The notes under the pieces are model-generated. The model did no database searches. It saw nothing but the letters and a program-made list of their open reading frames with translations, and was not told where the DNA came from. A DNA stretch of 64,000 nt from Promethearchaeota archaeon (GTDB lineage Archaea; Asgardarchaeota; Heimdallarchaeia; Hodarchaeales; Hodarchaeaceae), in NCBI GenBank assembly GCA_048938105.1, contig JBHLMN010000002.1, positions 224,001-288,000 on the forward strand, given 5' to 3'. Below are positions 1 to 64,000 of the stretch, piece after piece. How positions within the stretch are numbered: position 1 is the stretch's first letter; each line of letters begins with the position of its first letter. The translations under genes and the position numbers were made by a program.

Positions 1-2328
1 CTTACTTTCATCAAGCAGCTGAAAAGCACCTTCAATCTCTGGAATTTTATGAATATTCTCAAGAGTAAATTCTAGCCATTTTTCAGGGGGTAAGGTTACA
101 GATGAGAGATGTAACCGTAAGTCACATCTAAGACATCGCTTTGCTTCTTCCATAGCCATTTTTTCATTCAAGCCTAGTTCTATTTCTTTAAAACTGGTTA
201 TACGGTCTGTGAGGGGTACACGTGGCATTTGAACTCTGGATCTATCAGAGAAATCCTCTTCCCGACCAAGCCAAGGATTTGGAGTATCTGGCTCAATTAG
301 TGCTTCATCGATATTACCATTACCACCCAAGTATCTATCTATGGAAATAGCCGCTTTTCGTCCCATTTCAATTGCTTCAACAACTGATAAGGGGCCCTTT
401 ATTACTTCTCCTCCCGCAAAAATTCCTTTTACATTAGTAGAAAGGTCACTATCATTCGCACTGATTAGACCTGATGGAGAAATTTGAACTGACGTTTCTG
501 CTTCTAAAAGAGATAAGTCAGGATTCTGGCCTATGGCCATTATTACCATGTCAGTTTCAATATTCTTCCGGGTTGCTTCATCAAATCTTGGATTAAACCT
601 GCCATTCTCATCAAAAACATCTGTGCATCGAACTAATTCTATTTTTTCAACTTGATCTTTCGCGCCAACGATTTTCTTGGGACCCCATGAGCAGTGAAGA
701 GTAATATTCTCATCAATTACCTCTTGGATCTCCCATTCATGAGCAGGCATTTCTTCTCGTGATTCAAGACATGCTATCTGGACTTCCTTAGCACCTATTC
801 TAAGTGCAGTCAATGCAACATCCATTGCGACTCCACCACCTCCAATTACAAGAACTCTATTTTCTATTTGCACTTTTTTTCCTTGGGTTACATCGTTTAA
901 GAATTCTAATCCCCAAAGAACTCCCCTAAGTTCCACTCCTTCAATTTTAAGTTTTTTAGCTTGTTGTGCCCCAATAGATATAAAAATTGCTTCATAATGT
1001 TGTTGTAAATCCTCAATAGTTAATTCTTTTCCTATTATGATGTTGGTCTTGAATTCAACTCCTGCATCTCTTATATATTTAAGGTCATTTTCAAATATTT
1101 CTCGTGGTAATCGATATTCTGGAATTCCCTGTCTTAACATGCCTCCTATCTCTGAGTTCTCTTCGAAAATAACAGTTGAATGGCCATTTCTGGCCAAGTA
1201 ATAAGCTGTTGTAAGCCCTGTGGGGCCAGAACCGATGATAGCTACTTTTTTTCCAGTAGTAGGAGAAGTAGTGACTTTCGACTCCCATACTTTTGTGTCT
1301 CGTTCAATAGCAAAACGTTTGAGCGCACATATGGCAATTGGATCATTAAGCTGACCTCGGCGGCATTCTGTTTCGCAAATATGAAAACATACCCTTCCAA
1401 GGACGGAGGGAAGAGGAGTTTTCTCACGAATGACTGCAGCAGCTTCACCAAATTTACCTTCCGCAATCAATCGAATATACCGTGGAACATCCGTCCCTAA
1501 AGGACAAGTATTACGACAAGGAACGAGCGAATTTTCACGTTCAGCCCAGAGAATCTCTTTGTCAGAGAGAGCTCCTGTGGGGCAAACTTCAACACATGCC
1601 CCACAAAATTTACATCCTGATTCCTTAAGTGTCGCTTTGACGCTTCCTACTATTGTTTCACCATTTGAAAAGATAAATCCAAGAGCATTCACCCCTCGGA
1701 CATCCTGACAAACTCTTACACATCGTGTACATCCTATACACAGTTCGTAATTTCGTATAAATAGAGGTTCATCATCAAGTATTTGAATTCCTTGAGGTTT
1801 ATAGCGTGGAGTGTCGTCTCTTATCCCAACATATTCTGCTACTTTTTGTAATTCACACCTTCCTAACTCTGGACAACATCGTTCTTCTACAGGAACATTT
1901 GTGGAACATGGTTCACGACTACAACCCTCTTGTTGAGCGCAAGTTAAACAAGCATGCGGATGTTTTGCGAGAATTTTCATCATTCGTTCTTGTCTGAAAT
2001 CGTGAATCTCTGGCAAATCAGTCCAAATTATCATATTTTCTTGTATTATTGTATTACATGCTGTTACAAATTCTTCAGTACCTTCTATTTTAACAACACA
2101 AAGTTGACAACCTTCGTGTGTTTGTAAAGTTGATGAAATATCGTTCTTATATTCTACATCGCCTCGATATATAGATTCAACCGGTTTTAAATTTTGTGAT
2201 GATGTTAAATTTGGATGTGAGCAGAGTCTTGGAATATAAATATCAGATACTTCAGCAGCCTCTAATACTGTTATTCCTTTCTTTACATTAATCTTAGTAC
2301 CATTGATGCTTATAGATATCGTTTCCAT
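1..2328 (-). CDS. bzdV: BzdV-like NAD(P)H:ferredoxin oxidoreductase (N-terminal 2Fe-2S/4Fe-4S domains plus GltD-like FAD/NAD(P) domain); 3' end runs off the window
   Basis: Absent from the ORF track. Translated by hand from ATG 2328 (METISISINGTKINV...IPRLCSHP...GCQLCVV...CIGCTRCVRVC...CKFCGACVEVCPTGAL...IIGSGPTG...VIGGGGVAMDVA), open to position 1. Lies directly downstream of bzdM. Confidence 0.8.
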   Translation of the reverse strand, partial: METISISINGTKINVKKGITVLEAAEVSDIYIPRLCSHPNLTSSQNLKPVESIYRGDVEYKNDISSTLQTHEGCQLCVVKIEGTEEFVTACNTIIQENMIIWTDLPEIHDFRQERMMKILAKHPHACLTCAQQEGCSREPCSTNVPVEERCCPELGRCELQKVAEYVGIRDDTPRYKPQGIQILDDEPLFIRNYELCIGCTRCVRVCQDVRGVNALGFIFSNGETIVGSVKATLKESGCKFCGACVEVCPTGALSDKEILWAERENSLVPCRNTCPLGTDVPRYIRLIAEGKFGEAAAVIREKTPLPSVLGRVCFHICETECRRGQLNDPIAICALKRFAIERDTKVWESKVTTSPTTGKKVAIIGSGPTGLTTAYYLARNGHSTVIFEENSEIGGMLRQGIPEYRLPREIFENDLKYIRDAGVEFKTNIIIGKELTIEDLQQHYEAIFISIGAQQAKKLKIEGVELRGVLWGLEFLNDVTQGKKVQIENRVLVIGGGGVAMDVALTALRIGAKEVQIACLESREEMPAHEWEIQEVIDENITLHCSWGPKKIVGAKDQVEKIELVRCTDVFDENGRFNPRFDEATRKNIETDMVIMAIGQNPDLSLLEAETSVQISPSGLISANDSDLSTNVKGIFAGGEVIKGPLSVVEAIEMGRKAAISIDRYLGGNGNIDEALIEPDTPNPWLGREEDFSDRSRVQMPRVPLTDRITSFKEIELGLNEKMAMEEAKRCLRCDLRLHLSSVTLPPEKWLEFTLENIHKIPEIEGAFQLLDESK

Positions 2329-2436
2329 CCTTAAACTCTCCTAATAGATGAGTATCTGAAGAATCTATTCAGAATAAGTTGATAAAAAACACAAATTACC
2401 ATATTATGATAGTTGTCCTCATAGAATAAAATTAAC

Positions 2437-2724
2437 TCACCAAGAGTGGGTTAAAGCTCTAGGTTCACAAACTTGAACACATGGTAATTCTCTTGGTTCA
2501 CCAGTTGGTTTACATGGAGCGCACGAATATTTAATCTTTTTACGATGTTCTTCGGTGACTCTTGCAACAAGTTCTTCTGCTAAAGGATCTAATTCGTTTT
2601 CTATAACTTCGAGAACTCCCTCAGGGCAAGTCTCGACACATTTTCCACAGCCATCACACAGATCTGTATCTATCGTGATGAAATATTCTCCTGAACCATC
2701 TTTATATCCATAATTTGCTTTCAT
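2437..2724 (-). CDS. bzdM: Benzoyl-CoA reductase-associated ferredoxin
   Basis: ANYGYKDGSGEYFITIDTDLCDGCGKCVETCP...YSCAPCKP...CVQVC pattern; operon position. Confidence 0.8.
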   Translation of the reverse strand: MKANYGYKDGSGEYFITIDTDLCDGCGKCVETCPEGVLEVIENELDPLAEELVARVTEEHRKKIKYSCAPCKPTGEPRELPCVQVCEPRALTHSW

Positions 2725-2766
2725 TTCTTATTCTTTCCATATTATGACCTTAAGTTGAATGAAATT

Positions 2767-3651
2767 CTAGCCTGCTTTCTTACGAGCCTTTTCTACCAAA
2801 GCCTTTCCAAATAAGGCGCCCCCAATCGCTCCTGCAAGTTGAGGATCAACATTGGGTTCAGGAGCAGTTATTTCTAATTCTTTTTCGATACGAGAAACCA
2901 CGCCAATATTTTTTGCAATACCACCAGTTATTGCAAAATCATTTTCTACTCCAAGCCGTTCTAAAAGAGTAACAACTCTATGAGCCATAGCTGCACAATA
3001 AGCCGCTAAAACTCTTTCTTTAGACCAACCCTTTCGAAGTAATCCAACAGCTTCAGATTTGGCAAAAACAACGCATGTACTACTTACTGGCTCTGGTTCA
3101 TCATCTACTAATGACATCTGCCCAACATCATTGATGTGAACTTGCAGAAGATCCGCAAAAACTTCCATCCCTCGCCCTGTTCCTGCTGCGCACTTATCAT
3201 TCATGAGAAAAGCGGTAACTTTTCCACGTTGATCGCAGCGAATCGCCTTACAGTCTTGGCCACCCATATCTAGGACAGTTCTGATCGTTGGCCCATACAT
3301 ATAATTCGCTCCACGTGCATGGCAAGCGATTTCCGTTATAGCCCGTTTTGCGAAAGGAACATTAACACGACCATAACCTGTGCCCACACTGTACTCAATT
3401 TTGTTTAAAGTGAGGCCTGTATCTTCAAGTGCCCAATTTATAGCTTTAACAGCACTATCTGGGCTATCACTTCCAGTTCTCATGTTTGAATAGCAATAGA
3501 GATTTCCATCAACCATAACTACTGCTTGAGTACTAACTGATCCAACATCTATACCAGCAGTTATAATATCGGCATCTTTCCAATTTAAATCTGGGTTTGT
3601 CCAACGTGATTCAGTCCATCTCCAATATTCTACACTATCCGTACTTGTCAT
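2767..3651 (-). CDS. bzdQ: Class I benzoyl-CoA reductase ATPase subunit Q (ASKHA activase)
   Basis: EYWRWTES N-terminus, GIDVGSVSTQ, DMGGQDCK, MNDKCAAGTGRG, SSTCVVFAKSE. Confidence 0.9.
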   Translation of the reverse strand: MTSTDSVEYWRWTESRWTNPDLNWKDADIITAGIDVGSVSTQAVVMVDGNLYCYSNMRTGSDSPDSAVKAINWALEDTGLTLNKIEYSVGTGYGRVNVPFAKRAITEIACHARGANYMYGPTIRTVLDMGGQDCKAIRCDQRGKVTAFLMNDKCAAGTGRGMEVFADLLQVHINDVGQMSLVDDEPEPVSSTCVVFAKSEAVGLLRKGWSKERVLAAYCAAMAHRVVTLLERLGVENDFAITGGIAKNIGVVSRIEKELEITAPEPNVDPQLAGAIGGALFGKALVEKARKKAG

Positions 3652-3655
3652 TGTT

Positions 3656-4474
3656 TCATCCTCCTATTCGATCTTGTGCTGTAAGCGCTGCCCCATAGGC
3701 ACTCACGAACTCTGGTTTAATTGGATCTTCAGGTACTAGGATCTCACATTTAAGGTTCCGCTTCATTGAATCTACAAATCCGACATTATTTGCCACGCCT
3801 CCAATTAATGCTACATCTTGTTCAATACCTACCCTACGAGCCATGCTCGTGATCCTATCAGCAATTGCGTCGTGTACGGCACGTAAGATGTCTTCTTTAG
3901 GCGTTTTTTGATGTATTAATGATACAACCTCAGATTCTGCGAAAATTGTGCATTGAGCGTTCATTGGAACAGCTTTCGTTGATTTCAGAGAGAGTTCCCC
4001 CATCTTTTCGATATCTATTTCGAGTGCTCTTGCCATTGCTTCCGTGAATGCTCCTGCTCCTGCAGCACATTTTTCATTAATGCCAAAATCAACAACTTTT
4101 CCACTTTCATTAAGACGAATAGCTCTACCTTCTTCTGCACCTACGTCGATGACTGTACGAACAGAAGGGAAGATTGCGATTATTCCACGTGCATCAGCGC
4201 TGATCTCAGTGACCGTATCATTCGCGAAGGTCGTTGCCTCCATTCCTGCACCTGTAGCAGTGAAATGGTTAATTTCATTTTTAGTGATTCCAGCATTGTT
4301 TAACGCTTTGTTTAGTGCCTGTTCTTCGGAAGCTTTCTGGTCAAATCCACTCAAGACAGAGGAAACAGCTAAAATTTGGCCATTTTTTAGAATAACTGCT
4401 TTAGTATTTTTAGCTCCATAATCCATTCCAATAGCTACCATAATTTCATCACTCCGTAATTTTTTCAAATTCAA
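3656..4474 (-). CDS. bzdP: Class I benzoyl-CoA reductase ATPase subunit P (true start probably the Met near 4441)
   Basis: [33 protein letters not shown]. Confidence 0.88.
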
Positions 4475-5765
4475 GAGACTCCATGAAGGCGTCTATCCGA
4501 GTCATTGTTTTAGTGAGATCAAATTCTCTCTCATCTCCCATATTTCCCTCAAATGGCATCACGGGAAAGCCTGCTTTCTGAATAGCTAAACGATTTTCTG
4601 CAATCCCTAGGCTTAATCCTTCACACCCTCTATTGAAGTGTAAAAGAACCCCATTTAGCTTCCATTCACGTGCAATGCGAATCATCATCTCCGACTTAAG
4701 TTTTGGATGGTAGAAATGTTGCCATTCTGGCTTACTTAAGTTCCATTCAGCAAGAGCTCTCAAAGCTTCGTCTCTATTAGTTATTTCAATGTCAGGAATA
4801 GCTCTTGGCCCCCAAGTTCCATCTTCTTGATCCTCCCAAAGTCCAATCAGCGAGAAAGTGTAAAGGCTTCCCACCGATACACAACCATATTTCTCTAGAT
4901 AGCGAAAGACTTTGAGGAATGCCCATGGAGGTTGTGTATCAGTCATCACACGACATTGCTCATTCCCAACAGCAGCTATTCCACGCTTTACACGATCTTT
5001 CACTTCTGGGTAGAGGTCTTTCTCATAAAAATCAGCTGTCCATTGAGCTGATTTTCTTAATGTACCTAAGACATAAAGAGAATACATTGACTTTTCATCT
5101 AGCGGTGCAGGGATTGTCTTATTAAGAGCACAAATGGCTGCCCAATAATGACAGCTACGAAATTCATTATGAACTGCCTTAATTAGGAGTTCATCATCAT
5201 ATTCTCGACCAGTCATCTTTTCAAGCCACTTAATTCCGTCGTGCATTTGTCCAACAATATAGTTGATTCTGCTATCAGTCAATTCTCCATACGGGCCAAC
5301 TGAGACGTCAATGCTATACATCGGAACACCGCCTTCTAGTGAAGAAGCTACTTGATACCATTTAGAATGGGAACAACAAATGTGATCTTGCCAGATAAAA
5401 TCAGCCTTTGGAAATTCCTCAGAAAATTGTGGCCAGGCGTATTTGTTTAGGAGAATCGATCCCCAATAATTGCGCATGTAAGAGCAGAGATCGCGTGCAT
5501 AACCCTTTGTTTCTATCGCTTCTTGGCATTCTGTAGCAAATTCTTTATTCCATGCAACAGTTGCTCCATAAGGTTCGCCAGTTAAAGCCCATACATCATC
5601 ACCCAAACCAGAAGGAATGGCGTCAAAAGACCATGCTCCACCTGCCCAACGAATTCCTCCTTTTTCATGAGCCTCCGCGAAACCTTTGTAATAATTTTCC
5701 CGAAGAGCTTTAGCTTTTCCCCAGCATTTCAATCGTTCTGTAGGATATTTTGTTGAACTCATCAT
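4449..5765 (-). CDS. bzdO: Class I benzoyl-CoA reductase subunit O (2-hydroxyacyl-CoA dehydratase fold)
   Basis: [61 protein letters not shown]. Confidence 0.9.
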
Positions 5766-5773
5766 TATTCCTC

Positions 5774-6937
5774 CTAAAACAAATCCTCCTCTCTTATAAT
5801 TTCAAGAAAAGCCTCGACACGTGTCTTGAATTGGCCAATGGGCACTGTAACATCCAATTCGAGAAATAGGGTCGAAAGACCATTCTTTTCCAAGGTCTCT
5901 TTAATAATTGGAATATCCAATTCATGAGGGTCACAGAATTTCTGTTGGATTAAGATGGCTCCTTGGACATCATAATCTTTCGCCATCTGTACAATATGAT
6001 CGAGTCTCGTTCGTTCGGGCCAATCTTTACTAGGACATGGAACCCGTTTTATATATCGTTCAGCGATTGCTGTTAACGGATCACCTGTTGGATCTACTTC
6101 TTCTTGGAAATATCGTGTGCCTGTACAGTGATCATCAGTTACAAACGTCGCTCCTAGATCCTCAACCATTGCTATGAATTCAGTATCATCATCTTCAGAG
6201 CCCAAGATCATAAGCCGTTCACCAGGATTCCCCATATTTCTTGAGGGAAGTTGTTGTAGAAGTGATTCTAACGCCTTGTTGTGATCATGTTTATCAGTCG
6301 TTTGACTTGATACTACCATGTACATTGCTTCAAGCCCAGTCAATGGTGGATTAATACCCTTTCTTAGTTCATATACTTGTTTCATAAGACGCCTATTCAT
6401 ATTCATGAGTTCAATTCCGCGTTTAAGATCTTCATCCGTGATCGTTCGACCTATCCATTTCTCAATAGACGTTTTGAACTGAACTAGTTCTTCCCTTAAA
6501 TAGGGAATCGCATGAGGGCTTTGAACATGCATTGGATGAGGTAAATAGTAACTGTAATCTGTAGGGATATGAATATCCCAGCTTGTATATGCCTGTCTGA
6601 CGTGTAGACAGCTCTGGGCAATCATAATTCCATCAAGATAGTCAAAGCGTCCTTTAAGTCCCTGTGCCAAGCAATCTCGACAAAAAGGACAGAACATTGC
6701 AAAAATATGGGGTTCAGTGACATCTTGGGGTTCATGACTACCTAAAATGCGAACAGGAAGAATATTTGCTGCATATAGAATCTCCTCGGGAACGTAAGTG
6801 CAAAAAAAACCCATTACTTTATCCCCTGTACGTTCTTTCCAGGCTTTTGCATAATCATGTCGATTTTTGTACCAATCCTTGAATTGGTCAAACAATTCTT
6901 TCTCTTCTTTCTGTACTAGTTCCATCAAATTGAACAC
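5774..6937 (-). CDS. bzdN: Class I benzoyl-CoA reductase subunit N
   Basis: [49 protein letters not shown]. Confidence 0.9.
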
Positions 6938-6969
6938 CTTTTATTAATCCAATTGACCGCACTCATTCT

Positions 6970-7419
6970 TCATAACTCTTTCTTTAGTGTAATAAAATCA
7001 CTTTTAGTCATTTCCAGGGTTCTAAAAAACTCTAATAGATCACTAGAAGTCCACTTAACAGATGTATAAACAGTCTTGACTTTTTGTGATTTAAATTCTT
7101 CAAGTAACTGTTCTCCAAGTTTTTTTCCAACCCCTTTTGCTGTATGTGAGGGATCCACACCCAGGATTTCAATCCAACCCCCATTTTCAATACCAAATAA
7201 CCAGGGATGCACTGTTCCAATCATAAATCCTACAACCCGGCCTTGGATTTCTGCAACAAGACAAATACTGTTGTTTTTTAGATAATGTTGTATTTCAGAT
7301 TTCCACATTTTGGGTCTATTGAACCCAGATATTTCCTTATCAAGATCAGTGATTTCAGAAATGTCTTCTTCTCGCATTTCTCGGATATGGATTATTTCAT
7401 CAACACTCATCTTGAACAT
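6970..7419 (-). CDS. GNAT-family acetyltransferase, second gene of the reductase operon
   Basis: LVAEIQGRVVGF, GWIEILGVDP...KGVGKKL (acetyl-CoA-binding motif A). Confidence 0.8.
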   Translation of the reverse strand: MFKMSVDEIIHIREMREEDISEITDLDKEISGFNRPKMWKSEIQHYLKNNSICLVAEIQGRVVGFMIGTVHPWLFGIENGGWIEILGVDPSHTAKGVGKKLGEQLLEEFKSQKVKTVYTSVKWTSSDLLEFFRTLEMTKSDFITLKKEL

Positions 7420-7438
7420 CTCAAAATATCATATTAAG

Positions 7439-7666
7439 TTACTTTTTCTTTCTCAATCTTGAAACACGAATGATTTTTACTCGTTTTCCAATCCAACCCT
7501 TCGGTAAATATACACGGCCCGTATTGCCACTTTGTTTCACTTCTCGATCAAGCATTTCAAATCCAATAACTTTAAATTCTGAAGGTTGGTCTTCAACTGC
7601 TTCGATCACAATGTTTGCTGTATTTTTTCCAACTTCGAGCTTTTTAACAGGTGTCTCGGGGATTAT
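7439..7666 (-). CDS. DUF2080-family (AbrB-like) small protein, probable regulator; probable ATA start
   Basis: Absent from the ORF track. Reads IIPETPVKK...FKVIGFEMLDREVKQSGNTGRVYLPKGWIGKRVKIIRV...KKK*. GGAGG lies 5 nt before the ATA and an in-frame TAG lies just upstream; an internal GTG start is the alternative. Confidence 0.75.
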   Translation of the reverse strand: MIPETPVKKLEVGKNTANIVIEAVEDQPSEFKVIGFEMLDREVKQSGNTGRVYLPKGWIGKRVKIIRVSRLRKKK

Positions 7667-7676
7667 TAGAGCCTCC

Positions 7677-7801
7677 TAAATTCGAATGGTTGATGCAAGT
7701 TATAAATTATAAGTGTATTGTAAGTGCTAGGGCCCTACTAATTTCGAATGACTGATATGAGGAGTGTATTGTAAGTGTTTTTCACTTTTCAGTGTATAGT
7801 A
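7677..7801. promoter_or_regulatory. Putative promoter/operator of the bzd operon with 15-bp direct repeats
   Basis: AGTGTATTGTAAGTG exactly at 7712-7726 and 7763-7777, partial copy at 7791-7801; TTCGAATG also duplicated; palindrome TAGGGCCCTA at 7728-7737; TATA-like sequence next to the proximal repeat. Confidence 0.55.
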
Positions 7802-7840
7802 TTAATAGAAAAACTAGGATCAAAATTACAAAACTCTTAA

Positions 7841-7862
7841 TCTTCGACATCATTGTCGAAGA
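7841..7862. repeat. Perfect inverted repeat
   Basis: TCTTCGACA-TCAT-TGTCGAAGA (9-bp arms). Confidence 0.7.
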
Positions 7863-8029
7863 CAACTATCAAAGTACTAAGAATGTAAATTGGCAATCAA
7901 ACGAGTATGAAGCCAGAAACACATGAAAAAAAGTCAAAACGAGAAGGAGATCTGAAAACCAACTGGCTAATAGTAGACCGAATGCGAGAAGAGACTTAGG
8001 AGGCCTGTTTTCTCAAATAATAAGTCTAG

Positions 8030-8311
8030 CTAGTCTGAAGAAGGCGGGGGCAGGACTTGGTTGAGTTGCCATAGCTTGTTGGTGAGCACCTTGCGGGTAT
8101 TAGGAGGGAGGCGTGGAAAAGGGAAGGAAGAGTAATTAGGGAGGGTGTCGCGCACCGCTCTAATGCAAATAGTACGGGCCCAAATTTCGGGTTTCTTAAT
8201 ACGGGAGGCTTTCTGGGTAGGGATAGAGGCCTTGGCAATGAGGAGGCAGGCCTGTTTGATGCGGAAGATCTGTTCCTTGGAACAGTTCGTGAGAACTAGC
8301 TCGTGATTCAT
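8030..8311 (-). CDS. Hypothetical protein or 5'-truncated gene fragment
   Basis: 93-aa ORF; frame stays open upstream to about 8405 without an obvious start and SD; more GC-rich than its flanks. Confidence 0.35.
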   Translation of the reverse strand: MNHELVLTNCSKEQIFRIKQACLLIAKASIPTQKASRIKKPEIWARTICIRAVRDTLPNYSSFPFPRLPPNTRKVLTNKLWQLNQVLPPPSSD

Positions 8312-8525
8312 GACTTGAACAACAGTGGAGAACAGGGCAGACTGATGAGTCTGGGCACGAATTTTGATCCATTGGTTACGAAGAGGGGGAAATTTGTTAA
8401 TCTTTTATAAGTCAGTTTCAAGAATCCTTTTTATTTTCTACTCTTTTTATTATCTCTCTGTAAAAGATTTATAAAGTGTAGGGAAGTAGTTTACCTAAGA
8501 AAAAAAATAGCTGGTGAACATAAAA

Positions 8526-8603
8526 ATGCTAACAAAAAATGAAATAATTGGAATAATCTCTGTCCTAGCGTTTTTGATTGGAATAGCGTTCTATAAATCG
8601 TAA
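8526..8603 (+). CDS. Possible 25-aa single-TM microprotein
   Basis: MLTKNEIIGIISVLAFLIGIAFYKS*, preceded by a GGTGA SD-like motif. Confidence 0.3.
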   Translation: MLTKNEIIGIISVLAFLIGIAFYKS

Positions 8604-8770
8604 AGAATCCAGCAAGAATAGATATAATATGCGTAAGGTATGATGAACTTCCAGAGATTTTTTAAGAGAGTATTAATTTTCAATTAAATGTTCTAGCAGA
8701 ATATGAGAGAAATAAAATGAAATCAAATTATCGGAAAGGATCTATCAAGAGAATATACAATTGGTGATAT

Positions 8771-10066
8771 ATGCTGAAAAGAGAATATGAGGATCATTAT
8801 CTAAATTTGGACCTCCCTCTTTTAGAAAAAAAGTTTTTAGTTGAGAGTCGAATTCCTATTCACTGTTTGACTGTTGAGGATCGACACATCGTTGGAATTG
8901 AGTACTCTTCTCGTCTTAACACTCTCCCTGCTTCGATTGGAGGATTGAGTGAGTTAAAAATATTACGTTTATCTTCTAGTTCTTTAGGGGAACTCCCTGA
9001 GGAAATAGGCCGACTCACGAAATTGGAAACTTTGGTTCTGTCGGAAAACTTTTTGGTCACCCTTCCTGATACTATCGGAGACTTGGGTAGACTTCAGGAG
9101 TTAGTTCTCTCCCTGAATTATCTAAAGACTCTTCCTGATACAATTGGAAATTTGACGAATCTCCGTACCTTAGATCTAGGTGACCCATATGTAGGTTACG
9201 ATTTCTTTACAGAGGAACAAGACGAATCAGACCATGTCAATAGGTATTCTCCGATTGGTATTACTCTGTTTAAGGAGTTTTCTTCTAAGATTGGCGTTAC
9301 TCTTTTTGAGAGGGTTTCTTCCCAGTTTGGACAGATACCTTTGGGGGAATTGTATCGGTTACTTGATCCAGATAGTAATCATTTGATGTCCATTCCCAAT
9401 ACAGTGGGGAACTTATCCAATTTAGAGACATTACATCTTCAGGGGAATTGGTTGGCGACTCTCCCCGACACAATTGGGAATTTAACTAACCTCGTAGAAT
9501 TAAACTTACTAGGGAACCCCTTAGAGACCCTCCCAATTTCTATACGCAATCTTCCAAATCTCGAATTTCTTCGGATCTATAGTCCTATCAGTCTGGTCTC
9601 GGATTCAGAACGGTGTCCTAGTGAGGTAGTAGATCTTTTAGAGGATTTACGTCAGAAAGGATGTTGGGTTGAAAACTCTCTGACCTCGATGGAGGAGGGG
9701 ATGACACGTCCTCCAATTGATCTCTCCACGATCCCCCAACTGGATGACGTACAGCTCCCATCGTCTTTGAAACACACTTGGGATAAATGCTTAGATGGTT
9801 TTAAGACAGGTGGTTTTTATGCCTTTTTTGAGGAGCTTTACCGTATCATTATAAGCGTGTTACACGTTGGTTGGTATGAGTTTAAGGAAGAGTTGAATGC
9901 TAAAGTGTCCGAGTATAAACTATCTGAATTTATGCCTTTCTTTACACAGTTACTCTCTGTCAGGGAGTCTTTTGATTCTGATGTCCACTACTGGCCCTCG
10001 GAGGATGAAGCTCGTGAACTTCTGATCCAAGCATGTACTTTTCTCTCTTATAAACAGATACCATAA
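8771..10066 (+). CDS. Leucine-rich-repeat protein with C-terminal helical (possibly HEPN-like) domain
   Basis: Repeated LxxLxLxxNxLxTLPDTIGNL units. Confidence 0.85.
   Translation: MLKREYEDHYLNLDLPLLEKKFLVESRIPIHCLTVEDRHIVGIEYSSRLNTLPASIGGLSELKILRLSSSSLGELPEEIGRLTKLETLVLSENFLVTLPDTIGDLGRLQELVLSLNYLKTLPDTIGNLTNLRTLDLGDPYVGYDFFTEEQDESDHVNRYSPIGITLFKEFSSKIGVTLFERVSSQFGQIPLGELYRLLDPDSNHLMSIPNTVGNLSNLETLHLQGNWLATLPDTIGNLTNLVELNLLGNPLETLPISIRNLPNLEFLRIYSPISLVSDSERCPSEVVDLLEDLRQKGCWVENSLTSMEEGMTRPPIDLSTIPQLDDVQLPSSLKHTWDKCLDGFKTGGFYAFFEELYRIIISVLHVGWYEFKEELNAKVSEYKLSEFMPFFTQLLSVRESFDSDVHYWPSEDEARELLIQACTFLSYKQIP
9254..9325 (+). repeat. Degenerate 36-bp tandem duplication inside an LRR insertion
   Basis: IGITLFKEFSSK / IGVTLFERVSSQ with matching DNA. 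Confidence 0.65.
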
Positions 10067-10124
10067 TGAATTTCTGTATTTCGATATAATGCAATTTCTA
10101 TGATTTTATCCGCAATATAGTAGA

Positions 10125-10436
10125 TTGAAAGTATCTTTAAAATTGAGATGTGAAATGACCGGACAAATTAGGATCATGTTCCACGCAACCTTTAGAGAGG
10201 TTACTGGGAAAAGAGAAATTGAAGAGAAGCTTGAAAAAAATCGTACAGTAAAATATTTTTTAGATAAACTAGCAAAAAAATATGGAAAAGAATTCAATGG
10301 AATAATTGATCCAAAAACAAACGAAATTTCTACTGAAGTTTTAATTATGATTAATGGAAGAGGTATCAGAACAACAGATATAATATTAAAAGATGAAGAT
10401 GTTTTAATAATATCACTTCCTCTTGGCGGTGGTTAA
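10125..10436 (+). CDS. moaD: MoaD/ThiS/SAMP-type ubiquitin-like sulfur carrier (start probably near 10155)
   Basis: F.ATFREVTGK, IMINGR, C-terminal GG; upstream of AOR. Confidence 0.8.
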   Translation: MKVSLKLRCEMTGQIRIMFHATFREVTGKREIEEKLEKNRTVKYFLDKLAKKYGKEFNGIIDPKTNEISTEVLIMINGRGIRTTDIILKDEDVLIISLPLGGG

Positions 10437-10464
10437 GAGAGAAAATTGAGTATGTGATTATGAT

Positions 10465-10608
10465 ATGAATGAAGTAAGATGTTTAAACTGTTTGAAACGA
10501 TTTGAGGTTCAACTAAAGGCTGATGAAGCTGCTTGTCCAAATTGTGGAACCCGATATAGAATCTCTTGGCCAAGACCAGACCAACCTAAAATACGTGGGT
10601 CCGCATAA
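10465..10608 (+). CDS. 47-aa zinc-ribbon microprotein
   Basis: Absent from the ORF track. MNEVRCLNCLKRFEVQLKADEAACPNCGTRYRISWPRPDQPKIRGSA*; two CxxC pairs; fills the moaD-aor gap. Confidence 0.75.
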   Translation: MNEVRCLNCLKRFEVQLKADEAACPNCGTRYRISWPRPDQPKIRGSA

Positions 10609-10629
10609 AAAGTACTTGAGGTAAAATTC

Positions 10630-12519
10630 ATGGTTTGGAAAAGGAACATCGCATATGTTGATTTATCTAAAGGAAAAGTCGAAAAAAATACGATACCAAA
10701 GTCACTTCGGAAACAATATTTAGGGGGTCGCGGGATCAATGCTTACTATTCATATAATCACATTTCACCTGGAATTGATCCTCTAGGCCCTAAAAATGCG
10801 TTACTTATTGGAACAGGATTACTCACTGGAGTTCCAGCTCTTGGTGCTGGTAGATGTGATATTGCAGCAAAGTCACCCTTAACAGGAGCAGTGGGAAACT
10901 CCAATATAGGAGGTTTCTTTGGTCTGGAGCTGAGATTGGCTGGTTTTGATAACTTAATTATTACTGGAAATGCCAAGAAACCTATTTACCTTTGGATAAA
11001 AGATGGAGAGATAGAAATCTTAGATGCAAGTCATCTTTGGGGAAATGACACCTTTGATACTCAAACTCAAATTCGTTCTGATCATAATGATGAGGAAATA
11101 AAGAGTATTGTCATAGGTGTTGCTGGAGAAAAACTTGTACGTTATGCCAATATTAGAACTGGGATGAAAAATTCTGCAGGACGAACAGGCATGGGATGTG
11201 TTATGGGTTCCAAGAATTTAAAGGCCATAGCTGTTCGTGGAACGAAAGATATTGAATTTACTTATCCAGAAGAATTATTGGAATATAGTTCACATATGAA
11301 CGATATGATTACTAGTACTCGTTGGGCACGGGCGCAATCAAAATGGGGTACGCTTATCATTTATAGTAACACCAATACCACAGGACTAATCCGAACTCGA
11401 AACTTCCAGAAAAATCTGTTAGAAGAAGGAGAAGACCTGGAGCCTGAAAATATGGACAAGTATACAATAGGTATGTCCAGTTGTTATGGTTGTAGTGTAC
11501 ACTGTCGTCATCGGTATGTATTGGAGGAAGGGCCTTATGCCCCTATTTTTGCAGAAGGACCTGAATATACCTCCCTTGGGGCTTTTGGAACAATGATCGA
11601 CTGTAAAAAAATGGAAACAGTATTAGTTGCTAATCACTTGGTAAATAAGTATGGTATAGACACACTAGAGGTTGGAGGACTATGCGCGTGGGCGATGGAA
11701 CTTTGGGAAAACGGAATCCTCACAAAAAAGATGACCGATGGATTAGAACTCGAATGGGGGGATGAGGAAGTTCTTTTCGAACTCATCCGCAAAATATCCT
11801 ATAGAGAAGGTTTTGGGGACCTACTCGCTGATGGTTTCAAGCCTGCAATAGCGAAAATTGGTAAAGGATCAGAATATTATGCGATGCAGATTAAAGGGAT
11901 GAGTAACTTACATTCAGACGAACGGCCGACTCCAAGCCTTGCCTTAGGAATAGCAACTGCGACAAGAGGAGCTGATCATCTAAGAAGTCGTCCCGCTATA
12001 GACCTTTATGGACTGCCTGAAAAACTCCTAGAGGAGATATATGGTGGCCCCGTTTCCTCAGACTATACTTCTTATGAGGGAAAAAGTCGTGAAGTTTGGT
12101 GGCAAGAACTTCTTTATGCAGTCACAGACTCAATTGGGGTATGTAAATTTCAGACTGTATTTTGTGCTGTGAATGCCCCAAAATGGGACGAATTCTCGAA
12201 GCTTATTTATCTAACTACAGGAATGGATTTGAAAAAGCCCCAACTAATGGAGATTGGAGAAAGAATTACAGCTATTGAACGGCTTTTCAATATTAGAGAG
12301 GGTTTTTCGAGAAAAGATGATATTTTACCTGAACGTTTTTTCAAAGAACCGACTCCCCTTGGATTTCCAATAGCAAAAGGTAAGAAAATTGATAGAGATA
12401 AATTCAAAGTGATGATAGACAAGTATTATTCTCTTCATAAATGGGATAACGCTGGAGTTCCCACCCCTGAAACCCTTCAAAGTCTCGGGTTAGACCTAGA
12501 ACAATCTCAAACAACTTGA
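10630..12519 (+). CDS. aor: Tungsten-dependent aldehyde:ferredoxin oxidoreductase family protein
   Basis: LGGRG, KSPLTG, AGRTGMGCVMGSKNLKAIAVRG, CYGCSVHC, GPEY, RGADH, DSIGVC. Confidence 0.9.
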   Translation: MVWKRNIAYVDLSKGKVEKNTIPKSLRKQYLGGRGINAYYSYNHISPGIDPLGPKNALLIGTGLLTGVPALGAGRCDIAAKSPLTGAVGNSNIGGFFGLELRLAGFDNLIITGNAKKPIYLWIKDGEIEILDASHLWGNDTFDTQTQIRSDHNDEEIKSIVIGVAGEKLVRYANIRTGMKNSAGRTGMGCVMGSKNLKAIAVRGTKDIEFTYPEELLEYSSHMNDMITSTRWARAQSKWGTLIIYSNTNTTGLIRTRNFQKNLLEEGEDLEPENMDKYTIGMSSCYGCSVHCRHRYVLEEGPYAPIFAEGPEYTSLGAFGTMIDCKKMETVLVANHLVNKYGIDTLEVGGLCAWAMELWENGILTKKMTDGLELEWGDEEVLFELIRKISYREGFGDLLADGFKPAIAKIGKGSEYYAMQIKGMSNLHSDERPTPSLALGIATATRGADHLRSRPAIDLYGLPEKLLEEIYGGPVSSDYTSYEGKSREVWWQELLYAVTDSIGVCKFQTVFCAVNAPKWDEFSKLIYLTTGMDLKKPQLMEIGERITAIERLFNIREGFSRKDDILPERFFKEPTPLGFPIAKGKKIDRDKFKVMIDKYYSLHKWDNAGVPTPETLQSLGLDLEQSQTT

Positions 12520-12535
12520 AATGGAGAAATAAGCT

Positions 12536-13021
12536 ATGCAAAAAATTCTATTTGTTGATCCTGAAAAATGTACAGGCTGCAGGATATGTGAAACAGTATG
12601 TTCTCTCCATCAAGAGAAAGTTGTAAATCCAGCACGATCGAGAATTCAAATAATTAAATGGGATAATGCTGGTATATACATCCCCATGATTTGTCAACAA
12701 TGTGAGACTGCACCATGTGAAACTGTTTGTCCCATGCGAGCTATTCATAGAGATAAAAATACAGGAGCACTACTTATTGATTATGATTTATGTGTAGGAT
12801 GCAAATTATGCGTTACTTTCTGTCCATTCGGAGGAGCAGGAATCGATATTGAAGGAAAAATAATTAAATGTGATCTTTGTAAGGGGAATCCTCAATGTGT
12901 AAGGAACTGTGAACCAAAAGCGTTACAGTATCTTGAGGCAAGTGCTATCAACTTGAGAAAAAGAAGAGTGGCAGCTGAAAATCTTTCAGAATTAATGAAG
13001 AAGATATTAATTGTCACTTGA
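12536..13021 (+). CDS. 4x[4Fe-4S] electron-transfer subunit (HydN/DmsB-like) of AOR
   Basis: CTGCRICETVC, CQQCETAPCETVCP, CVGCKLCVTFCPFG, KCDLC. Confidence 0.88.
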   Translation: MQKILFVDPEKCTGCRICETVCSLHQEKVVNPARSRIQIIKWDNAGIYIPMICQQCETAPCETVCPMRAIHRDKNTGALLIDYDLCVGCKLCVTFCPFGGAGIDIEGKIIKCDLCKGNPQCVRNCEPKALQYLEASAINLRKRRVAAENLSELMKKILIVT

Positions 13022-13051
13022 ATAAAAATCGATAATAGAGAGAGGACTGAA

Positions 13052-13444
13052 GTGAATAGCCGATCAAAACCCCAAATTCGGATGAAAATTAATTCTGAAT
13101 ACTGGGATATCATCCTTATAGGCCCTAGTCCAAAAACAGGAAATAAAATTTTAAATCTTCTCCCAATAGAAAGTGATGTAAGAACTTGGGGAGAAGAAAT
13201 TTACTTTACTATACCTTTAAGTCTTCCTGAAGAAAATGCAAGGAGCGTTGTGGAATTAGGGGATGTTGCATATTGGCCAGAGGGGGAGTGCTTTTGTGTA
13301 TTCTTCGGAATGACCCCTCTAACATCGTCATTAGATGAAATCAAACCTGCCTCCCCTGTAAATGTTTTTGGGAAAGTCATTGGTGATCTGGAAAAACTTA
13401 AGTCCATTAAACCAGGTGTAAAAGCATTTCTAGAACAGATTTAG
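13052..13444 (+). CDS. Cyclophilin-like fold protein (DUF369/TM1367 type)
   Basis: [34 protein letters not shown]. Confidence 0.8.
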
Positions 13445-13675
13445 AATACAGGTTTTCATCTGAAAATAAATTAGCTTGTCTTTTTATATATAGATTTGAT
13501 TGGAAACCGTTACCTGATTCTGAATGGGACTAGTATCTTTAGATAAAAATCCCAAATAAATGTATTAGAAACTAGGATACAAATATACTTTTATACTTGT
13601 ATAATTCCTAACATGAGTAAGGAAAAAAGCTCAAAATTAAGAGTTTTCATGGTAATATTAGTTAAAGTGAGGTAA

Positions 13676-13939
13676 ATGACAACAGTACGATTAAATAAAG
13701 ATGATGAAGATCTTTTAGAAAGATTAAGGGCTCGATATATTTTAATGGGGAAAAAAATGACAAAAAAGGAGATCTTAGGACAGTTAATTAGACAAGAAGC
13801 AAAAAAATTTGAAGAAGAAGTAATTAATCATGATTTGCTAGAATTAGAAAAGGATATTGCTTGGAAATTACTCCAGAAACCATTAAAATGGGGTATTAAA
13901 GACACTTCTACAACAGTAGATGAATATCTCTATCAGTGA
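13676..13939 (+). CDS. Putative antitoxin (VapB-like, RHH-type N-terminus)
   Basis: MTTVRL N-terminus, DTSTTVDEYLY C-terminus; 9 nt upstream of a PIN gene. Confidence 0.7.
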   Translation: MTTVRLNKDDEDLLERLRARYILMGKKMTKKEILGQLIRQEAKKFEEEVINHDLLELEKDIAWKLLQKPLKWGIKDTSTTVDEYLYQ

Positions 13940-13948
13940 GGGATTTTC

Positions 13949-14359
13949 ATGGTTGTTTTCTTAGATACTGGGTTCATTCTTGCTATACGTAATTTTGATG
14001 ATATAAATCATATTAAGGCAACCGAAATCATGAGAGAATGTTTATCAGGTAAATATGGCAGAATAATTGTTTCAAATTTCGTATTCGATGAAACTGTTAC
14101 CTTAACACTTGTGAGAACTCATAATAAACACCTTGTTAAAGATATTGGGGACTATATTCTTAATTCGCCGCGAATTATTTTACTTCATTTAAGTGAAACA
14201 GAATTTTTAGCTACATGGGAGCTATTCCTCAAATACTTCGAAAATGGACTTTCATTTACTGATTGCTCCCTTTTGGTTATGGGAAAGCTCTTCGAGAGTA
14301 ATGTTTACATTGCTACTTTTGATACACATTTTAAGGGACTCCTTACCATAATTGAATGA
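13949..14359 (+). CDS. vapC: PIN-domain VapC toxin
   Basis: VFLDTG, VFDETVT, LSFTDC, IATFD.HF acidic tetrad. Confidence 0.9.
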   Translation: MVVFLDTGFILAIRNFDDINHIKATEIMRECLSGKYGRIIVSNFVFDETVTLTLVRTHNKHLVKDIGDYILNSPRIILLHLSETEFLATWELFLKYFENGLSFTDCSLLVMGKLFESNVYIATFDTHFKGLLTIIE

Positions 14360-14564
14360 TTTTTATATAACAGATGTGCAATATTCAACGAAAGATGACA
14401 GAGATAGATTGTTTAACCATCCTCCAAGGATTCCATTCGGAAGTATGAGTTGTTTCATGTTTTTTAATACTCTCATTTTTTATTCATGTCATTGAATCTT
14501 AGTTAATAGACATAATCCATATCAATATCAGTATTTTGATCAATACAGATGTTTTAACCTCGAT

Positions 14565-15401
14565 TTAAGCTTCATGATCCCCAAAAACCCAGAAATATTC
14601 TTCTGATGTTCTTTCAAAGCCTATTTTCTCTGCAAGTTTGATACTACCTTGATTATCTTTATTACTATGCCATCCTACTGTGATGTTATTATTTTGACAA
14701 TAATCAACAAATGCTGCTACTGTGAGAGTAGCGAAGCCTTTCTTTTGGTGCGTTTCAACTGTTTGAACCCAAGCTTCACAGGAATGGTCATGTACAAAAG
14801 AAAGGCACCAACTTATAATTTCTAATTCACTAGATAACAAACAATAACCAAAGTTCCCTTTCCTTAGAAATTCTTCCGTAGATCCAGCAATATCCTCAAT
14901 TTCAATCATAAGAGAATTTAAATTCTTAAAGTTCTTATTTCTCAACAGTTGATTGTCAATAAATTTCATTTGAAAATAAGGAGGAATTTGCTGCTCCCAA
15001 TCACCACTCCGAAATGTTTTTAGAACGTAATAACAGCGTGGAATTGTACTTAGATGTGATTTTTCTGTTATAATTTCTTTTTCCATTATTACAGTTTTCC
15101 AGGTTTCTGAACATATCAGAAAATATTGCTTAATACCACGACTCAACGCATTTGGGGCAATTTCCTTAGTAAATAGTTTCCTGAGATCTATATTAAACTC
15201 ATAGTTATCTTCCCTTCCAGCAAGATAATATGAATAACGTATATCCCAAATTAATGCTGATTTCGGATCGTTTTCATTATCTACCCATATTCTTCCGGGA
15301 ATTGCAGCATCAATTATCGCATCAATAGCCAAATGGAATTTCAATGGATTTACAAGAGTTCTGACTCGCACATACTTATTCTTCTTGAGTTCTACTATCA
15401 T
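14565..15401 (-). CDS. GNAT-family acetyltransferase
   Basis: IISWCLS, TVETHQKKGFAT, NQGSIKLAEKIGF. Confidence 0.8.
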   Translation of the reverse strand: MIVELKKNKYVRVRTLVNPLKFHLAIDAIIDAAIPGRIWVDNENDPKSALIWDIRYSYYLAGREDNYEFNIDLRKLFTKEIAPNALSRGIKQYFLICSETWKTVIMEKEIITEKSHLSTIPRCYYVLKTFRSGDWEQQIPPYFQMKFIDNQLLRNKNFKNLNSLMIEIEDIAGSTEEFLRKGNFGYCLLSSELEIISWCLSFVHDHSCEAWVQTVETHQKKGFATLTVAAFVDYCQNNNITVGWHSNKDNQGSIKLAEKIGFERTSEEYFWVFGDHEA

Positions 15402-15473
15402 TGTATTGCATCTCCTGAATGTTTTTCTAAGGAAACCTAGATGTAAAGGATGTCTATCATGACTAAAAGAAAT

Positions 15474-15712
15474 CTATTTTCTTGTTAATACATTTACTTC
15501 AGAAAATGTTTTATATCTTATAAATTTATTTTTTGATGGGTAATTTGGTTTATTTTTTCGTTTATTGCGTCGTGCGATTTTTTTCATCATGGGTTTACTC
15601 CATTGCTTCGAATAATAATTAGGGCATTTTTTGGTCGGTTAACACGGGGAATCTAATGATGATTACATCTTAATCAAACAAGGCCGGATAATGAAAATGT
15701 TAATTGATTCAT
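15474..15712 (-). pseudogene. Decayed small zinc-ribbon gene with basic tail
   Basis: MNQLTFSLSGLV*LRCNHH*IPRVNRPK[-1 nt]CPNYYSKQWSKP... fits the CxRCxHxW.PR...P..CPxCxS..W pattern, with stops at Cys/Trp positions and one frameshift. Confidence 0.6.
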
Positions 15713-16184
15713 GGGTTTTTATCCCTCACACCATTATGATGAATATCTAAGAGGACACTAACATGAGTTATTTATAAAATTTCTGGTTCTACTGACCCCA
15801 TCATCAATTTACAAACTATTAATAATTGTATTCCGTTTTTACTCTTGATAGATTAAATTAACCACCAAAAGATTCGTTTCGGTAAAATAAACCTTTCGAA
15901 CATAGAAATATACAATTCATTGGTAAGAATTAGCGTTGTTGTGTAGTTCCTGTATATCTAAACGGCTTATTTTACTAATTTTTAAATTTAGAATGAAGTC
16001 ATTTTGAAGTCAATTTTGAGTATAACCAACGATAGACGCCATTGAAAATCATAATGTTACACAAAAAATTCATTACTCCATAACTGACCATTGAAGAAGA
16101 GGAGATTACACTTAGAGGGATTAGATTAGCTGTTTGACTTTAGGCTGCGAATAATCTTCTTTAAGAAAGAGAATTTCTATTGCA

Positions 16185-16748
16185 TTAAGCTTGTTCTGTG
16201 TCTTTGAGTTGTTTGAGCTGTTGATAAATCGTATCAGGATCTTTAATGTCACGTAGAATCATTCCTCCGAGACTTCCTCGCATCCCAATCATGGGAATCA
16301 TCATACCCTTTGTCGTTAAGAAAATAGATCCTAAATTATATCGCTTTTGTAAAACCCCTTTACGTAAATAGATCTCCGAGACATCCACAAATTTGATAGT
16401 TTTTTGTTCTACGGTAAAGAGCCCCTCAAAATACTCAATACGGTTAGGAAAAATACGATACTCGATATGACTAATCGTGGTATTTCGGTACCAAATGGAA
16501 AGAATTATCCCTAACAGAAAAAAGCCAATGGTACCCCCGATAAACATCATCGTTGTGGTAGAATCCGCAGTACCACCAATAGTTGGTTGACCACTCGCTA
16601 TCAAGGTCACCATCAACACACCTATTCCCCCAAATAAACCCAGAAAGATGGCGATAGGTATTGATTTTAATAATCCAATTAATTTTAGGAATTTGGGTTT
16701 TAAGATTACGAGTGGTTTTTCAGAATTGCCCTGAATTGAAGATTTCAT
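16185..16748 (-). CDS. Membrane protein with bacterial PH (bPH_2) domain
   Basis: Two TM helices then YRIFPNRIEYFEGLF...LQKRYNLGSIFL. Confidence 0.75.
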   Translation of the reverse strand: MKSSIQGNSEKPLVILKPKFLKLIGLLKSIPIAIFLGLFGGIGVLMVTLIASGQPTIGGTADSTTTMMFIGGTIGFFLLGIILSIWYRNTTISHIEYRIFPNRIEYFEGLFTVEQKTIKFVDVSEIYLRKGVLQKRYNLGSIFLTTKGMMIPMIGMRGSLGGMILRDIKDPDTIYQQLKQLKDTEQA

Positions 16749-16988
16749 ATAACAAACCTCTATTGATTAAATTACGATATTTTTAATCGTCCCACTTTAA
16801 AAAGATATGGAATTCAAACACAAGTCATATTCTTAACTTCAGAAATATGAGTCTAATTCAAAATTATGGGAGTATAAGGAGATTTATGGGCAAAACCAGC
16901 GTTTAAGGAGCGTGCTTTATTTCTTGTAAATATCCATTGAAAATTCAGAGTAAAATCACTTTAAATGCGAGAAATACTTTCTATGCTG

Positions 16989-17654
16989 TCAAATGCTATA
17001 TCGGATTTGAGTGTCACGGATGTAGATCGAAAGTTCGGCTGACAGTTTAGTTAAAAGCGTATGAGCTTGAGCAGATAACCCTAATCCAGTTATTATATTA
17101 AGAGAAAGACTATTTAATAGATCAACCACGAAGAAATCATTTAAAATAGTTTCTAACCAGTGTAAGAAGAAAAGCTGGAAAGGAGGTCTATTAGAAGTAA
17201 ACCATACGGCATTTCTGAGATCCATTTTATATAATTGTCGCATCATAAGTAATCGAAGCTGACGGTTTTTTCCAAAATGAGTGTGATAATCTTGGGCATG
17301 TTCCAGATGTCTTTGTTTAAGATCTGTAAGTTTAATATTCAATTCCCCTGTTATTCCCCTTATTACCTCAGATATCTTGAAACGAATTAAATAAGCTTGT
17401 TCGATAGAATCAAGTAGGCTTCGGAAAAGTCTTTTTAAGTCATGAATTGCTTCACTGGTTGAATTTGCATCATTTCGAAAAATACATCCCCCAAATAATA
17501 TAAGTGGTTCGCGATCAGGAAATTGATTTTGGTAATATAAATAAGTTCTTGGTTTTTCAATGATGCCCATCTTACTCAATTTTCTCTTCTTGGTTAAACT
17601 TTTGAAGCTATCTAAATAATTCATTAGCAAGTTGGTAGATATTTTCTGAGACAT
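16989..17654 (-). CDS. Hypothetical protein
   Basis: 221-aa ORF, divergent from the large surface-protein gene; no motif recognised. Confidence 0.6.
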   Translation of the reverse strand: MSQKISTNLLMNYLDSFKSLTKKRKLSKMGIIEKPRTYLYYQNQFPDREPLILFGGCIFRNDANSTSEAIHDLKRLFRSLLDSIEQAYLIRFKISEVIRGITGELNIKLTDLKQRHLEHAQDYHTHFGKNRQLRLLMMRQLYKMDLRNAVWFTSNRPPFQLFFLHWLETILNDFFVVDLLNSLSLNIITGLGLSAQAHTLLTKLSAELSIYIRDTQIRYSI

Positions 17655-17939
17655 TTTGAATAATTAATTCAATATTAAGAGTGAAAAAATAAGAAATGGA
17701 AATTATATCTTCAATCTGTTTTCTTAATAGATTAGAATATTACAAACATACATCATTATCATATGATAATGATGTGTATTATTAAATTATCTTTATAATT
17801 GAAAAATACCTCTTAATTAATGACACTTTTTGTCTATTTATTTCGCTTTTGAATATCTGAATATTATATCAAATAGTGCACAGGACAATATGGTCAGAAG
17901 AATTCGTCATTGAAATGAGTAAAGATGGAGTATTAATCT

Positions 17940-20900
17940 GTGGGTCATCTCAAAAAGATCGTTATGTGTCTTCTAATTCTTATTCCTATGACAAACTTAA
18001 CATTCCTCTTCTCCCCACTTTGTATAAAGACATTAGAATCTTTAAATGTCTATTCAGGTACCAATTATAATAACTCTATTTTGAATGACAATAAACAAGA
18101 AATGTTTCAATTTGTACCTGAATTGAGAAATAAATCGCTAATTTCGTCAGCTGAAAAGAGACCTAGCTATAATTTAGATAGTAACTTCAATCTAACCATA
18201 TTAAAACCTATTAATAATGGCACAAAATCAGAAATTCCATCTGAAAATCCTCTGGGAGTTATTCATTGGCAATTAGTCTCTGATGATAATGATAGTTCTT
18301 TTATTATTGAGAATTATTCTACAGCTACTTCTTATACAGATACATACCAATCCCAAAATATCACTGGTATCTCTGGTATTATCAACTCTGTATCATTAAA
18401 TATACGCGTTCGAACTAGTATGTCTTTTGCTAATGCTCGAGCTTGGACAGTATTACACACATATGATAAAGAATTCATTGGATCTTTGAATGAACCATCT
18501 ACTAGTTGGAATAATTATTCAACGAATTATCTGACTAATCCCAATACTTTATCAAAATGGACATGGGATGAAGTCAATACAATGGAGGTAGGAGTAAGGT
18601 TACGAGCGTTACCACAGCAAGATAGAGAATGTTGGTGTTCTGAAGTCTGGATTGAAGTTAATTATACCCAAATAAATGATGTAGATCCTCCATTAATTAT
18701 AGATCACGGAGTAGATGATTTGGGGAATGGTACAGGCATTTTTTGGGCTGATATTAGAGACGATTTATCTAGTGTGGATACAGCATATATCTCAATTAAT
18801 GGTACCGAACATTCAATGATAAATAACGGATCGTGTTGGTTATTTCAAACCTCAGTTTTGTTTAAGAAATATTATCAATTTCAAATTACGAATTCTTCAG
18901 ATTCCAATGGGAATTATATTGACTCTCCTTCAAACCCTAAGTATTATTCATTTGACAAGGACATCGTTACTCCTGTCATAGATACTCCAGTCTATTGTCC
19001 AACACTTGGGGATAATGGGACCTTCAAAGTAAATGTAAGCGACCCTTGGGGGGAATTAGATACTGTAATTATCAATGTTACTATTGCTGCAGGTGTACCA
19101 CAACAAAATTTATGGTGTGTAATGGAAAATACAGACTTTGGATATATGACTAATGCTTTGATAATTAACAAAGGTATTTTTCATTATTTTATAATTGCTA
19201 ATGACACAAAAGAGAATATAGGTATTTCTAATGAAATAATTTCAAATGTACCAAATCATTTCCCTGAAATTACAGATCTACAACTTTCAAGCGATAAAGA
19301 TCATTATAAGGATCTTATTCATAGTAATGATACTCTTTATGTTCAATATAATTTTTATGATCGTGACGGTGACAATGAAGGAGGGACTGAAATACACTGG
19401 TATAAAAACGGCGTTCTACAGCCCCTTCACAATGATTCTCGCCAAATTCCAGCCTCTTATTTGGTTAAAAATGATCAGTGGTTTGTTACAGTTAAACCAA
19501 GGGATGGATATAATTATGGGATTGAGCTAACTTCTAACACCACATTAATTCTTAATGTTCCTCCAAGGGTGTACAATTATTCATATGTTTTTAATTCAAA
19601 TTGCAGTAATATTTTTCCAGATTTAAGATCTACTTTATCAGGACAAGTTTTCTTTATCGAAGATGAGATTATTTCACTTCTATATGAGTTTGAGGATAGT
19701 GATCAACCTATAGATTCTGATCAATCAAGGATTCAATGGTTCTGCAGATTAGAAACTAGTGAATGGGAGGAAGTCTTAGATTATCAAAATAAAACATCTA
19801 TACCCCCCTCTGAAATATTAGTAGGGGAGTACTGGAAGTGTAAAATCACTCCTTATGATGGTATCGATCTTGGAAAAAGTGTCGATCTGAATGAAATTTT
19901 GATCGAAAGTCGTCCAGATATTTTGAGTCACAATGTACAACCTATAATAATTGATGACAAGGGTAATTTCCTTGATGAAGGAAATTTTAGATTTCAGGTA
20001 GTAACATCCAGTCTAAACCCAATTATTAGTGTAGAATTCTTAATTAATGATTCTTCAGGAGTTATTTATTATGCTCAAAGAAGTCCAAATAATGATTCAA
20101 TGTGGATTTTAGATTACAACTTACCCCTAAACGAATTTTGTGATAATTATCTAGCAAAAACTCTCATAACCAAAGTAAGAGTGTGTAGTTTTCTAGATTA
20201 TCAAGACCAAGAGTATATGATATATGCTGATTATACCTTTTCTTTTCAAGTTGAAGACAGATGCCCCCCTCGTGTTGTTGGGAATCCAAGTATTATCTTT
20301 AATGATAACATTAATCCTACCAATATAACATTTCTTTCAAATATAGTCGATTATGGATCTAAAATTGAATCTGTATGTCTTTACTACTATTTTAGAGAAA
20401 TTAATGAAAATGAAATAACATTAGCCGGTAGTGGTGCTTGTTTTCAACAAAATGACATTGTAGAATGGCAGGCTGTAAATATGTCACTCCTCTCAGTCAA
20501 TATGACCAATAATATTCATACATATTCTGTAACTGTCCCATTTGAGCATAATAATACATCTAAAGCAATAATTTTCTGTATTAAAACCACTGATAGCAGT
20601 GGTAACACTGGAATTCCTTTTAATATACTTAATGATACAGATAGGATCATAGAATTTCATTTTGAAAAAGAAACCATGCAATTTGATCCAATATTAATCG
20701 CAATAATTATTGGTTTCTCAATTATCTTAACAATTATTGGATCAATAATATACTTCAGAATCTTCAGGAAACCTGAATTGATTGGTTTGGATAAAGAATT
20801 AGTACTTAATCAAATCTCTGAAGTTAGTGAATCAGAAACACTGGAATTCCTTGATATTCATACAATCGGGATAGTAATAGCTTTTTTTGATCAGCAACGT

Positions 20901-21341
20901 GGCCCAATTCCAATAATTATAATCCCTGAGATATTAAAGGATAATTTTTCCAAATTGATCGAATTAGCTGACAGATCTTTTGGCGCTATAGGTGACATTC
21001 AAGACTTTGAGGGAGAAATAGCTTCAAATTTTGACTTTCTATTATCAAAAGACCTTCTTCTCAAGTCAATATGTTTTGGTTTTACTTTACAACGACCTCA
21101 AGCGAGGGGAGGCAAAGAGAATCTAACATTGAATGTTCTGATATATCAAGATGTATTTCCATTAATTGTTCAATTTCTTGACGAAATCCATGAGAAAGTA
21201 GAAGTTGTTCATAAGTTAATGGATAATGAAAATTCAGAGAAAAATTTGATTACAAGGAAGATTATTGCAGTCAGGAAGTTTATCTCAAAAATAATCTTAG
21301 CGTATGAGAACATTTATGGCACTAAGGATCTTCTGAAGTAA
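17940..21341 (+). CDS. Large single-pass membrane protein: signal peptide, Ig-like/beta-sandwich ectodomain, TM helix, cytoplasmic longin/uDENN-like domain
   Basis: Hydrophobic N-terminus; many NxS/T sequons; two Y.F.D.D.D......W...IP......W...P.DG repeats; TM ILIAIIIGFSIILTIIGSIIYF-RIFRK; C-terminal IVIAFFDQQRGPIP and FTLQRPQARGGKENLTL. Confidence 0.75.
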   Translation: MGHLKKIVMCLLILIPMTNLTFLFSPLCIKTLESLNVYSGTNYNNSILNDNKQEMFQFVPELRNKSLISSAEKRPSYNLDSNFNLTILKPINNGTKSEIPSENPLGVIHWQLVSDDNDSSFIIENYSTATSYTDTYQSQNITGISGIINSVSLNIRVRTSMSFANARAWTVLHTYDKEFIGSLNEPSTSWNNYSTNYLTNPNTLSKWTWDEVNTMEVGVRLRALPQQDRECWCSEVWIEVNYTQINDVDPPLIIDHGVDDLGNGTGIFWADIRDDLSSVDTAYISINGTEHSMINNGSCWLFQTSVLFKKYYQFQITNSSDSNGNYIDSPSNPKYYSFDKDIVTPVIDTPVYCPTLGDNGTFKVNVSDPWGELDTVIINVTIAAGVPQQNLWCVMENTDFGYMTNALIINKGIFHYFIIANDTKENIGISNEIISNVPNHFPEITDLQLSSDKDHYKDLIHSNDTLYVQYNFYDRDGDNEGGTEIHWYKNGVLQPLHNDSRQIPASYLVKNDQWFVTVKPRDGYNYGIELTSNTTLILNVPPRVYNYSYVFNSNCSNIFPDLRSTLSGQVFFIEDEIISLLYEFEDSDQPIDSDQSRIQWFCRLETSEWEEVLDYQNKTSIPPSEILVGEYWKCKITPYDGIDLGKSVDLNEILIESRPDILSHNVQPIIIDDKGNFLDEGNFRFQVVTSSLNPIISVEFLINDSSGVIYYAQRSPNNDSMWILDYNLPLNEFCDNYLAKTLITKVRVCSFLDYQDQEYMIYADYTFSFQVEDRCPPRVVGNPSIIFNDNINPTNITFLSNIVDYGSKIESVCLYYYFREINENEITLAGSGACFQQNDIVEWQAVNMSLLSVNMTNNIHTYSVTVPFEHNNTSKAIIFCIKTTDSSGNTGIPFNILNDTDRIIEFHFEKETMQFDPILIAIIIGFSIILTIIGSIIYFRIFRKPELIGLDKELVLNQISEVSESETLEFLDIHTIGIVIAFFDQQRGPIPIIIIPEILKDNFSKLIELADRSFGAIGDIQDFEGEIASNFDFLLSKDLLLKSICFGFTLQRPQARGGKENLTLNVLIYQDVFPLIVQFLDEIHEKVEVVHKLMDNENSEKNLITRKIIAVRKFISKIILAYENIYGTKDLLK

Positions 21342-21559
21342 AAGAAGATGTGTAATCCTTAGACTAGGTTTAGAGTTTTAGCTGAGGAAGACTTCAAAAA
21401 ATCCAAAATTGGTTTACATTGTAAATAACTCATTAATACTAAGATCCTACCATATCTTCGGGATTATTCGGAAAAAAGATCAGAATACCTTAGTAGAAAA
21501 AGTAATCCCCACATTAAAATAAACACCAATAGTTTAAGTACTAAAATATCTGAGTACTA

Positions 21560-21578
21560 ATCCCCAATGTTTGGGGAT
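21560..21578. promoter_or_regulatory. Inverted repeat upstream of the eutA-like gene
   Basis: ATCCCCAA-TGT-TTGGGGAT, about 25 nt before the start codon. Confidence 0.4.
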
Positions 21579-21603
21579 AGTTTCATACTAGGAGTTAGAT
21601 TAT

Positions 21604-23664
21604 TTGACTAGGTATGCAGAAGTTCAACTTGACATTGAAAGTTTAAAGTTCGGAGTCAGTGGGATAGTTTCCAAATTCTTTGAAAAGAGTTCTAGTAGAG
21701 AATCAACAGCGCTAATAGGCTCATTTATCAGTAATTATTATTCTGCTCTAGAAAAATATGAGGAAGAAGACACTAATGATTTTTTAAAGCTCCGACGGTT
21801 AATCACTGAATTTAAACCTGCTTTATCATCTGTGTTACAGCCCGGAGAAGAATTTGATGGCCTTTGTGAGTCGGTAATCCCTCTTTTCAATGTAATGTTG
21901 GATAGTGCTAAACAACAAATCATGGGAGAGTCTTCCCAATCCAAAACAAAGGGACCAATGATACCAGGGAGTGATCAATCAACCGATATTCGATATTATT
22001 GCACAGTATGTAAGCAAAAGTTTGATATTTCCCAAAAAGTGAAAATACAACTGCTAAACTCGGTTGAAAATGTGGAAATCCCCAAACATCACGGAAAGGA
22101 AATGAAGATCATGATTGTTCGGCTTGAGGATACTACCCCTCTTCAGGACGACAATATTTCAGTTGACACTAAGTTGGATGAATCCAAGTTTTCTGCTGCA
22201 GTTCTAATGGGTCATTTTCCCTCCCTTGAATCTAATGTTGAGTATCTGAAACTATTAAGTGTCGGAATCGATGTAGGGTCTTCCACTTCTCATCTTGTCT
22301 TTTCTAAGATTACATTAAAACGAGAACAAAGTTTTTTTAATCCCTCAAATCGTTTTTTTCCAATTAATCGTGAATTAATTTATGAAGGACGGATTATTTT
22401 TACTCCTCTCTCTAGTTCCAACACTATAGATATTGAATCGGTTGTAAACTTTATTCATGAGGAATATAAGAAAGCTAATATTAAACCCAATATGGTGGAT
22501 ACTGGTGCTGTGATTGTCACTGGAGAGGCAGCTAGAAAACAGAATGCTGCAGAGATCGTGAATCTAATATCTTCTGAAACGGGAAAATTCGTAAGTGCAA
22601 CTGCAGGGCCGAATTTTGAAGCTCTTCTTGGAGCTATAGGAAGTGGTATTGTTAAATACTCTCAAATAATTCTGCATACGATAATGAATGTAGATGTCGG
22701 GGGAGGTTCATGTAAGCTCTCAATTATATCAAACGGGTATATTCATAGTACTGCAGGCATAAGAGTAGGTGGTCGATTGCTGGGAATAGATAAGAAATTC
22801 AAGATCTGGAGGATAGATGAACCCAGTTATTTTCTAATGGAGGAGCTAAAAATGAATTACCAGCTGGGGGACATCATATCAGAAAAAGATGTGAGAATTA
22901 TTGCTAAAAAATATGCAGAAATATTACTTGAAGTAATGAGAGGGCCAGCGAAAAGTAACATCGCAAAGAAATTGATGTTAACCGATAATCTTGATTTTAC
23001 CATACCTATCGATGAATACTCATTTTCAGGTGGAGTTGCAGAGATGATTTATGGAAGTTTAAAGGAATATAATGACATTGGTAACTATCTTGCTCAAGAA
23101 ATACAGAATCTCATGAATAGTCTGAATTTGCCTATAGTAGAGCCTGATAATAAAATTAGAGCAACTGTTATTGGTGCTGGAGCATTTACTCTATCAATAT
23201 CTGGTTCAACCTGTTTTGTAGATGAAAATATCAAACTTCCAGTCTTTAATGTGCCAGTTATCCCTGTTAATGTCACATATGAGAATTTTAGCACACAAAA
23301 AGTTGAGGAAGAAGTAAGCCGATCTTTCAAGAATTTCGATTTTGAGGAAGGTGAAGATTTGGTTGCCTTGTATTTTACACGACCAATCTTATCCTCAAGT
23401 GAAAGGTTGCTAATATTTGCCAAAGCTCTAGAAACTGCACTTCCAAACTCTGCTGCAAATAAAAAGATGATAATCCTACTCTTCGGAATGGACATTGCTA
23501 GAATCCTTGCAACCATCATCCGTCGCGAAACTTCGATCAAGACAAATCTCATTTGTCTCGATGAGTTAGTCTTGAAGGTAGGTGACTGGATAGATATCGG
23601 AGCTCCCCTCCATAATGGTGAAGCTTATCCTGTTACTATCAAAAGTTTAATTTTTAAGAGATAA
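21604..23664 (+). CDS. eutA: EutA-family (ethanolamine ammonia-lyase reactivase-like) ASKHA ATPase with about 210-aa N-terminal extension
   Basis: LSVGIDVGSSTSHLVFS, DTGAVIVTGEAARKQNA, FVSATAGPNFE, FSGGVAE, IRATVIGAG, GDWIDIGAPL...PVTIKSLIF. Confidence 0.8.
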   Translation: MTRYAEVQLDIESLKFGVSGIVSKFFEKSSSRESTALIGSFISNYYSALEKYEEEDTNDFLKLRRLITEFKPALSSVLQPGEEFDGLCESVIPLFNVMLDSAKQQIMGESSQSKTKGPMIPGSDQSTDIRYYCTVCKQKFDISQKVKIQLLNSVENVEIPKHHGKEMKIMIVRLEDTTPLQDDNISVDTKLDESKFSAAVLMGHFPSLESNVEYLKLLSVGIDVGSSTSHLVFSKITLKREQSFFNPSNRFFPINRELIYEGRIIFTPLSSSNTIDIESVVNFIHEEYKKANIKPNMVDTGAVIVTGEAARKQNAAEIVNLISSETGKFVSATAGPNFEALLGAIGSGIVKYSQIILHTIMNVDVGGGSCKLSIISNGYIHSTAGIRVGGRLLGIDKKFKIWRIDEPSYFLMEELKMNYQLGDIISEKDVRIIAKKYAEILLEVMRGPAKSNIAKKLMLTDNLDFTIPIDEYSFSGGVAEMIYGSLKEYNDIGNYLAQEIQNLMNSLNLPIVEPDNKIRATVIGAGAFTLSISGSTCFVDENIKLPVFNVPVIPVNVTYENFSTQKVEEEVSRSFKNFDFEEGEDLVALYFTRPILSSSERLLIFAKALETALPNSAANKKMIILLFGMDIARILATIIRRETSIKTNLICLDELVLKVGDWIDIGAPLHNGEAYPVTIKSLIFKR

Positions 23665-23847
23665 GATGCATTTGGATCGCGGTCTAGAGATATTTGTACA
23701 AATTGAGTGTTCTAAGAATTGATTTTAAAATTTCTATCACTCCTTTGATTTAGTGGTTTGGTTTAGATTACATTTTCCACAGTATTTTCTTTCCTTAATG
23801 GAAAAACATATATATTGAAATTATTGTATTATAGATAGTTATATAGA

Positions 23848-24213
23848 TTGTTAAAATATAGAGGGTTCATAATGATTAATATCGATCGTTGGGAAGCTGG
23901 CTATCGTAAGGGATTTGCGAAGCCAACTATACTTCAAATACTTCTTGATGAAGGAGAAAGCTATCCTTACAAGTTGACAAAGCAGATTCCTAAGCGAACA
24001 CAGGGGATGTTAACAATGGCTTCTTCTAACATTTATCCTATACTTAAAGACCTGAAAGATGAAGGATTGATTCAGGTAACAGGAGAGAAAGAACGCAAAG
24101 TCATGTACGGACTTACAAAAGAAGGCCAGACCTTTCTAACGGAATTACAAGAATCAATAACTGAGTTTCTTACCATTATGCTAGCAAATTTTAGTAAAGG
24201 AAAAAGAGGATGA
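23848..24213 (+). CDS. PadR-family transcriptional regulator (start probably at Met 23872)
   Basis: ILQIL...SYPYKL, NIYPILKDLKDEGLI, RKVMYGLTKEG. Confidence 0.85.
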   Translation: MLKYRGFIMINIDRWEAGYRKGFAKPTILQILLDEGESYPYKLTKQIPKRTQGMLTMASSNIYPILKDLKDEGLIQVTGEKERKVMYGLTKEGQTFLTELQESITEFLTIMLANFSKGKRG

Positions 24214-24219
24214 AAGGAA

Positions 24220-24924
24220 ATGAATGACAAATTACCTTCAATAGATTCTTATATACAAAAAATTGATTATTGGCTTCTTTATCCTAAAACAAAAAAGAAA
24301 ATAGTCTTGGATAGATTAAAGGCGGAAATTATAGAGGCCATTCAAGACACAGAGAAAAAAGATCCTGTAGAAGCATTTGGTAACCCCTATCAAGTTGCAA
24401 AAGATGTTAGTTTGGGTCAGGATTGGGATATAGAGCGATCAAGTTATTCTGATAGAATAGTGGCATTTATGATTGATACATTCATACAGATAATCGGAAT
24501 TTTGATGGGTGTCTTTATTTGGATGAGAGCTGTGCTATCTCCTAATTATTTTGCTACTGGACATATAGTAACATTTGCTTTGGTCACATTATTTTTCTTT
24601 CTAATTCCGTATGTACTAATCTTGGATGTAGGCTATTTTATTATCTTTGAGAAAATTACAAGTAAAACACCAGGTAAAGCCTTGTTAGGATTAACTGTTT
24701 GTGATGTATCCGGGGTTCGAATAACCTGGTCACAAGCAATTATACGTAATTTAACTAAGGTTGAGTCTACCATACTGTTATTTGAAGTTATAATCGGAAT
24801 TGCTCAAAAAACTGACTTTCAAAGACCATTGGATGTCTTGGCCAACACTATCGTAATTAGAAAGAGATTCAGAAATCCAGCTGGGGAACATAATGCAAAT
24901 CAACATTCCAATGATCAAATTTAA
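24220..24924 (+). CDS. RDD-family membrane protein with N-terminal HAAS-like domain
   Basis: IDSYIQKI...VEAFGNPYQVA; RIVAFMID; TPGKALLGL; QRPLDVLANTIV; follows PadR. Confidence 0.8.
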   Translation: MNDKLPSIDSYIQKIDYWLLYPKTKKKIVLDRLKAEIIEAIQDTEKKDPVEAFGNPYQVAKDVSLGQDWDIERSSYSDRIVAFMIDTFIQIIGILMGVFIWMRAVLSPNYFATGHIVTFALVTLFFFLIPYVLILDVGYFIIFEKITSKTPGKALLGLTVCDVSGVRITWSQAIIRNLTKVESTILLFEVIIGIAQKTDFQRPLDVLANTIVIRKRFRNPAGEHNANQHSNDQI

Positions 24925-25005
24925 ATGATAATAAAAGAATTAAACCACTATTTCATTTTTATTCTCAAAGTTTAGAATAGAGGAATCACACCTCTGATTA
25001 GATTA

Positions 25006-25611
25006 TTATCTCCTTTTCCTGGTTAAATCCACCCCCTCTTTAAGAGCAACTTCAGTAAGGATAGTCTTGAGTATTTTTGCTTGAGTTTTAGCATCGTTTG
25101 ATTTGATATTCTTTATTTTTCGGGTTATATCCTCCAATGAGTTCTCCAAACTTGTTAAATCAAGTAATGCTGCCGCTTTACAATAAAAGCTTTTTGATCT
25201 TCCATCATTATATTTGTCTAACATAGTTTCAAGTAATCTAATTCGTTTTTCTTGTTGATCTATGAAAATCTTTACTCCATATTCTTTTATAAACTTTAAA
25301 TTTGACATAATTTTTCTATCTGGTGGATAAGAGGAAGATAGTTCCAATTGCAGGTATTCTTCATCACTTTTGAATTTCGAACATGGAAATTCAGGACATT
25401 CAGCACAAACTTCGAGTTTTTTTTTCTTGACACAACATGTTATGAAGGAACATGAAGGATGTTTGTTAAAGAAGTCAGGACCACAGCACCCAGGACATCT
25501 TGAAGGGCCTTCAGTATAGTATCTTGGACATAAGCCACAATCAAGACCACACACACCAATTGATGGATAGGTTTTTGTGAGTTTATTTCTCATATTGGAA
25601 CTCTTCAGCAT
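25006..25611 (-). CDS. DUF3795 Cys-rich protein
   Basis: CGLDCGLCP, CPGC, CAECPEFPC. Confidence 0.8.
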   Translation of the reverse strand: MLKSSNMRNKLTKTYPSIGVCGLDCGLCPRYYTEGPSRCPGCCGPDFFNKHPSCSFITCCVKKKKLEVCAECPEFPCSKFKSDEEYLQLELSSSYPPDRKIMSNLKFIKEYGVKIFIDQQEKRIRLLETMLDKYNDGRSKSFYCKAAALLDLTSLENSLEDITRKIKNIKSNDAKTQAKILKTILTEVALKEGVDLTRKRR

Positions 25612-25672
25612 CTTGTCTTATTATACTTAACAAATTATATTATTATTATAATTAATTATTAAGATTAGGATT

Positions 25673-26356
25673 TTACCATATCCTCGGGATTACTCGGTAA
25701 CGAACTTTTTGCATATAGTCTTTATAACCATCGAGTTCTTTAATCAAAGTCTTTTCTTCAAATAAGATTCTTGGAATAAAACAGATTAAGAATAATATTC
25801 CAGGTATTAAAGCTACAAGAGAACCAAGAGCAAAAGGTATACTCAATACAAAGAGGAGGTTGCCTAAGTACATTGGATGTCGGACATAAGAATAAGGCCC
25901 TGTAGATATAACTACTTGTTTTTCTTGGACCTCAATAACACGGGATAAGTAAGTATTTTCCTTTGTCACAAGCATAAAGAGAATTAATGAACATATTAAG
26001 GTTGAAAAACCAAGATATTTGAATAAAGATGGTACAAGTGTAGATGTCCATTGAAATCGACCAACATCAAGACCTATCAGAATGAACATCATAAAAAGGA
26101 ATATTCCAGCTAAAAAAAGGATGAGGGTATCAAAACCAAAAACTGGTTTGTAGTGCTGTCTAGACTTTAATGTTGTCAGATTATTTTTGAAAATTAAGAA
26201 GTGAAGAGCTATTCCATAGGTTAGAAGAACGATGATAAAAGCCCATGCTTCAGGCCAATCTAATGTGCCAGCTGGTATGAATAATAATAAAAAAAATAGA
26301 CTAAAACCAACGATCAATCTGATAAGCATATTTACGATGAAGTTAATTTGTACCAT
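25673..26356 (-). CDS. Isoprenylcysteine carboxylmethyltransferase (Ste14/ICMT)-family membrane protein
   Basis: VISTGPYSYVRHPMY, EEKTL...GYKDYMQKVRYRVIP. Confidence 0.85.
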   Translation of the reverse strand: MVQINFIVNMLIRLIVGFSLFFLLLFIPAGTLDWPEAWAFIIVLLTYGIALHFLIFKNNLTTLKSRQHYKPVFGFDTLILFLAGIFLFMMFILIGLDVGRFQWTSTLVPSLFKYLGFSTLICSLILFMLVTKENTYLSRVIEVQEKQVVISTGPYSYVRHPMYLGNLLFVLSIPFALGSLVALIPGILFLICFIPRILFEEKTLIKELDGYKDYMQKVRYRVIPRIW

Positions 26357-26509
26357 TGTGTTTGAACTGGTATTCTTTTACTATAAAATATCCTATCCAT
26401 ATTCTGATTTGAAAAGGTGGGGAATTTAATTACAAAAAGGCAATATAATCAAATCATTTCAGAACAGTAACTTGATTCAATAGATTGATAAGTATCTTAT
26501 TTCGTTGTA

Positions 26510-27322
26510 TTATTCCTTTCTTGCCTTGAGTGTGAACATTAAAGGAATTTTTTGAAATTTATCTGGTACATACCACCATTTATCTTCTTTTTCTTTAAGG
26601 AATGGGAACATTTTCCATGAGACAAATGGATACTCATGAATGAACTCAATCTTCAATCCAGCTTCGATTAAGCTATTTACAATATAACCCATATTATGAA
26701 CCCATCCATATTCTTTCTTGTTTTGTAATTTTACTTCCTCATTTGCATATGATCCATCATAATCAAATTCGAGAGGTTCTTTTTCATGAAAATAAGGATA
26801 CCTAACAATCAGATCATTCTCACATTCATCATCAAAAATGTTCCCTGTAGGATGTGAATCTGCGATATAAAAGACTCCATTTGGTTTCAAAAAGTAAGAA
26901 ATAATTTTAGCCCATTTTTGAAGATCAGGTAACCAATATATAGCCCCATGACTTGTGAATATAACATCATAGCTAGCGGGTTTTAAAACACTTTTCTCTA
27001 GGTTGTAAATGTCTGAATGGATGAAAGTTGCCTCAATACCTATTTCCTTACTCAATTCTTGGGCAAGCTTAATTGCACGACTGGAAAAATCAACTCCTGT
27101 AACTTTTGCTCCAAGTCTAGCCCAAGATAAAGTGTCTTTTCCGAAATGGCATTGTAAATGTAATAATTTCTTTCCTTTCACATCCTCTACCTCCTTGATT
27201 TCAAGCTCACTGATCGAAATCCCTCCTTTTTTGAATTCTTTAACATTATAGAATTCACTTTTATAATGAACGTCAGCTAGTTCATCCCAGCGTTTTCTAT
27301 TAGCTTCAATATATTCTTTCAA
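26510..27322 (-). CDS. Class I SAM-dependent methyltransferase
   Basis: LLHLQCHFGKDTLSWARLGAKVTGVDFS. Confidence 0.85.
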   Translation of the reverse strand: MKEYIEANRKRWDELADVHYKSEFYNVKEFKKGGISISELEIKEVEDVKGKKLLHLQCHFGKDTLSWARLGAKVTGVDFSSRAIKLAQELSKEIGIEATFIHSDIYNLEKSVLKPASYDVIFTSHGAIYWLPDLQKWAKIISYFLKPNGVFYIADSHPTGNIFDDECENDLIVRYPYFHEKEPLEFDYDGSYANEEVKLQNKKEYGWVHNMGYIVNSLIEAGLKIEFIHEYPFVSWKMFPFLKEKEDKWWYVPDKFQKIPLMFTLKARKE

Positions 27323-27461
27323 CGTTTATCCAAACCAAGATATTAGTTATTATCGATGAAGAGTCTAATCACCTGGAATCAAAGAAACAATTTACGAAAT
27401 AATCAAGATAATCTTGAAAAAAAGGATTATCTTTGTGTGGTAGAAGGAATTTGAAATTAGG

Positions 27462-28532
27462 TTATTTTACAGATTTGGATACGTGATAATAATATCTTTT
27501 TTGTAATTGATTATCGATCCGATAAATACAATTCTTTCCATCAGCAATTCGATCTTCACAAAGATCGAGATTCTTTTCCTTTTCAAACATTTCTCGTAAT
27601 TCATTCCCGAAAGAAATTTCTCGTTCCCATATATCCCTTGCATTTCGTGTAAAATCAACCACTGTAAAGGATAAATCATTGTTTTTCAAAGCTTGGGCTA
27701 TTTTGGTTTGATTAGGTTTCAAAATATGTTGATGTTCTTTAGATTCGATAATTTGTGCGAAAAATATACCCAATTGCCCATTTGGTTCTAAAATTTCTTT
27801 TAACTTAGCTATGGTTGTCTCCAAGTTATCTATATTGGGTGGATAAAGAGTATCTATGGCATAAATAGCAGTAAAGGATGAAGATGGAAAAGAAAGGTCA
27901 TTAATATTACCTACCTGAAACTCTAGAACATCTTCGTCTGCTTCTGTGTTTGTTTTAGCCCATTGAATAAGTTGTTCGGCAAAATCGATTCCAGTGATCT
28001 TTGCGCCTGTTTTCACCTGAATGTATTCTGTTACTTTTCCCAATCCACATCCTAAGTCTAAAACTGAATCATGTGAATTTAGATTTAATGTCGATATGAG
28101 TGTATCTAATTGATCCATATCAAGAACATTGAACTGATAAAGGTTCTTTCCAAATACTTTTTCACAGAACAGGCCATATGCTTTACTTTTAGCACATCTG
28201 AGGAGATTATCATTATACCAGTCACTTATTTGTTTAGAACGAATTCTTTTTCCTACTTTGAATCCTATCTTTGTAAGCTTAAGCTCAGATCCATCATTAA
28301 AAATTAGAGTTTTCGCTATCAATGAATTAATTGTAGAATCGGAATCCACTTTCTTCTTAGAGATCATTTTAAGCTTTTTGATTCCTTCTACTGTAAGAGT
28401 AATCTTTAAACTTTCAGAAATTGTTATTTCATTTGTTTTAGGATCCTTCTCTCTTGATTCGAGTTCACTAATGATCCCTAAAACTATTTCTTCATCTTTT
28501 GTTAAATTCCTATATTCATTAGTAATTTCCAT
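27462..28532 (-). CDS. Class I SAM-dependent methyltransferase with N-terminal wHTH-like extension
   Basis: VLDLGCGLG, ITGIDF; N-terminal ...LKLTKIG. Confidence 0.8.
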   Translation of the reverse strand: MEITNEYRNLTKDEEIVLGIISELESREKDPKTNEITISESLKITLTVEGIKKLKMISKKKVDSDSTINSLIAKTLIFNDGSELKLTKIGFKVGKRIRSKQISDWYNDNLLRCAKSKAYGLFCEKVFGKNLYQFNVLDMDQLDTLISTLNLNSHDSVLDLGCGLGKVTEYIQVKTGAKITGIDFAEQLIQWAKTNTEADEDVLEFQVGNINDLSFPSSSFTAIYAIDTLYPPNIDNLETTIAKLKEILEPNGQLGIFFAQIIESKEHQHILKPNQTKIAQALKNNDLSFTVVDFTRNARDIWEREISFGNELREMFEKEKNLDLCEDRIADGKNCIYRIDNQLQKRYYYHVSKSVK

Positions 28533-28652
28533 AGTAATTTCACTTTGTTTAAATTAAGGTAATTAAGAAGTATCAGTTCTGTTTTCATTATATACTAATT
28601 GAATTATGCAAAAAAACAATGAAAAGAATTACCTCGAATCTCATTAGAATGA

Positions 28653-30188
28653 TCAGAGATACATTGCTAATTCTACTATTTCAGAGATATCCTTAATCTG
28701 TAGTGGGATGGATTTCCTTCGAGACGTAATATAGAAATTCATTTGACACTGTGGACAAGCAGTTGTTAATAAATTAACATTGATTGGAATTACGTCTTCT
28801 GTTAGTCTTGTATAAGTAGACTCCATACTCACATGATGATTAAATGACCAAAGACCACCTCCCCCTCCACAACATCGTGATTTGTCTTTGTTAAAAGGCA
28901 TTTCAACAAGTTTTAAGTCAGGTATAGATTTTAGAACCTTACGAGGAGCCTCATAAACATTACTGTGCCTCCCTAAAGAACAAGGATCATGATAAGTTAC
29001 CTTCTGGTCTACCTCCCTTAGTTCTATCTCTCCCGTCCTTATCTTATTTTCAAGGAATTGTGTTGAATGATATGTCTTACATGGTAAAGAAATATCAAGA
29101 ATCTCTGGGTATAATCTTGTAAATGTATAATAACATCCTGCACAAGATGTTACCACTGATTCAGCTTTTGTCTTTTTTATTTTTTTAATGAGTTCCTGTG
29201 CAACCTGTTTTGCTTCATCCCATAGACCTGAAACAAGTAAAACGTAACCACAACATCCCTCATCTTTTTTTAACATTGTAAAGTTTTCATTGGTATGATT
29301 TAAGATGTTAAAGAAGGCTTTAGCTGTGTTTGGTGTTCTATTTGCTACTACGCATCCAATAAAATAGAGTAGATCAGCTTCTTGTGGTAGTTTTTTGTGT
29401 TGTACATCCTTTATCCATGCAAGTCGTTGTTCAATTGGAACAGCACTAGGATCTCCATATTCTAAGATATTTTGAGCTGTTGAATTAAATACCTCTGGAA
29501 CCATATTATTTTCTGCAATATACCGTCTCATTCGAACAATCGCCTCATGAAGATCTACTTTTTGAAAACATTCTCCAAAACAACGTCCACACTTACTGCA
29601 ATTATATAAAACATCAATGATTTTATTTGTAAGATTTAATTCTCCCTTCATTACCCCCTTAATTAATAATCCTCTACCTCTTGCAGAATATGTTTCTACT
29701 CCGTTATAGGAAGGAGTAACAGTGCAGTAATCGCTACATATCGAAGATTGGAGACATGTATTTCCAAATTTTTGGATAAACAGTGTTTGTACAGCTAAAG
29801 CGAAATTTCGATAGGTTCCATGACCAATACGACGAAGTTCAGCCAAATATTTATTTATATCTGATTTTTGTATCTTATTCGTGACATCTTTATCGAGTGT
29901 CGGAATTTTTACATCGTCCAACAATATGATTGTATCAGAATTTGCGATAGTAGATGGGAGAGAATCTCCCCTTTGAATTAATGTTACATTCTTTTTTTCA
30001 ATTACTTCAAAGATTTTTTCTTTTTGATCTAATGAATATACTTTGACCACAATGTCAGGTAATGGATAAACCTGATCCATGAAGATTTTTTCAAATGAAT
30101 AAACATAACGGTCTTCCAAGTCAGTTAGGACATGAATTTTTGTAGAGGTCTGTTTTAGCTGTTCAACAAGTGTTTTTTGTGATACCAT
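28653..30188 (-). CDS. HdrD/GlpC-like Fe-S oxidoreductase with two CCG domains and a short GlcD-like N-terminus
   Basis: CSKCGRCFGEC, EGCCG, TSCAGC, TYHDPCSLGR, RCCGGGGG, TACPQC. Confidence 0.85.
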   Translation of the reverse strand: MVSQKTLVEQLKQTSTKIHVLTDLEDRYVYSFEKIFMDQVYPLPDIVVKVYSLDQKEKIFEVIEKKNVTLIQRGDSLPSTIANSDTIILLDDVKIPTLDKDVTNKIQKSDINKYLAELRRIGHGTYRNFALAVQTLFIQKFGNTCLQSSICSDYCTVTPSYNGVETYSARGRGLLIKGVMKGELNLTNKIIDVLYNCSKCGRCFGECFQKVDLHEAIVRMRRYIAENNMVPEVFNSTAQNILEYGDPSAVPIEQRLAWIKDVQHKKLPQEADLLYFIGCVVANRTPNTAKAFFNILNHTNENFTMLKKDEGCCGYVLLVSGLWDEAKQVAQELIKKIKKTKAESVVTSCAGCYYTFTRLYPEILDISLPCKTYHSTQFLENKIRTGEIELREVDQKVTYHDPCSLGRHSNVYEAPRKVLKSIPDLKLVEMPFNKDKSRCCGGGGGLWSFNHHVSMESTYTRLTEDVIPINVNLLTTACPQCQMNFYITSRRKSIPLQIKDISEIVELAMYL

Positions 30189-30367
30189 GTTAGTAAAGCT
30201 TGAGAGTAGAAGGTTTTTATTAATTTCCTGAATTCATTATGAAAACCAGTGGATCTCTCTCGATTTATGAATAGGATCGAAATTCTCATTGAGTGGAAAT
30301 TTTGAGGGAATTTTATCCTATTTAACACTTGTAAAAGAATGAAACATAATGTACTGGTGATAATAAA

Positions 30368-31135
30368 TTGACTAATGATTTAATTCAAGTTGAGAAAAGT
30401 AATAACATTGGAAAAATAACATTTAACAATGGAGATTGGAATATTTTAAACATCGCAATGATGAAACAAATTAACGAAGCTCTTGAGAACTTTATAAACG
30501 ACCAATCTCTTAAAGCAGTCGTGATTGACCATAATGGACGATCTTTTTCTGCAGGAGTTGATGTAGGTGAGCATATGGGTGATCTGGCTCCAAAAATGTT
30601 GAAAGAATTTCATGGTATGTTTAAAAAACTAAATCGATTGAATTGTCCGACCATTGCTAGTGTTAAAGGAGCAGCTCTTGGTGGTGGATGTGAGGTAGCA
30701 GTATTTTGTGATATGGTTCTCGCTTCCGAGAAAGCGAAATTTGGACAACCCGAAATTAAAGTGGGCGTATTTCCCCCCGTATCCGTATTAATATTCCCCT
30801 ATCTAACAGGACACAAGAAAGCGTACGAACTTCTACTTCAAGGAGAAACAATCAGTGCTAATGAAGCACATCGCCTCGGTTTAGTTAATCATGTGTTTCC
30901 AATTGACTCGTACGAACAGGAATTTTCTAAATTTCTTGAAAGATTTAACAAACTAAGTACAGTTGTATTACAACATAGCAAGAAAGCGATTCGCCTGGGA
31001 TTTATGGATGATTTTGATTCTCAAATCGATAAAGTGGAAGAATATTACTTAAATGAACTTATGAAAACCCATGATGCGAATGAGGGATTGAAAGCCTTTG
31101 TAGAAAAACGTACTCCCGAATGGAAAAATCATTAG
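30368..31135 (+). CDS. dch: Cyclohexa-1,5-diene-1-carbonyl-CoA hydratase (crotonase family, BzdW-like)
   Basis: NILNIAMM, FSAGVDVGEH, ALGGGCE, GQPEIKVGVFPP, YLNELMKTHDANEG. Confidence 0.8.
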   Translation: MTNDLIQVEKSNNIGKITFNNGDWNILNIAMMKQINEALENFINDQSLKAVVIDHNGRSFSAGVDVGEHMGDLAPKMLKEFHGMFKKLNRLNCPTIASVKGAALGGGCEVAVFCDMVLASEKAKFGQPEIKVGVFPPVSVLIFPYLTGHKKAYELLLQGETISANEAHRLGLVNHVFPIDSYEQEFSKFLERFNKLSTVVLQHSKKAIRLGFMDDFDSQIDKVEEYYLNELMKTHDANEGLKAFVEKRTPEWKNH

Positions 31136-31163
31136 ACCTCACTCTCGACTCATAGTTTCCTTA

Positions 31164-31835
31164 ATGGTGAAGATTTTGTCACAGTCAGAAGTTACAATAA
31201 CATATCTAGGTCAATCTGGATTTCTTTTACAAGATGGAAATACAAATTTAGTGCTAGATCCAGGGAAAAAAATAGATCCTAGTATCCCAATAGACATTAT
31301 ATATGCCACCCATGACCATTTTGACCACGTGAATGGAATCAAACCTATATTGAAGACGAATCCAGGAGCGATACTTATAGGGAACAATCAGGTAATTAAA
31401 AAGTTCAAACATTTGACAGATAACCTTCAAATTGCGGAATCTGAAAAGAATATAAAGGTAAAATCTTGGCACCTATCGTTTTTTAAGTTTAGACATGGAA
31501 TATTCTCCAACGTAATGAATTTAGGTCTAATAGTTGAAAACCTTGAGTTTAAATTCGGACCTGTAGGAGATGCGGTAGAATTTAAGGCTTTTTATCAAAA
31601 AAACTTAGATATATTAGCACTTCCTATATCAGGATTCTTTGCTGCTTCTCCTACACGAGTTTTTCGCGAATTAAAAGAATTTAATTCAATTCCTAAAACG
31701 ATTATACCTATGCATTGGTTATTCAGACGACCAAGAAAATTCTGTAAGAAATTAATGAAAAAATTCCCAGACATAAGATGCATTATTCCAGAAAAAGGGG
31801 AAAAATTAGAATTTTGTAGAATGGAAGAATTATAA
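31164..31835 (+). CDS. Metallo-beta-lactamase-fold hydrolase
   Basis: YLGQSGF, THDHFDH, IPMHW. Confidence 0.8.
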   Translation: MVKILSQSEVTITYLGQSGFLLQDGNTNLVLDPGKKIDPSIPIDIIYATHDHFDHVNGIKPILKTNPGAILIGNNQVIKKFKHLTDNLQIAESEKNIKVKSWHLSFFKFRHGIFSNVMNLGLIVENLEFKFGPVGDAVEFKAFYQKNLDILALPISGFFAASPTRVFRELKEFNSIPKTIIPMHWLFRRPRKFCKKLMKKFPDIRCIIPEKGEKLEFCRMEEL

Positions 31836-32009
31836 TCAGACTTAATTTCATCGATTTTGATATTCAAATTGATCAATTCGAAGAATATTGCTTGAATACT
31901 CTCATTAAAATTAAGGACACAAATAGATGGAGTAGTAGTATTTGTTGAAAAATGTTAGGATTTATTTTCTGTGTTCCTTTTCAGATTATTTAATTGAAAA
32001 AAAAAAATA

Positions 32010-32026
32010 TTCTCATATATTGAGAA
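32010..32026. promoter_or_regulatory. Short inverted repeat upstream of had
   Basis: TTCTCA-TATAT-TGAGAA following an A11 run. Confidence 0.3.
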
Positions 32027-32088
32027 GAATTGTGGTGTCGCAAGTATTAAAAATCAGACTCAAATTTACAACAAGTTAAGGGATTAAT

Positions 32089-33135
32089 ATGAAAGCAGCT
32101 GTTTTTGAAAAAGTAAAGACTCCTATGAAAATTGATGAAAATTATCCTTCTCCTGATATTTCTGGGAAATCAGGTCAAGTGTTATTAAACATTGAGGCGT
32201 GTGGTGTTTGTCACACAGATTTAGGATTTTTGGATCATGGTGTTCCAACTGGAAAATCTCCACCATTAATTTTAGGGCATGAAATGTCAGGGACAGTAGC
32301 GGAAATAAGTGATGATGTCACCTCCTTCAAAAAGGGGGATCAAGTTCTTGTTCCTGCGGTGATATCCTGCGGGAACTGCTTCTATTGCAGAACTGGACGC
32401 GAAAATATTTGTTCAAATCAAACATTCTTTGGGAGTAATGTTGATGGAGGTTTTGCAGAGCAAATAATGGTTCCAGCAAAAGATATTTTTCATCTCCCCA
32501 CTGAAATTCCTTTAGAAGAAGGTTGTATCATTTCAGATGCTGTTTCAACTCCATACCATGCTGTAAAAAATCGGGGGCAAGTAAGACCTGGAGATTGGGT
32601 AGTTGTCATTGGTTGTGGTGGAATAGGTTCAAATGTGGTGCAGAATGTTAAAGCAGCTGGTGGATTACCTATTGCGGTTGACATTATTCCAGAGAAATTA
32701 GAGGTAGCAAAACAGCTTGGGGCAGTTGAGACAATATTAGCAAAGGATTTAGACAAAAAAGCTATTGTTAGTGCTATTAGAAAAATCACTGGGGGTGGAG
32801 CCGATATTGCTTTTGAAGCGATAGGAAATCCGGTAACATTTGCACAAGCGTTCGATAGTTTGAGGAAAGGAGGTCGTCTAGTAGCTGTTGGATATTCTCC
32901 CAAGCGTTGGGATGGATTTAATGTTGGTCGCGTAATGTTTTATGAAATGGAATTGGTTGGAAGTCTAGGGTGTCGTACAGTGGATTATCCCCGCATAATT
33001 GAGTTGGTAAAAAATAAGGTTTTAGTCGTTGAACCATTAGTAACAGCAAAATATCCCCTCGCTGAAATCAATGAAGCTTTTGATGTTTTACGGAGTGGTA
33101 AAGGTATTCGTACAGTTATTTTATGTCAAAAATAA
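32089..33135 (+). CDS. had: 6-hydroxycyclohex-1-ene-1-carbonyl-CoA dehydrogenase (Zn-ADH, BzdX-like)
   Basis: CGVCHTDLGFLDHGVPT, LGHE, VPAVISCGNC, SDAVSTPYHAV, GSLGCRTVDYP; context. Confidence 0.75.
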   Translation: MKAAVFEKVKTPMKIDENYPSPDISGKSGQVLLNIEACGVCHTDLGFLDHGVPTGKSPPLILGHEMSGTVAEISDDVTSFKKGDQVLVPAVISCGNCFYCRTGRENICSNQTFFGSNVDGGFAEQIMVPAKDIFHLPTEIPLEEGCIISDAVSTPYHAVKNRGQVRPGDWVVVIGCGGIGSNVVQNVKAAGGLPIAVDIIPEKLEVAKQLGAVETILAKDLDKKAIVSAIRKITGGGADIAFEAIGNPVTFAQAFDSLRKGGRLVAVGYSPKRWDGFNVGRVMFYEMELVGSLGCRTVDYPRIIELVKNKVLVVEPLVTAKYPLAEINEAFDVLRSGKGIRTVILCQK

Positions 33136-33170
33136 TTATCAAACTTGCTATTCTTTGGATTTGAAATCTC

Positions 33171-34313
33171 ATGAAAGTAGGCATTATTGGTATTGGACAT
33201 GGTAGATTCGGTAGACGAGATGATGTTACCGTACAAGAACTAGCATTTGAGCCTTTTGTCGAGGCCTTAAATGATGCAGAAATTCAGCGAAAAGATATTG
33301 ATGCGACTATTGTTGGCGGATCACCAGTCTATATGACTCAACGGAGTATTGCAGGACCAATCACTGAATACCTTGGTTTAAACCCACAACCTGTTTGGCT
33401 TACCGAAGCAGCTTGCAGTAGTTCTGCAGTTGCTTTACGAACGGCATACGCTTTAATTTCTGCAGGAATGCATCAAATAGTTTTAGTGTTGGGTGTGCAG
33501 AAGATGTTAGAAAATCCAACGTCTGAAATCCTGAAAATTATGGGACGTAGCGGAGATGTTCAGTGGGAGGCTCCATATGGAACAACTTTTGCGAATTATT
33601 ATGCAATGTATGCCAACTCCCATATGGCAAAATACGGCACAAAATCAGAACAACTCGCTGCCGTTGCAGTAAAAAATCATTATTATGGAGCAATGAACCC
33701 ATTAGCAATGTTCCAAAAGGAAATTACAATAGAAAAAGCATTAGCATCAAGAATCATAGCCTCTCCGCTACATCTTTATGATTGCTGTTCAAATGCTGAT
33801 GGTTCTGCTGCGCTTATTGTAGCAAATGAAGAAAAAGCTAAACAACTCTCTGATACACCAATTTGGGTCTCTGGCCTTGGAGCAGCTACTGCTCCCTTTT
33901 CCCTGTTAACCCGTCCAAAGCTAGCTACACTATCTAGCGCAGTTGAAGCCTCAAAAATAGCATATACTCAAGCCAAAGTTCAACCCACTGATATAGATGT
34001 TGCTGAAGTTCATGACTGCTTTACTATTGCTGAAATCATGGCCTATGAGGATTTAGGGTTCACAGAAAGAGGAAAAGGAGGAGAATTTGTAGAGGAGGCC
34101 TATGTTGGTGGGAAAATTCCTATCAACGTTGATGGTGGTCTGAAAGCAAAAGGGCATCCTGTTGGAGCTACTGGTTGTTCACAGGTTGTTGGAATTGTCA
34201 AACAACTTCGTGGAGAAGCAGGAAAGAGTCAAGTTGATGATGCTGAGATTGGATTGACTCATAATGTTGGTGGTCATGGTCAATATTGTGTTGTGCATAT
34301 TTTTTCACGGTAA
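33171..34313 (+). CDS. SCP-x-type (archaeal) thiolase
   Basis: EAACSSS, EVHDCFT, KGHPVGATG, HNVGG. Confidence 0.88.
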   Translation: MKVGIIGIGHGRFGRRDDVTVQELAFEPFVEALNDAEIQRKDIDATIVGGSPVYMTQRSIAGPITEYLGLNPQPVWLTEAACSSSAVALRTAYALISAGMHQIVLVLGVQKMLENPTSEILKIMGRSGDVQWEAPYGTTFANYYAMYANSHMAKYGTKSEQLAAVAVKNHYYGAMNPLAMFQKEITIEKALASRIIASPLHLYDCCSNADGSAALIVANEEKAKQLSDTPIWVSGLGAATAPFSLLTRPKLATLSSAVEASKIAYTQAKVQPTDIDVAEVHDCFTIAEIMAYEDLGFTERGKGGEFVEEAYVGGKIPINVDGGLKAKGHPVGATGCSQVVGIVKQLRGEAGKSQVDDAEIGLTHNVGGHGQYCVVHIFSR

Positions 34314-35536
34314 GGTGCAAAACAGTGAAACACTTTGGGTATAAAGACTATATTTCTCAATCAAAGATTGGTAAACGTTTTTTGGAAGCTTTGAGAGCAG
34401 GAAGGCTAGAAGGGACTAAATGTACTAAATGTTCCATTCTTTATTATCCTCCTAGAGCCAACTGTAAAGAATGTCTTACTGACGAGTTTCTAGAACATGT
34501 AGAATTTTCTGGTGAAGGAAAAATTTTATCATTTTCTGAAGTTCATGTTCCTCCCGCTGGTTTTGAGCGTTTTGCTCCGTATACAGTAACAGTTATCGAC
34601 TTGAAGGAAGGTGGGAGAGTTGTAGCTTGGGTAGATGACGTTACTGAACCACTTAAGATTGGTGAGGATGTACTGGTTAAACCAGAGGTCGTCGAAGGAG
34701 ATAGGGTGATTTATCGAGTTTTAAGAGGTGAAGACATAACTGTCTCCTCTGAAAAGATTGCTAAAACCAAAAAGGATGAAGTTAAACCCAAAAGACTTAT
34801 GAACAAAGTCGCTATTGTCACAGGAGCAGGGAAGGGAATTGGTAGAGAAATCGCCTTAACATATGCAAGAGAGGGAGCTAAAGTTGTAGTTGCAGCTAGG
34901 ACACAATCAGACATCGATTCCCTTGCGAATGAGATTAAAGAGTGTGGAGGTGAGGCTCTTGCGATTCCATGTGACGTTTCCAATGTAGAAGACGTACATC
35001 GTTTAGTGGAAGGAACACTAAAAAGATTTCAAAGAGTAGATATTCTTGTAAACAATGCTGGAATTTCTCGAAGTGCTTTAATTTCGAAAATGACCGATGA
35101 TCTTTGGAATTCAGTAATAAATATCAATTTAACTGGTACATTTAATTGTATCCGGGCCATAACGCCACATTTTATGGAAAAAAGACCTCTTGGTGGGAAG
35201 ATCATCAATTTCACATCTACAGCTGCTAAATATGGTAATATAGGCCAGGCATCATATGCAGCATCTAAATGGGGAATTATAGCTCTTTCAAAAACCGCAG
35301 CAAGAGAACTGGCTCGTTATAAAGTTAATGTGAACTGTATAATGCCAGGATATATCGAAACAACAATGACTGCAGATACACCGAGTGTCTATAAAGAACA
35401 GACAATTGCTCAAATCCCACAAATGCGAATTGGTTATCCTGATGATGTGGCAAAGGTAGCTGTATTCTTGGCGTCAGATGATAGTAATTATATGACTGGT
35501 GGGGTGGTTCAAGTAGACGGTGGATTAAGAATGTAA
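34286..35536 (+). CDS. DUF35 (Zn-ribbon/OB-fold) fused to FabG-like SDR (true start probably the GTG near 34325)
   Basis: GTKCTKC...YPPRANCKEC...GEGKILSFSEVH..P.GF then VTGAGKGIG, NNAG, YAASK, VDGG in one frame. Confidence 0.85.
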   Translation: MCCAYFFTVRCKTVKHFGYKDYISQSKIGKRFLEALRAGRLEGTKCTKCSILYYPPRANCKECLTDEFLEHVEFSGEGKILSFSEVHVPPAGFERFAPYTVTVIDLKEGGRVVAWVDDVTEPLKIGEDVLVKPEVVEGDRVIYRVLRGEDITVSSEKIAKTKKDEVKPKRLMNKVAIVTGAGKGIGREIALTYAREGAKVVVAARTQSDIDSLANEIKECGGEALAIPCDVSNVEDVHRLVEGTLKRFQRVDILVNNAGISRSALISKMTDDLWNSVININLTGTFNCIRAITPHFMEKRPLGGKIINFTSTAAKYGNIGQASYAASKWGIIALSKTAARELARYKVNVNCIMPGYIETTMTADTPSVYKEQTIAQIPQMRIGYPDDVAKVAVFLASDDSNYMTGGVVQVDGGLRM

Positions 35537-35624
35537 ATATTCCTGTTTATTCTTATTTAGACTCAAACAGGTATCAATAATCCTCAATTCTATTATTTGA
35601 ACTCCTAAGAAGATAGAAAGGCAA

Positions 35625-35759
35625 TTATCCCCTCATCATAAGAATGGGACACTTTTCTGGATCATCCAAGTCTAAACACGGTTTTTGCATGCCTTTATAA
35701 AACTTCTGACCAAGTTCATTGCACATTTGGTTTTCTTCATCGAAGTGTGGACATACCAT
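35625..35759 (-). CDS. 44-aa four-Cys microprotein
   Basis: Absent from the ORF track. MVCPHFDEENQMCNELGQKFYKGMQKPCLDLDDPEKCPILMMRG*, with GGAGATG upstream. Confidence 0.6.
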   Translation of the reverse strand: MVCPHFDEENQMCNELGQKFYKGMQKPCLDLDDPEKCPILMMRG

Positions 35760-35909
35760 GGCATCATCTCCGATTTTTATAATTTTCCAACAGATACTGT
35801 TGCAATAAACACTTCTTCATTTATTATTTATTAACCATTGCTAATGTCTTGTAGTATATTGAGATATTAATAAAAAAATGCAGAATTAATAAGGGAAAGG
35901 TGTTTTGAA

Positions 35910-36779
35910 GTGTGTAAGTGGTGCGCCAAACATGGTGCTAATGGAAAATGGTACCTTAATGCTAAGAATTATCTAGCAGAAACATCTAAAGGTTATGATG
36001 ATGCACGTGAATACCTAGAAGTTCTTTGGGGGAATCTTGAGCGAATCTATTTGGGGAAAACATGGGGAATGTCAATAAATAATGTTATTTCGTATCGTCT
36101 TAAGATTCCAATTATAGGAAGATTCATTAAATGGATGGTTAATAAAAGAATTGAGAAAGAAAAGAATCCTAATCCTCGAATTGCAGAGGGACATTTTGGT
36201 CAAGTAATTCCACTGGAAGAAGCTAAAATCATTGTTTCTAATCTAGCTGACGTTAAGATCAAAGCAAATTGTCCCTGTAGATACATACACCGCGGAATTA
36301 AGGTAGATAGTTGTATGGGGTTTACTGCCCTAGCAGAAGTGTTTCCTAAGCTTCCTCGATTGATTCCAGAAAATGGCTTGGAGATTTTATCCTCTGATAA
36401 AGCTGAAATATTCTTAGAAAGGATGAATCAGGAAGGAAAAGTTCATGTCATTTACTGGGGACCAATACCTTATATTGCTGCATTGTGTTCTTGTGATTAC
36501 CCCCAGTGTTTGGGTTTACGAACTCGAATGGATTTTGGTATCAATACAGTATATAAAGGGGAGTATATTGCTGTAGTAGACCCCAATAAATGTATTGGCT
36601 GTGGAAAATGTGTTTCTCGATGTCAATTTGGAGCAATAAATTTCAGTTCATCAATAAATCGACCAATAATTGATGCCAAAAGGTGTTTTGGATGTGGATT
36701 GTGTAAGGAAATATGTGAGGAACAAGCAATACACTTGGTCGATAGAGATGAAATTCCAGTTGTAAAGGGGATGTATTAA
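35910..36779 (+). CDS. Fe-S protein with N-terminal CxxCxxHG motif and C-terminal 2x[4Fe-4S] domain
   Basis: CKWCAKHG..GKWYL, CPCR, LCSCDYPQC, CIGCGKCVSRCQFGA, CFGCGLCKEIC. Confidence 0.8.
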   Translation: MCKWCAKHGANGKWYLNAKNYLAETSKGYDDAREYLEVLWGNLERIYLGKTWGMSINNVISYRLKIPIIGRFIKWMVNKRIEKEKNPNPRIAEGHFGQVIPLEEAKIIVSNLADVKIKANCPCRYIHRGIKVDSCMGFTALAEVFPKLPRLIPENGLEILSSDKAEIFLERMNQEGKVHVIYWGPIPYIAALCSCDYPQCLGLRTRMDFGINTVYKGEYIAVVDPNKCIGCGKCVSRCQFGAINFSSSINRPIIDAKRCFGCGLCKEICEEQAIHLVDRDEIPVVKGMY

Positions 36780-37009
36780 TGGGGAAGATTAAGATTAATA
36801 TTGATTACTCGAAATGTATCACCCCTGAGAACTGTAGAAAATGTATAAATGTTTGCCAACCAGTAGTTTTGATACTAACCTTTTCTGATAAAGATTTCTA
36901 TAATCCAAAAGATTGGAAAATTGTACCAATATTTCCTTCCTTATGCATAAATTGCAATCTGTGTGTTGATCAATGCCCTGAAAAGGCCATAAGCATTTTT
37001 CTAAAGTAA
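36779..37009 (+). CDS. 4Fe-4S ferredoxin
   Basis: C....CRKCINVC and CINCNLCVDQCP; start overlaps the upstream stop codon. Confidence 0.8.
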   Translation: MGKIKINIDYSKCITPENCRKCINVCQPVVLILTFSDKDFYNPKDWKIVPIFPSLCINCNLCVDQCPEKAISIFLK

Positions 37010-37107
37010 TTGCTTTTTAAGAACCCAAAAGTAAGTTTGGTTTTCCTCTATGAATTCTGCTTTTTGAAAGGTCTTGCATCCCGTTTCAAATAAATAAAGC
37101 AGCGAAT

Positions 37108-37158
37108 TTAGTTCTTCAATACTTCTCGTAAGATTTTAGCCAATCTTTTCATTCCAGT
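37108..37158 (-). pseudogene. Orphan 3' end of an aminotransferase gene
   Basis: TGMKRLAKILREVLKN* versus VGMKRLARILKDEIG* at the end of 39361-40575; 23/27 nt identical over the core nine codons. Confidence 0.5.
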
Positions 37159-37309
37159 AACCCTCATAAAGCTTGTTTCATCTTCGAAACTTTCAGCTAC
37201 CTCTGAAAAATTTTATAAACACCAAAATCCAAGAGTTAGGTGATTCAAAAGGGAATAAGAAGGCCAAAATCAAGCATAATTGACTTATTGAGAGACTAGG
37301 GGATGCATA

Positions 37310-38797
37310 ATGACAGCTAAGAAAATTTCAGTATATAATGAAGTTCCATTGATTGAGAGTGAGGCTCGAGTTCTTTTCGAGCTTGAGACTTTAGTGAACG
37401 AACCTCTCCCTCAGGTTGAAGAACTAGTCCGAAAATCTACCTGGGAGGGACCCTTTGGCTTTATTACTAAGGATCATCATGTGGTCGGATTAGGAGTATC
37501 TTTTAGAGGATTGACTTCCAGCAGTGAACTGTATTCATATCAGAATAATTTAAGACCGCTGCCTGACACCCTCGGGCAGTTAATCCACTTACAAGAATTA
37601 GATCTAAGTAATAACCGTTTGAAAGAGCTGCCCTCCTTCCTTGCGCAGCTGTCCAATCTCAAAACATTGAGGGTGAATGGGAATAAATTAACTGACCTTT
37701 CATCAACATTAATCCAGCTGGTCAACTTACAAGAACTAGATGTCTCAAACAATCATTTCATAGTGTATCCCACCTCTCTCAACAAACTCGTTAATCTCAG
37801 AAGGTTAAATATCAGTGATAACCTCTTGAAATCACTGCCTGATTCCATCGGTAAGTTGTCTAATCTTCGTTACTTAAACATAAGCAAGAATCGCTTGACT
37901 ACGCTGCCTGACTCCCTCGAACAGTTAGTTAAACTTCAACACTTAAATCTGAGGGGAAATGAATTGACAGTCATACCAAATGGAATAGGGAATCTAATTA
38001 ATCTAAGAGAATTAAATTTAAGAGGGAATAGACTGAAATTCCTTCCTGATTCCCTCGGCCAATTAGTAAATCTTCAAATCTTGTTGCTGGAACGTAATTT
38101 CAAATTAGATATCCCAGAGACCCTTTGTAATCTTGTCAATCTAGAACGATTATCTTTAGATGAGGGCCACGTATTTCATCTCTCTGAAAACTTGTTTTCT
38201 AGATGGTCCAGTCTTATTCCGCAGGAACAAATAAAAAAGCGAAATCTGAGAAGGCTTCTGGTATTAAATGAAGTCGCTGCCTTGGACGATTTACGCTTAG
38301 AAAATAAGTTCTATTGGCGAGAAGCAGACGTTTATGATATCCACATTGACCTAGACATTAATCTCCATATTTTTATCGAGAACCAGCATGTAACCAAACT
38401 AGATCTATCTGACCAGAATATTGTGCTGTTACCCCCGTCTTTTGGAGAGTTGGTTCACATTAGAGAGTTAAATTTAGGGCACAATAGACTAGAAGGCCTC
38501 CCAGGGACGTTTGGCAACCTTAAACAACTGCATTCACTCGATTTAAGCGAGAATTGTTTAAAAACATTACCTACTGAACTTGGGGAGTTGATTCACCTTG
38601 AGAGGCTGGATTTATCCTTCAATAAGTTTGTCGAGATCCCCGAAACAATTGGCAACTTAAGTAATCTAAAAGAGTTAGACTTATCTATGAATCGTTTGGA
38701 GCATCTTCCTCGGACTTTGGGGAAGTTGAGAAAGCTTGATAATCTGGATTTATCAGGTAACCCAATTATATATCCGAATAGTTATAAGAATTGGTAG
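37310..38797 (+). CDS. Leucine-rich-repeat protein with two capped LRR modules
   Basis: Repeated LxxLxLSxNxLxxLPxSLGxL; caps FITKDHHVVGL and FIENQHVTKLDL. Confidence 0.9.
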   Translation: MTAKKISVYNEVPLIESEARVLFELETLVNEPLPQVEELVRKSTWEGPFGFITKDHHVVGLGVSFRGLTSSSELYSYQNNLRPLPDTLGQLIHLQELDLSNNRLKELPSFLAQLSNLKTLRVNGNKLTDLSSTLIQLVNLQELDVSNNHFIVYPTSLNKLVNLRRLNISDNLLKSLPDSIGKLSNLRYLNISKNRLTTLPDSLEQLVKLQHLNLRGNELTVIPNGIGNLINLRELNLRGNRLKFLPDSLGQLVNLQILLLERNFKLDIPETLCNLVNLERLSLDEGHVFHLSENLFSRWSSLIPQEQIKKRNLRRLLVLNEVAALDDLRLENKFYWREADVYDIHIDLDINLHIFIENQHVTKLDLSDQNIVLLPPSFGELVHIRELNLGHNRLEGLPGTFGNLKQLHSLDLSENCLKTLPTELGELIHLERLDLSFNKFVEIPETIGNLSNLKELDLSMNRLEHLPRTLGKLRKLDNLDLSGNPIIYPNSYKNW

Positions 38798-38954
38798 GAA
38801 TTTGAAATAAAGAGAGTAAAGTGTATTCACATTCTGGTATGAGTATTCCTCTCTCTTAACGTGATTTTTATATTGAAAAACTTCAGCTTACTGAATTGAA
38901 ATTAAGGGCCAAAATGCTTAGAATTTCATATCACGTGTGAAAAAAAAATTTATC

Positions 38955-39078
38955 GGAAAATGGGATGATTTCTGGATCTTTTATCCCTTTCCTTCCAATT
39001 TCATAACCAATTTGACATAGATATTTTTTCAACTTTATAAAAATAATCTCTAACTGTCAATGATATTTTCACATACAT
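38955..39078 (-). pseudogene. Remnant of a DUF5615 PIN-like toxin gene
   Basis: ENIIDS*RLFL*S*K[fs]CQIGYEIGRKGIKDPEIIPF resembles the DENI..SQR.LL.SW....QIG.E.GRKG..D.EIIP pattern recalled for this family. Confidence 0.5.
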
Positions 39079-39360
39079 AGGAATCCTCTGAAAATGATTG
39101 AGATGAATGTTAACATTTTGGTATGGCATTTGCGGATGAAAAATCCTAAGAGAGAAGGTTCAAATACCTCCCAATAGAATTTTGAGTAATCCCAAAAGAA
39201 TAGGCGAGGCTAAGTGGGCCCACTTCTTCAGGTACAAGTAATAATAAGGGTTAGAAAAGGAGTTAACTATTTTTTAACGACTCAAAAGGAAGCTTGGCCG
39301 TTCTTCATGAATTCTATATCCTGAAAAGGTGTCGCTCTAATGAATTCTTTGTAGTTATTT

Positions 39361-40575
39361 TTATCCTATTTCATCCTTTAATATTCTAGCCAATCTCTTC
39401 ATGCCTACAACAATTTTCTCTTCAGGCATATTTGAAAAATTTAATCGTATTGAGTTTTCATGGCCCCCATTAGGATAGAAACATCCTCCAGGGACAAATG
39501 CCACCTTCTGTTCTTGAGCTTTTTCCAGTAATTCCCGACCATTAATATGTTCAGGTAGTTCAATCCATAGGAATAAGCCTCCCTCTGGAATCGAGCATTT
39601 CGCCTCTAGTGGAAATTCTTCATTTATAATTTTGACCATTAGGTCGAGTCGACGTTTATACACCTTTTTAATCTTGGCAATATTAGCATCAATGTCATAT
39701 TCATTTAGGTACAATGCAACCTCTCTTTGAGCCATTGTATTACATTGCAGATCTGCTACTTCCTTTAACATGGTATATTTATTCAATAGTTCTTTCTCAG
39801 CACATATCCAACCAATCCTAAAACCTGGGCACAGAATTTTAGAAAAGGTTCCTAGAAAAACTACCCTACCCTCTGTATCAAAAGATTTAATTGGGGGTAT
39901 TCTCTCTCCACTAAACCTTACTTCTCCATAAGGATTGTCTTCTATAACAGGTAAATTGAATTCATTGGCTACTTCTAAAAATTCCTTGCGCCTAGTTCTT
40001 GACCAGCTGATTCCTGTAGGATTTTGAAAATCAGGTGTTACATAAATCAGTTTGGCGTTAGAAGTGTTTTTTAAAGCTTTTTCAAGCTCTCTTATTCTCA
40101 TACCATCATTATCTATTCGAATATCTACAAATCGTGCTTGATAGGATCTGAATGCGCCTATAGCTCCTAAGTAACAAGGTTTTTCACAAATAACCACATC
40201 ACCAGGATTCAAAAATAGCTTCCCACTAAATTCTATTCCCTGTTGAGATCCATTTATGATCAGAATATTTTCTGCTAATGTTTCAATCCCTGCTTTTCGC
40301 ATACGTTCTGCAATTTTTTCTCTAAGAGGGAGATAACCATCAGTAGGAACATATTGTAATGCATTGATTCCGTCTTTTTCCAATACTTTTCTTGTTATTC
40401 CTTTTAATTCTTCTAGAGGAAATAACTCCGGTGCTGGTAAACCCCCTGCAAATGAGATTATATCTGGTTTACCAATGAATTTAATAATTTCTCGTGTTTC
40501 TAAGCCTTTTACTTTTTTCATACGATCTGCATATCTTAATTCCATAGTGAGAGCACCATATAATATTAAAATCAA
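39361..40575 (-). CDS. PLP-dependent aminotransferase class I/II (LysN/aromatic amino acid type; start probably at Met 40545)
   Basis: ISFAGGLPAPELFP, PDFQNPTG, EDNPYG, GTFSKILCPGFRIGW. Confidence 0.9.
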   Translation of the reverse strand: MILILYGALTMELRYADRMKKVKGLETREIIKFIGKPDIISFAGGLPAPELFPLEELKGITRKVLEKDGINALQYVPTDGYLPLREKIAERMRKAGIETLAENILIINGSQQGIEFSGKLFLNPGDVVICEKPCYLGAIGAFRSYQARFVDIRIDNDGMRIRELEKALKNTSNAKLIYVTPDFQNPTGISWSRTRRKEFLEVANEFNLPVIEDNPYGEVRFSGERIPPIKSFDTEGRVVFLGTFSKILCPGFRIGWICAEKELLNKYTMLKEVADLQCNTMAQREVALYLNEYDIDANIAKIKKVYKRRLDLMVKIINEEFPLEAKCSIPEGGLFLWIELPEHINGRELLEKAQEQKVAFVPGGCFYPNGGHENSIRLNFSNMPEEKIVVGMKRLARILKDEIG

Positions 40576-40823
40576 ATTTTATAAAAATCCATGAAATTCG
40601 ATCAAATCTAGATAATATTTTCTGGTTTGGTGTCAATTCTTTTATATACTGATCGATAATCGTCTTGTTGATATTTCTTTTTAGATTGAGAACAAGTCAG
40701 TAGTTCTAAAAACTCATTAATGATTGAATTCATTAGCTCTTATCGGTGTCCTTTAGGATAAAATACGTCTATCCTCAGAATATGATTCACAATAGGCTTA
40801 TTTGGAAAAGAATTCAATAAAAG

Positions 40824-42026
40824 GTGTATCTTATGGCTTTTGAGTTTGATGAAGAGCAAGAAATGTTCAGAGAAAGTGTAAGAGAGTTTGGTGAAAGGAA
40901 TATTGGACCTCTTGGTCTCACAATGGAAGAAACCAAAGAGATTCCACAGGAAATAAAGAAAGGTATGGCAGAACTTGGGCTTCTTGCATGTACTGCTTCT
41001 CCAGAGTATGGTGGTTCAGGACTGAATGCTGTCAGTGCAGGAGTTATAGCTGAAGAATTAGGAAGAGCAGATCCTACAGGATCGATACCCGTGTTTTATC
41101 TCGTTCAGGCAGCTTGGGGCTTTTTATTAAACAAATATGGTACTGAAGAAGCAAAGAAGGAGATATTTCCAAAAGTAGTAAATGGAGATTGGTTCCTTGG
41201 AATAGCTACAACTGAAGCTGATGCTGGCTCAGATGTCGTTGGGACTTCAATGACAATAAAAAAAGTATCTGACGGATTCGTTGTCAATGGTGAAAAGATG
41301 TACATAAGTGGGGTACGTGAAGCAGCAACTGGTGGTGGAGGCCATGTTACTATAGCACATCAGACACCAGAGCGCGGCAGTAGAGGCATGACAGTATTCT
41401 ATTTTCCCTTGACCGCTGAAGGAGTCACACCTACTTATATTCCAGACTTGGGTAGAGAGGGTATATCCTGTGGCGGTTTTACAGCTGATAATGTCAAAAT
41501 TCCTAGCCATTATATTATTGGAGAAGAAAATAGGGGTTTTAATATTATTCATGAAGGATATGAATTTGCTAGAGCACTAATTGCAGTAATATGCGCATCG
41601 TCAGGCCTAAAATCTCTAGAGAATGGTATGAACTATATAAAAGAAAGAAAGACCTTTGGAATTGCAATTGGAAAGTATGAAGAAATTAACTTTAGATTAG
41701 CAGAACACTACACGAGGCTATGTGCATTAAGGGATTTGGGGTACAAAGCTTTGTGGTTTATCGATAGAGAACAAGAGGGTAAAGCAGGGAGATTTGAAGT
41801 AAGTAAAGCTGTTGCTATGGCTAAAATGTTTGCCTCTGATTGGGCTTGTGATGCAATAAATGATGTTATGCAGTGGCAGGGAGCGTTTGGTTATTCACGA
41901 GAGTGTGTTGATCAGGCCGCATGGAGAGCTGTGAGATCATTTGCTCTTGCAGAGGGATCTAAAGAAATCATGAAGATGATTGTTGCTAGAGAGCTACTTG
42001 GAAAAGACTTCATTGCTTATAAATGA
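40824..42026 (+). CDS. Acyl-CoA dehydrogenase
   Basis: TEADAGSD, NGEKMYIS, ERKTFG, GAFGY, EGSKEIMK. Confidence 0.9.
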   Translation: MYLMAFEFDEEQEMFRESVREFGERNIGPLGLTMEETKEIPQEIKKGMAELGLLACTASPEYGGSGLNAVSAGVIAEELGRADPTGSIPVFYLVQAAWGFLLNKYGTEEAKKEIFPKVVNGDWFLGIATTEADAGSDVVGTSMTIKKVSDGFVVNGEKMYISGVREAATGGGGHVTIAHQTPERGSRGMTVFYFPLTAEGVTPTYIPDLGREGISCGGFTADNVKIPSHYIIGEENRGFNIIHEGYEFARALIAVICASSGLKSLENGMNYIKERKTFGIAIGKYEEINFRLAEHYTRLCALRDLGYKALWFIDREQEGKAGRFEVSKAVAMAKMFASDWACDAINDVMQWQGAFGYSRECVDQAAWRAVRSFALAEGSKEIMKMIVARELLGKDFIAYK

Positions 42027-42058
42027 AGTTCCTTTTTTCTATTTTTTATTAGGGTAAA

Positions 42059-42871
42059 TTGAAAACAAAGCACAATGTGATAATTGTGAAATTCATTGTT
42101 TGTGTGAAACAGGTTCCCGATACCACAGAGGTTAAAGTCGATCCTAAAACCAATACACTGATCAGAGAAGGAGTTCCGTGTATATTAAATCCTTTCGATC
42201 AATTCGCACTTGAAGAGGCGGTCAGATTAAAGAAAGAGGGAGATAAAATCATTGTCATTTCAATGGGTCCACCCCAAGCAAAAAAAGAGTTGATGAAATG
42301 TCTTGCTCTTGGCGCTGATGAAGCAATTTTACTCTGTGATAGAGCTCTTGCAGGAGCAGATACATGGGCAACATCTTATACTCTTACTCAAGCTATTAGA
42401 AAGATAGGAGATTTCGATATAATTTTTTGTGGATATCAGGCTATTGATGGAGACACTGCTCAAGTTGGTCCAGAGCTCGCTGCTCAACTTGGTATCCCTC
42501 AGATCACCTATATAGAAAGTGTTGACGAAATTAGTTCAAGAAAATTAACAGCAAAATCTCAAACAGATGACGGTTATAAAATTGTAGAAGCAAAACTTCC
42601 AGTTCTGTTAACAGGAATAACTCCATCTGGATTTATACCTAGAAGTCCTCCCCTACCCAATATAATAAAAGCAAAGCAAAAACCACTTACCACGTGGACC
42701 ATCGATGATCTTGGTGGTGAAGAAGATATGTATGGCTTAGCTGGTTCGCTGACACAAGTCATACGGGTCTATACTCCTCCTGTACGTGAGAAAGGAGCCA
42801 TGATCACTGATGAGCCTAACATAGCGGTCGAAAAATTAATGGACATGTTAACTAAAGATAAGGTGATCTGA
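42059..42871 (+). CDS. etfB: Electron transfer flavoprotein beta subunit (bifurcating-type motifs)
   Basis: CVKQVPDT, NPFD, GADTWATS, AIDGDTAQVGP. Confidence 0.92.
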   Translation: MKTKHNVIIVKFIVCVKQVPDTTEVKVDPKTNTLIREGVPCILNPFDQFALEEAVRLKKEGDKIIVISMGPPQAKKELMKCLALGADEAILLCDRALAGADTWATSYTLTQAIRKIGDFDIIFCGYQAIDGDTAQVGPELAAQLGIPQITYIESVDEISSRKLTAKSQTDDGYKIVEAKLPVLLTGITPSGFIPRSPPLPNIIKAKQKPLTTWTIDDLGGEEDMYGLAGSLTQVIRVYTPPVREKGAMITDEPNIAVEKLMDMLTKDKVI

Positions 42872-44055
42872 TGATAAAGGTTAAGGAAGAGCTTTGCAAC
42901 CATTGTGGAAGTTGTGTTAAGGCATGCCCTTTCGGCGCTATAAAGATCATAAATCAAATTGCTGTGATTGGAGACGAATGTACACTTTGCGGTGCCTGCG
43001 TTCAAGTATGTAAAGCTTGCGCGATAGAAATTGAAAGAAAAGAGAAAGAGATTGATGTTTCACGTTATAAAGATATTTGGGTATTTGTCGAGATTAAAGA
43101 TAATAAGTTACGAAATGTCACATATGAACTACTTGGGAAAGCAAGACAACTTGCTGATGAATTAGGTGAAAAAGTTTGCGCGATTCTTCTTGGAAAGGAT
43201 ATTAAAAGATTCTGTAAAGATATTTCTGCTTATGGGGCGGATAAAATATTTGTAGCTGAAGATGACATTCTTGAACAATATTACACCGATCCTTTCGCAT
43301 CAGTACTTGTAGGATTGATAACTAAGTATGAACCTAATATTGTAATCTACCCTGCTACAAAAATTGGCCGAGATCTGGCACCCCGAGTCGCTGCATCTTT
43401 ACAAGTGGGTCTAACAGCGGATTGTACGGGATTATCGATTCAAGATGGCAGATTATTGCAAACAAGGCCAGCATTTGGTGGAAATATAATGGCTGATATA
43501 ATTTCAGTAACTAGACCACAAATGGCAACAGTGAGACCAAATGTAATGAAAAAAGGATCACCATACAAAGATAAGCATACTGAAATCATAGAAACACCCG
43601 TTAAAATAGATATTAAGGGAATTAGAACCGTAATAAAAGAAATTATTAGTATGAAATCCTCCGATGCGGTTCCTCTAGATGAAGCTGACATTATAGTCTC
43701 AGGTGGTAGAGGAATTGGCAGTAAAGAGAATTTCAAGATCATTGAGGAGTTAGCAGAAGTTCTTAATGCAGCAGTTGGAGCAAGTAGATCTGCGGTCGAT
43801 CTAGGCTGGAAACCTAAATCATTTCAGGTTGGTCAGAGTGGGACAACAGTTTCTCCAAAGATCTATATTGCCTGTGGGATTTCTGGGAAAATCCAACATC
43901 TTGTTGGAATGTCTGGATCAGATATAATTATTGCGATAAATAAAGACCCTGAAGCTCCTATATTCAATGTGGCTAATTATGGAATTGTTGGTGATCTAAA
44001 TAAAGTTGTACCACTATTGACAGAAGCATTAAGGAAGGAATTTGCTTCACGATGA
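42871..44055 (+). CDS. etfA: ETF alpha subunit with N-terminal 2x[4Fe-4S] ferredoxin domain
   Basis: CNHCGSCVKACPFGA, CTLCGACVQVC; GLTADCT, RPAFGGN, QVGQSG, GISGKIQH. Confidence 0.92.
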   Translation: MIKVKEELCNHCGSCVKACPFGAIKIINQIAVIGDECTLCGACVQVCKACAIEIERKEKEIDVSRYKDIWVFVEIKDNKLRNVTYELLGKARQLADELGEKVCAILLGKDIKRFCKDISAYGADKIFVAEDDILEQYYTDPFASVLVGLITKYEPNIVIYPATKIGRDLAPRVAASLQVGLTADCTGLSIQDGRLLQTRPAFGGNIMADIISVTRPQMATVRPNVMKKGSPYKDKHTEIIETPVKIDIKGIRTVIKEIISMKSSDAVPLDEADIIVSGGRGIGSKENFKIIEELAEVLNAAVGASRSAVDLGWKPKSFQVGQSGTTVSPKIYIACGISGKIQHLVGMSGSDIIIAINKDPEAPIFNVANYGIVGDLNKVVPLLTEALRKEFASR

Positions 44056-44114
44056 TATCTTCTAGAAAAATTTTTTCGAATTTAATATAATGAAATCAAA
44101 TTGAGTGGATTCTT

Positions 44115-45296
44115 ATGGATTTTGAATTGTCTGATGAACATGATATGTTAAGATCGTCAGTTAGGGAATTTGTTGAGCGTGAAATAACACCAAAGATTAA
44201 AGAATATGATAGAAACGAGGAATTTCTCCCCCCACTTGATGTAATGGGAAAAATGGGGTTGTTAGGTATCTGTTTTCCTGAAAAGTATGGAGGTGCTGGA
44301 ATGGATTACCTCGCACTAGCAATTGCATGTGAAGAGCTTGAAAGAGGAGATATATCGCTCCGAACTGTCCTCTCCGTACACATTGCTTTAACTTCATGTA
44401 CGATATATCAATGGGGAAATGATAAACAAAAGGAAAAGTATTTCGTGCCTCAAAATCATGGGAAAAAGATTGGAACGACTGCAATGACTGAACCATCCTG
44501 TGGATCAGATGTAGCAAATGTCACGACACGAGCAGAGAAACAAGGCAGCCATTATATTATTTCAGGTCAAAAAACCTGGATTTCACTATCTGAAGTTGCA
44601 GATAATTTCCTGGTCTTGACACGGACAGGAGAACCTGGTTATAGGGGGCTTTCGTTATTTATTATCGAAAGAGACTTTCCTGGTGTGACCACTACCTCTT
44701 TGCATAATAAATTAGGAACTCGTGCGGGAAACACAGGAGAGCTCTTTCTTGATAAAGTGGAAGTTCCTGAAGAAAATCTTCTTGGACATGAAGGTGAAGG
44801 TTTCAAGATTTGCATGTCAGCACTGGATAATGGTCGTTTTACTGTCGCTGCAGGTTCAGTAGGGACAATTAAAGCGGCCCTTGAAGCGTCAGTGAAATAT
44901 TCTCGGGAGAGAAAAGCATTTGGTCAAGAAGTTGGGAGATTTCAGTTGATTCAAGAGCATTTGGCTTATATGCAAGCTGCTTATGACGCTTCTCAATTAT
45001 TGGTGTACAAAGTAGCTTGGATGAAAAATCAAGGTAAACGTAACACACGAGAAACAAGTATGGCGAAGTGGTTTGCGACTACCCATGCTCTTGATGCAGC
45101 AAATAGAGCTATTCAGATACATGGTGCATATGGGTACACTAGTGATTATCCCGTTGAGAGACTATGGCGGAACGTACGGGGAGCGTGTATCTATGAAGGA
45201 ACAACCGAGGTTCAAAAGTTGATTCAAGGGTCATACATTTTGGGATATCGAAAATATAAACCACTTCGATGTGAGATGCCACCTTATGAACCATGA
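44115..45296 (+). CDS. Acyl-CoA dehydrogenase, candidate glutaryl-CoA dehydrogenase
   Basis: TEPSCGSD, GQKTWIS, HGAYGY, IYEGT; substrate inferred from context only. Confidence 0.8.
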   Translation: MDFELSDEHDMLRSSVREFVEREITPKIKEYDRNEEFLPPLDVMGKMGLLGICFPEKYGGAGMDYLALAIACEELERGDISLRTVLSVHIALTSCTIYQWGNDKQKEKYFVPQNHGKKIGTTAMTEPSCGSDVANVTTRAEKQGSHYIISGQKTWISLSEVADNFLVLTRTGEPGYRGLSLFIIERDFPGVTTTSLHNKLGTRAGNTGELFLDKVEVPEENLLGHEGEGFKICMSALDNGRFTVAAGSVGTIKAALEASVKYSRERKAFGQEVGRFQLIQEHLAYMQAAYDASQLLVYKVAWMKNQGKRNTRETSMAKWFATTHALDAANRAIQIHGAYGYTSDYPVERLWRNVRGACIYEGTTEVQKLIQGSYILGYRKYKPLRCEMPPYEP

Positions 45297-45391
45297 ATAT
45301 AAGAATATGGAGTTATGATTTCTGGAAAGCTTTAAATTATTTGAAATGAGAGTATTCAGGATCTAGAAAAAAAGCAAATGGGGGATAAATT

Positions 45392-46354
45392 ATGACTGCA
45401 ATTAGAGAACCAGGGAGGGTTACCGATAATGTCACGTTAATTGATTTTAAATATGAGGGAGTAGCAGGTGTTGGTGGGGTTTATTTAGTTGAAGCTGGTG
45501 AAAATTGCTTGATAGATACTGGTTCCAAAGATGGCGCGGTTCATGTTGTTAAAACATTAAAAGAAATGAATGCTTTTCCACCAGACTACGTAATAATAAC
45601 CCATTCCCATTGAGATCATAGTCAAGGTGTCCCCTTGTTACGAAAAAAAGCAAAACAAAAACAAAAATCTTTTGAAACAATTGCTTCAGAGAAAGCAATT
45701 CCTTTACTTGAAGATCAATCTTATAATGAAGTACTGAAGTCAAAACGTTTTGAAAATATAAAAGACGTTTCTCCACTAAAAGAGGGTGATATCATCGATT
45801 TTGATGGGCTTAATCTGAAGGTTATTGATGTTCCTTGACATAATAAAGACCACATCACGCTCCTTGATGAAAATAACAAGAATATTATTCTGGGTGACTC
45901 AATAGGAATTAAGGTGGGAGATAACGCTTTTCTGTCTCCAATTATGCCTACTTTTTGGAACACAGATGATTATCTCAAAACAAACGAGAAATTAAAGAAA
46001 ATCGATTTTGAGAGTGTTTGTTTAAACCACTTTGGATATATTTATGGAGACGAGGCGATTAATATTCTAGAAGAATCCCGTAAATCATACGAGTAAGAGT
46101 GGGAAGTTTATGAGATTGCTGAACAAAATGGTAAACTAGATGATTTAGATTATATCGTTGATCTTGTCATGAAAAAGATGAATTCAGTGATTCCTGAGTT
46201 GCGAATAGAAAAATTCATGATGAGATTCATGTTGGGATTTATTAATTTAATAAAAAAGCTCGCTCGAAAGGAACTTTTTACTGTTGCAAATATTTTGCTT
46301 AAACAAACTCTCGAGATGAAGGTAAAAGGATATAAGATTTCTAAAAGTATCTAA
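45392..46354 (+). pseudogene. MBL-fold hydrolase gene with three in-frame stops and no frameshift
   Basis: Four track ORFs share one frame: LIDTG...THSH*DH...VP*HNKDH...LGDS...LNHFG...YE*EW; stops TGA 45611, TGA 45836, TAA 46094. Confidence 0.85.
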
Positions 46355-46486
46355 AACTAGTAAATTTTTGAAAGTTTGATTGAGATTTTCTTATTCCAGT
46401 TTTTATTTAATAAATATCATTCTCTCAAATTTTTGTATCGCGATGTAAATATTTAAATAATTGTCGCGTCACAATAAAATTAGGAA

Positions 46487-46672
46487 GTGAATGTGGAAGA
46501 TATGAGAAAATTACCTTCAAATGATGAAATATTGGCTGACACAATCGCTGATTTATCAAAAACAATCCAAATGTTTATGCAATCTGTTATTTTTCATCTA
46601 AATTCTTTAGAAATGAGAATTAATGATATTAGCGACGAATTGGGGTCCCTGAAGGAAGGAAGAAAAAACTAA
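46487..46672 (+). CDS. Small acidic coiled-coil hypothetical protein
   Basis: 61 aa with heptad pattern LNSLEMRINDISDELGSL. Confidence 0.55.
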   Translation: MNVEDMRKLPSNDEILADTIADLSKTIQMFMQSVIFHLNSLEMRINDISDELGSLKEGRKN

Positions 46673-46697
46673 ATTAAAGAAAGCTTAGAGGAGTTCG

Positions 46698-47042
46698 ATG
46701 ACTAAGAAAAAAAAGAGTCGAGGACGTCCACGTAAATATGCTTCTGATGCAGAACGGTCAAAAGCTTACAGGGAGCGGAAAAAGGCCAAAATCATGCAGC
46801 TAGAACAACAAGCAAGAGAATTGAAGAAAAGAATTCGCAATATGAAGGGATTGAAACAGGCACTTAATCCTGAAATTGAAAAAAAGATTAGTACTTTTTT
46901 ATTTGGATTCCTATGTAGAATAGACGGAATTGATTTTTCAGATAATAATAAAATGGAAGCTCGAAAGAAATTAGAGAATCTATTGGAAACTTATCAGGAA
47001 ATCAGAAGTTTTTATGAAACTCCTTCTGAAGACGAAATATAA
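46698..47042 (+). CDS. Basic-region/coiled-coil putative DNA-binding protein
   Basis: KKKSRGRPRKY then AERSKAYRERKKAKIMQLEQQARELKKRI; GAGGAG SD. Confidence 0.7.
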   Translation: MTKKKKSRGRPRKYASDAERSKAYRERKKAKIMQLEQQARELKKRIRNMKGLKQALNPEIEKKISTFLFGFLCRIDGIDFSDNNKMEARKKLENLLETYQEIRSFYETPSEDEI

Positions 47043-47197
47043 GAATGATTAATGATTTTCATTGACTTTTTGAAATCCTTTTGACCTTATTTTACGCAAT
47101 TCATCCTTCAATTTCTTTATGAAATTTGAGGTAATCATAGAATTTTTATGATGTAGTAAATATCATCTTTCCTACTTAAATCCCAATCTTTGGAAGG

Positions 47198-48307
47198 ATG
47201 AACACTTTGAAGAATCATGATCTTTGGAAAAACGAGTATTTTGGAACTGATCCTCCCTGTATAACATATGAACTCAAACCATTAGTCACTCCTCAAGGTG
47301 AGGTAATAGAAGAGCTCTATTCAGCATGGATAATTTTGAATAATCCAGAACAATATAATTCTTACACCACACAAATGGTCAAAGGTGTCATTGCAGGCTT
47401 TTCACAAGCGTCAATGGATAGAAAGGTTGTTTGTGTTGTTTTTACTGGTGCTGGTGATCGATCTTTTTGCAGTGGTGGTAATACAAAAGAATATGCAGAG
47501 TATTATGCTGGAAGACCAAATGAGTATGGTCTCTATATGGATTTGTTTAACGGTATGGTTGATGCAATCTTAAACTGTAAAAAGCCTGTAATATGTAGAG
47601 CAAATGGTATGAGGGTCGCAGGAGGGCAGGAAATAGGGATGGCTGCTGATTTAACTATTTCAGCAGATACAGCGGTCTTTGGGCAAGCGGGGCCACGTCA
47701 TGGCTCAGCACCAGATGGGGGTTCAACAGATTTTCTACCTTGGATGTTAAGTATAGAAGATGCCATGTATAATTGTGTTTCTTGTGAAATGTGGAGCGCA
47801 TATAAGATGAAAAGGCTTGGATTAGTCACCAAAGCTGTACCAGTGCTTAAAAAGGACAATGGGCAATTTATACGCAATCCAACAGTGTATACAGAGAGTT
47901 ACGTCAAAGATGGGGAAATCATATATGGAGAATTTCTTACTGGGGAGGAGTATAAAAAGGGAAGAGAGGTAATGAAAAGTTGTAAAATCGATTTATCTCC
48001 CCTCGATAACGCCTTGGATGAAATTATATGGACTTTTACTAATCTATTCCCAGGATGTTTGATGAAATCCATTGATGGAATTCGCATGAAAAAGAAATTT
48101 TTCTGGGATCAGACAAAGCTTGCAAACCGTCATTGGTTATCAGTAAATATGATGACGGAGGCTTTGTTAGGATTCAGGGCTTTTAATGAACGAAAACAAA
48201 CTGGAAAGGATGTAATTGACTTCATAAAATATCGCAAACTTGTAGCTAAAGCTCATTTATTTGATGAAGATCTAATTAATTCTGTTCTCCCTAAACCTAA
48301 GGAATGA
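47198..48307 (+). CDS. oah: 6-oxocyclohex-1-ene-1-carbonyl-CoA hydrolase (BzdY/BamA)
   Basis: LNNPEQYNSYTT, FCSGGNTKEYAEYYAG, NGMRVAGGQEIGMA, GQAGPRHGSAPDGGSTDFLP. Confidence 0.93.
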   Translation: MNTLKNHDLWKNEYFGTDPPCITYELKPLVTPQGEVIEELYSAWIILNNPEQYNSYTTQMVKGVIAGFSQASMDRKVVCVVFTGAGDRSFCSGGNTKEYAEYYAGRPNEYGLYMDLFNGMVDAILNCKKPVICRANGMRVAGGQEIGMAADLTISADTAVFGQAGPRHGSAPDGGSTDFLPWMLSIEDAMYNCVSCEMWSAYKMKRLGLVTKAVPVLKKDNGQFIRNPTVYTESYVKDGEIIYGEFLTGEEYKKGREVMKSCKIDLSPLDNALDEIIWTFTNLFPGCLMKSIDGIRMKKKFFWDQTKLANRHWLSVNMMTEALLGFRAFNERKQTGKDVIDFIKYRKLVAKAHLFDEDLINSVLPKPKE

Positions 48308-48313
48308 TTTTTA

Positions 48314-49522
48314 ATGAGATTTGAAAACACTTATGTACCTTATGGTTGTTTTTGGTCTACGCCGTTTTTACGATGGCAAGGCAACTTTTCCAGTTTACAT
48401 GCCATTCCATTTGCAGCTGAAATGACAACCAGGACTTTAAATGATCGTAATATATCTCCTGACACTTTTGATTCAATTTACCTTGGTATCACCGTACCTC
48501 AAAAACATAGTTTTTATGGTCAAACGTGGTTTGCTGGTTTGATAGGAGTTCCTGAAATTACAGGACCAATGATTGCCCAAGCGTGTGCAACTTCTGCCAG
48601 AGTCATTGCTAGTGCTGCTTCTGAGCTCGAGACTAGTAGAGATTCTGACAGATGTGTCTTAGCTGTAACTTGTGATCGTACTAGTAATGGTCCTCATATT
48701 CTATATCCCAATCCCCTTGCTTCTGGAGGGAAAGCAGATTTTGAAAATTGGGTTTGGGATAACTTCGGCTATGATCCTTATGCTAAAAATCCTATGATTC
48801 AAACCGCTGAAAATGTTGCCAAAGAAGCAGGAATAACTAGAGATGAACAAGAAGAAATGGTATTATTGCGCTATAAGCAGTATAATGATGCATTAAAAGA
48901 CAATTCCTCGTTCCTTAGGAGATTTATGATCTCGCCTATTGAAGTGAAATCAGGGAAGAAGACTATAGCAACTGTTGAAGGTGACGAAGGAGTTTTTCCT
49001 ACAACTTCAGAAGGCCTTGCGAGGTTGAAACCTGTTTTAAAAGGAGGTACAGTCACATATGGAGCGCAAACTCACCCCTCAGATGGTAATTGTGGAATGA
49101 TTTTGACATCTAGGGATAAAGCCCAAGCTTTAAGCCTTAATAAGGATTTTGAGATCCAAATTTTATCTTTTGGACAAGCTCGAAGCAAAAAAGGCTTCAT
49201 GCCAATGGCTCCGGTTCCTGCAGCGAAAAAAGCCCTTGAATCAGCTCAGCTCTCGGTTGAAGATATTAAATGTACTAAAATGCACAATCCCTTTACTGTA
49301 AATGATGTTTATTTCAGTAGAGAAATGGGAATAGCTCCAGAATCAATTAACAATTATGGTTCTTCTCTCGTATGGGGGCATCCTCAAGCTCCTACAGGCA
49401 TGCGGCTTATCATTGAGCTTATTGAAGAACTTACACTTAATAACGGTGGGTATGGGCTCTTCACTGGATGTTCTGCGGGTGATTCTGCAGCTTCAATTGT
49501 GATAGAAGTCGTTAAAGTATAA
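48314..49522 (+). CDS. Thiolase (candidate 3-oxopimeloyl-CoA thiolase)
   Basis: QACATS, HNPF, WGHPQAPTG, GCSAGD; 6 nt after oah. Confidence 0.85.
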   Translation: MRFENTYVPYGCFWSTPFLRWQGNFSSLHAIPFAAEMTTRTLNDRNISPDTFDSIYLGITVPQKHSFYGQTWFAGLIGVPEITGPMIAQACATSARVIASAASELETSRDSDRCVLAVTCDRTSNGPHILYPNPLASGGKADFENWVWDNFGYDPYAKNPMIQTAENVAKEAGITRDEQEEMVLLRYKQYNDALKDNSSFLRRFMISPIEVKSGKKTIATVEGDEGVFPTTSEGLARLKPVLKGGTVTYGAQTHPSDGNCGMILTSRDKAQALSLNKDFEIQILSFGQARSKKGFMPMAPVPAAKKALESAQLSVEDIKCTKMHNPFTVNDVYFSREMGIAPESINNYGSSLVWGHPQAPTGMRLIIELIEELTLNNGGYGLFTGCSAGDSAASIVIEVVKV

Positions 49523-49542
49523 ATTTCTAAAAAGGAAAATTA

Positions 49543-49570
49543 GGGCAGGATCTTACGCAAAGAGCTGCCC
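49543..49570. terminator. GC-rich hairpin between convergent genes
   Basis: GGGCAG-GA-TCTT-ACGCA-AAGA-G-CTGCCC in an AT-rich spacer. Confidence 0.45.
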
Positions 49571-49589
49571 AAACGAAAAATTTTACTGT

Positions 49590-50483
49590 TTACCTGAACG
49601 AACGCGGTTCAGGAGGTTTTTGAGAATAATCATAAAATCCTTTACCAGTTTTTCTCCCAAAGTGACCAGCACGAACCATCTTCCGTAATAATGTCGGAGC
49701 CCGATATTTTGAGTCTTGGAATTCAGAATACATATAATCCGCAATGAAAAGTGCAGTATCAAGGCCTACGAAATCTAATAGCGTAAGAGGCCCCATTGGA
49801 TGATTCAAGCCTAAAGTAATTGCTTTATCAAGATCCTCTACAGTAGTAACTCCTTCCTGAATCGTGAAAATCGCTTCCAATAAGAATGGGAGGAGAAGGC
49901 GATTAACTGCGAACCCTGGCGCTTCATTGACTAAAACAGTTTCCTTCCCTAATTTCTTCGATAGGTCATCGATAAATTTGTATGTTTCTTCTGAAGTATC
50001 ATACCCCTTAATGATTTCTACTAAACGCATAACGGGAACAGGGTTGAAAAAATGCATTCCAATGAATTTTTCTGGTCGTTTTGTGGCAGATGCCATATCT
50101 GTGATGGATATAGACGATGTATTCGAGGCGAAGATGCATTCAGGTTTACAAATCTCATCTAATTCGGCGAAAACTTTTCTTTTCAAATCTCTATTTTCAA
50201 TAATTGCTTCAATGACAATATCTGCGTTAAATGCTGCAGCTTTTAGATCAGTTGTACCTTTAATTCTACCAACAATTTCATTCATCTTTTCTTGTGTCAT
50301 CTTTCCTTTACTTACTCCGCGAGATAGATTCTTTTTAATGGTATTCATACCATTATCCACAAAACGATCTTCAATATCTCGCATAGCAACTTCGAATCCT
50401 GCTTGAGCACCTGTCTGAGCGATACCGTTACCCATCAGACCTGCACCCATTACGCAAATCTTTTTCACATCTTCAACTTTCAT
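49590..50483 (-). CDS. hbd: 3-hydroxybutyryl/3-hydroxyacyl-CoA dehydrogenase
   Basis: GAGLMGNGIA, ASNTSS, GMHFFNPVP, NHPMGPL. Confidence 0.9.
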   Translation of the reverse strand: MKVEDVKKICVMGAGLMGNGIAQTGAQAGFEVAMRDIEDRFVDNGMNTIKKNLSRGVSKGKMTQEKMNEIVGRIKGTTDLKAAAFNADIVIEAIIENRDLKRKVFAELDEICKPECIFASNTSSISITDMASATKRPEKFIGMHFFNPVPVMRLVEIIKGYDTSEETYKFIDDLSKKLGKETVLVNEAPGFAVNRLLLPFLLEAIFTIQEGVTTVEDLDKAITLGLNHPMGPLTLLDFVGLDTALFIADYMYSEFQDSKYRAPTLLRKMVRAGHFGRKTGKGFYDYSQKPPEPRSFR

Positions 50484-50501
50484 TTTAATGTTACTTCCTA
50501 T

Positions 50502-52082
50502 TTATGTGGTTTTTTCATTATATCTTTCTCGTAATATTCGGTGAATAATTTTCCCTGAACCAGTTCGTGGTATATCGTCATAATCAATAAATATGATTTT
50601 TTTGGGTACTTTGAATCTTGGTAACTTGTCTCTGCAATATTCTCTAATTTCATATGCTAAACTTTCCGATTCCTCACTATTTGAAGTTAAAGCACAGATT
50701 GCCGTGACTGCTTCACCCCATTTAGGGTCTTGCAACCCTATCACGGCACATTCCAAGACAGCCTCATGAGATATAATCGTTTTCTCGATCTCTGAAGGGA
50801 AAACATGCTCGCCACCAGTAATGATCATATTTGCTTTCCTGTCAACTAAATAATAATATCCATCTTCATCTTGCTTCGCCATATCACCTGCACTGAAAAA
50901 TCCACTATCCATACTTGCTGCAGTCTTTTCTGCTAGTTTATAATAACCTGTCATTTGCATAGGACTACGTGAAAATAACTCTCCTATCTCACCAGGTGGT
51001 ACTGGTTTACGAGTTTCTGAATCCAATAAACGGATTTTATCAGAACCAATGCATTCTTGACCAATGGACCCAACTTTCTTGAACTGATCTTCAGGCCTTA
51101 AAATAGTGACCAGACCAGCTTCAGTTGAACCATATGCTTCAAAAAGTTGAACTCCCTTGAATAAATTCATCACACCATATTTCATCTCTTTAGTGGCTGG
51201 TGCAGAGGAGGTGAGGAGAGTCTTTACTGAACTGAGGTCATATTTTTCTTTAGTTTCATCTGGAAGGCTTAGAATTAGGTTATAATGTGTTGGAATTAGG
51301 GAAGTAAAGGTGATTTTCTCACGATCAAAGATCTGAAGAACCTCTTTTGGATTAAATCCATATTCTAGATGAATATAGACAGGAGCACCAACGTAAGTGA
51401 AAACAAAAGAGTAAAAGGTGCTATTCACATGGGATAATGGCATAAGAATTAAGCCATAATCTTGAGGAGTGAAAGAGAATTCCGCTGCATTAATCAGAAA
51501 AAAAGAAATATATGAACGATGAGAACGAACAACCCCCTTAGGTCTACCTGTTGTTCCTGAAGTATAAAGCAAAATCCATGGGTCCTCTGGATCTACTTTA
51601 ATTTTGGGATAAGTATCTTCCCCATCTTTGATAATATCTTCATAGTAACTCCAATTTTCTGCAGTTGGGATGTCACCTAAGCAAATATGATCAAGAGTGT
51701 CCAATCCAAAATCTACTACTAGATCCCAGTTTTCCATAGTAATCTCATAATATCTAGACTCTACAATAACCATTTTACATTCAGCGTTACTTACAATCCA
51801 GTATAGATCTTTAGGGAGAAGACGAAAATTTAATGGAACAATAATTAATCCTGCTTTTGCAGCAGCTCCATATATTTCCATAAATTCGACTCTATTATTC
51901 ATAAGAACGGCAATTTTATCGCCTTTTCTTAAACCTCGAGTGAGTAATCCATTAGCAAGCTTATTTGTCCTTTCATCAAACTCTTTATTAGTTAAAGAAC
52001 GATTTATATCTTTAAATGCAAGTTTATTGGGATATTTGAAAGCATTGATACGTAAAATTTCACCTAAATGTAACCAGCTCAA
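50502..52082 (-). CDS. AMP-forming acyl/aryl-CoA ligase
   Basis: YTSGTTGRPKG, YGSTEAG, AGD, DRKANMIITGGE, PRTGSGKI. Confidence 0.88.
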   Translation of the reverse strand: MSWLHLGEILRINAFKYPNKLAFKDINRSLTNKEFDERTNKLANGLLTRGLRKGDKIAVLMNNRVEFMEIYGAAAKAGLIIVPLNFRLLPKDLYWIVSNAECKMVIVESRYYEITMENWDLVVDFGLDTLDHICLGDIPTAENWSYYEDIIKDGEDTYPKIKVDPEDPWILLYTSGTTGRPKGVVRSHRSYISFFLINAAEFSFTPQDYGLILMPLSHVNSTFYSFVFTYVGAPVYIHLEYGFNPKEVLQIFDREKITFTSLIPTHYNLILSLPDETKEKYDLSSVKTLLTSSAPATKEMKYGVMNLFKGVQLFEAYGSTEAGLVTILRPEDQFKKVGSIGQECIGSDKIRLLDSETRKPVPPGEIGELFSRSPMQMTGYYKLAEKTAASMDSGFFSAGDMAKQDEDGYYYLVDRKANMIITGGEHVFPSEIEKTIISHEAVLECAVIGLQDPKWGEAVTAICALTSNSEESESLAYEIREYCRDKLPRFKVPKKIIFIDYDDIPRTGSGKIIHRILRERYNEKTT

Positions 52083-52422
52083 CGTGAATCTAACCTCTTG
52101 AAATATAATTATATTTAATGACCTTTTATCTGATTTAATGTCAATCTTGAATTGTTTGGGGAGTAAATTGGAATGAAATCGTAAGCACTCTGATTTTAAC
52201 AGAAAAAAATATGTTGAATTAAGTATTTTATTAATCGATATAAAATTGAATAAAGACTGCTTTTAGGCTCTAATATTTATTCCTGTTATAATCTTTTCAA
52301 TTGTTACTTTATAGTTTTTAAATAACTAAACAATGATTTTCTCTCCTTAAAATATATATTAAATTAAGTACTTATGCTCTTCAGAGAATTTCAATGCTTT
52401 TCTTCTCAAGGATGAAGGCATA

Positions 52423-54348
52423 ATGGCGAGAATTGAGGATATTTTTGAGGATGTGAGTGAGAAAACTCTAGTTTTGCTGGGAAATGAATCTATAGCCCGA
52501 GGGATTATAGAAGCTGGTGTGGCTGGTGTCTTCACTTATCCTGGCACCCCATCATCTGAAATTCCAAACACTTTATATGCAGCTCAGCCTTTGCTGAAAG
52601 AAATGGGCTATAACCTGTATCTAGAGTGGAGTGCAAACGAAGCTGTTGCTCTTGAAGGTGCTTATGGGTTTTCATTACTAGGACATCGGGCAATTTTCGT
52701 CTGCAAACATGTCGGATTAAATGTTGCTGCGGATCCATTTATGACACTTGTGAATGCAGGTGTCATTGGTGGCTTGGTTCTTATTGTAGCTGAAGATCCT
52801 CATATGCATTCCTCACAGAATGAGCAGGACAATCGTTGGTATACAAAAATCTCCAATACTCCCATGTTTGAACCAAGTGATGCCAGAGAAGCGAAATCAA
52901 TGTTGAAAGATGCTTTTCGAGTTAGTGAAAAGTATCAAGTTCCTGTCATTTTAAGAACTGTAACCAGAATTTCCCACTCACGTGCAGATATTCACCTCGA
53001 TCCCATCACTTTTCCAGAGTTTCGTCAAGCTATCTCTCTCGAGATTGATCCAAGACGATTTGTATGTGTACCTAGTAATGCACGTCAGAACAAACAACGG
53101 ATACTAGGGGTAATTAACGATATTTCAAGTTATCAGGCAGACTCTCCTTGGAACCGAGTGGAAGAGGGAGCTGAGGAAACATTTGCTTTCATTACTTGTG
53201 GTTCAGCATATAATTACTTGAAAGAAGTATTGATTAAACTTAGAATAAGTTACCCAATATTAAAAATAGGTTTTTCACATCCTTTCCCTGAAAATCGAGT
53301 TACTCAATTCCTGAAGAAATATTCTTCTTCCACAATCATTGTTATTGAAGAGGCTGATGATGTTTTAGAAACTTTCATAAAAAAACTCGCCTTTGAGATT
53401 GATTTTAAGAACAGAATAATTGGAAGGAGAGAAGGAATCACCCCCTCTTATGGAGAACTAACAATACGTAAGGTTTGGAATGGTTTAACAGAAGCTATGA
53501 ATCTTGATTCATTACCTACAGAGATTCCTCAAGACCAATCTGATTTAATATTTGGAAGGCCTCCAGTTTTATGTCCAGGATGTCCGCACCGAGCGACATT
53601 TTACGCATTGAATAAAGCCGTTCCTAGACGACACCGTATAATATCTACTGATATAGGTTGTTATACCTTAGGTGTTGCTCCTCCGCTTTCTGCTGGTCAT
53701 GTGACCATTTGTATGGGATCTTCCTTAGGAATTGGTTCTGGACTTGCCCATAGTCCAGGTTTAAAAGATCCAGTTGTATCAATTATTGGCGACTCAACAT
53801 TTTGGCATACTGGATTACCTGGCCTTGTGAACGCTGTTTACAATAAAAGTAATCTTTTATTGCTGGTTGTAGACAATTCAGCTACAGCTATGACTGGTTT
53901 TCAACCAAATCCTTCATCCATTACTTCTCATTCTTCTGTTGAACCTCTTTCTATTGAGGATGCAGCGCGAGGTATTGGTGTTAAACATGTAATAGCAATT
54001 GATGCTTACAACCCCAAAGAATCAATTAAAGCTATTAAAGAAGCCATTAAGCACGAAGGAGTCTCAGTAATCGTTTCCAAGGGAGAATGTGTAATTCAAT
54101 CAACGCGAAGGGAGGGATTACCAGAAACTAACTATTATATAGAAGTAGATCGTTGTGTTGGTTGCTATGCATGTGTTAACATGATTGCATGTCCAGCTAT
54201 CATATGGTCAGATCGTATAACAACTGAAGAAGGTAAACCCATTCCAATGATCGATCAATCTTTATGCACACGTTGTGGGTTGTGTGCTGCAGTTTGTCCT
54301 TATCATGTAATTGTATCACGAAGTGTTGATGAGGTTCTAGGTGATTAA
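52423..54348 (+). CDS. iorA: Indolepyruvate:ferredoxin oxidoreductase alpha subunit
   Basis: YPGTPSSEI, KHVGLNVAADP, SSQNEQD, RPPVLCPGCPHR, DIGCY, GDSTF, C-terminal ferredoxin. Confidence 0.93.
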   Translation: MARIEDIFEDVSEKTLVLLGNESIARGIIEAGVAGVFTYPGTPSSEIPNTLYAAQPLLKEMGYNLYLEWSANEAVALEGAYGFSLLGHRAIFVCKHVGLNVAADPFMTLVNAGVIGGLVLIVAEDPHMHSSQNEQDNRWYTKISNTPMFEPSDAREAKSMLKDAFRVSEKYQVPVILRTVTRISHSRADIHLDPITFPEFRQAISLEIDPRRFVCVPSNARQNKQRILGVINDISSYQADSPWNRVEEGAEETFAFITCGSAYNYLKEVLIKLRISYPILKIGFSHPFPENRVTQFLKKYSSSTIIVIEEADDVLETFIKKLAFEIDFKNRIIGRREGITPSYGELTIRKVWNGLTEAMNLDSLPTEIPQDQSDLIFGRPPVLCPGCPHRATFYALNKAVPRRHRIISTDIGCYTLGVAPPLSAGHVTICMGSSLGIGSGLAHSPGLKDPVVSIIGDSTFWHTGLPGLVNAVYNKSNLLLLVVDNSATAMTGFQPNPSSITSHSSVEPLSIEDAARGIGVKHVIAIDAYNPKESIKAIKEAIKHEGVSVIVSKGECVIQSTRREGLPETNYYIEVDRCVGCYACVNMIACPAIIWSDRITTEEGKPIPMIDQSLCTRCGLCAAVCPYHVIVSRSVDEVLGD

Positions 54349-54945
54349 ATGGAATATCAGATCTTTCTTGCTGGAGTGGGTGGACAGGGAATACTATCCG
54401 TGACCGATATCCTTTGTAATGCTGCTGTTGATATGGGGTTCAAGGTTCATGGTTCAGAAACACATGGAATGTCACAACGAGGTGGTAGTGTTTTTTCAAA
54501 TGTGCGATTTGGAGAAATCTTTTCACCACTAATCATGGAACGAGATTCAGATGTGCTACTTGGATTTGAACCGACAGAGGCTCTTCGTTACGCTCAGTAT
54601 GTGAAACCAAATGGATTATGTCTTGTAAATATCCATCCTATTCCTTCTCCCAGCTTTACATTAACAAAAAGTAGTTATCCTGAAATTGAATCTATTATAT
54701 CAGCATTGAAAATTTATACTCCCCATGTTGTCTCTATTGATGCAACTAAATTAGCATCTGAGTTAGGAATGTCAATAGTTCAAAACATTATAATGCTGGG
54801 ATCTCTATCAGCGGTACCTGATCTTCCATTATCAGTTGACTCACTAAAGGTTGCACTAAAAAAACAGTTTAAAGCTAAACATTTCAGTCTCAATCTCAAA
54901 GCGTTTGAAATTGGGCGTGAAGCCTACAAGAGTAACAATCCTTAG
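54349..54945 (+). CDS. iorB: Indolepyruvate:ferredoxin oxidoreductase beta subunit
   Basis: GVGGQG, SETHGMSQRGGSV, FEPTEALR. Confidence 0.93.
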   Translation: MEYQIFLAGVGGQGILSVTDILCNAAVDMGFKVHGSETHGMSQRGGSVFSNVRFGEIFSPLIMERDSDVLLGFEPTEALRYAQYVKPNGLCLVNIHPIPSPSFTLTKSSYPEIESIISALKIYTPHVVSIDATKLASELGMSIVQNIIMLGSLSAVPDLPLSVDSLKVALKKQFKAKHFSLNLKAFEIGREAYKSNNP

Positions 54946-55033
54946 CGAGGCTAAAGTTCTCTCCCGAATATTTTTCTGCTGATAATTAAAACACGGTAAC
55001 GATTAATTTCTTATTTCTAGAAGGTAATATGAG

Positions 55034-56575
55034 TTGATTCAAAATATACTGGGACGCACTCTTCCTGAAAAGCTATTTGGAATAGATATTATACCTTATC
55101 AAGGTATCCATGCATGTCGGACGAGAGGAACCCGCATAGGTACAAAATATCAACCATATTGCGTCACAAGAGACACAAAACGTTTTTATGACGATATTGA
55201 CCACTTATTAGGACATCACTTTCTCAGCTTGTTTGATGGAATGTCAATTTCTTTTCACCACATTCTTCGGGAAGGAGATGGCGTAATATTACCCATAGTT
55301 GATGCTTTTGCATCTTATGGAATAAAAAATATTACATTAGCTTCCACTGCTTTATTTCCAGTCCATTCACCTCTTTTAGAGCATATAGAGACTGGTGTTA
55401 TAGGAAGAATTGAGGGTAGTATGAATGGGCCTATTGGTAGAGCGTTATCGAGAGGCGAAGTAACTGTTCCGAGTATTCTTAGATCTCATGGGGGACGTGC
55501 GAGAGCAGTTCAAGAAGGTAGCTTGCACATAGATGTAGCATTTATTGCAGCGTCTGCAGCGGATTTTCTCGGCAACCTGACTGGAATAGAGGGCAAAAAT
55601 GCATTTGGGAGTCTTGGATATCCCCTTGAAACAGATTCACTTTATGCGGATGTAGTTATTGGAGTCACAGATACCATACTAGATTATCCACTAAGAAAAG
55701 TTAGTATCCCTTCTAGTCGTATTGATGCGATTCTTGAAGTAGATTCAATCGGTGATCCTTCAAAAATTACATCAGGAAGCTTAAGCAGAAGAGTATCACC
55801 TGAACGACTTGAAATCGCCGAAAGGGCTGTTGAGGTAATGTATCATTCAGGATTTCTTCAGTCTGGATTCAATTGGCAAGCGGGAGCAGGAGGGATGTCA
55901 TTAGCGACAACGAAATATCTTAAAGATCTGATGATCGATAAAAACCTAGAAGGTAGTTATATCTTTGGTGGGATTGCAGAAAATTCGGTTGATTTGTTAG
56001 AAGTTGGGCTTTTCAAAACGATTTATGATGCTCAGTCTTTCGATTCTAAAGCGATAGAATCATTGCAGAATAACCCGAATCATGTTGAAGTGTCAATTGA
56101 TCATGCGTACAACCCTTTCAATAAAGGGTGTATAGCTAATAATACTGATTTCTCTGCATTGGGGGCAACTGAAGTTGATGTCAATTTTAATGTCAATGTT
56201 AATACTTTTAGTGATGGTACTCTCAACTCTGGAATAGGTGGACATCAAGATGCAGCCAGGGCGAAAATTAGTATGATTTTATTGCCATTAGCACGTAAAA
56301 TACCTTGTATCATTGATAGTGTTGTAACTGTTTCTAGTCCAGGTGATTGTATTGACGTTATTGTGACAGATGGTGGGATTGCAATAAATCCAAAACGAAA
56401 GAAGTTGAAAAAGCGCTTAAGGGATGCAGGATTAAACATTCGTCCTATTGAAGAATTGAAAGACGAAGCTGTAAGCTTAGCTGATCCAATTGAAGCCAAC
56501 TTAACTGATCATATAATAACATTAGTGGAATATCGTGACGGAACCCACTTAGATGTTATTTATCAAATTGAATGA
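55034..56575 (+). CDS. citF: Citrate lyase alpha subunit (citrate CoA/ACP transferase)
   Basis: DGMSISFHH.LREGD, RSHGGRARA, QAGAGG, LGATEVDVNFNVNV, GGHQD, GIAINP. Confidence 0.88.
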   Translation: MIQNILGRTLPEKLFGIDIIPYQGIHACRTRGTRIGTKYQPYCVTRDTKRFYDDIDHLLGHHFLSLFDGMSISFHHILREGDGVILPIVDAFASYGIKNITLASTALFPVHSPLLEHIETGVIGRIEGSMNGPIGRALSRGEVTVPSILRSHGGRARAVQEGSLHIDVAFIAASAADFLGNLTGIEGKNAFGSLGYPLETDSLYADVVIGVTDTILDYPLRKVSIPSSRIDAILEVDSIGDPSKITSGSLSRRVSPERLEIAERAVEVMYHSGFLQSGFNWQAGAGGMSLATTKYLKDLMIDKNLEGSYIFGGIAENSVDLLEVGLFKTIYDAQSFDSKAIESLQNNPNHVEVSIDHAYNPFNKGCIANNTDFSALGATEVDVNFNVNVNTFSDGTLNSGIGGHQDAARAKISMILLPLARKIPCIIDSVVTVSSPGDCIDVIVTDGGIAINPKRKKLKKRLRDAGLNIRPIEELKDEAVSLADPIEANLTDHIITLVEYRDGTHLDVIYQIE

Positions 56576-56592
56576 AATTTAATCCTTTTTCC

Positions 56593-58734
56593 TCATTTAG
56601 GGATCTTTCTGGACTTCTCTCCTTTATAAATTGCTTCTGAAAAATTTATCCTACGCATTTGTGGCTGAGAAGCAATCTCTTCAAAATAATGGGCTGATAA
56701 TCCTGCAATCCGACCGTATATGAACACTGCTTTTGCTAGATTTGGATCAAGTCCCATATCTGCAATTATAGCGCCAATAACTCCATCAACATTAATGGGA
56801 AGGTTGATCCCACGTACTCTCTTGAAAATGTCCGTAATGATTTTGGATATCTCGACACAATCACCAGCTATTCCTGCATGTTTTGCTTTAATCCATAGAA
56901 CGTCCCGCCTAGGGTCTTTTGTGTGAATTCGATGTCCTAAACCTTGAATCCTTTTCCCCTCTTTCATATATATACTGATATTTTCCTCAACTGCTTCTGA
57001 GAGTTCAATGTTCTTTTCATTTGCTAAAGCGATACACTTCTTGAAAAATTGCGCTGCTTTTGCCCCTGCTCCTCCATGAACATCCGTAATTGCGCTAACT
57101 CCTTGAGCAACCGCTACCTCATATGTAGCTCTCACTGTAGCTGCAATCACTGTCGCCTGAGCTGATGGTGGTGTTACTCCATGGTCTACACTGGCTACAA
57201 TCATTGCTTCAAGTACACTAGATTTTTTTTCATCTACGACGGTTTCTCCTGTTAAAATTTTATATATAACATGAGAAAAGGGTTGTTTTAAATCAATATT
57301 TTTCAAGACGCCTTTATTCCCCAATACTGAAGCTAGATATCCAGCTACACGGCCTAAACAGAACATTACTTGGTTGGGGGGATTTTTTCTTTCTTCAATA
57401 CAGTACTTTGCTAATATTTCATCCTGTAACAAATATTTTGCAATTGTTTTTGAAATGTCTTCTTTTACTATTACATTCACTTCAGGAGTAGGAAATTTGA
57501 TAGCATTCAAAGCTATTTGTTCTAATTCTTTGACCTGTTTTAGTTCTGGGAAATTTCCTTTCACAAGTAGGTAAGTTGTTTCAATAAATGTTTTCTTTTT
57601 GATTATATCTTTTAGAGGATATCCTGCTATTATTAAATTATTTGGTTGAACTTTTGTTATCAGTGTAGCCCAACCGACCTTTTTAGGTGGTTCTTCCCAT
57701 GTTTTTGTCATTTTTTCTTGATATCTTTCAACACTGAAGTATTTCCAACCTTGTAATATTTCCTTAACAGTTTCTACTAATTCATATTGGCTATTGACAA
57801 CAGTTACACCTACTTTTTCTAAAGCTTCCTTCTTAGATTTAAAGGTACCATAATTCTGTCCAGGAGTTATGATAGCTCCAGCATGCCCCATTGTCTTTCC
57901 TGAAGGCGCATTTGCCCCAGAAATTAACCCAACAATTGGTATCGGATATTTCTTTGGATGAGCAATGATATCTTCTGCAAGTAGTTCTTCCTGACTTCCC
58001 CCAATCTCACCTGCTACAACGATGAGATCTGTGTTTGGATATTGCTGAATAAGTGGGACTATATCCCTGAACCTAGTTCCAATTGCTCCATCTCCTCCTA
58101 TTCCTAAAACAGCGTTTTGTGCTATGCCAGCACTCGCCAGTGCATCTGATAAGTGGTATAGAATTGCTCCGCTCCTGGAAATTATTGTCACTCCTCGTGG
58201 TCCAAATTCCTCATTACTTTTCTCTTCAGGATAAAAGATATCAGGAAGCATCCCAATTTTGATTCCTTCTGGTGGAAAAATAATCCCAGGTGTGTTTCCA
58301 CCAAAAAGTAAAGTATTTTGTTTTCTCGCTGCAACGACAATATCTCGAACATCCTTTAGGGGGATACCTTCAGTTATTAATACAACAATAGGGATACCTG
58401 ACTCAATAACTTCAATTGTAACATCCCTCACTCCTGAATAATGTCTCCAGATACTCGCTACTGCAATATTAGGATGTTCTTTAAGACATTCTTTGACTCT
58501 ATCATATACAGGAATTACTTCATGAATTCGAGTACCTCCTCGTCCTACTGAAATGCCAGCTGTAACATTTGTTCCAAATTCTTTCATAAGTCCTGCGTGT
58601 TTTGTACCCTGTCTTCCAAGGCCTATAATTACTGTTTCAATCTTCTTTGTTTTTTGAATATAAGCAGCTAATTCTGGACGGATTTGTTTGATAAGAAAAT
58701 ATAAAGCCCCTTGGTCTACAGGAATCCTTTTCAT
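56593..58734 (-). CDS. ATP-citrate lyase alpha-like protein: SucD-like CoA-ligase domain fused to citryl-CoA lyase/citrate-synthase domain
   Basis: ITEGIP, GNTPG, SRSG, GIGGD, GEIGG, MGHAGA (phospho-His); DHG, HGGAG, GLGHRIH.KDPR, NVDG. Confidence 0.8.
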   Translation of the reverse strand: MKRIPVDQGALYFLIKQIRPELAAYIQKTKKIETVIIGLGRQGTKHAGLMKEFGTNVTAGISVGRGGTRIHEVIPVYDRVKECLKEHPNIAVASIWRHYSGVRDVTIEVIESGIPIVVLITEGIPLKDVRDIVVAARKQNTLLFGGNTPGIIFPPEGIKIGMLPDIFYPEEKSNEEFGPRGVTIISRSGAILYHLSDALASAGIAQNAVLGIGGDGAIGTRFRDIVPLIQQYPNTDLIVVAGEIGGSQEELLAEDIIAHPKKYPIPIVGLISGANAPSGKTMGHAGAIITPGQNYGTFKSKKEALEKVGVTVVNSQYELVETVKEILQGWKYFSVERYQEKMTKTWEEPPKKVGWATLITKVQPNNLIIAGYPLKDIIKKKTFIETTYLLVKGNFPELKQVKELEQIALNAIKFPTPEVNVIVKEDISKTIAKYLLQDEILAKYCIEERKNPPNQVMFCLGRVAGYLASVLGNKGVLKNIDLKQPFSHVIYKILTGETVVDEKKSSVLEAMIVASVDHGVTPPSAQATVIAATVRATYEVAVAQGVSAITDVHGGAGAKAAQFFKKCIALANEKNIELSEAVEENISIYMKEGKRIQGLGHRIHTKDPRRDVLWIKAKHAGIAGDCVEISKIITDIFKRVRGINLPINVDGVIGAIIADMGLDPNLAKAVFIYGRIAGLSAHYFEEIASQPQMRRINFSEAIYKGEKSRKIPK

Positions 58735-60065
58735 GAAGATCTCTCCTTTTTGATTTCAAAACCTTTTCTAATACCTTCTTTAATCACATCAGCCATTATT
58801 TTTTCATTCCCGACCACAATCTCCATCAACTCCAATGCCTCGGGAGATTCTTGTTTCGCTTTTTCAAGATAATTTTTAGCAGATGGTAGATCAGTTCCTA
58901 CCATCCTGCCAAATATCGGTATTATACGTTGGTTATTGCGATAACGTTCCCTTAAAGCTTGAATTAGGCCTCTTATGAATACATCGCAACTAGATATACC
59001 CCCAAACCTTGATGTGATAATAATGTCAGTCATGGGATAATCCATTAGAAGATGAAACATTTGAGCTACTCGATTTTGCGGTGGTCCGCCTCCACTATCC
59101 ATAAAATTAATGGGGACCACCTTACCATCAAAGAATTTATTTCCAATATTCATAACTTCATCAATAGAAAATATTCCGTAACCTGCTCCTCCAGGTACAA
59201 GACCCACATATAATTTATTTTCATCTTTAAATGTATCAGAAGGAAGTAGATCAACATAAGGAAATCCTTGGCTGTGAGCTCTTCTTTCATTAGGAGTTGG
59301 TTCAGCAACGTCGTGTCGTCTAGTGGTTATTCCTAAAGTCTCTAAAAGCTTACTCTGCCTATATAAACCATTATCATCTAAGATTATTTTAGCATCTGCA
59401 GCAACAACATTGTTTGGGGTTATTATCACTGGATTGATTTCACAAAGCTTGGCATCAATTTCTTGAAAAGTTCTATAAACCTTATCAATGATAGAGGCGA
59501 GTTTTTCTTTCTGTTCTTTTGATATTTGAAGGTCTTGGTTGAGTAAGTCTGTAACTTCTTTGATAATGTTATTTTGTAATGCACGGTCATTATTGAGTAT
59601 TTCTCTCTTTATTATTGTCTCAGGTCGAGTTTGTGCAACTTCCTCGATATCAACTCCTCCAGAAGCACTAACAACAAGCACATTGTTGAATGTATTTGGA
59701 TCTGTTGTCACTCCCACGTAACAGGCCTCATATTCATCAACAGCTTCCTCGAAAAAGACTGCATGTACAGGATGTTCCTTAATTCTTAATTTTAGAAGCA
59801 TTTCAGTATTATGTATTGCTTCCTTTAATGATGTGACTTTTTTTATCCCCCCTGCTTTTCCTCTTCCACCTATTAAAACAGCAGCTTTAGCCATCGCAGG
59901 GAATTTAAGGTCTAGTTTCTTAACTTCATTAACAGAATGAACGATTCCAAATTGCTTTGGGATTGTGATACCACTCAGTTCAAAAACTTTTTTCGATTCA
60001 TGCTCGTAGAGCCTCAATTTGGGTTCTCCTAAAATTCTTGATGCCTCTTTTGTGAAAAGTGACAC
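58731..60065 (-). CDS. ATP-grasp subunit (SucC/AclB/citryl-CoA synthetase large-subunit-like)
   Basis: LYEHESK, GGRGKAGGI, GGVDIEE, EINP, AADAK; ATGA overlap with the next gene. Confidence 0.8.
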   Translation of the reverse strand: MSLFTKEASRILGEPKLRLYEHESKKVFELSGITIPKQFGIVHSVNEVKKLDLKFPAMAKAAVLIGGRGKAGGIKKVTSLKEAIHNTEMLLKLRIKEHPVHAVFFEEAVDEYEACYVGVTTDPNTFNNVLVVSASGGVDIEEVAQTRPETIIKREILNNDRALQNNIIKEVTDLLNQDLQISKEQKEKLASIIDKVYRTFQEIDAKLCEINPVIITPNNVVAADAKIILDDNGLYRQSKLLETLGITTRRHDVAEPTPNERRAHSQGFPYVDLLPSDTFKDENKLYVGLVPGGAGYGIFSIDEVMNIGNKFFDGKVVPINFMDSGGGPPQNRVAQMFHLLMDYPMTDIIITSRFGGISSCDVFIRGLIQALRERYRNNQRIIPIFGRMVGTDLPSAKNYLEKAKQESPEALELMEIVVGNEKIMADVIKEGIRKGFEIKKERSS

Positions 60066-60283
60066 TTCTAGAGATTTTTTGGCTAATAAGATATTTATTC
60101 CAAGAAAAAAAAGGCTGGTTTTATCCTTTTTTTCCCTCTATTTGATAAGTGAAAATGGAGAGAATTCAGAAGTTATCACAGATGTTGTTTAAATTTTAGC
60201 AGAAAAAAAGTGTACTAAACTTGCTGTTTTTCAATCCATTATATTCTTTAAGTTTTTAAAATTTCAGACTGGTTGTCAGAAGC

Positions 60284-60895
60284 TTATGCTAGGAATAAGC
60301 GTTGTTCCCATTCATCAATTGCTTCATTAATATCCTCTAAGTATTTAACTTTCTTAGCTCTAAGATCCCGATTGAAACTAGCAATGTCATAAAGGAGGCG
60401 TGATGACTGACTAGTCTCTGAAAGAGCGTCTCTAAACTGATCTATGAATTCAGGAATTCTCTCAGGAGACTTTTCCCAAAAGTTGGAGATATTTTCACGT
60501 AAAGATTGAATCATTATGCGTAGGTCTCCTGCCTCAGATACAGTTATTAACGTACTTGCTCTATCTTGAATTCTATCTTTTATTTGCTGAATAAGTAGTT
60601 TAGCAGCCTCACTACGATTTTTAACAATTCCTGAGGAAATCCAATTTTCAGTTACCACTTCAATTAGCTGGAAAACGGCTGCATCCTCATTACCTTGTAT
60701 TTCTGGAAGATAATGAAATAATCCTAATTTTGTGATTATAAAACGAAAGTTTGAACCAAGATATTGACGTTCGTGAGGAGTAAAGTCAATTCGTTTGAGT
60801 AATTCACGAAAATCTTTGACACCCTTCCTGCCTGACTGATAATCAATCGTTAATTGAGGTTTAATTTTCTCACAAACCTTATCGACAACTTTCAA
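60284..60895 (-). CDS. Hypothetical helical protein
   Basis: 203-aa ORF; no motif recognised. Confidence 0.6.
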   Translation of the reverse strand: MKVVDKVCEKIKPQLTIDYQSGRKGVKDFRELLKRIDFTPHERQYLGSNFRFIITKLGLFHYLPEIQGNEDAAVFQLIEVVTENWISSGIVKNRSEAAKLLIQQIKDRIQDRASTLITVSEAGDLRIMIQSLRENISNFWEKSPERIPEFIDQFRDALSETSQSSRLLYDIASFNRDLRAKKVKYLEDINEAIDEWEQRLFLA

Positions 60896-61173
60896 TGATG
60901 AACACCTTGACTATTCCTTGAATTAGAGCTTAATATTCTTCAATGTTATGTAGATTATATATCTAAAAATAACTCCATGTAAAAAAGGTTTTCAATTCAG
61001 TTTATTGTCTAAGTAATATGAGATTTATTCCTTGGTTGATTATAGGAGATGAATGTAGTGTTCAATAAGAAAAAAAAGAATAATTGTAATCTCCCCTGCT
61101 TTTCTTATAGAGTGTCTTCTTCTTTTTGTAGTGCTTGAAATTTAATAATACTAGTAAATTGGAAATAGACTTA

Positions 61174-61452
61174 CTAGATCTTAGTGATAGTAATTTCAAT
61201 CGCACTAACGTTAGATAGATTTCCTTCTCGTGTTTCAATTTGTTCAGTATCTATCTGTATGTCTGTAACATCGACACGATCTTTCATAAACCTACGTCTT
61301 AGTACTTCAGCAACATCAACAGCTCGGCTGATCGCGCGCCCTCGGGCTTTTAGGACGATTGAGTCGGCGTCACGATTAAACTGTGTCACACATGCCATTA
61401 CATAAGCAGTTACTGGCTTATTTCCGATGAAAACGGTATTTTCCTCTGCCAT
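61174..61452 (-). CDS. albA: Alba DNA/RNA-binding protein
   Basis: VFIGNKP...[24 protein letters not shown]. Confidence 0.95.
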
Positions 61453-61650
61453 AATTGTTACTCTCCTTGCAATTCTCTTTGTGGTTCAGTGTTTTCTAGT
61501 TATATCTTTGCATCATTGAGATGTGATAATTCAATTGTAAATCTCAAGTTGACTTGAAAAATGTTTCTAGGTTTGTGTTGTTAAATGATTACACTTTATT
61601 TCTCGAGTACAACCTAATAGCGTCAATATTTGTTTGATGAACTTAAAACT

Positions 61651-62298
61651 TTAAAGAGGTTCATCTTGAATACCCGTTAAATACCCAAAAAGATTGGCAG
61701 CAATATGTACAAGGAATGTTATGGGAACTTGAACCAACAACCACTCTATGCGCCAAGGAATGAGTGGGTAAACAAAAATCATACCAAGGACTAGGAATCC
61801 AAGCTGATCTAAAAAAATGAAAGGGTGACCTCTTTCTATTCCACTACGCCGTTTAATAAATGATCCTATTAGATCTCCAATTAGGCCACCAAAGGCCATT
61901 ATAAGTCCAGTAAAAAAACCTAAGAGTATTGAGTTGGAGAAAAGATCTCGGAAATTAATGAGCGAAAGAAAATCGTATAAAATCCCTAAATCAAGAAAAT
62001 CTTGATAAACTAGTCTTAAAATAAGATTATCGTCTAAATATATAGGAACTGTTAAAACAGAGGTTATAAATGCAATAATCCAAGCAATAAGTCCTCCTAT
62101 AATTCCACCGAGAAGTGTACCTGTCCAAAATCCTCGGATGGTCTTTCCATCACCCAAAATTCTCTTCCCATCCCTCCAATATCTACCACCATCGATTGGG
62201 GGACCTCCACCTAGAAGGGTAGGAATGGCATTGCCAAACCATAATGGTAAAACGAATATCGTACTGTCCAGGATCACCTGGATTAATGATTCAGCCAA
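61651..62298 (-). CDS. carS: CDP-archaeol synthase
   Basis: NAIP...GG.PIDGG...DGKRILGDGKTIRG, GDLIGSFIKRR, LDQL. Confidence 0.92.
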   Translation of the reverse strand: MAESLIQVILDSTIFVLPLWFGNAIPTLLGGGPPIDGGRYWRDGKRILGDGKTIRGFWTGTLLGGIIGGLIAWIIAFITSVLTVPIYLDDNLILRLVYQDFLDLGILYDFLSLINFRDLFSNSILLGFFTGLIMAFGGLIGDLIGSFIKRRSGIERGHPFIFLDQLGFLVLGMIFVYPLIPWRIEWLLVQVPITFLVHIAANLFGYLTGIQDEPL

Positions 62299-62529
62299 AA
62301 TATCATACCCCTGCTATATAAGCTGAAACAAGTGTGTATATCCTAAATTAATAACGTGTATTCTTTTTCAATATATTTTTATTCAGATTTTTCTACCTAT
62401 TTCAAGCTAACGACTTTTTCTTTAACACTCTTTTCCTTTGTATAAAAAAAATCTACATTAAAGATGATAATAAATTTACACAAATCTCAAATAATAACGA
62501 CTTTTTCCCTTAATATTTTTCAAAAATAG

Positions 62530-63066
62530 TTAATTGGCTCTTTTCCCTAGATCAATGAATATCCGCTCATCTCCACCAATTATTTCTCCCTTAGCAAGGT
62601 AAAACGTTAAAAAGACCTTATCAGGGCTGATAACGCTGAATGAACGGGACTCCACAGAAATAATCAGCCCAATTGAGGTTTTCCAATTAGAAATAGCGGG
62701 ATACGGAAGTTTTTCAGGTTTTGCATATAAATGAATTTCATTCACCTGTTGATTGTAAAATTTAAAAGGTTGAGATGAGATATTGAATACTAAATATGGG
62801 AGTAACGGATTATTTTGCTGAAAATACAAGTTTGTCTCTTGAATAATCATACGGATACTCTGATCGTTGATAAAAAGATCATCTTGATCAATCCAATATT
62901 GTAGATTTTCTTGGATTGCTTCTAATTCTCCTTTACTTGCTCCTGTTTCCTTTAAATGGAAATAATTCTTTGATGGGTCAGAATAATAAAAATATAGAGT
63001 TTGTTGAATTTGATTTAGATATATTTTGAAATAAGCTTCAACAAATATTGGTTTTTCTTTACCCAT
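62530..63066 (-). CDS. Hypothetical protein
   Basis: 178-aa ORF. Confidence 0.6.
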   Translation of the reverse strand: MGKEKPIFVEAYFKIYLNQIQQTLYFYYSDPSKNYFHLKETGASKGELEAIQENLQYWIDQDDLFINDQSIRMIIQETNLYFQQNNPLLPYLVFNISSQPFKFYNQQVNEIHLYAKPEKLPYPAISNWKTSIGLIISVESRSFSVISPDKVFLTFYLAKGEIIGGDERIFIDLGKRAN

Positions 63067-63173
63067 TTCTCTTTCGCCTTAATTTCCAGAGAAATATTTA
63101 CTCCAATCTTGATGCAAATTGAAAATTTATATATTAAATCATTTTCCTCTAGAGCTGAAGTATGATGAAAGTT

Positions 63174-64000
63174 ATGCCATTAGGAAAGGCTCCCTGGTCT
63201 TTACTTGTCGAGCTTGTTAAGAAACAGGGGTTTAGACATAGAGGAGTATTACAAACCGCTGAGGAGGGCGTTGATGTTGCCATCCTAGATCTCCAATCAG
63301 TAATTGCAGAAGTTAATGAGTTCTATAATACACAAAGTATTCCGTACTTAGTTTATAAAGCGGATCCAATAACGTTTCCAACTCCAAATCCTTCAGAGTA
63401 CCTCATTACTGTTAACAAAAATGACCTGGCAACAGCTGGAGCCCTTCCTTATGGAATTACGGTCACAATTCTGCTACCTCCCAAATCTACTGAATCTACA
63501 CTCTTAAAACTCCAATCTAATCTTTCTGCTATTTGTGACAAATATAAAATCTCAATATTAGGTGGACATACCGAAATCTCTCAGACAGTGCAAAATCCAA
63601 TACTTTCTGCTAGTATGATCGGGTTTGTCCCTCCAGAATTTTACATTCCTCGTAATCCCCAGGTTGGTGATTCAATAATATGTTCAGGCTGGATTGGAGC
63701 AGAAGGAACAGGGATATTATTAGCAGAAGCCGATGATTTATTTTCTAATCATTTAGATCCGATCGAATATCAACAAGGTATTGATATTGGTAATAAATTA
63801 GACATATCTAATCAAGTTGTAACCTGTAATCGAAAATGGCATACTGATTTACATCTGGTTCATGATGCAACTGAAGGAGGAATCTTTGGTGCGATCTATG
63901 AATGTTTGGCACCAAAAGGATTTGGGGCTAAAATAATGTCAAAAAAAATTCCTCTCGCGCCTGTAACGAAAAAGATGGCTGATATTTTAAAAATAAACCC
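63174..64000 (+). CDS. AIR synthase-related (HypE/ThiL/PurM superfamily) protein; 3' end runs off the window
   Basis: Absent from the ORF track. MPLGKAPW...GVDVAI...ADPITF...VNKNDLATAGA...GGHTE...HDATEGG. Confidence 0.8.
   Translation, partial: MPLGKAPWSLLVELVKKQGFRHRGVLQTAEEGVDVAILDLQSVIAEVNEFYNTQSIPYLVYKADPITFPTPNPSEYLITVNKNDLATAGALPYGITVTILLPPKSTESTLLKLQSNLSAICDKYKISILGGHTEISQTVQNPILSASMIGFVPPEFYIPRNPQVGDSIICSGWIGAEGTGILLAEADDLFSNHLDPIEYQQGIDIGNKLDISNQVVTCNRKWHTDLHLVHDATEGGIFGAIYECLAPKGFGAKIMSKKIPLAPVTKKMADILKIN

Follow-up and report, generated by a model that had tools for sequence, protein, structure and literature searches.

An archaeal surface protein with a folliculin/SMCR8-type longin tail and its probable link to Rag-like GTPases

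Introduction

A 64-kb stretch of DNA (referred to here as the window) from an Asgard archaeon of Hodarchaeales type encodes a large surface protein whose cytoplasmic end had been predicted from sequence to resemble the longin domains of folliculin (FLCN) and SMCR8, raising the questions of whether an archaeal surface protein could control a small GTPase through such a tail, and which one. In eukaryotes, FLCN with FNIP1/2 (Lst7-Lst4 in yeast) is the GAP for RagC/D (Gtr2); the known eukaryotic longin GAPs function as heterodimers in which the partner is a different longin, and DENN domains are present in most of them. FLCN/SMCR8-type longins with a GP motif and an arginine finger have been described in Heimdallarchaeia, with the choice between Arf and Rag partners left undecided (PMC12290439). 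In a study of Lokiarchaeia, genes for longin or roadblock proteins rarely shared an operon with a GTPase gene, and regulator–GTPase pairs could therefore not be predicted (PMC10933270).

Results

Architecture of the 1133-residue protein

The gene occupies positions 17,940–21,341 of the forward strand, where the ORF list and translation give a GTG start, a stop codon at 21,339–21,341 and 1133 amino acids. These agree with the original prediction, from which the strings IVIAFFDQQRGPIP and FGFTLQRPQARGGKENLTLNVL are both found in the translated protein. Orthologs of the same length, 68–79% identical, are present in related Asgard genomes. Two hydrophobic segments were detected: residues 6–29 (17,955–18,026; Kyte-Doolittle scan), a signal peptide or signal anchor likewise present in paralogs, and residues 917–940 (20,688–20,759), with hydrophobicity up to 2.85 over 19 residues, corresponding closely to the transmembrane helix previously placed at about 20,690–20,756. 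Because R/K residues immediately follow this helix (FRIFRKPE), the 193 C-terminal residues (941–1133; 20,760–21,338), comprising two juxtamembrane helices and a FLCN/SMCR8-type longin domain, are placed in the cytoplasm.

The ectodomain contains 31 N-x-S/T sequons as compared to 13.9 ± 3.2 in shuffled sequences, a count reached in 0 of 2000 shuffles, and is thus sequon-rich beyond chance, as had been proposed. Its sequon-rich N-terminal half (residues 30–438; 18,027–19,253) is little conserved outside close orthologs, while the membrane-proximal part (residues 439–914; 19,254–20,681) is modeled by AF2 as all-beta (pLDDT 80–94) and consists of tandem Ig/FnIII-like beta-sandwich modules that are conserved family-wide, with invariant W/D/P columns at residues 514–889 in a 27-sequence alignment. 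Foldseek matched the latter region to gp130/OSMR, RTX-adhesin repeats, contactin and fibronectin arrays, placing it among tandem Ig/FnIII-like surface proteins. The earlier description of the ectodomain as Ig-like holds for residues 439–914, whereas residues 30–438 yielded no confident model (pLDDT <50). An ESM Atlas feature search with the ectodomain gave scores below 0.8. The protein is, in sum, a putatively glycosylated single-pass surface protein with a variable N-terminal region over tandem beta-sandwich modules and a longin tail inside. It is a member of a family, located by whole-genome profile searches, whose tail ends giant single-pass proteins; a TM-like segment lies within 70 residues upstream of the tail in 125 of 134 members.

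The tail adopts a predicted longin fold related to FLCN and SMCR8

The AF2 model of the tail (pLDDT 92.7) has the secondary-structure order E-E-H-E-E-E-H-H of a longin fold, assigned by DSSP to E35–44, E48–55, H57–77, E86–96, E99–111, E119–129, H133–155 and H161–186 in tail numbering. The longin core (beta1-beta2-alpha1-beta3-beta4-beta5-alpha2-alpha3) spans residues 975–1126 (20,862–21,317). Its nearest structural neighbors are FLCN, SMCR8/C9orf72, NPRL2 and FNIP/Lst4, and not SNARE, TRAPP or adaptin longins or roadblock proteins, which bears out the predicted fold. The single top neighbor is the longin domain of a Lokiarchaeota Roadblock-Longin protein (PDB 8yqg), a soluble, roadblock-fused protein 13% identical to the tail; a literature search found no paper on 8yqg or the LokiRag entries. 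Neither the alpha-beta-beta-alpha-beta-beta-beta fold nor the best matches to roadblock proteins expected of a roadblock/LC7 identity (MglB, LAMTOR) were observed. Foldseek matches to PAS/LOV domains were also returned but rejected on rmsd and Z, and the best match was not a PAS/GAF fold. FLCN (Pfam PF11704; PDB entries for the FLCN/Lst7-Lst4 system, 8dhb, 6nzd, 6ulg and 4zy8) carries extra segments absent from the tail, such that 135 aligned residues span 2–268 of the FLCN chain. No DENN domain follows the longin, the tail stopping 7 residues past its last long helix, and the protein departs from the soluble longin-DENN architecture of full-length folliculin, SMCR8 or FNIP in having a TM helix and an ectodomain preceded by a signal segment.

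At the sequence level, Pfam returned no match for the 1133-residue protein at E ≤ 1, leaving it short of the curated 23.3-bit cut-off of PF11704 (Folliculin), and none for the tail alone at E ≤ 10. Among 49 tails, 21 gave weak PF11704 matches over beta4, the Arg loop, beta5 and alpha2 (best E 1.8e-4); an 8857-residue paralog has a tail that scored 23.5 bits against the same cut-off. The genome itself encodes a soluble PF11704 member (437 residues, 28.6 bits), and hhalign of the tail profile against this protein aligned the GP and ARG motifs (E 1.9e-5, probability 77.5%); alignments of the tail profile to a 729-residue Rag and to a conserved 340-residue neighbor (both described below) were not significant. 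Searches of PDB sequences with the tail, the 49-member profile or the soluble FLCN-like protein did not match FLCN, SMCR8 or NPRL2 and returned coiled-coil noise only.

A GP motif and a candidate arginine finger are conserved in the family

The beta1–beta2 turn carries an F-D-Q-x-x-G-P motif (F983–P989; 20,886–20,906) conserved across the family, with G988 in 151/151 and P989 in 144/151 members; these two residues (codons 20,901–20,906) follow strand E35–44. This is the “GP motif” of GAP longins, which has been reported for FLCN, NPRL2, SMCR8 and C9orf72 but for none of the further longins examined in that work (PMC12290439). Between beta4 and beta5 lies an A-R-G-G-x-E-N loop (A1055–N1061; 21,102–21,122) containing the candidate arginine finger R1056 (codon 21,105–21,107), which falls in loop 112–118 of the tail, between E99–111 and E119–129. 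Conservation of the arginine across homologs, on which the original prediction depended, was found in 153 of 157 members, with the glutamate in 154 of 158, and both are invariant among 49 diverse family members. FLCN R164 and SMCR8 R147 sit, according to the literature, in the betaL4–betaL5 loop. By topology R1056 occupies the same loop, fold comparisons having given ranges and not residue pairs; the proposed match to FLCN R164 thus holds at the level of the loop and not by residue-level superposition. Both hallmarks of an FLCN/SMCR8-type longin, the GP motif and the betaL4–betaL5 arginine, are present in the tail.

Receptor paralogs are syntenic with Rag-type genes

As originally reported, the window lacks a GTPase gene: HMMs for Ras, Arf and Rag GTPases matched nothing in its 64 kb, and the nearest Ras-type gene on the contig is ∼57 kb from the receptor gene. 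Of 78 Rag-like genes, 26 have a receptor ORF no more than 5 kb away (1.6 expected), in 11 genomes of three taxonomic families. At the locus of the closest paralog (p2, contig C28), a 729-residue Rag is encoded directly upstream and a 300-residue Rag adjoins that; the tail of the 1133-residue protein shares 55% identity with the tail of the Rag-linked paralog, and interface residues (see below) are conserved. No Rag neighbor was found for the 1133-residue gene and its orthologs. The original prediction of a link to a small GTPase is therefore supported by receptor paralogs syntenic with Rag-type genes and by a predicted complex that passed its controls, but not by this copy’s own neighborhood, and the GTPase partner of the 1133-residue protein is inferred from paralogs because this copy has no GTPase neighbor. 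No convincing TM helix was seen in the Rag-like proteins examined, and an ESM Atlas feature search with the C-terminal 530 residues of the long Rag returned nothing usable.

Three ortholog loci contain Ras/Arf/Roc-type genes 4–7 kb away, in positions and orientations that vary between loci. These were rejected as partners, as their placement is not conserved and is frequent enough for chance: a genome with 77 Ras-type genes should place one within 8 kb at roughly one locus in four. When a possible second longin subunit was sought, a conserved, soluble ∼340-residue protein with a TIFEDxGP motif was seen to adjoin the short Rag in four paralog loci; it has no significant similarity to the tail and is absent from the window. 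The divergent gene at 16,989–17,654, suggested earlier to be linked to the receptor, encodes 221 residues without a Pfam match. It is conserved (87%) next to the closest orthologs only, and more distant orthologs lack it as a neighbor. The genome contains no paralog of it, and it shows no similarity to the family’s conserved neighbors, which argues against such linkage.

A predicted complex places the GP and Arg loops on the Rag nucleotide site

Multimer prediction with a host GTPase, proposed originally as a check, gave a complex that passed its controls: two tails with the Rag300 G domain, GTP and Mg reached an ipSAE of 0.74 (best control, 0.01), with contact agreement of at least 87% between runs and partner pLDDT of at least 86. 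The pass mark was reached by 58/80 solved complexes and by 2/110 mismatched pairs. On the tail side the predicted interface comprises the GP loop (43–49), alpha1 residues and the Arg loop (116–121, of which residues 116–119 and 121 are in the interface; tail numbering), and on the Rag side the P-loop (15–16), switch I (36–48) and switch II (64–67). The tail homodimer within this complex was modeled and carries no score of its own. The pass may reflect the model having learned from the solved structures of FLCN-RagC, GATOR1-RagA and SMCR8-ARF1.

Discussion

We consider it fairly likely that this surface protein, through its folliculin/SMCR8-type longin tail, acts as a GAP on a Rag-like GTPase at the membrane, probably as a dimer. 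The tail, probably a longin dimer, would dock on the GTPase on the cytoplasmic side of the membrane, and R1056 would be inserted beside the P-loop and switch II Gln to stimulate GTP hydrolysis, by analogy with FLCN-FNIP on RagC/D. The surface protein would in this way fix the site of Rag switch-off, perhaps regulating it through clustering or adhesion. Because no GTPase gene is adjacent, this copy would have to target a Rag from another locus, most plausibly the contig C28 pair next to the closest paralog. A more speculative extension, which we regard as rather unlikely, is outside-in signaling, with engagement or clustering of the ectodomain (by cell–cell or cell–surface contact) altering the dimer state of the tail and thereby the nucleotide state of the Rag heterodimer of the same cassette; such a system would predate lysosomes and TOR and represent a precursor, at the plasma membrane, of the FLCN-Rag branch of nutrient signaling in eukaryotes.

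Rag synteny and the predicted interface suit binding as well as catalysis, and the tail could instead bind Rags without catalysis, as a platform or anchor at the plasma membrane (a scaffold like Ragulator/LAMTOR, or a GEF) in which the arginine and GP motif serve binding. This is the less probable function, although most dimers of the longin and roadblock classes serve as GEFs or scaffolds rather than GAPs (PMC10933270), and a Loki roadblock-longin protein tops the structural neighbors of the tail. Consistent with an anchoring role, the Rag-like proteins examined have no convincing TM helix, and eukaryotic Rags need a membrane anchor. The choice of GTPase could also differ, with the tail regulating an Arf-like or Rab/Ras-like protein in the manner of SMCR8-C9orf72, or having a soluble longin/DENN protein as its partner; the Rag link would then be confined to paralogs. 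The Rag-free neighborhoods of the ortholog group, the Ras/Arf/Roc-type genes 4–7 kb off at three of its loci, the 77 Ras-superfamily matches in the genome and the use of the same arginine by SMCR8 on ARF and Rab GTPases would fit such a choice. However, those neighbors are inconsistent in position and orientation and are common enough to arise by chance (one within 8 kb at about a quarter of loci), the window has none and the nearest is ∼57 kb away, and the tail shares 55% identity with its counterpart in the Rag-linked paralog, interface residues included, such that we hold a non-Rag target to be improbable. Least credible of all is a tail without a role in GTPase control, whether as a PAS/GAF-like small-molecule sensor or as a module for folding, sorting or anchoring of an adhesin.

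Here an FLCN/SMCR8-type longin forms the cytoplasmic end of giant surface glycoproteins, whose genes occur in a cassette with Rag-type GTPase genes that recurs in three families of one Asgard class. The receptor–Rag cassette nominates concrete regulator–GTPase pairs for biochemistry. Judged from sequence, a eukaryote-style GTPase switch seems to be wired to the archaeal cell surface, and the arrangement suggests that the FLCN-Rag module worked first at the cell surface and not on an organelle.

FLCN is soluble, whereas the longin described here is the C-terminal tail of a putatively glycosylated single-pass surface protein, and this copy, unlike FLCN-FNIP, has no identified FNIP/Lst4-type partner and no Pfam match. 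SMCR8-C9orf72 (CSW complex) and NPRL2-NPRL3 (GATOR1/SEACIT) are soluble, DENN-containing or multi-subunit, and act at lysosomes, in contrast to the assumed homodimer on a plasma-membrane protein. The soluble “Folliculin/SMCR8 longin domain-containing” proteins of Heimdallarchaeia (PMC12290439; Liu et al., bioRxiv 10.1101/2020.10.19.343400) share phylum, GP motif and arginine with the tail, but the published proteins are discussed without a membrane anchor, while in the tail family the domain is joined to a giant ectodomain and the genes are syntenic with Rag-type ones; the operon GTPase of Liu et al. belongs to a family distinct from Rags. Also comparable are two roadblock/longin-class platforms, Ragulator (LAMTOR1–5), which keeps a small GTPase at a membrane, and MglB-MglA, in which a dimeric GAP acts on one GTPase (MglB2:MglA).

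Architecture of the receptor

The open reading frame at 17940–21341 (+), with a GTG start, encodes P0001, a surface protein of 1133 aa. Hydropathy scanning placed two hydrophobic segments in it, at aa 6–29 and aa 917–940 (nt 20688–20759, +), and since the second is directly followed by FRIFRKPE, the last 193 aa (aa 941–1133; the tail) are assigned to the cytoplasm by the positive-inside rule, in line with the transmembrane (TM) helix and cytoplasmic tail of the original prediction. The sequon-rich ectodomain proposed there was likewise recovered: aa 30–916 hold 31 N-x-S/T sequons versus 13.9 ± 3.2 in 2000 shuffles of the same residues, none of which (0/2000) reached 31, and the tail holds two. 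The proposed Ig-like character held for aa 439–914 only, modeled by AF2 with 27 homologs as confident all-β modules (pLDDT 80–94); aa 30–438 were modeled at pLDDT <50. Foldseek matches of the ectodomain were tandem Ig/FnIII arrays (gp130/OSMR, RTX-adhesin repeats, contactin, and fibronectin); as modeled, it shows a generic β-sandwich string of no specific family. Across the family, the membrane-proximal ectodomain is conserved, with invariant columns at aa 514–889, and the distal part varies, a layout that would fit a conserved stalk topped by a variable head that may bind ligands or surfaces. Transmission of an outside cue by the ectodomain is speculative.

The tail is a folliculin-type longin domain

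An AF2 model of the tail from a 49-sequence alignment (pLDDT 92.7, pTM 0.88) comprises two juxtamembrane helices followed by β1-β2-α1-β3-β4-β5-α2-α3, the longin order. Its structural matches were the longin domain of a Lokiarchaeota Roadblock-Longin protein (8yqg, 14.0), FLCN (8dhb_J, 13.2, rmsd 2.6 over 135 aa; 6nzd_H, 12.1), the C9orf72-SMCR8 complex (7o2w_A, 11.9), Lst4 (4zy8, 11.8), and a GATOR1 chain (9o5a_H, 11.0), followed by DENND1 (about 9), TRAPP and SNARE longins (7–8), and Roadblock, GAF, and LuxR ligand-binding domains (about 6–6.6). P0001 itself has no Pfam match; 21 of 49 diverse tails weakly matched the Folliculin family PF11704, at profile positions 48–115 (β4, Arg loop, β5, and α2), and the tail of an 8857-aa paralog in the same genome reached the curated cut-off (23.5 versus 23.3 bits). 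Also above this cut-off was a soluble protein of the same genome (29.8 bits when the genome was searched in six frames, 28.6 bits when the 437-aa protein was scored directly). Aligned to this protein by hhalign (E 1.9e-5, probability 77.5%), the tail profile pairs FFDQxxGP with VFDEEHGP and PEARGG with PEARGK. The soluble protein has an N-terminal longin (L009:622–1932 (−) = G000:C52:295247–296557) and is probably of the longin-plus-DENN type known from Heimdallarchaeia. Close upstream of its gene are those of a 164-aa protein weakly matching Roadblock/LC7 and of a zinc-ribbon protein; an Arf-like gene (315 aa; C52:290098–290613) is found at a distance of about 5 kb.

A GP motif at the β1-β2 turn is present in FLCN, NPRL2, SMCR8, and C9orf72 and is reported absent from FNIP2, NPRL3, and the DENND, TRAPP, and adaptin longins; GP and an Arg finger occur together in a class of Heimdallarchaeial longins (PMC12290439). 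The catalytic arginine lies in the βL4-βL5 loop, SMCR8 R147 corresponding to FLCN R164 (SMCR8 structure preprint). Both motifs quoted in the original prediction were found in the tail, G988-P989 at 20901–20906 (+) and R1056 at 21105–21107 (+). In the model, the former follows β1 and the latter sits in the β4-β5 loop, which by loop position would make it the counterpart of R164. Family-wide, R1056 is kept in 153/157 sequences, G988 in 151/151, P989 in 144/151, and E1060 in 154/158. On longin fold, arginine conservation, and arginine position (at the level of the loop), the outcomes that would have refuted the original prediction did not occur.

Range of the tail family

A search with the tail returned 29 proteins of the same architecture, with tails 54–87% identical to that of P0001 and, among the more distant, far less similar ectodomains (about 27–34% identity); the closest carry the source names Hodarchaeales, Heimdallarchaeota, and Promethearchaeota. 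The host is an Asgard archaeon from the Heimdall/Hodarchaeales group. In an exhaustive HMMER search covering 1.84 billion representatives, the domain was recovered in 152 proteins (E ≤ 1e-3), in most of them at or near the C terminus; these proteins reach 5809 aa. Among 175 family members, the domain was C-terminal in all 138 fully covered cases (138/138), and a TM-like segment lay ≤70 aa upstream in 125/134. Across 399 genomes of the phylum, strong matches (E < 1e-40) were present in 19/20 genomes of the same genus, each with 2–8 or more copies. Outside the genus, they occurred in two more families of the class, in a single genome from a second family of the order, and in a single genome from a more distant family of the phylum. 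The remaining families gave weak matches only, including, among the matches listed, an ORF of about 470 aa.

Within its own genome, P0001 has four tail paralogs, which close ORFs of 2596, 3579, 1541, and 8857 aa, each with a hydrophobic segment at the N terminus, numerous sequons, and a TM segment right before the tail. The 1541- and 8857-aa receptor ORFs, both ending in the longin tail (L004, L005, L010, and L011), stand in tandem outside the window at C52:37454–68649, on the same strand with a 4-nt overlap; a comparable tandem (8821 and 1542 aa) occurs in genome G058.

Paralogous receptor genes are linked to Rag-like GTPase genes

No Ras, Arf, or Rag match was found within the 64-kb window, as originally noted. 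The closest paralog, p2 (C28:49987–57777; tail 55% identical), is directly preceded on the same strand by the gene of a 729-aa protein whose N-terminal part is a Gtr1/RagA domain (111.6 bits), from which a 300-aa Rag-like GTPase gene (130.3 bits) diverges. When coordinates of tail and PF04670 matches (E ≤ 1e-12) were compared across 11 genomes belonging to three families of the class, 26/78 Rag-like genes lay ≤5 kb from a receptor ORF versus 1.6 under random placement, the genomes being related and hence non-independent; 16 of the 51 receptor ORFs had such a neighbor. The linkage spans three families, different paralog lineages, and different orientations.

In the two other families, the cassette consists of a P-loop protein of about 240 aa and one or two receptors, followed some 150 nt downstream by a long Rag (490–651 aa) in the same orientation and then by a Rag of about 407 aa in convergent orientation. 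The P-loop protein (GDGHTGKT) lies directly upstream of the receptor (L053:2595–3314, L054:81–812, and L055:2836–3567 (+)), so the cassette there has three GTPase-like genes. In the same genus as P0001, the receptor is either immediately preceded or followed by a Rag of about 300 aa or convergent with one of about 740 aa; the short Rag is flanked by a soluble, conserved protein (about 340 aa) whose N-terminal part carries TIFEDxGP. The latter protein, a candidate second longin subunit with an FNIP/C9orf72-like role, also carries a D-x-RIAQFGR motif and has no Pfam family; its gene is convergent with the short Rag in four same-genus loci (L017:17378–18400 (−), L056, L059, and L060). A paralog lies at G000:C52:101733–102248, within a stretch (L018 = G000:C52:88000–106000) where four Rag-like genes (300, 334, 332, and 309 aa) are clustered with an MFS transporter and a CBS-domain protein; some 28 kb separate this cluster from the gene for the 8857-aa receptor.

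Two kinds of related protein are already known from Heimdallarchaeia: FLCN/SMCR8-type longins that carry the GP motif and Arg, and soluble longin-plus-DENN proteins resembling FLCN (PMC12290439; Liu et al., bioRxiv 10.1101/2020.10.19.343400). Their partner GTPase was left undecided by the authors (PMC12290439), the GTPase in the operon of Liu et al. is from a family distinct from Rags (bioRxiv 10.1101/2020.10.19.343400), and MK-D1 GTPase genes generally lie outside operons with longin or roadblock genes (Tran et al., PMC10933270). No mention of a membrane-anchored form was found in the papers on Heimdallarchaeial FLCN-like longins, searched partly by the word "transmembrane", nor of the receptor form or Rag cassette in the literature searched.

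Predicted tail–Rag complex and candidate mechanism

The multimer prediction with a host small GTPase suggested originally was run with two P0001 tail copies (tail residues 30–193, residue 1 being aa 941; own alignment), the 300-aa Rag G domain from the p2 locus (13-row alignment), GTP, and Mg. It passed, with ipSAE of 0.74, 0.74, and 0.75 in three runs, whereas the highest of three controls scored 0.01; the runs shared at least 87% of contacts, and partner pLDDT was at least 86. These scores refer to tail–Rag contacts, the tail–tail dimer being part of the model only. The pass mark is reached by 58/80 solved complexes and 2/110 mismatched pairs, counts that hold only roughly for jobs with own alignments and ligands. 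Similar complexes (FLCN-RagC, GATOR1-RagA, and SMCR8-ARF1) have already been solved, and the prediction may owe part of its success to them. In the predicted interface, the first tail copy contributes residues 43–49 (FDQQRGP), 71, 74–75, 78–81, and 116–119 plus 121 (Arg loop), and the second contributes residues 43–48 and α1 residues; they face the Rag P-loop (15–16), switch I (36–48), and switch II (64–67, including Gln64). Highly conserved family residues in it are F983, D984, Q985, G988, P989, D1011, F1014, G1018, and R1056. The model supports tail–Rag binding and does not show it.

We consider it rather probable that the tail docks on a Rag-like GTPase on the cytoplasmic side of the membrane, where R1056 would serve as a putative arginine finger. 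The main competing explanation, to which we give perhaps a quarter of our belief, keeps the same Rag binding, and with it the synteny and predicted contacts, and dispenses with catalysis, the tail being an anchor, scaffold, or GEF platform; it parts from the favored reading over the role of the conserved R1056. That the P0001 copy has a partner from a different GTPase class seems unlikely. On its side, orthologous loci of the 1133-aa gene have no Rag neighbor, and Ras/Arf/Roc-type genes (175–203 aa) lie 4–7 kb from orthologs in three other genomes (L013, L015, and L016). These genes differ in position and orientation, none is in the window, and, numerous as such genes are, their proximity is probably coincidental; the P0001 genome (5.85 Mb, 65 contigs, the window being C6:224001–288000) has 77 Ras-superfamily matches. 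Least likely is a tail acting as a sensor or in a purely structural role.

Neighbors of P0001 in the window

The suggested link to the divergent 221-aa gene (16989–17654) was not borne out: it lacks a Pfam family as well as any paralog in its own genome, its conservation (87%) is confined to the loci of the closest orthologs, and it is unrelated to the genes conserved in the cassettes. Downstream of P0001 lies a 686-aa EutA-family protein (21604–23664 (+)), in which a 215-aa N-terminal extension of unassigned family precedes a full EutA domain (residues 216–685, E 1.6e-125); its paralogs on C53 and C41 are 62% and 39% identical. It is followed at 23848–24924 (+) by a gene pair (121 and 234 aa) that recurs as a pair on C27, C47, and C39 (33–44% identity).
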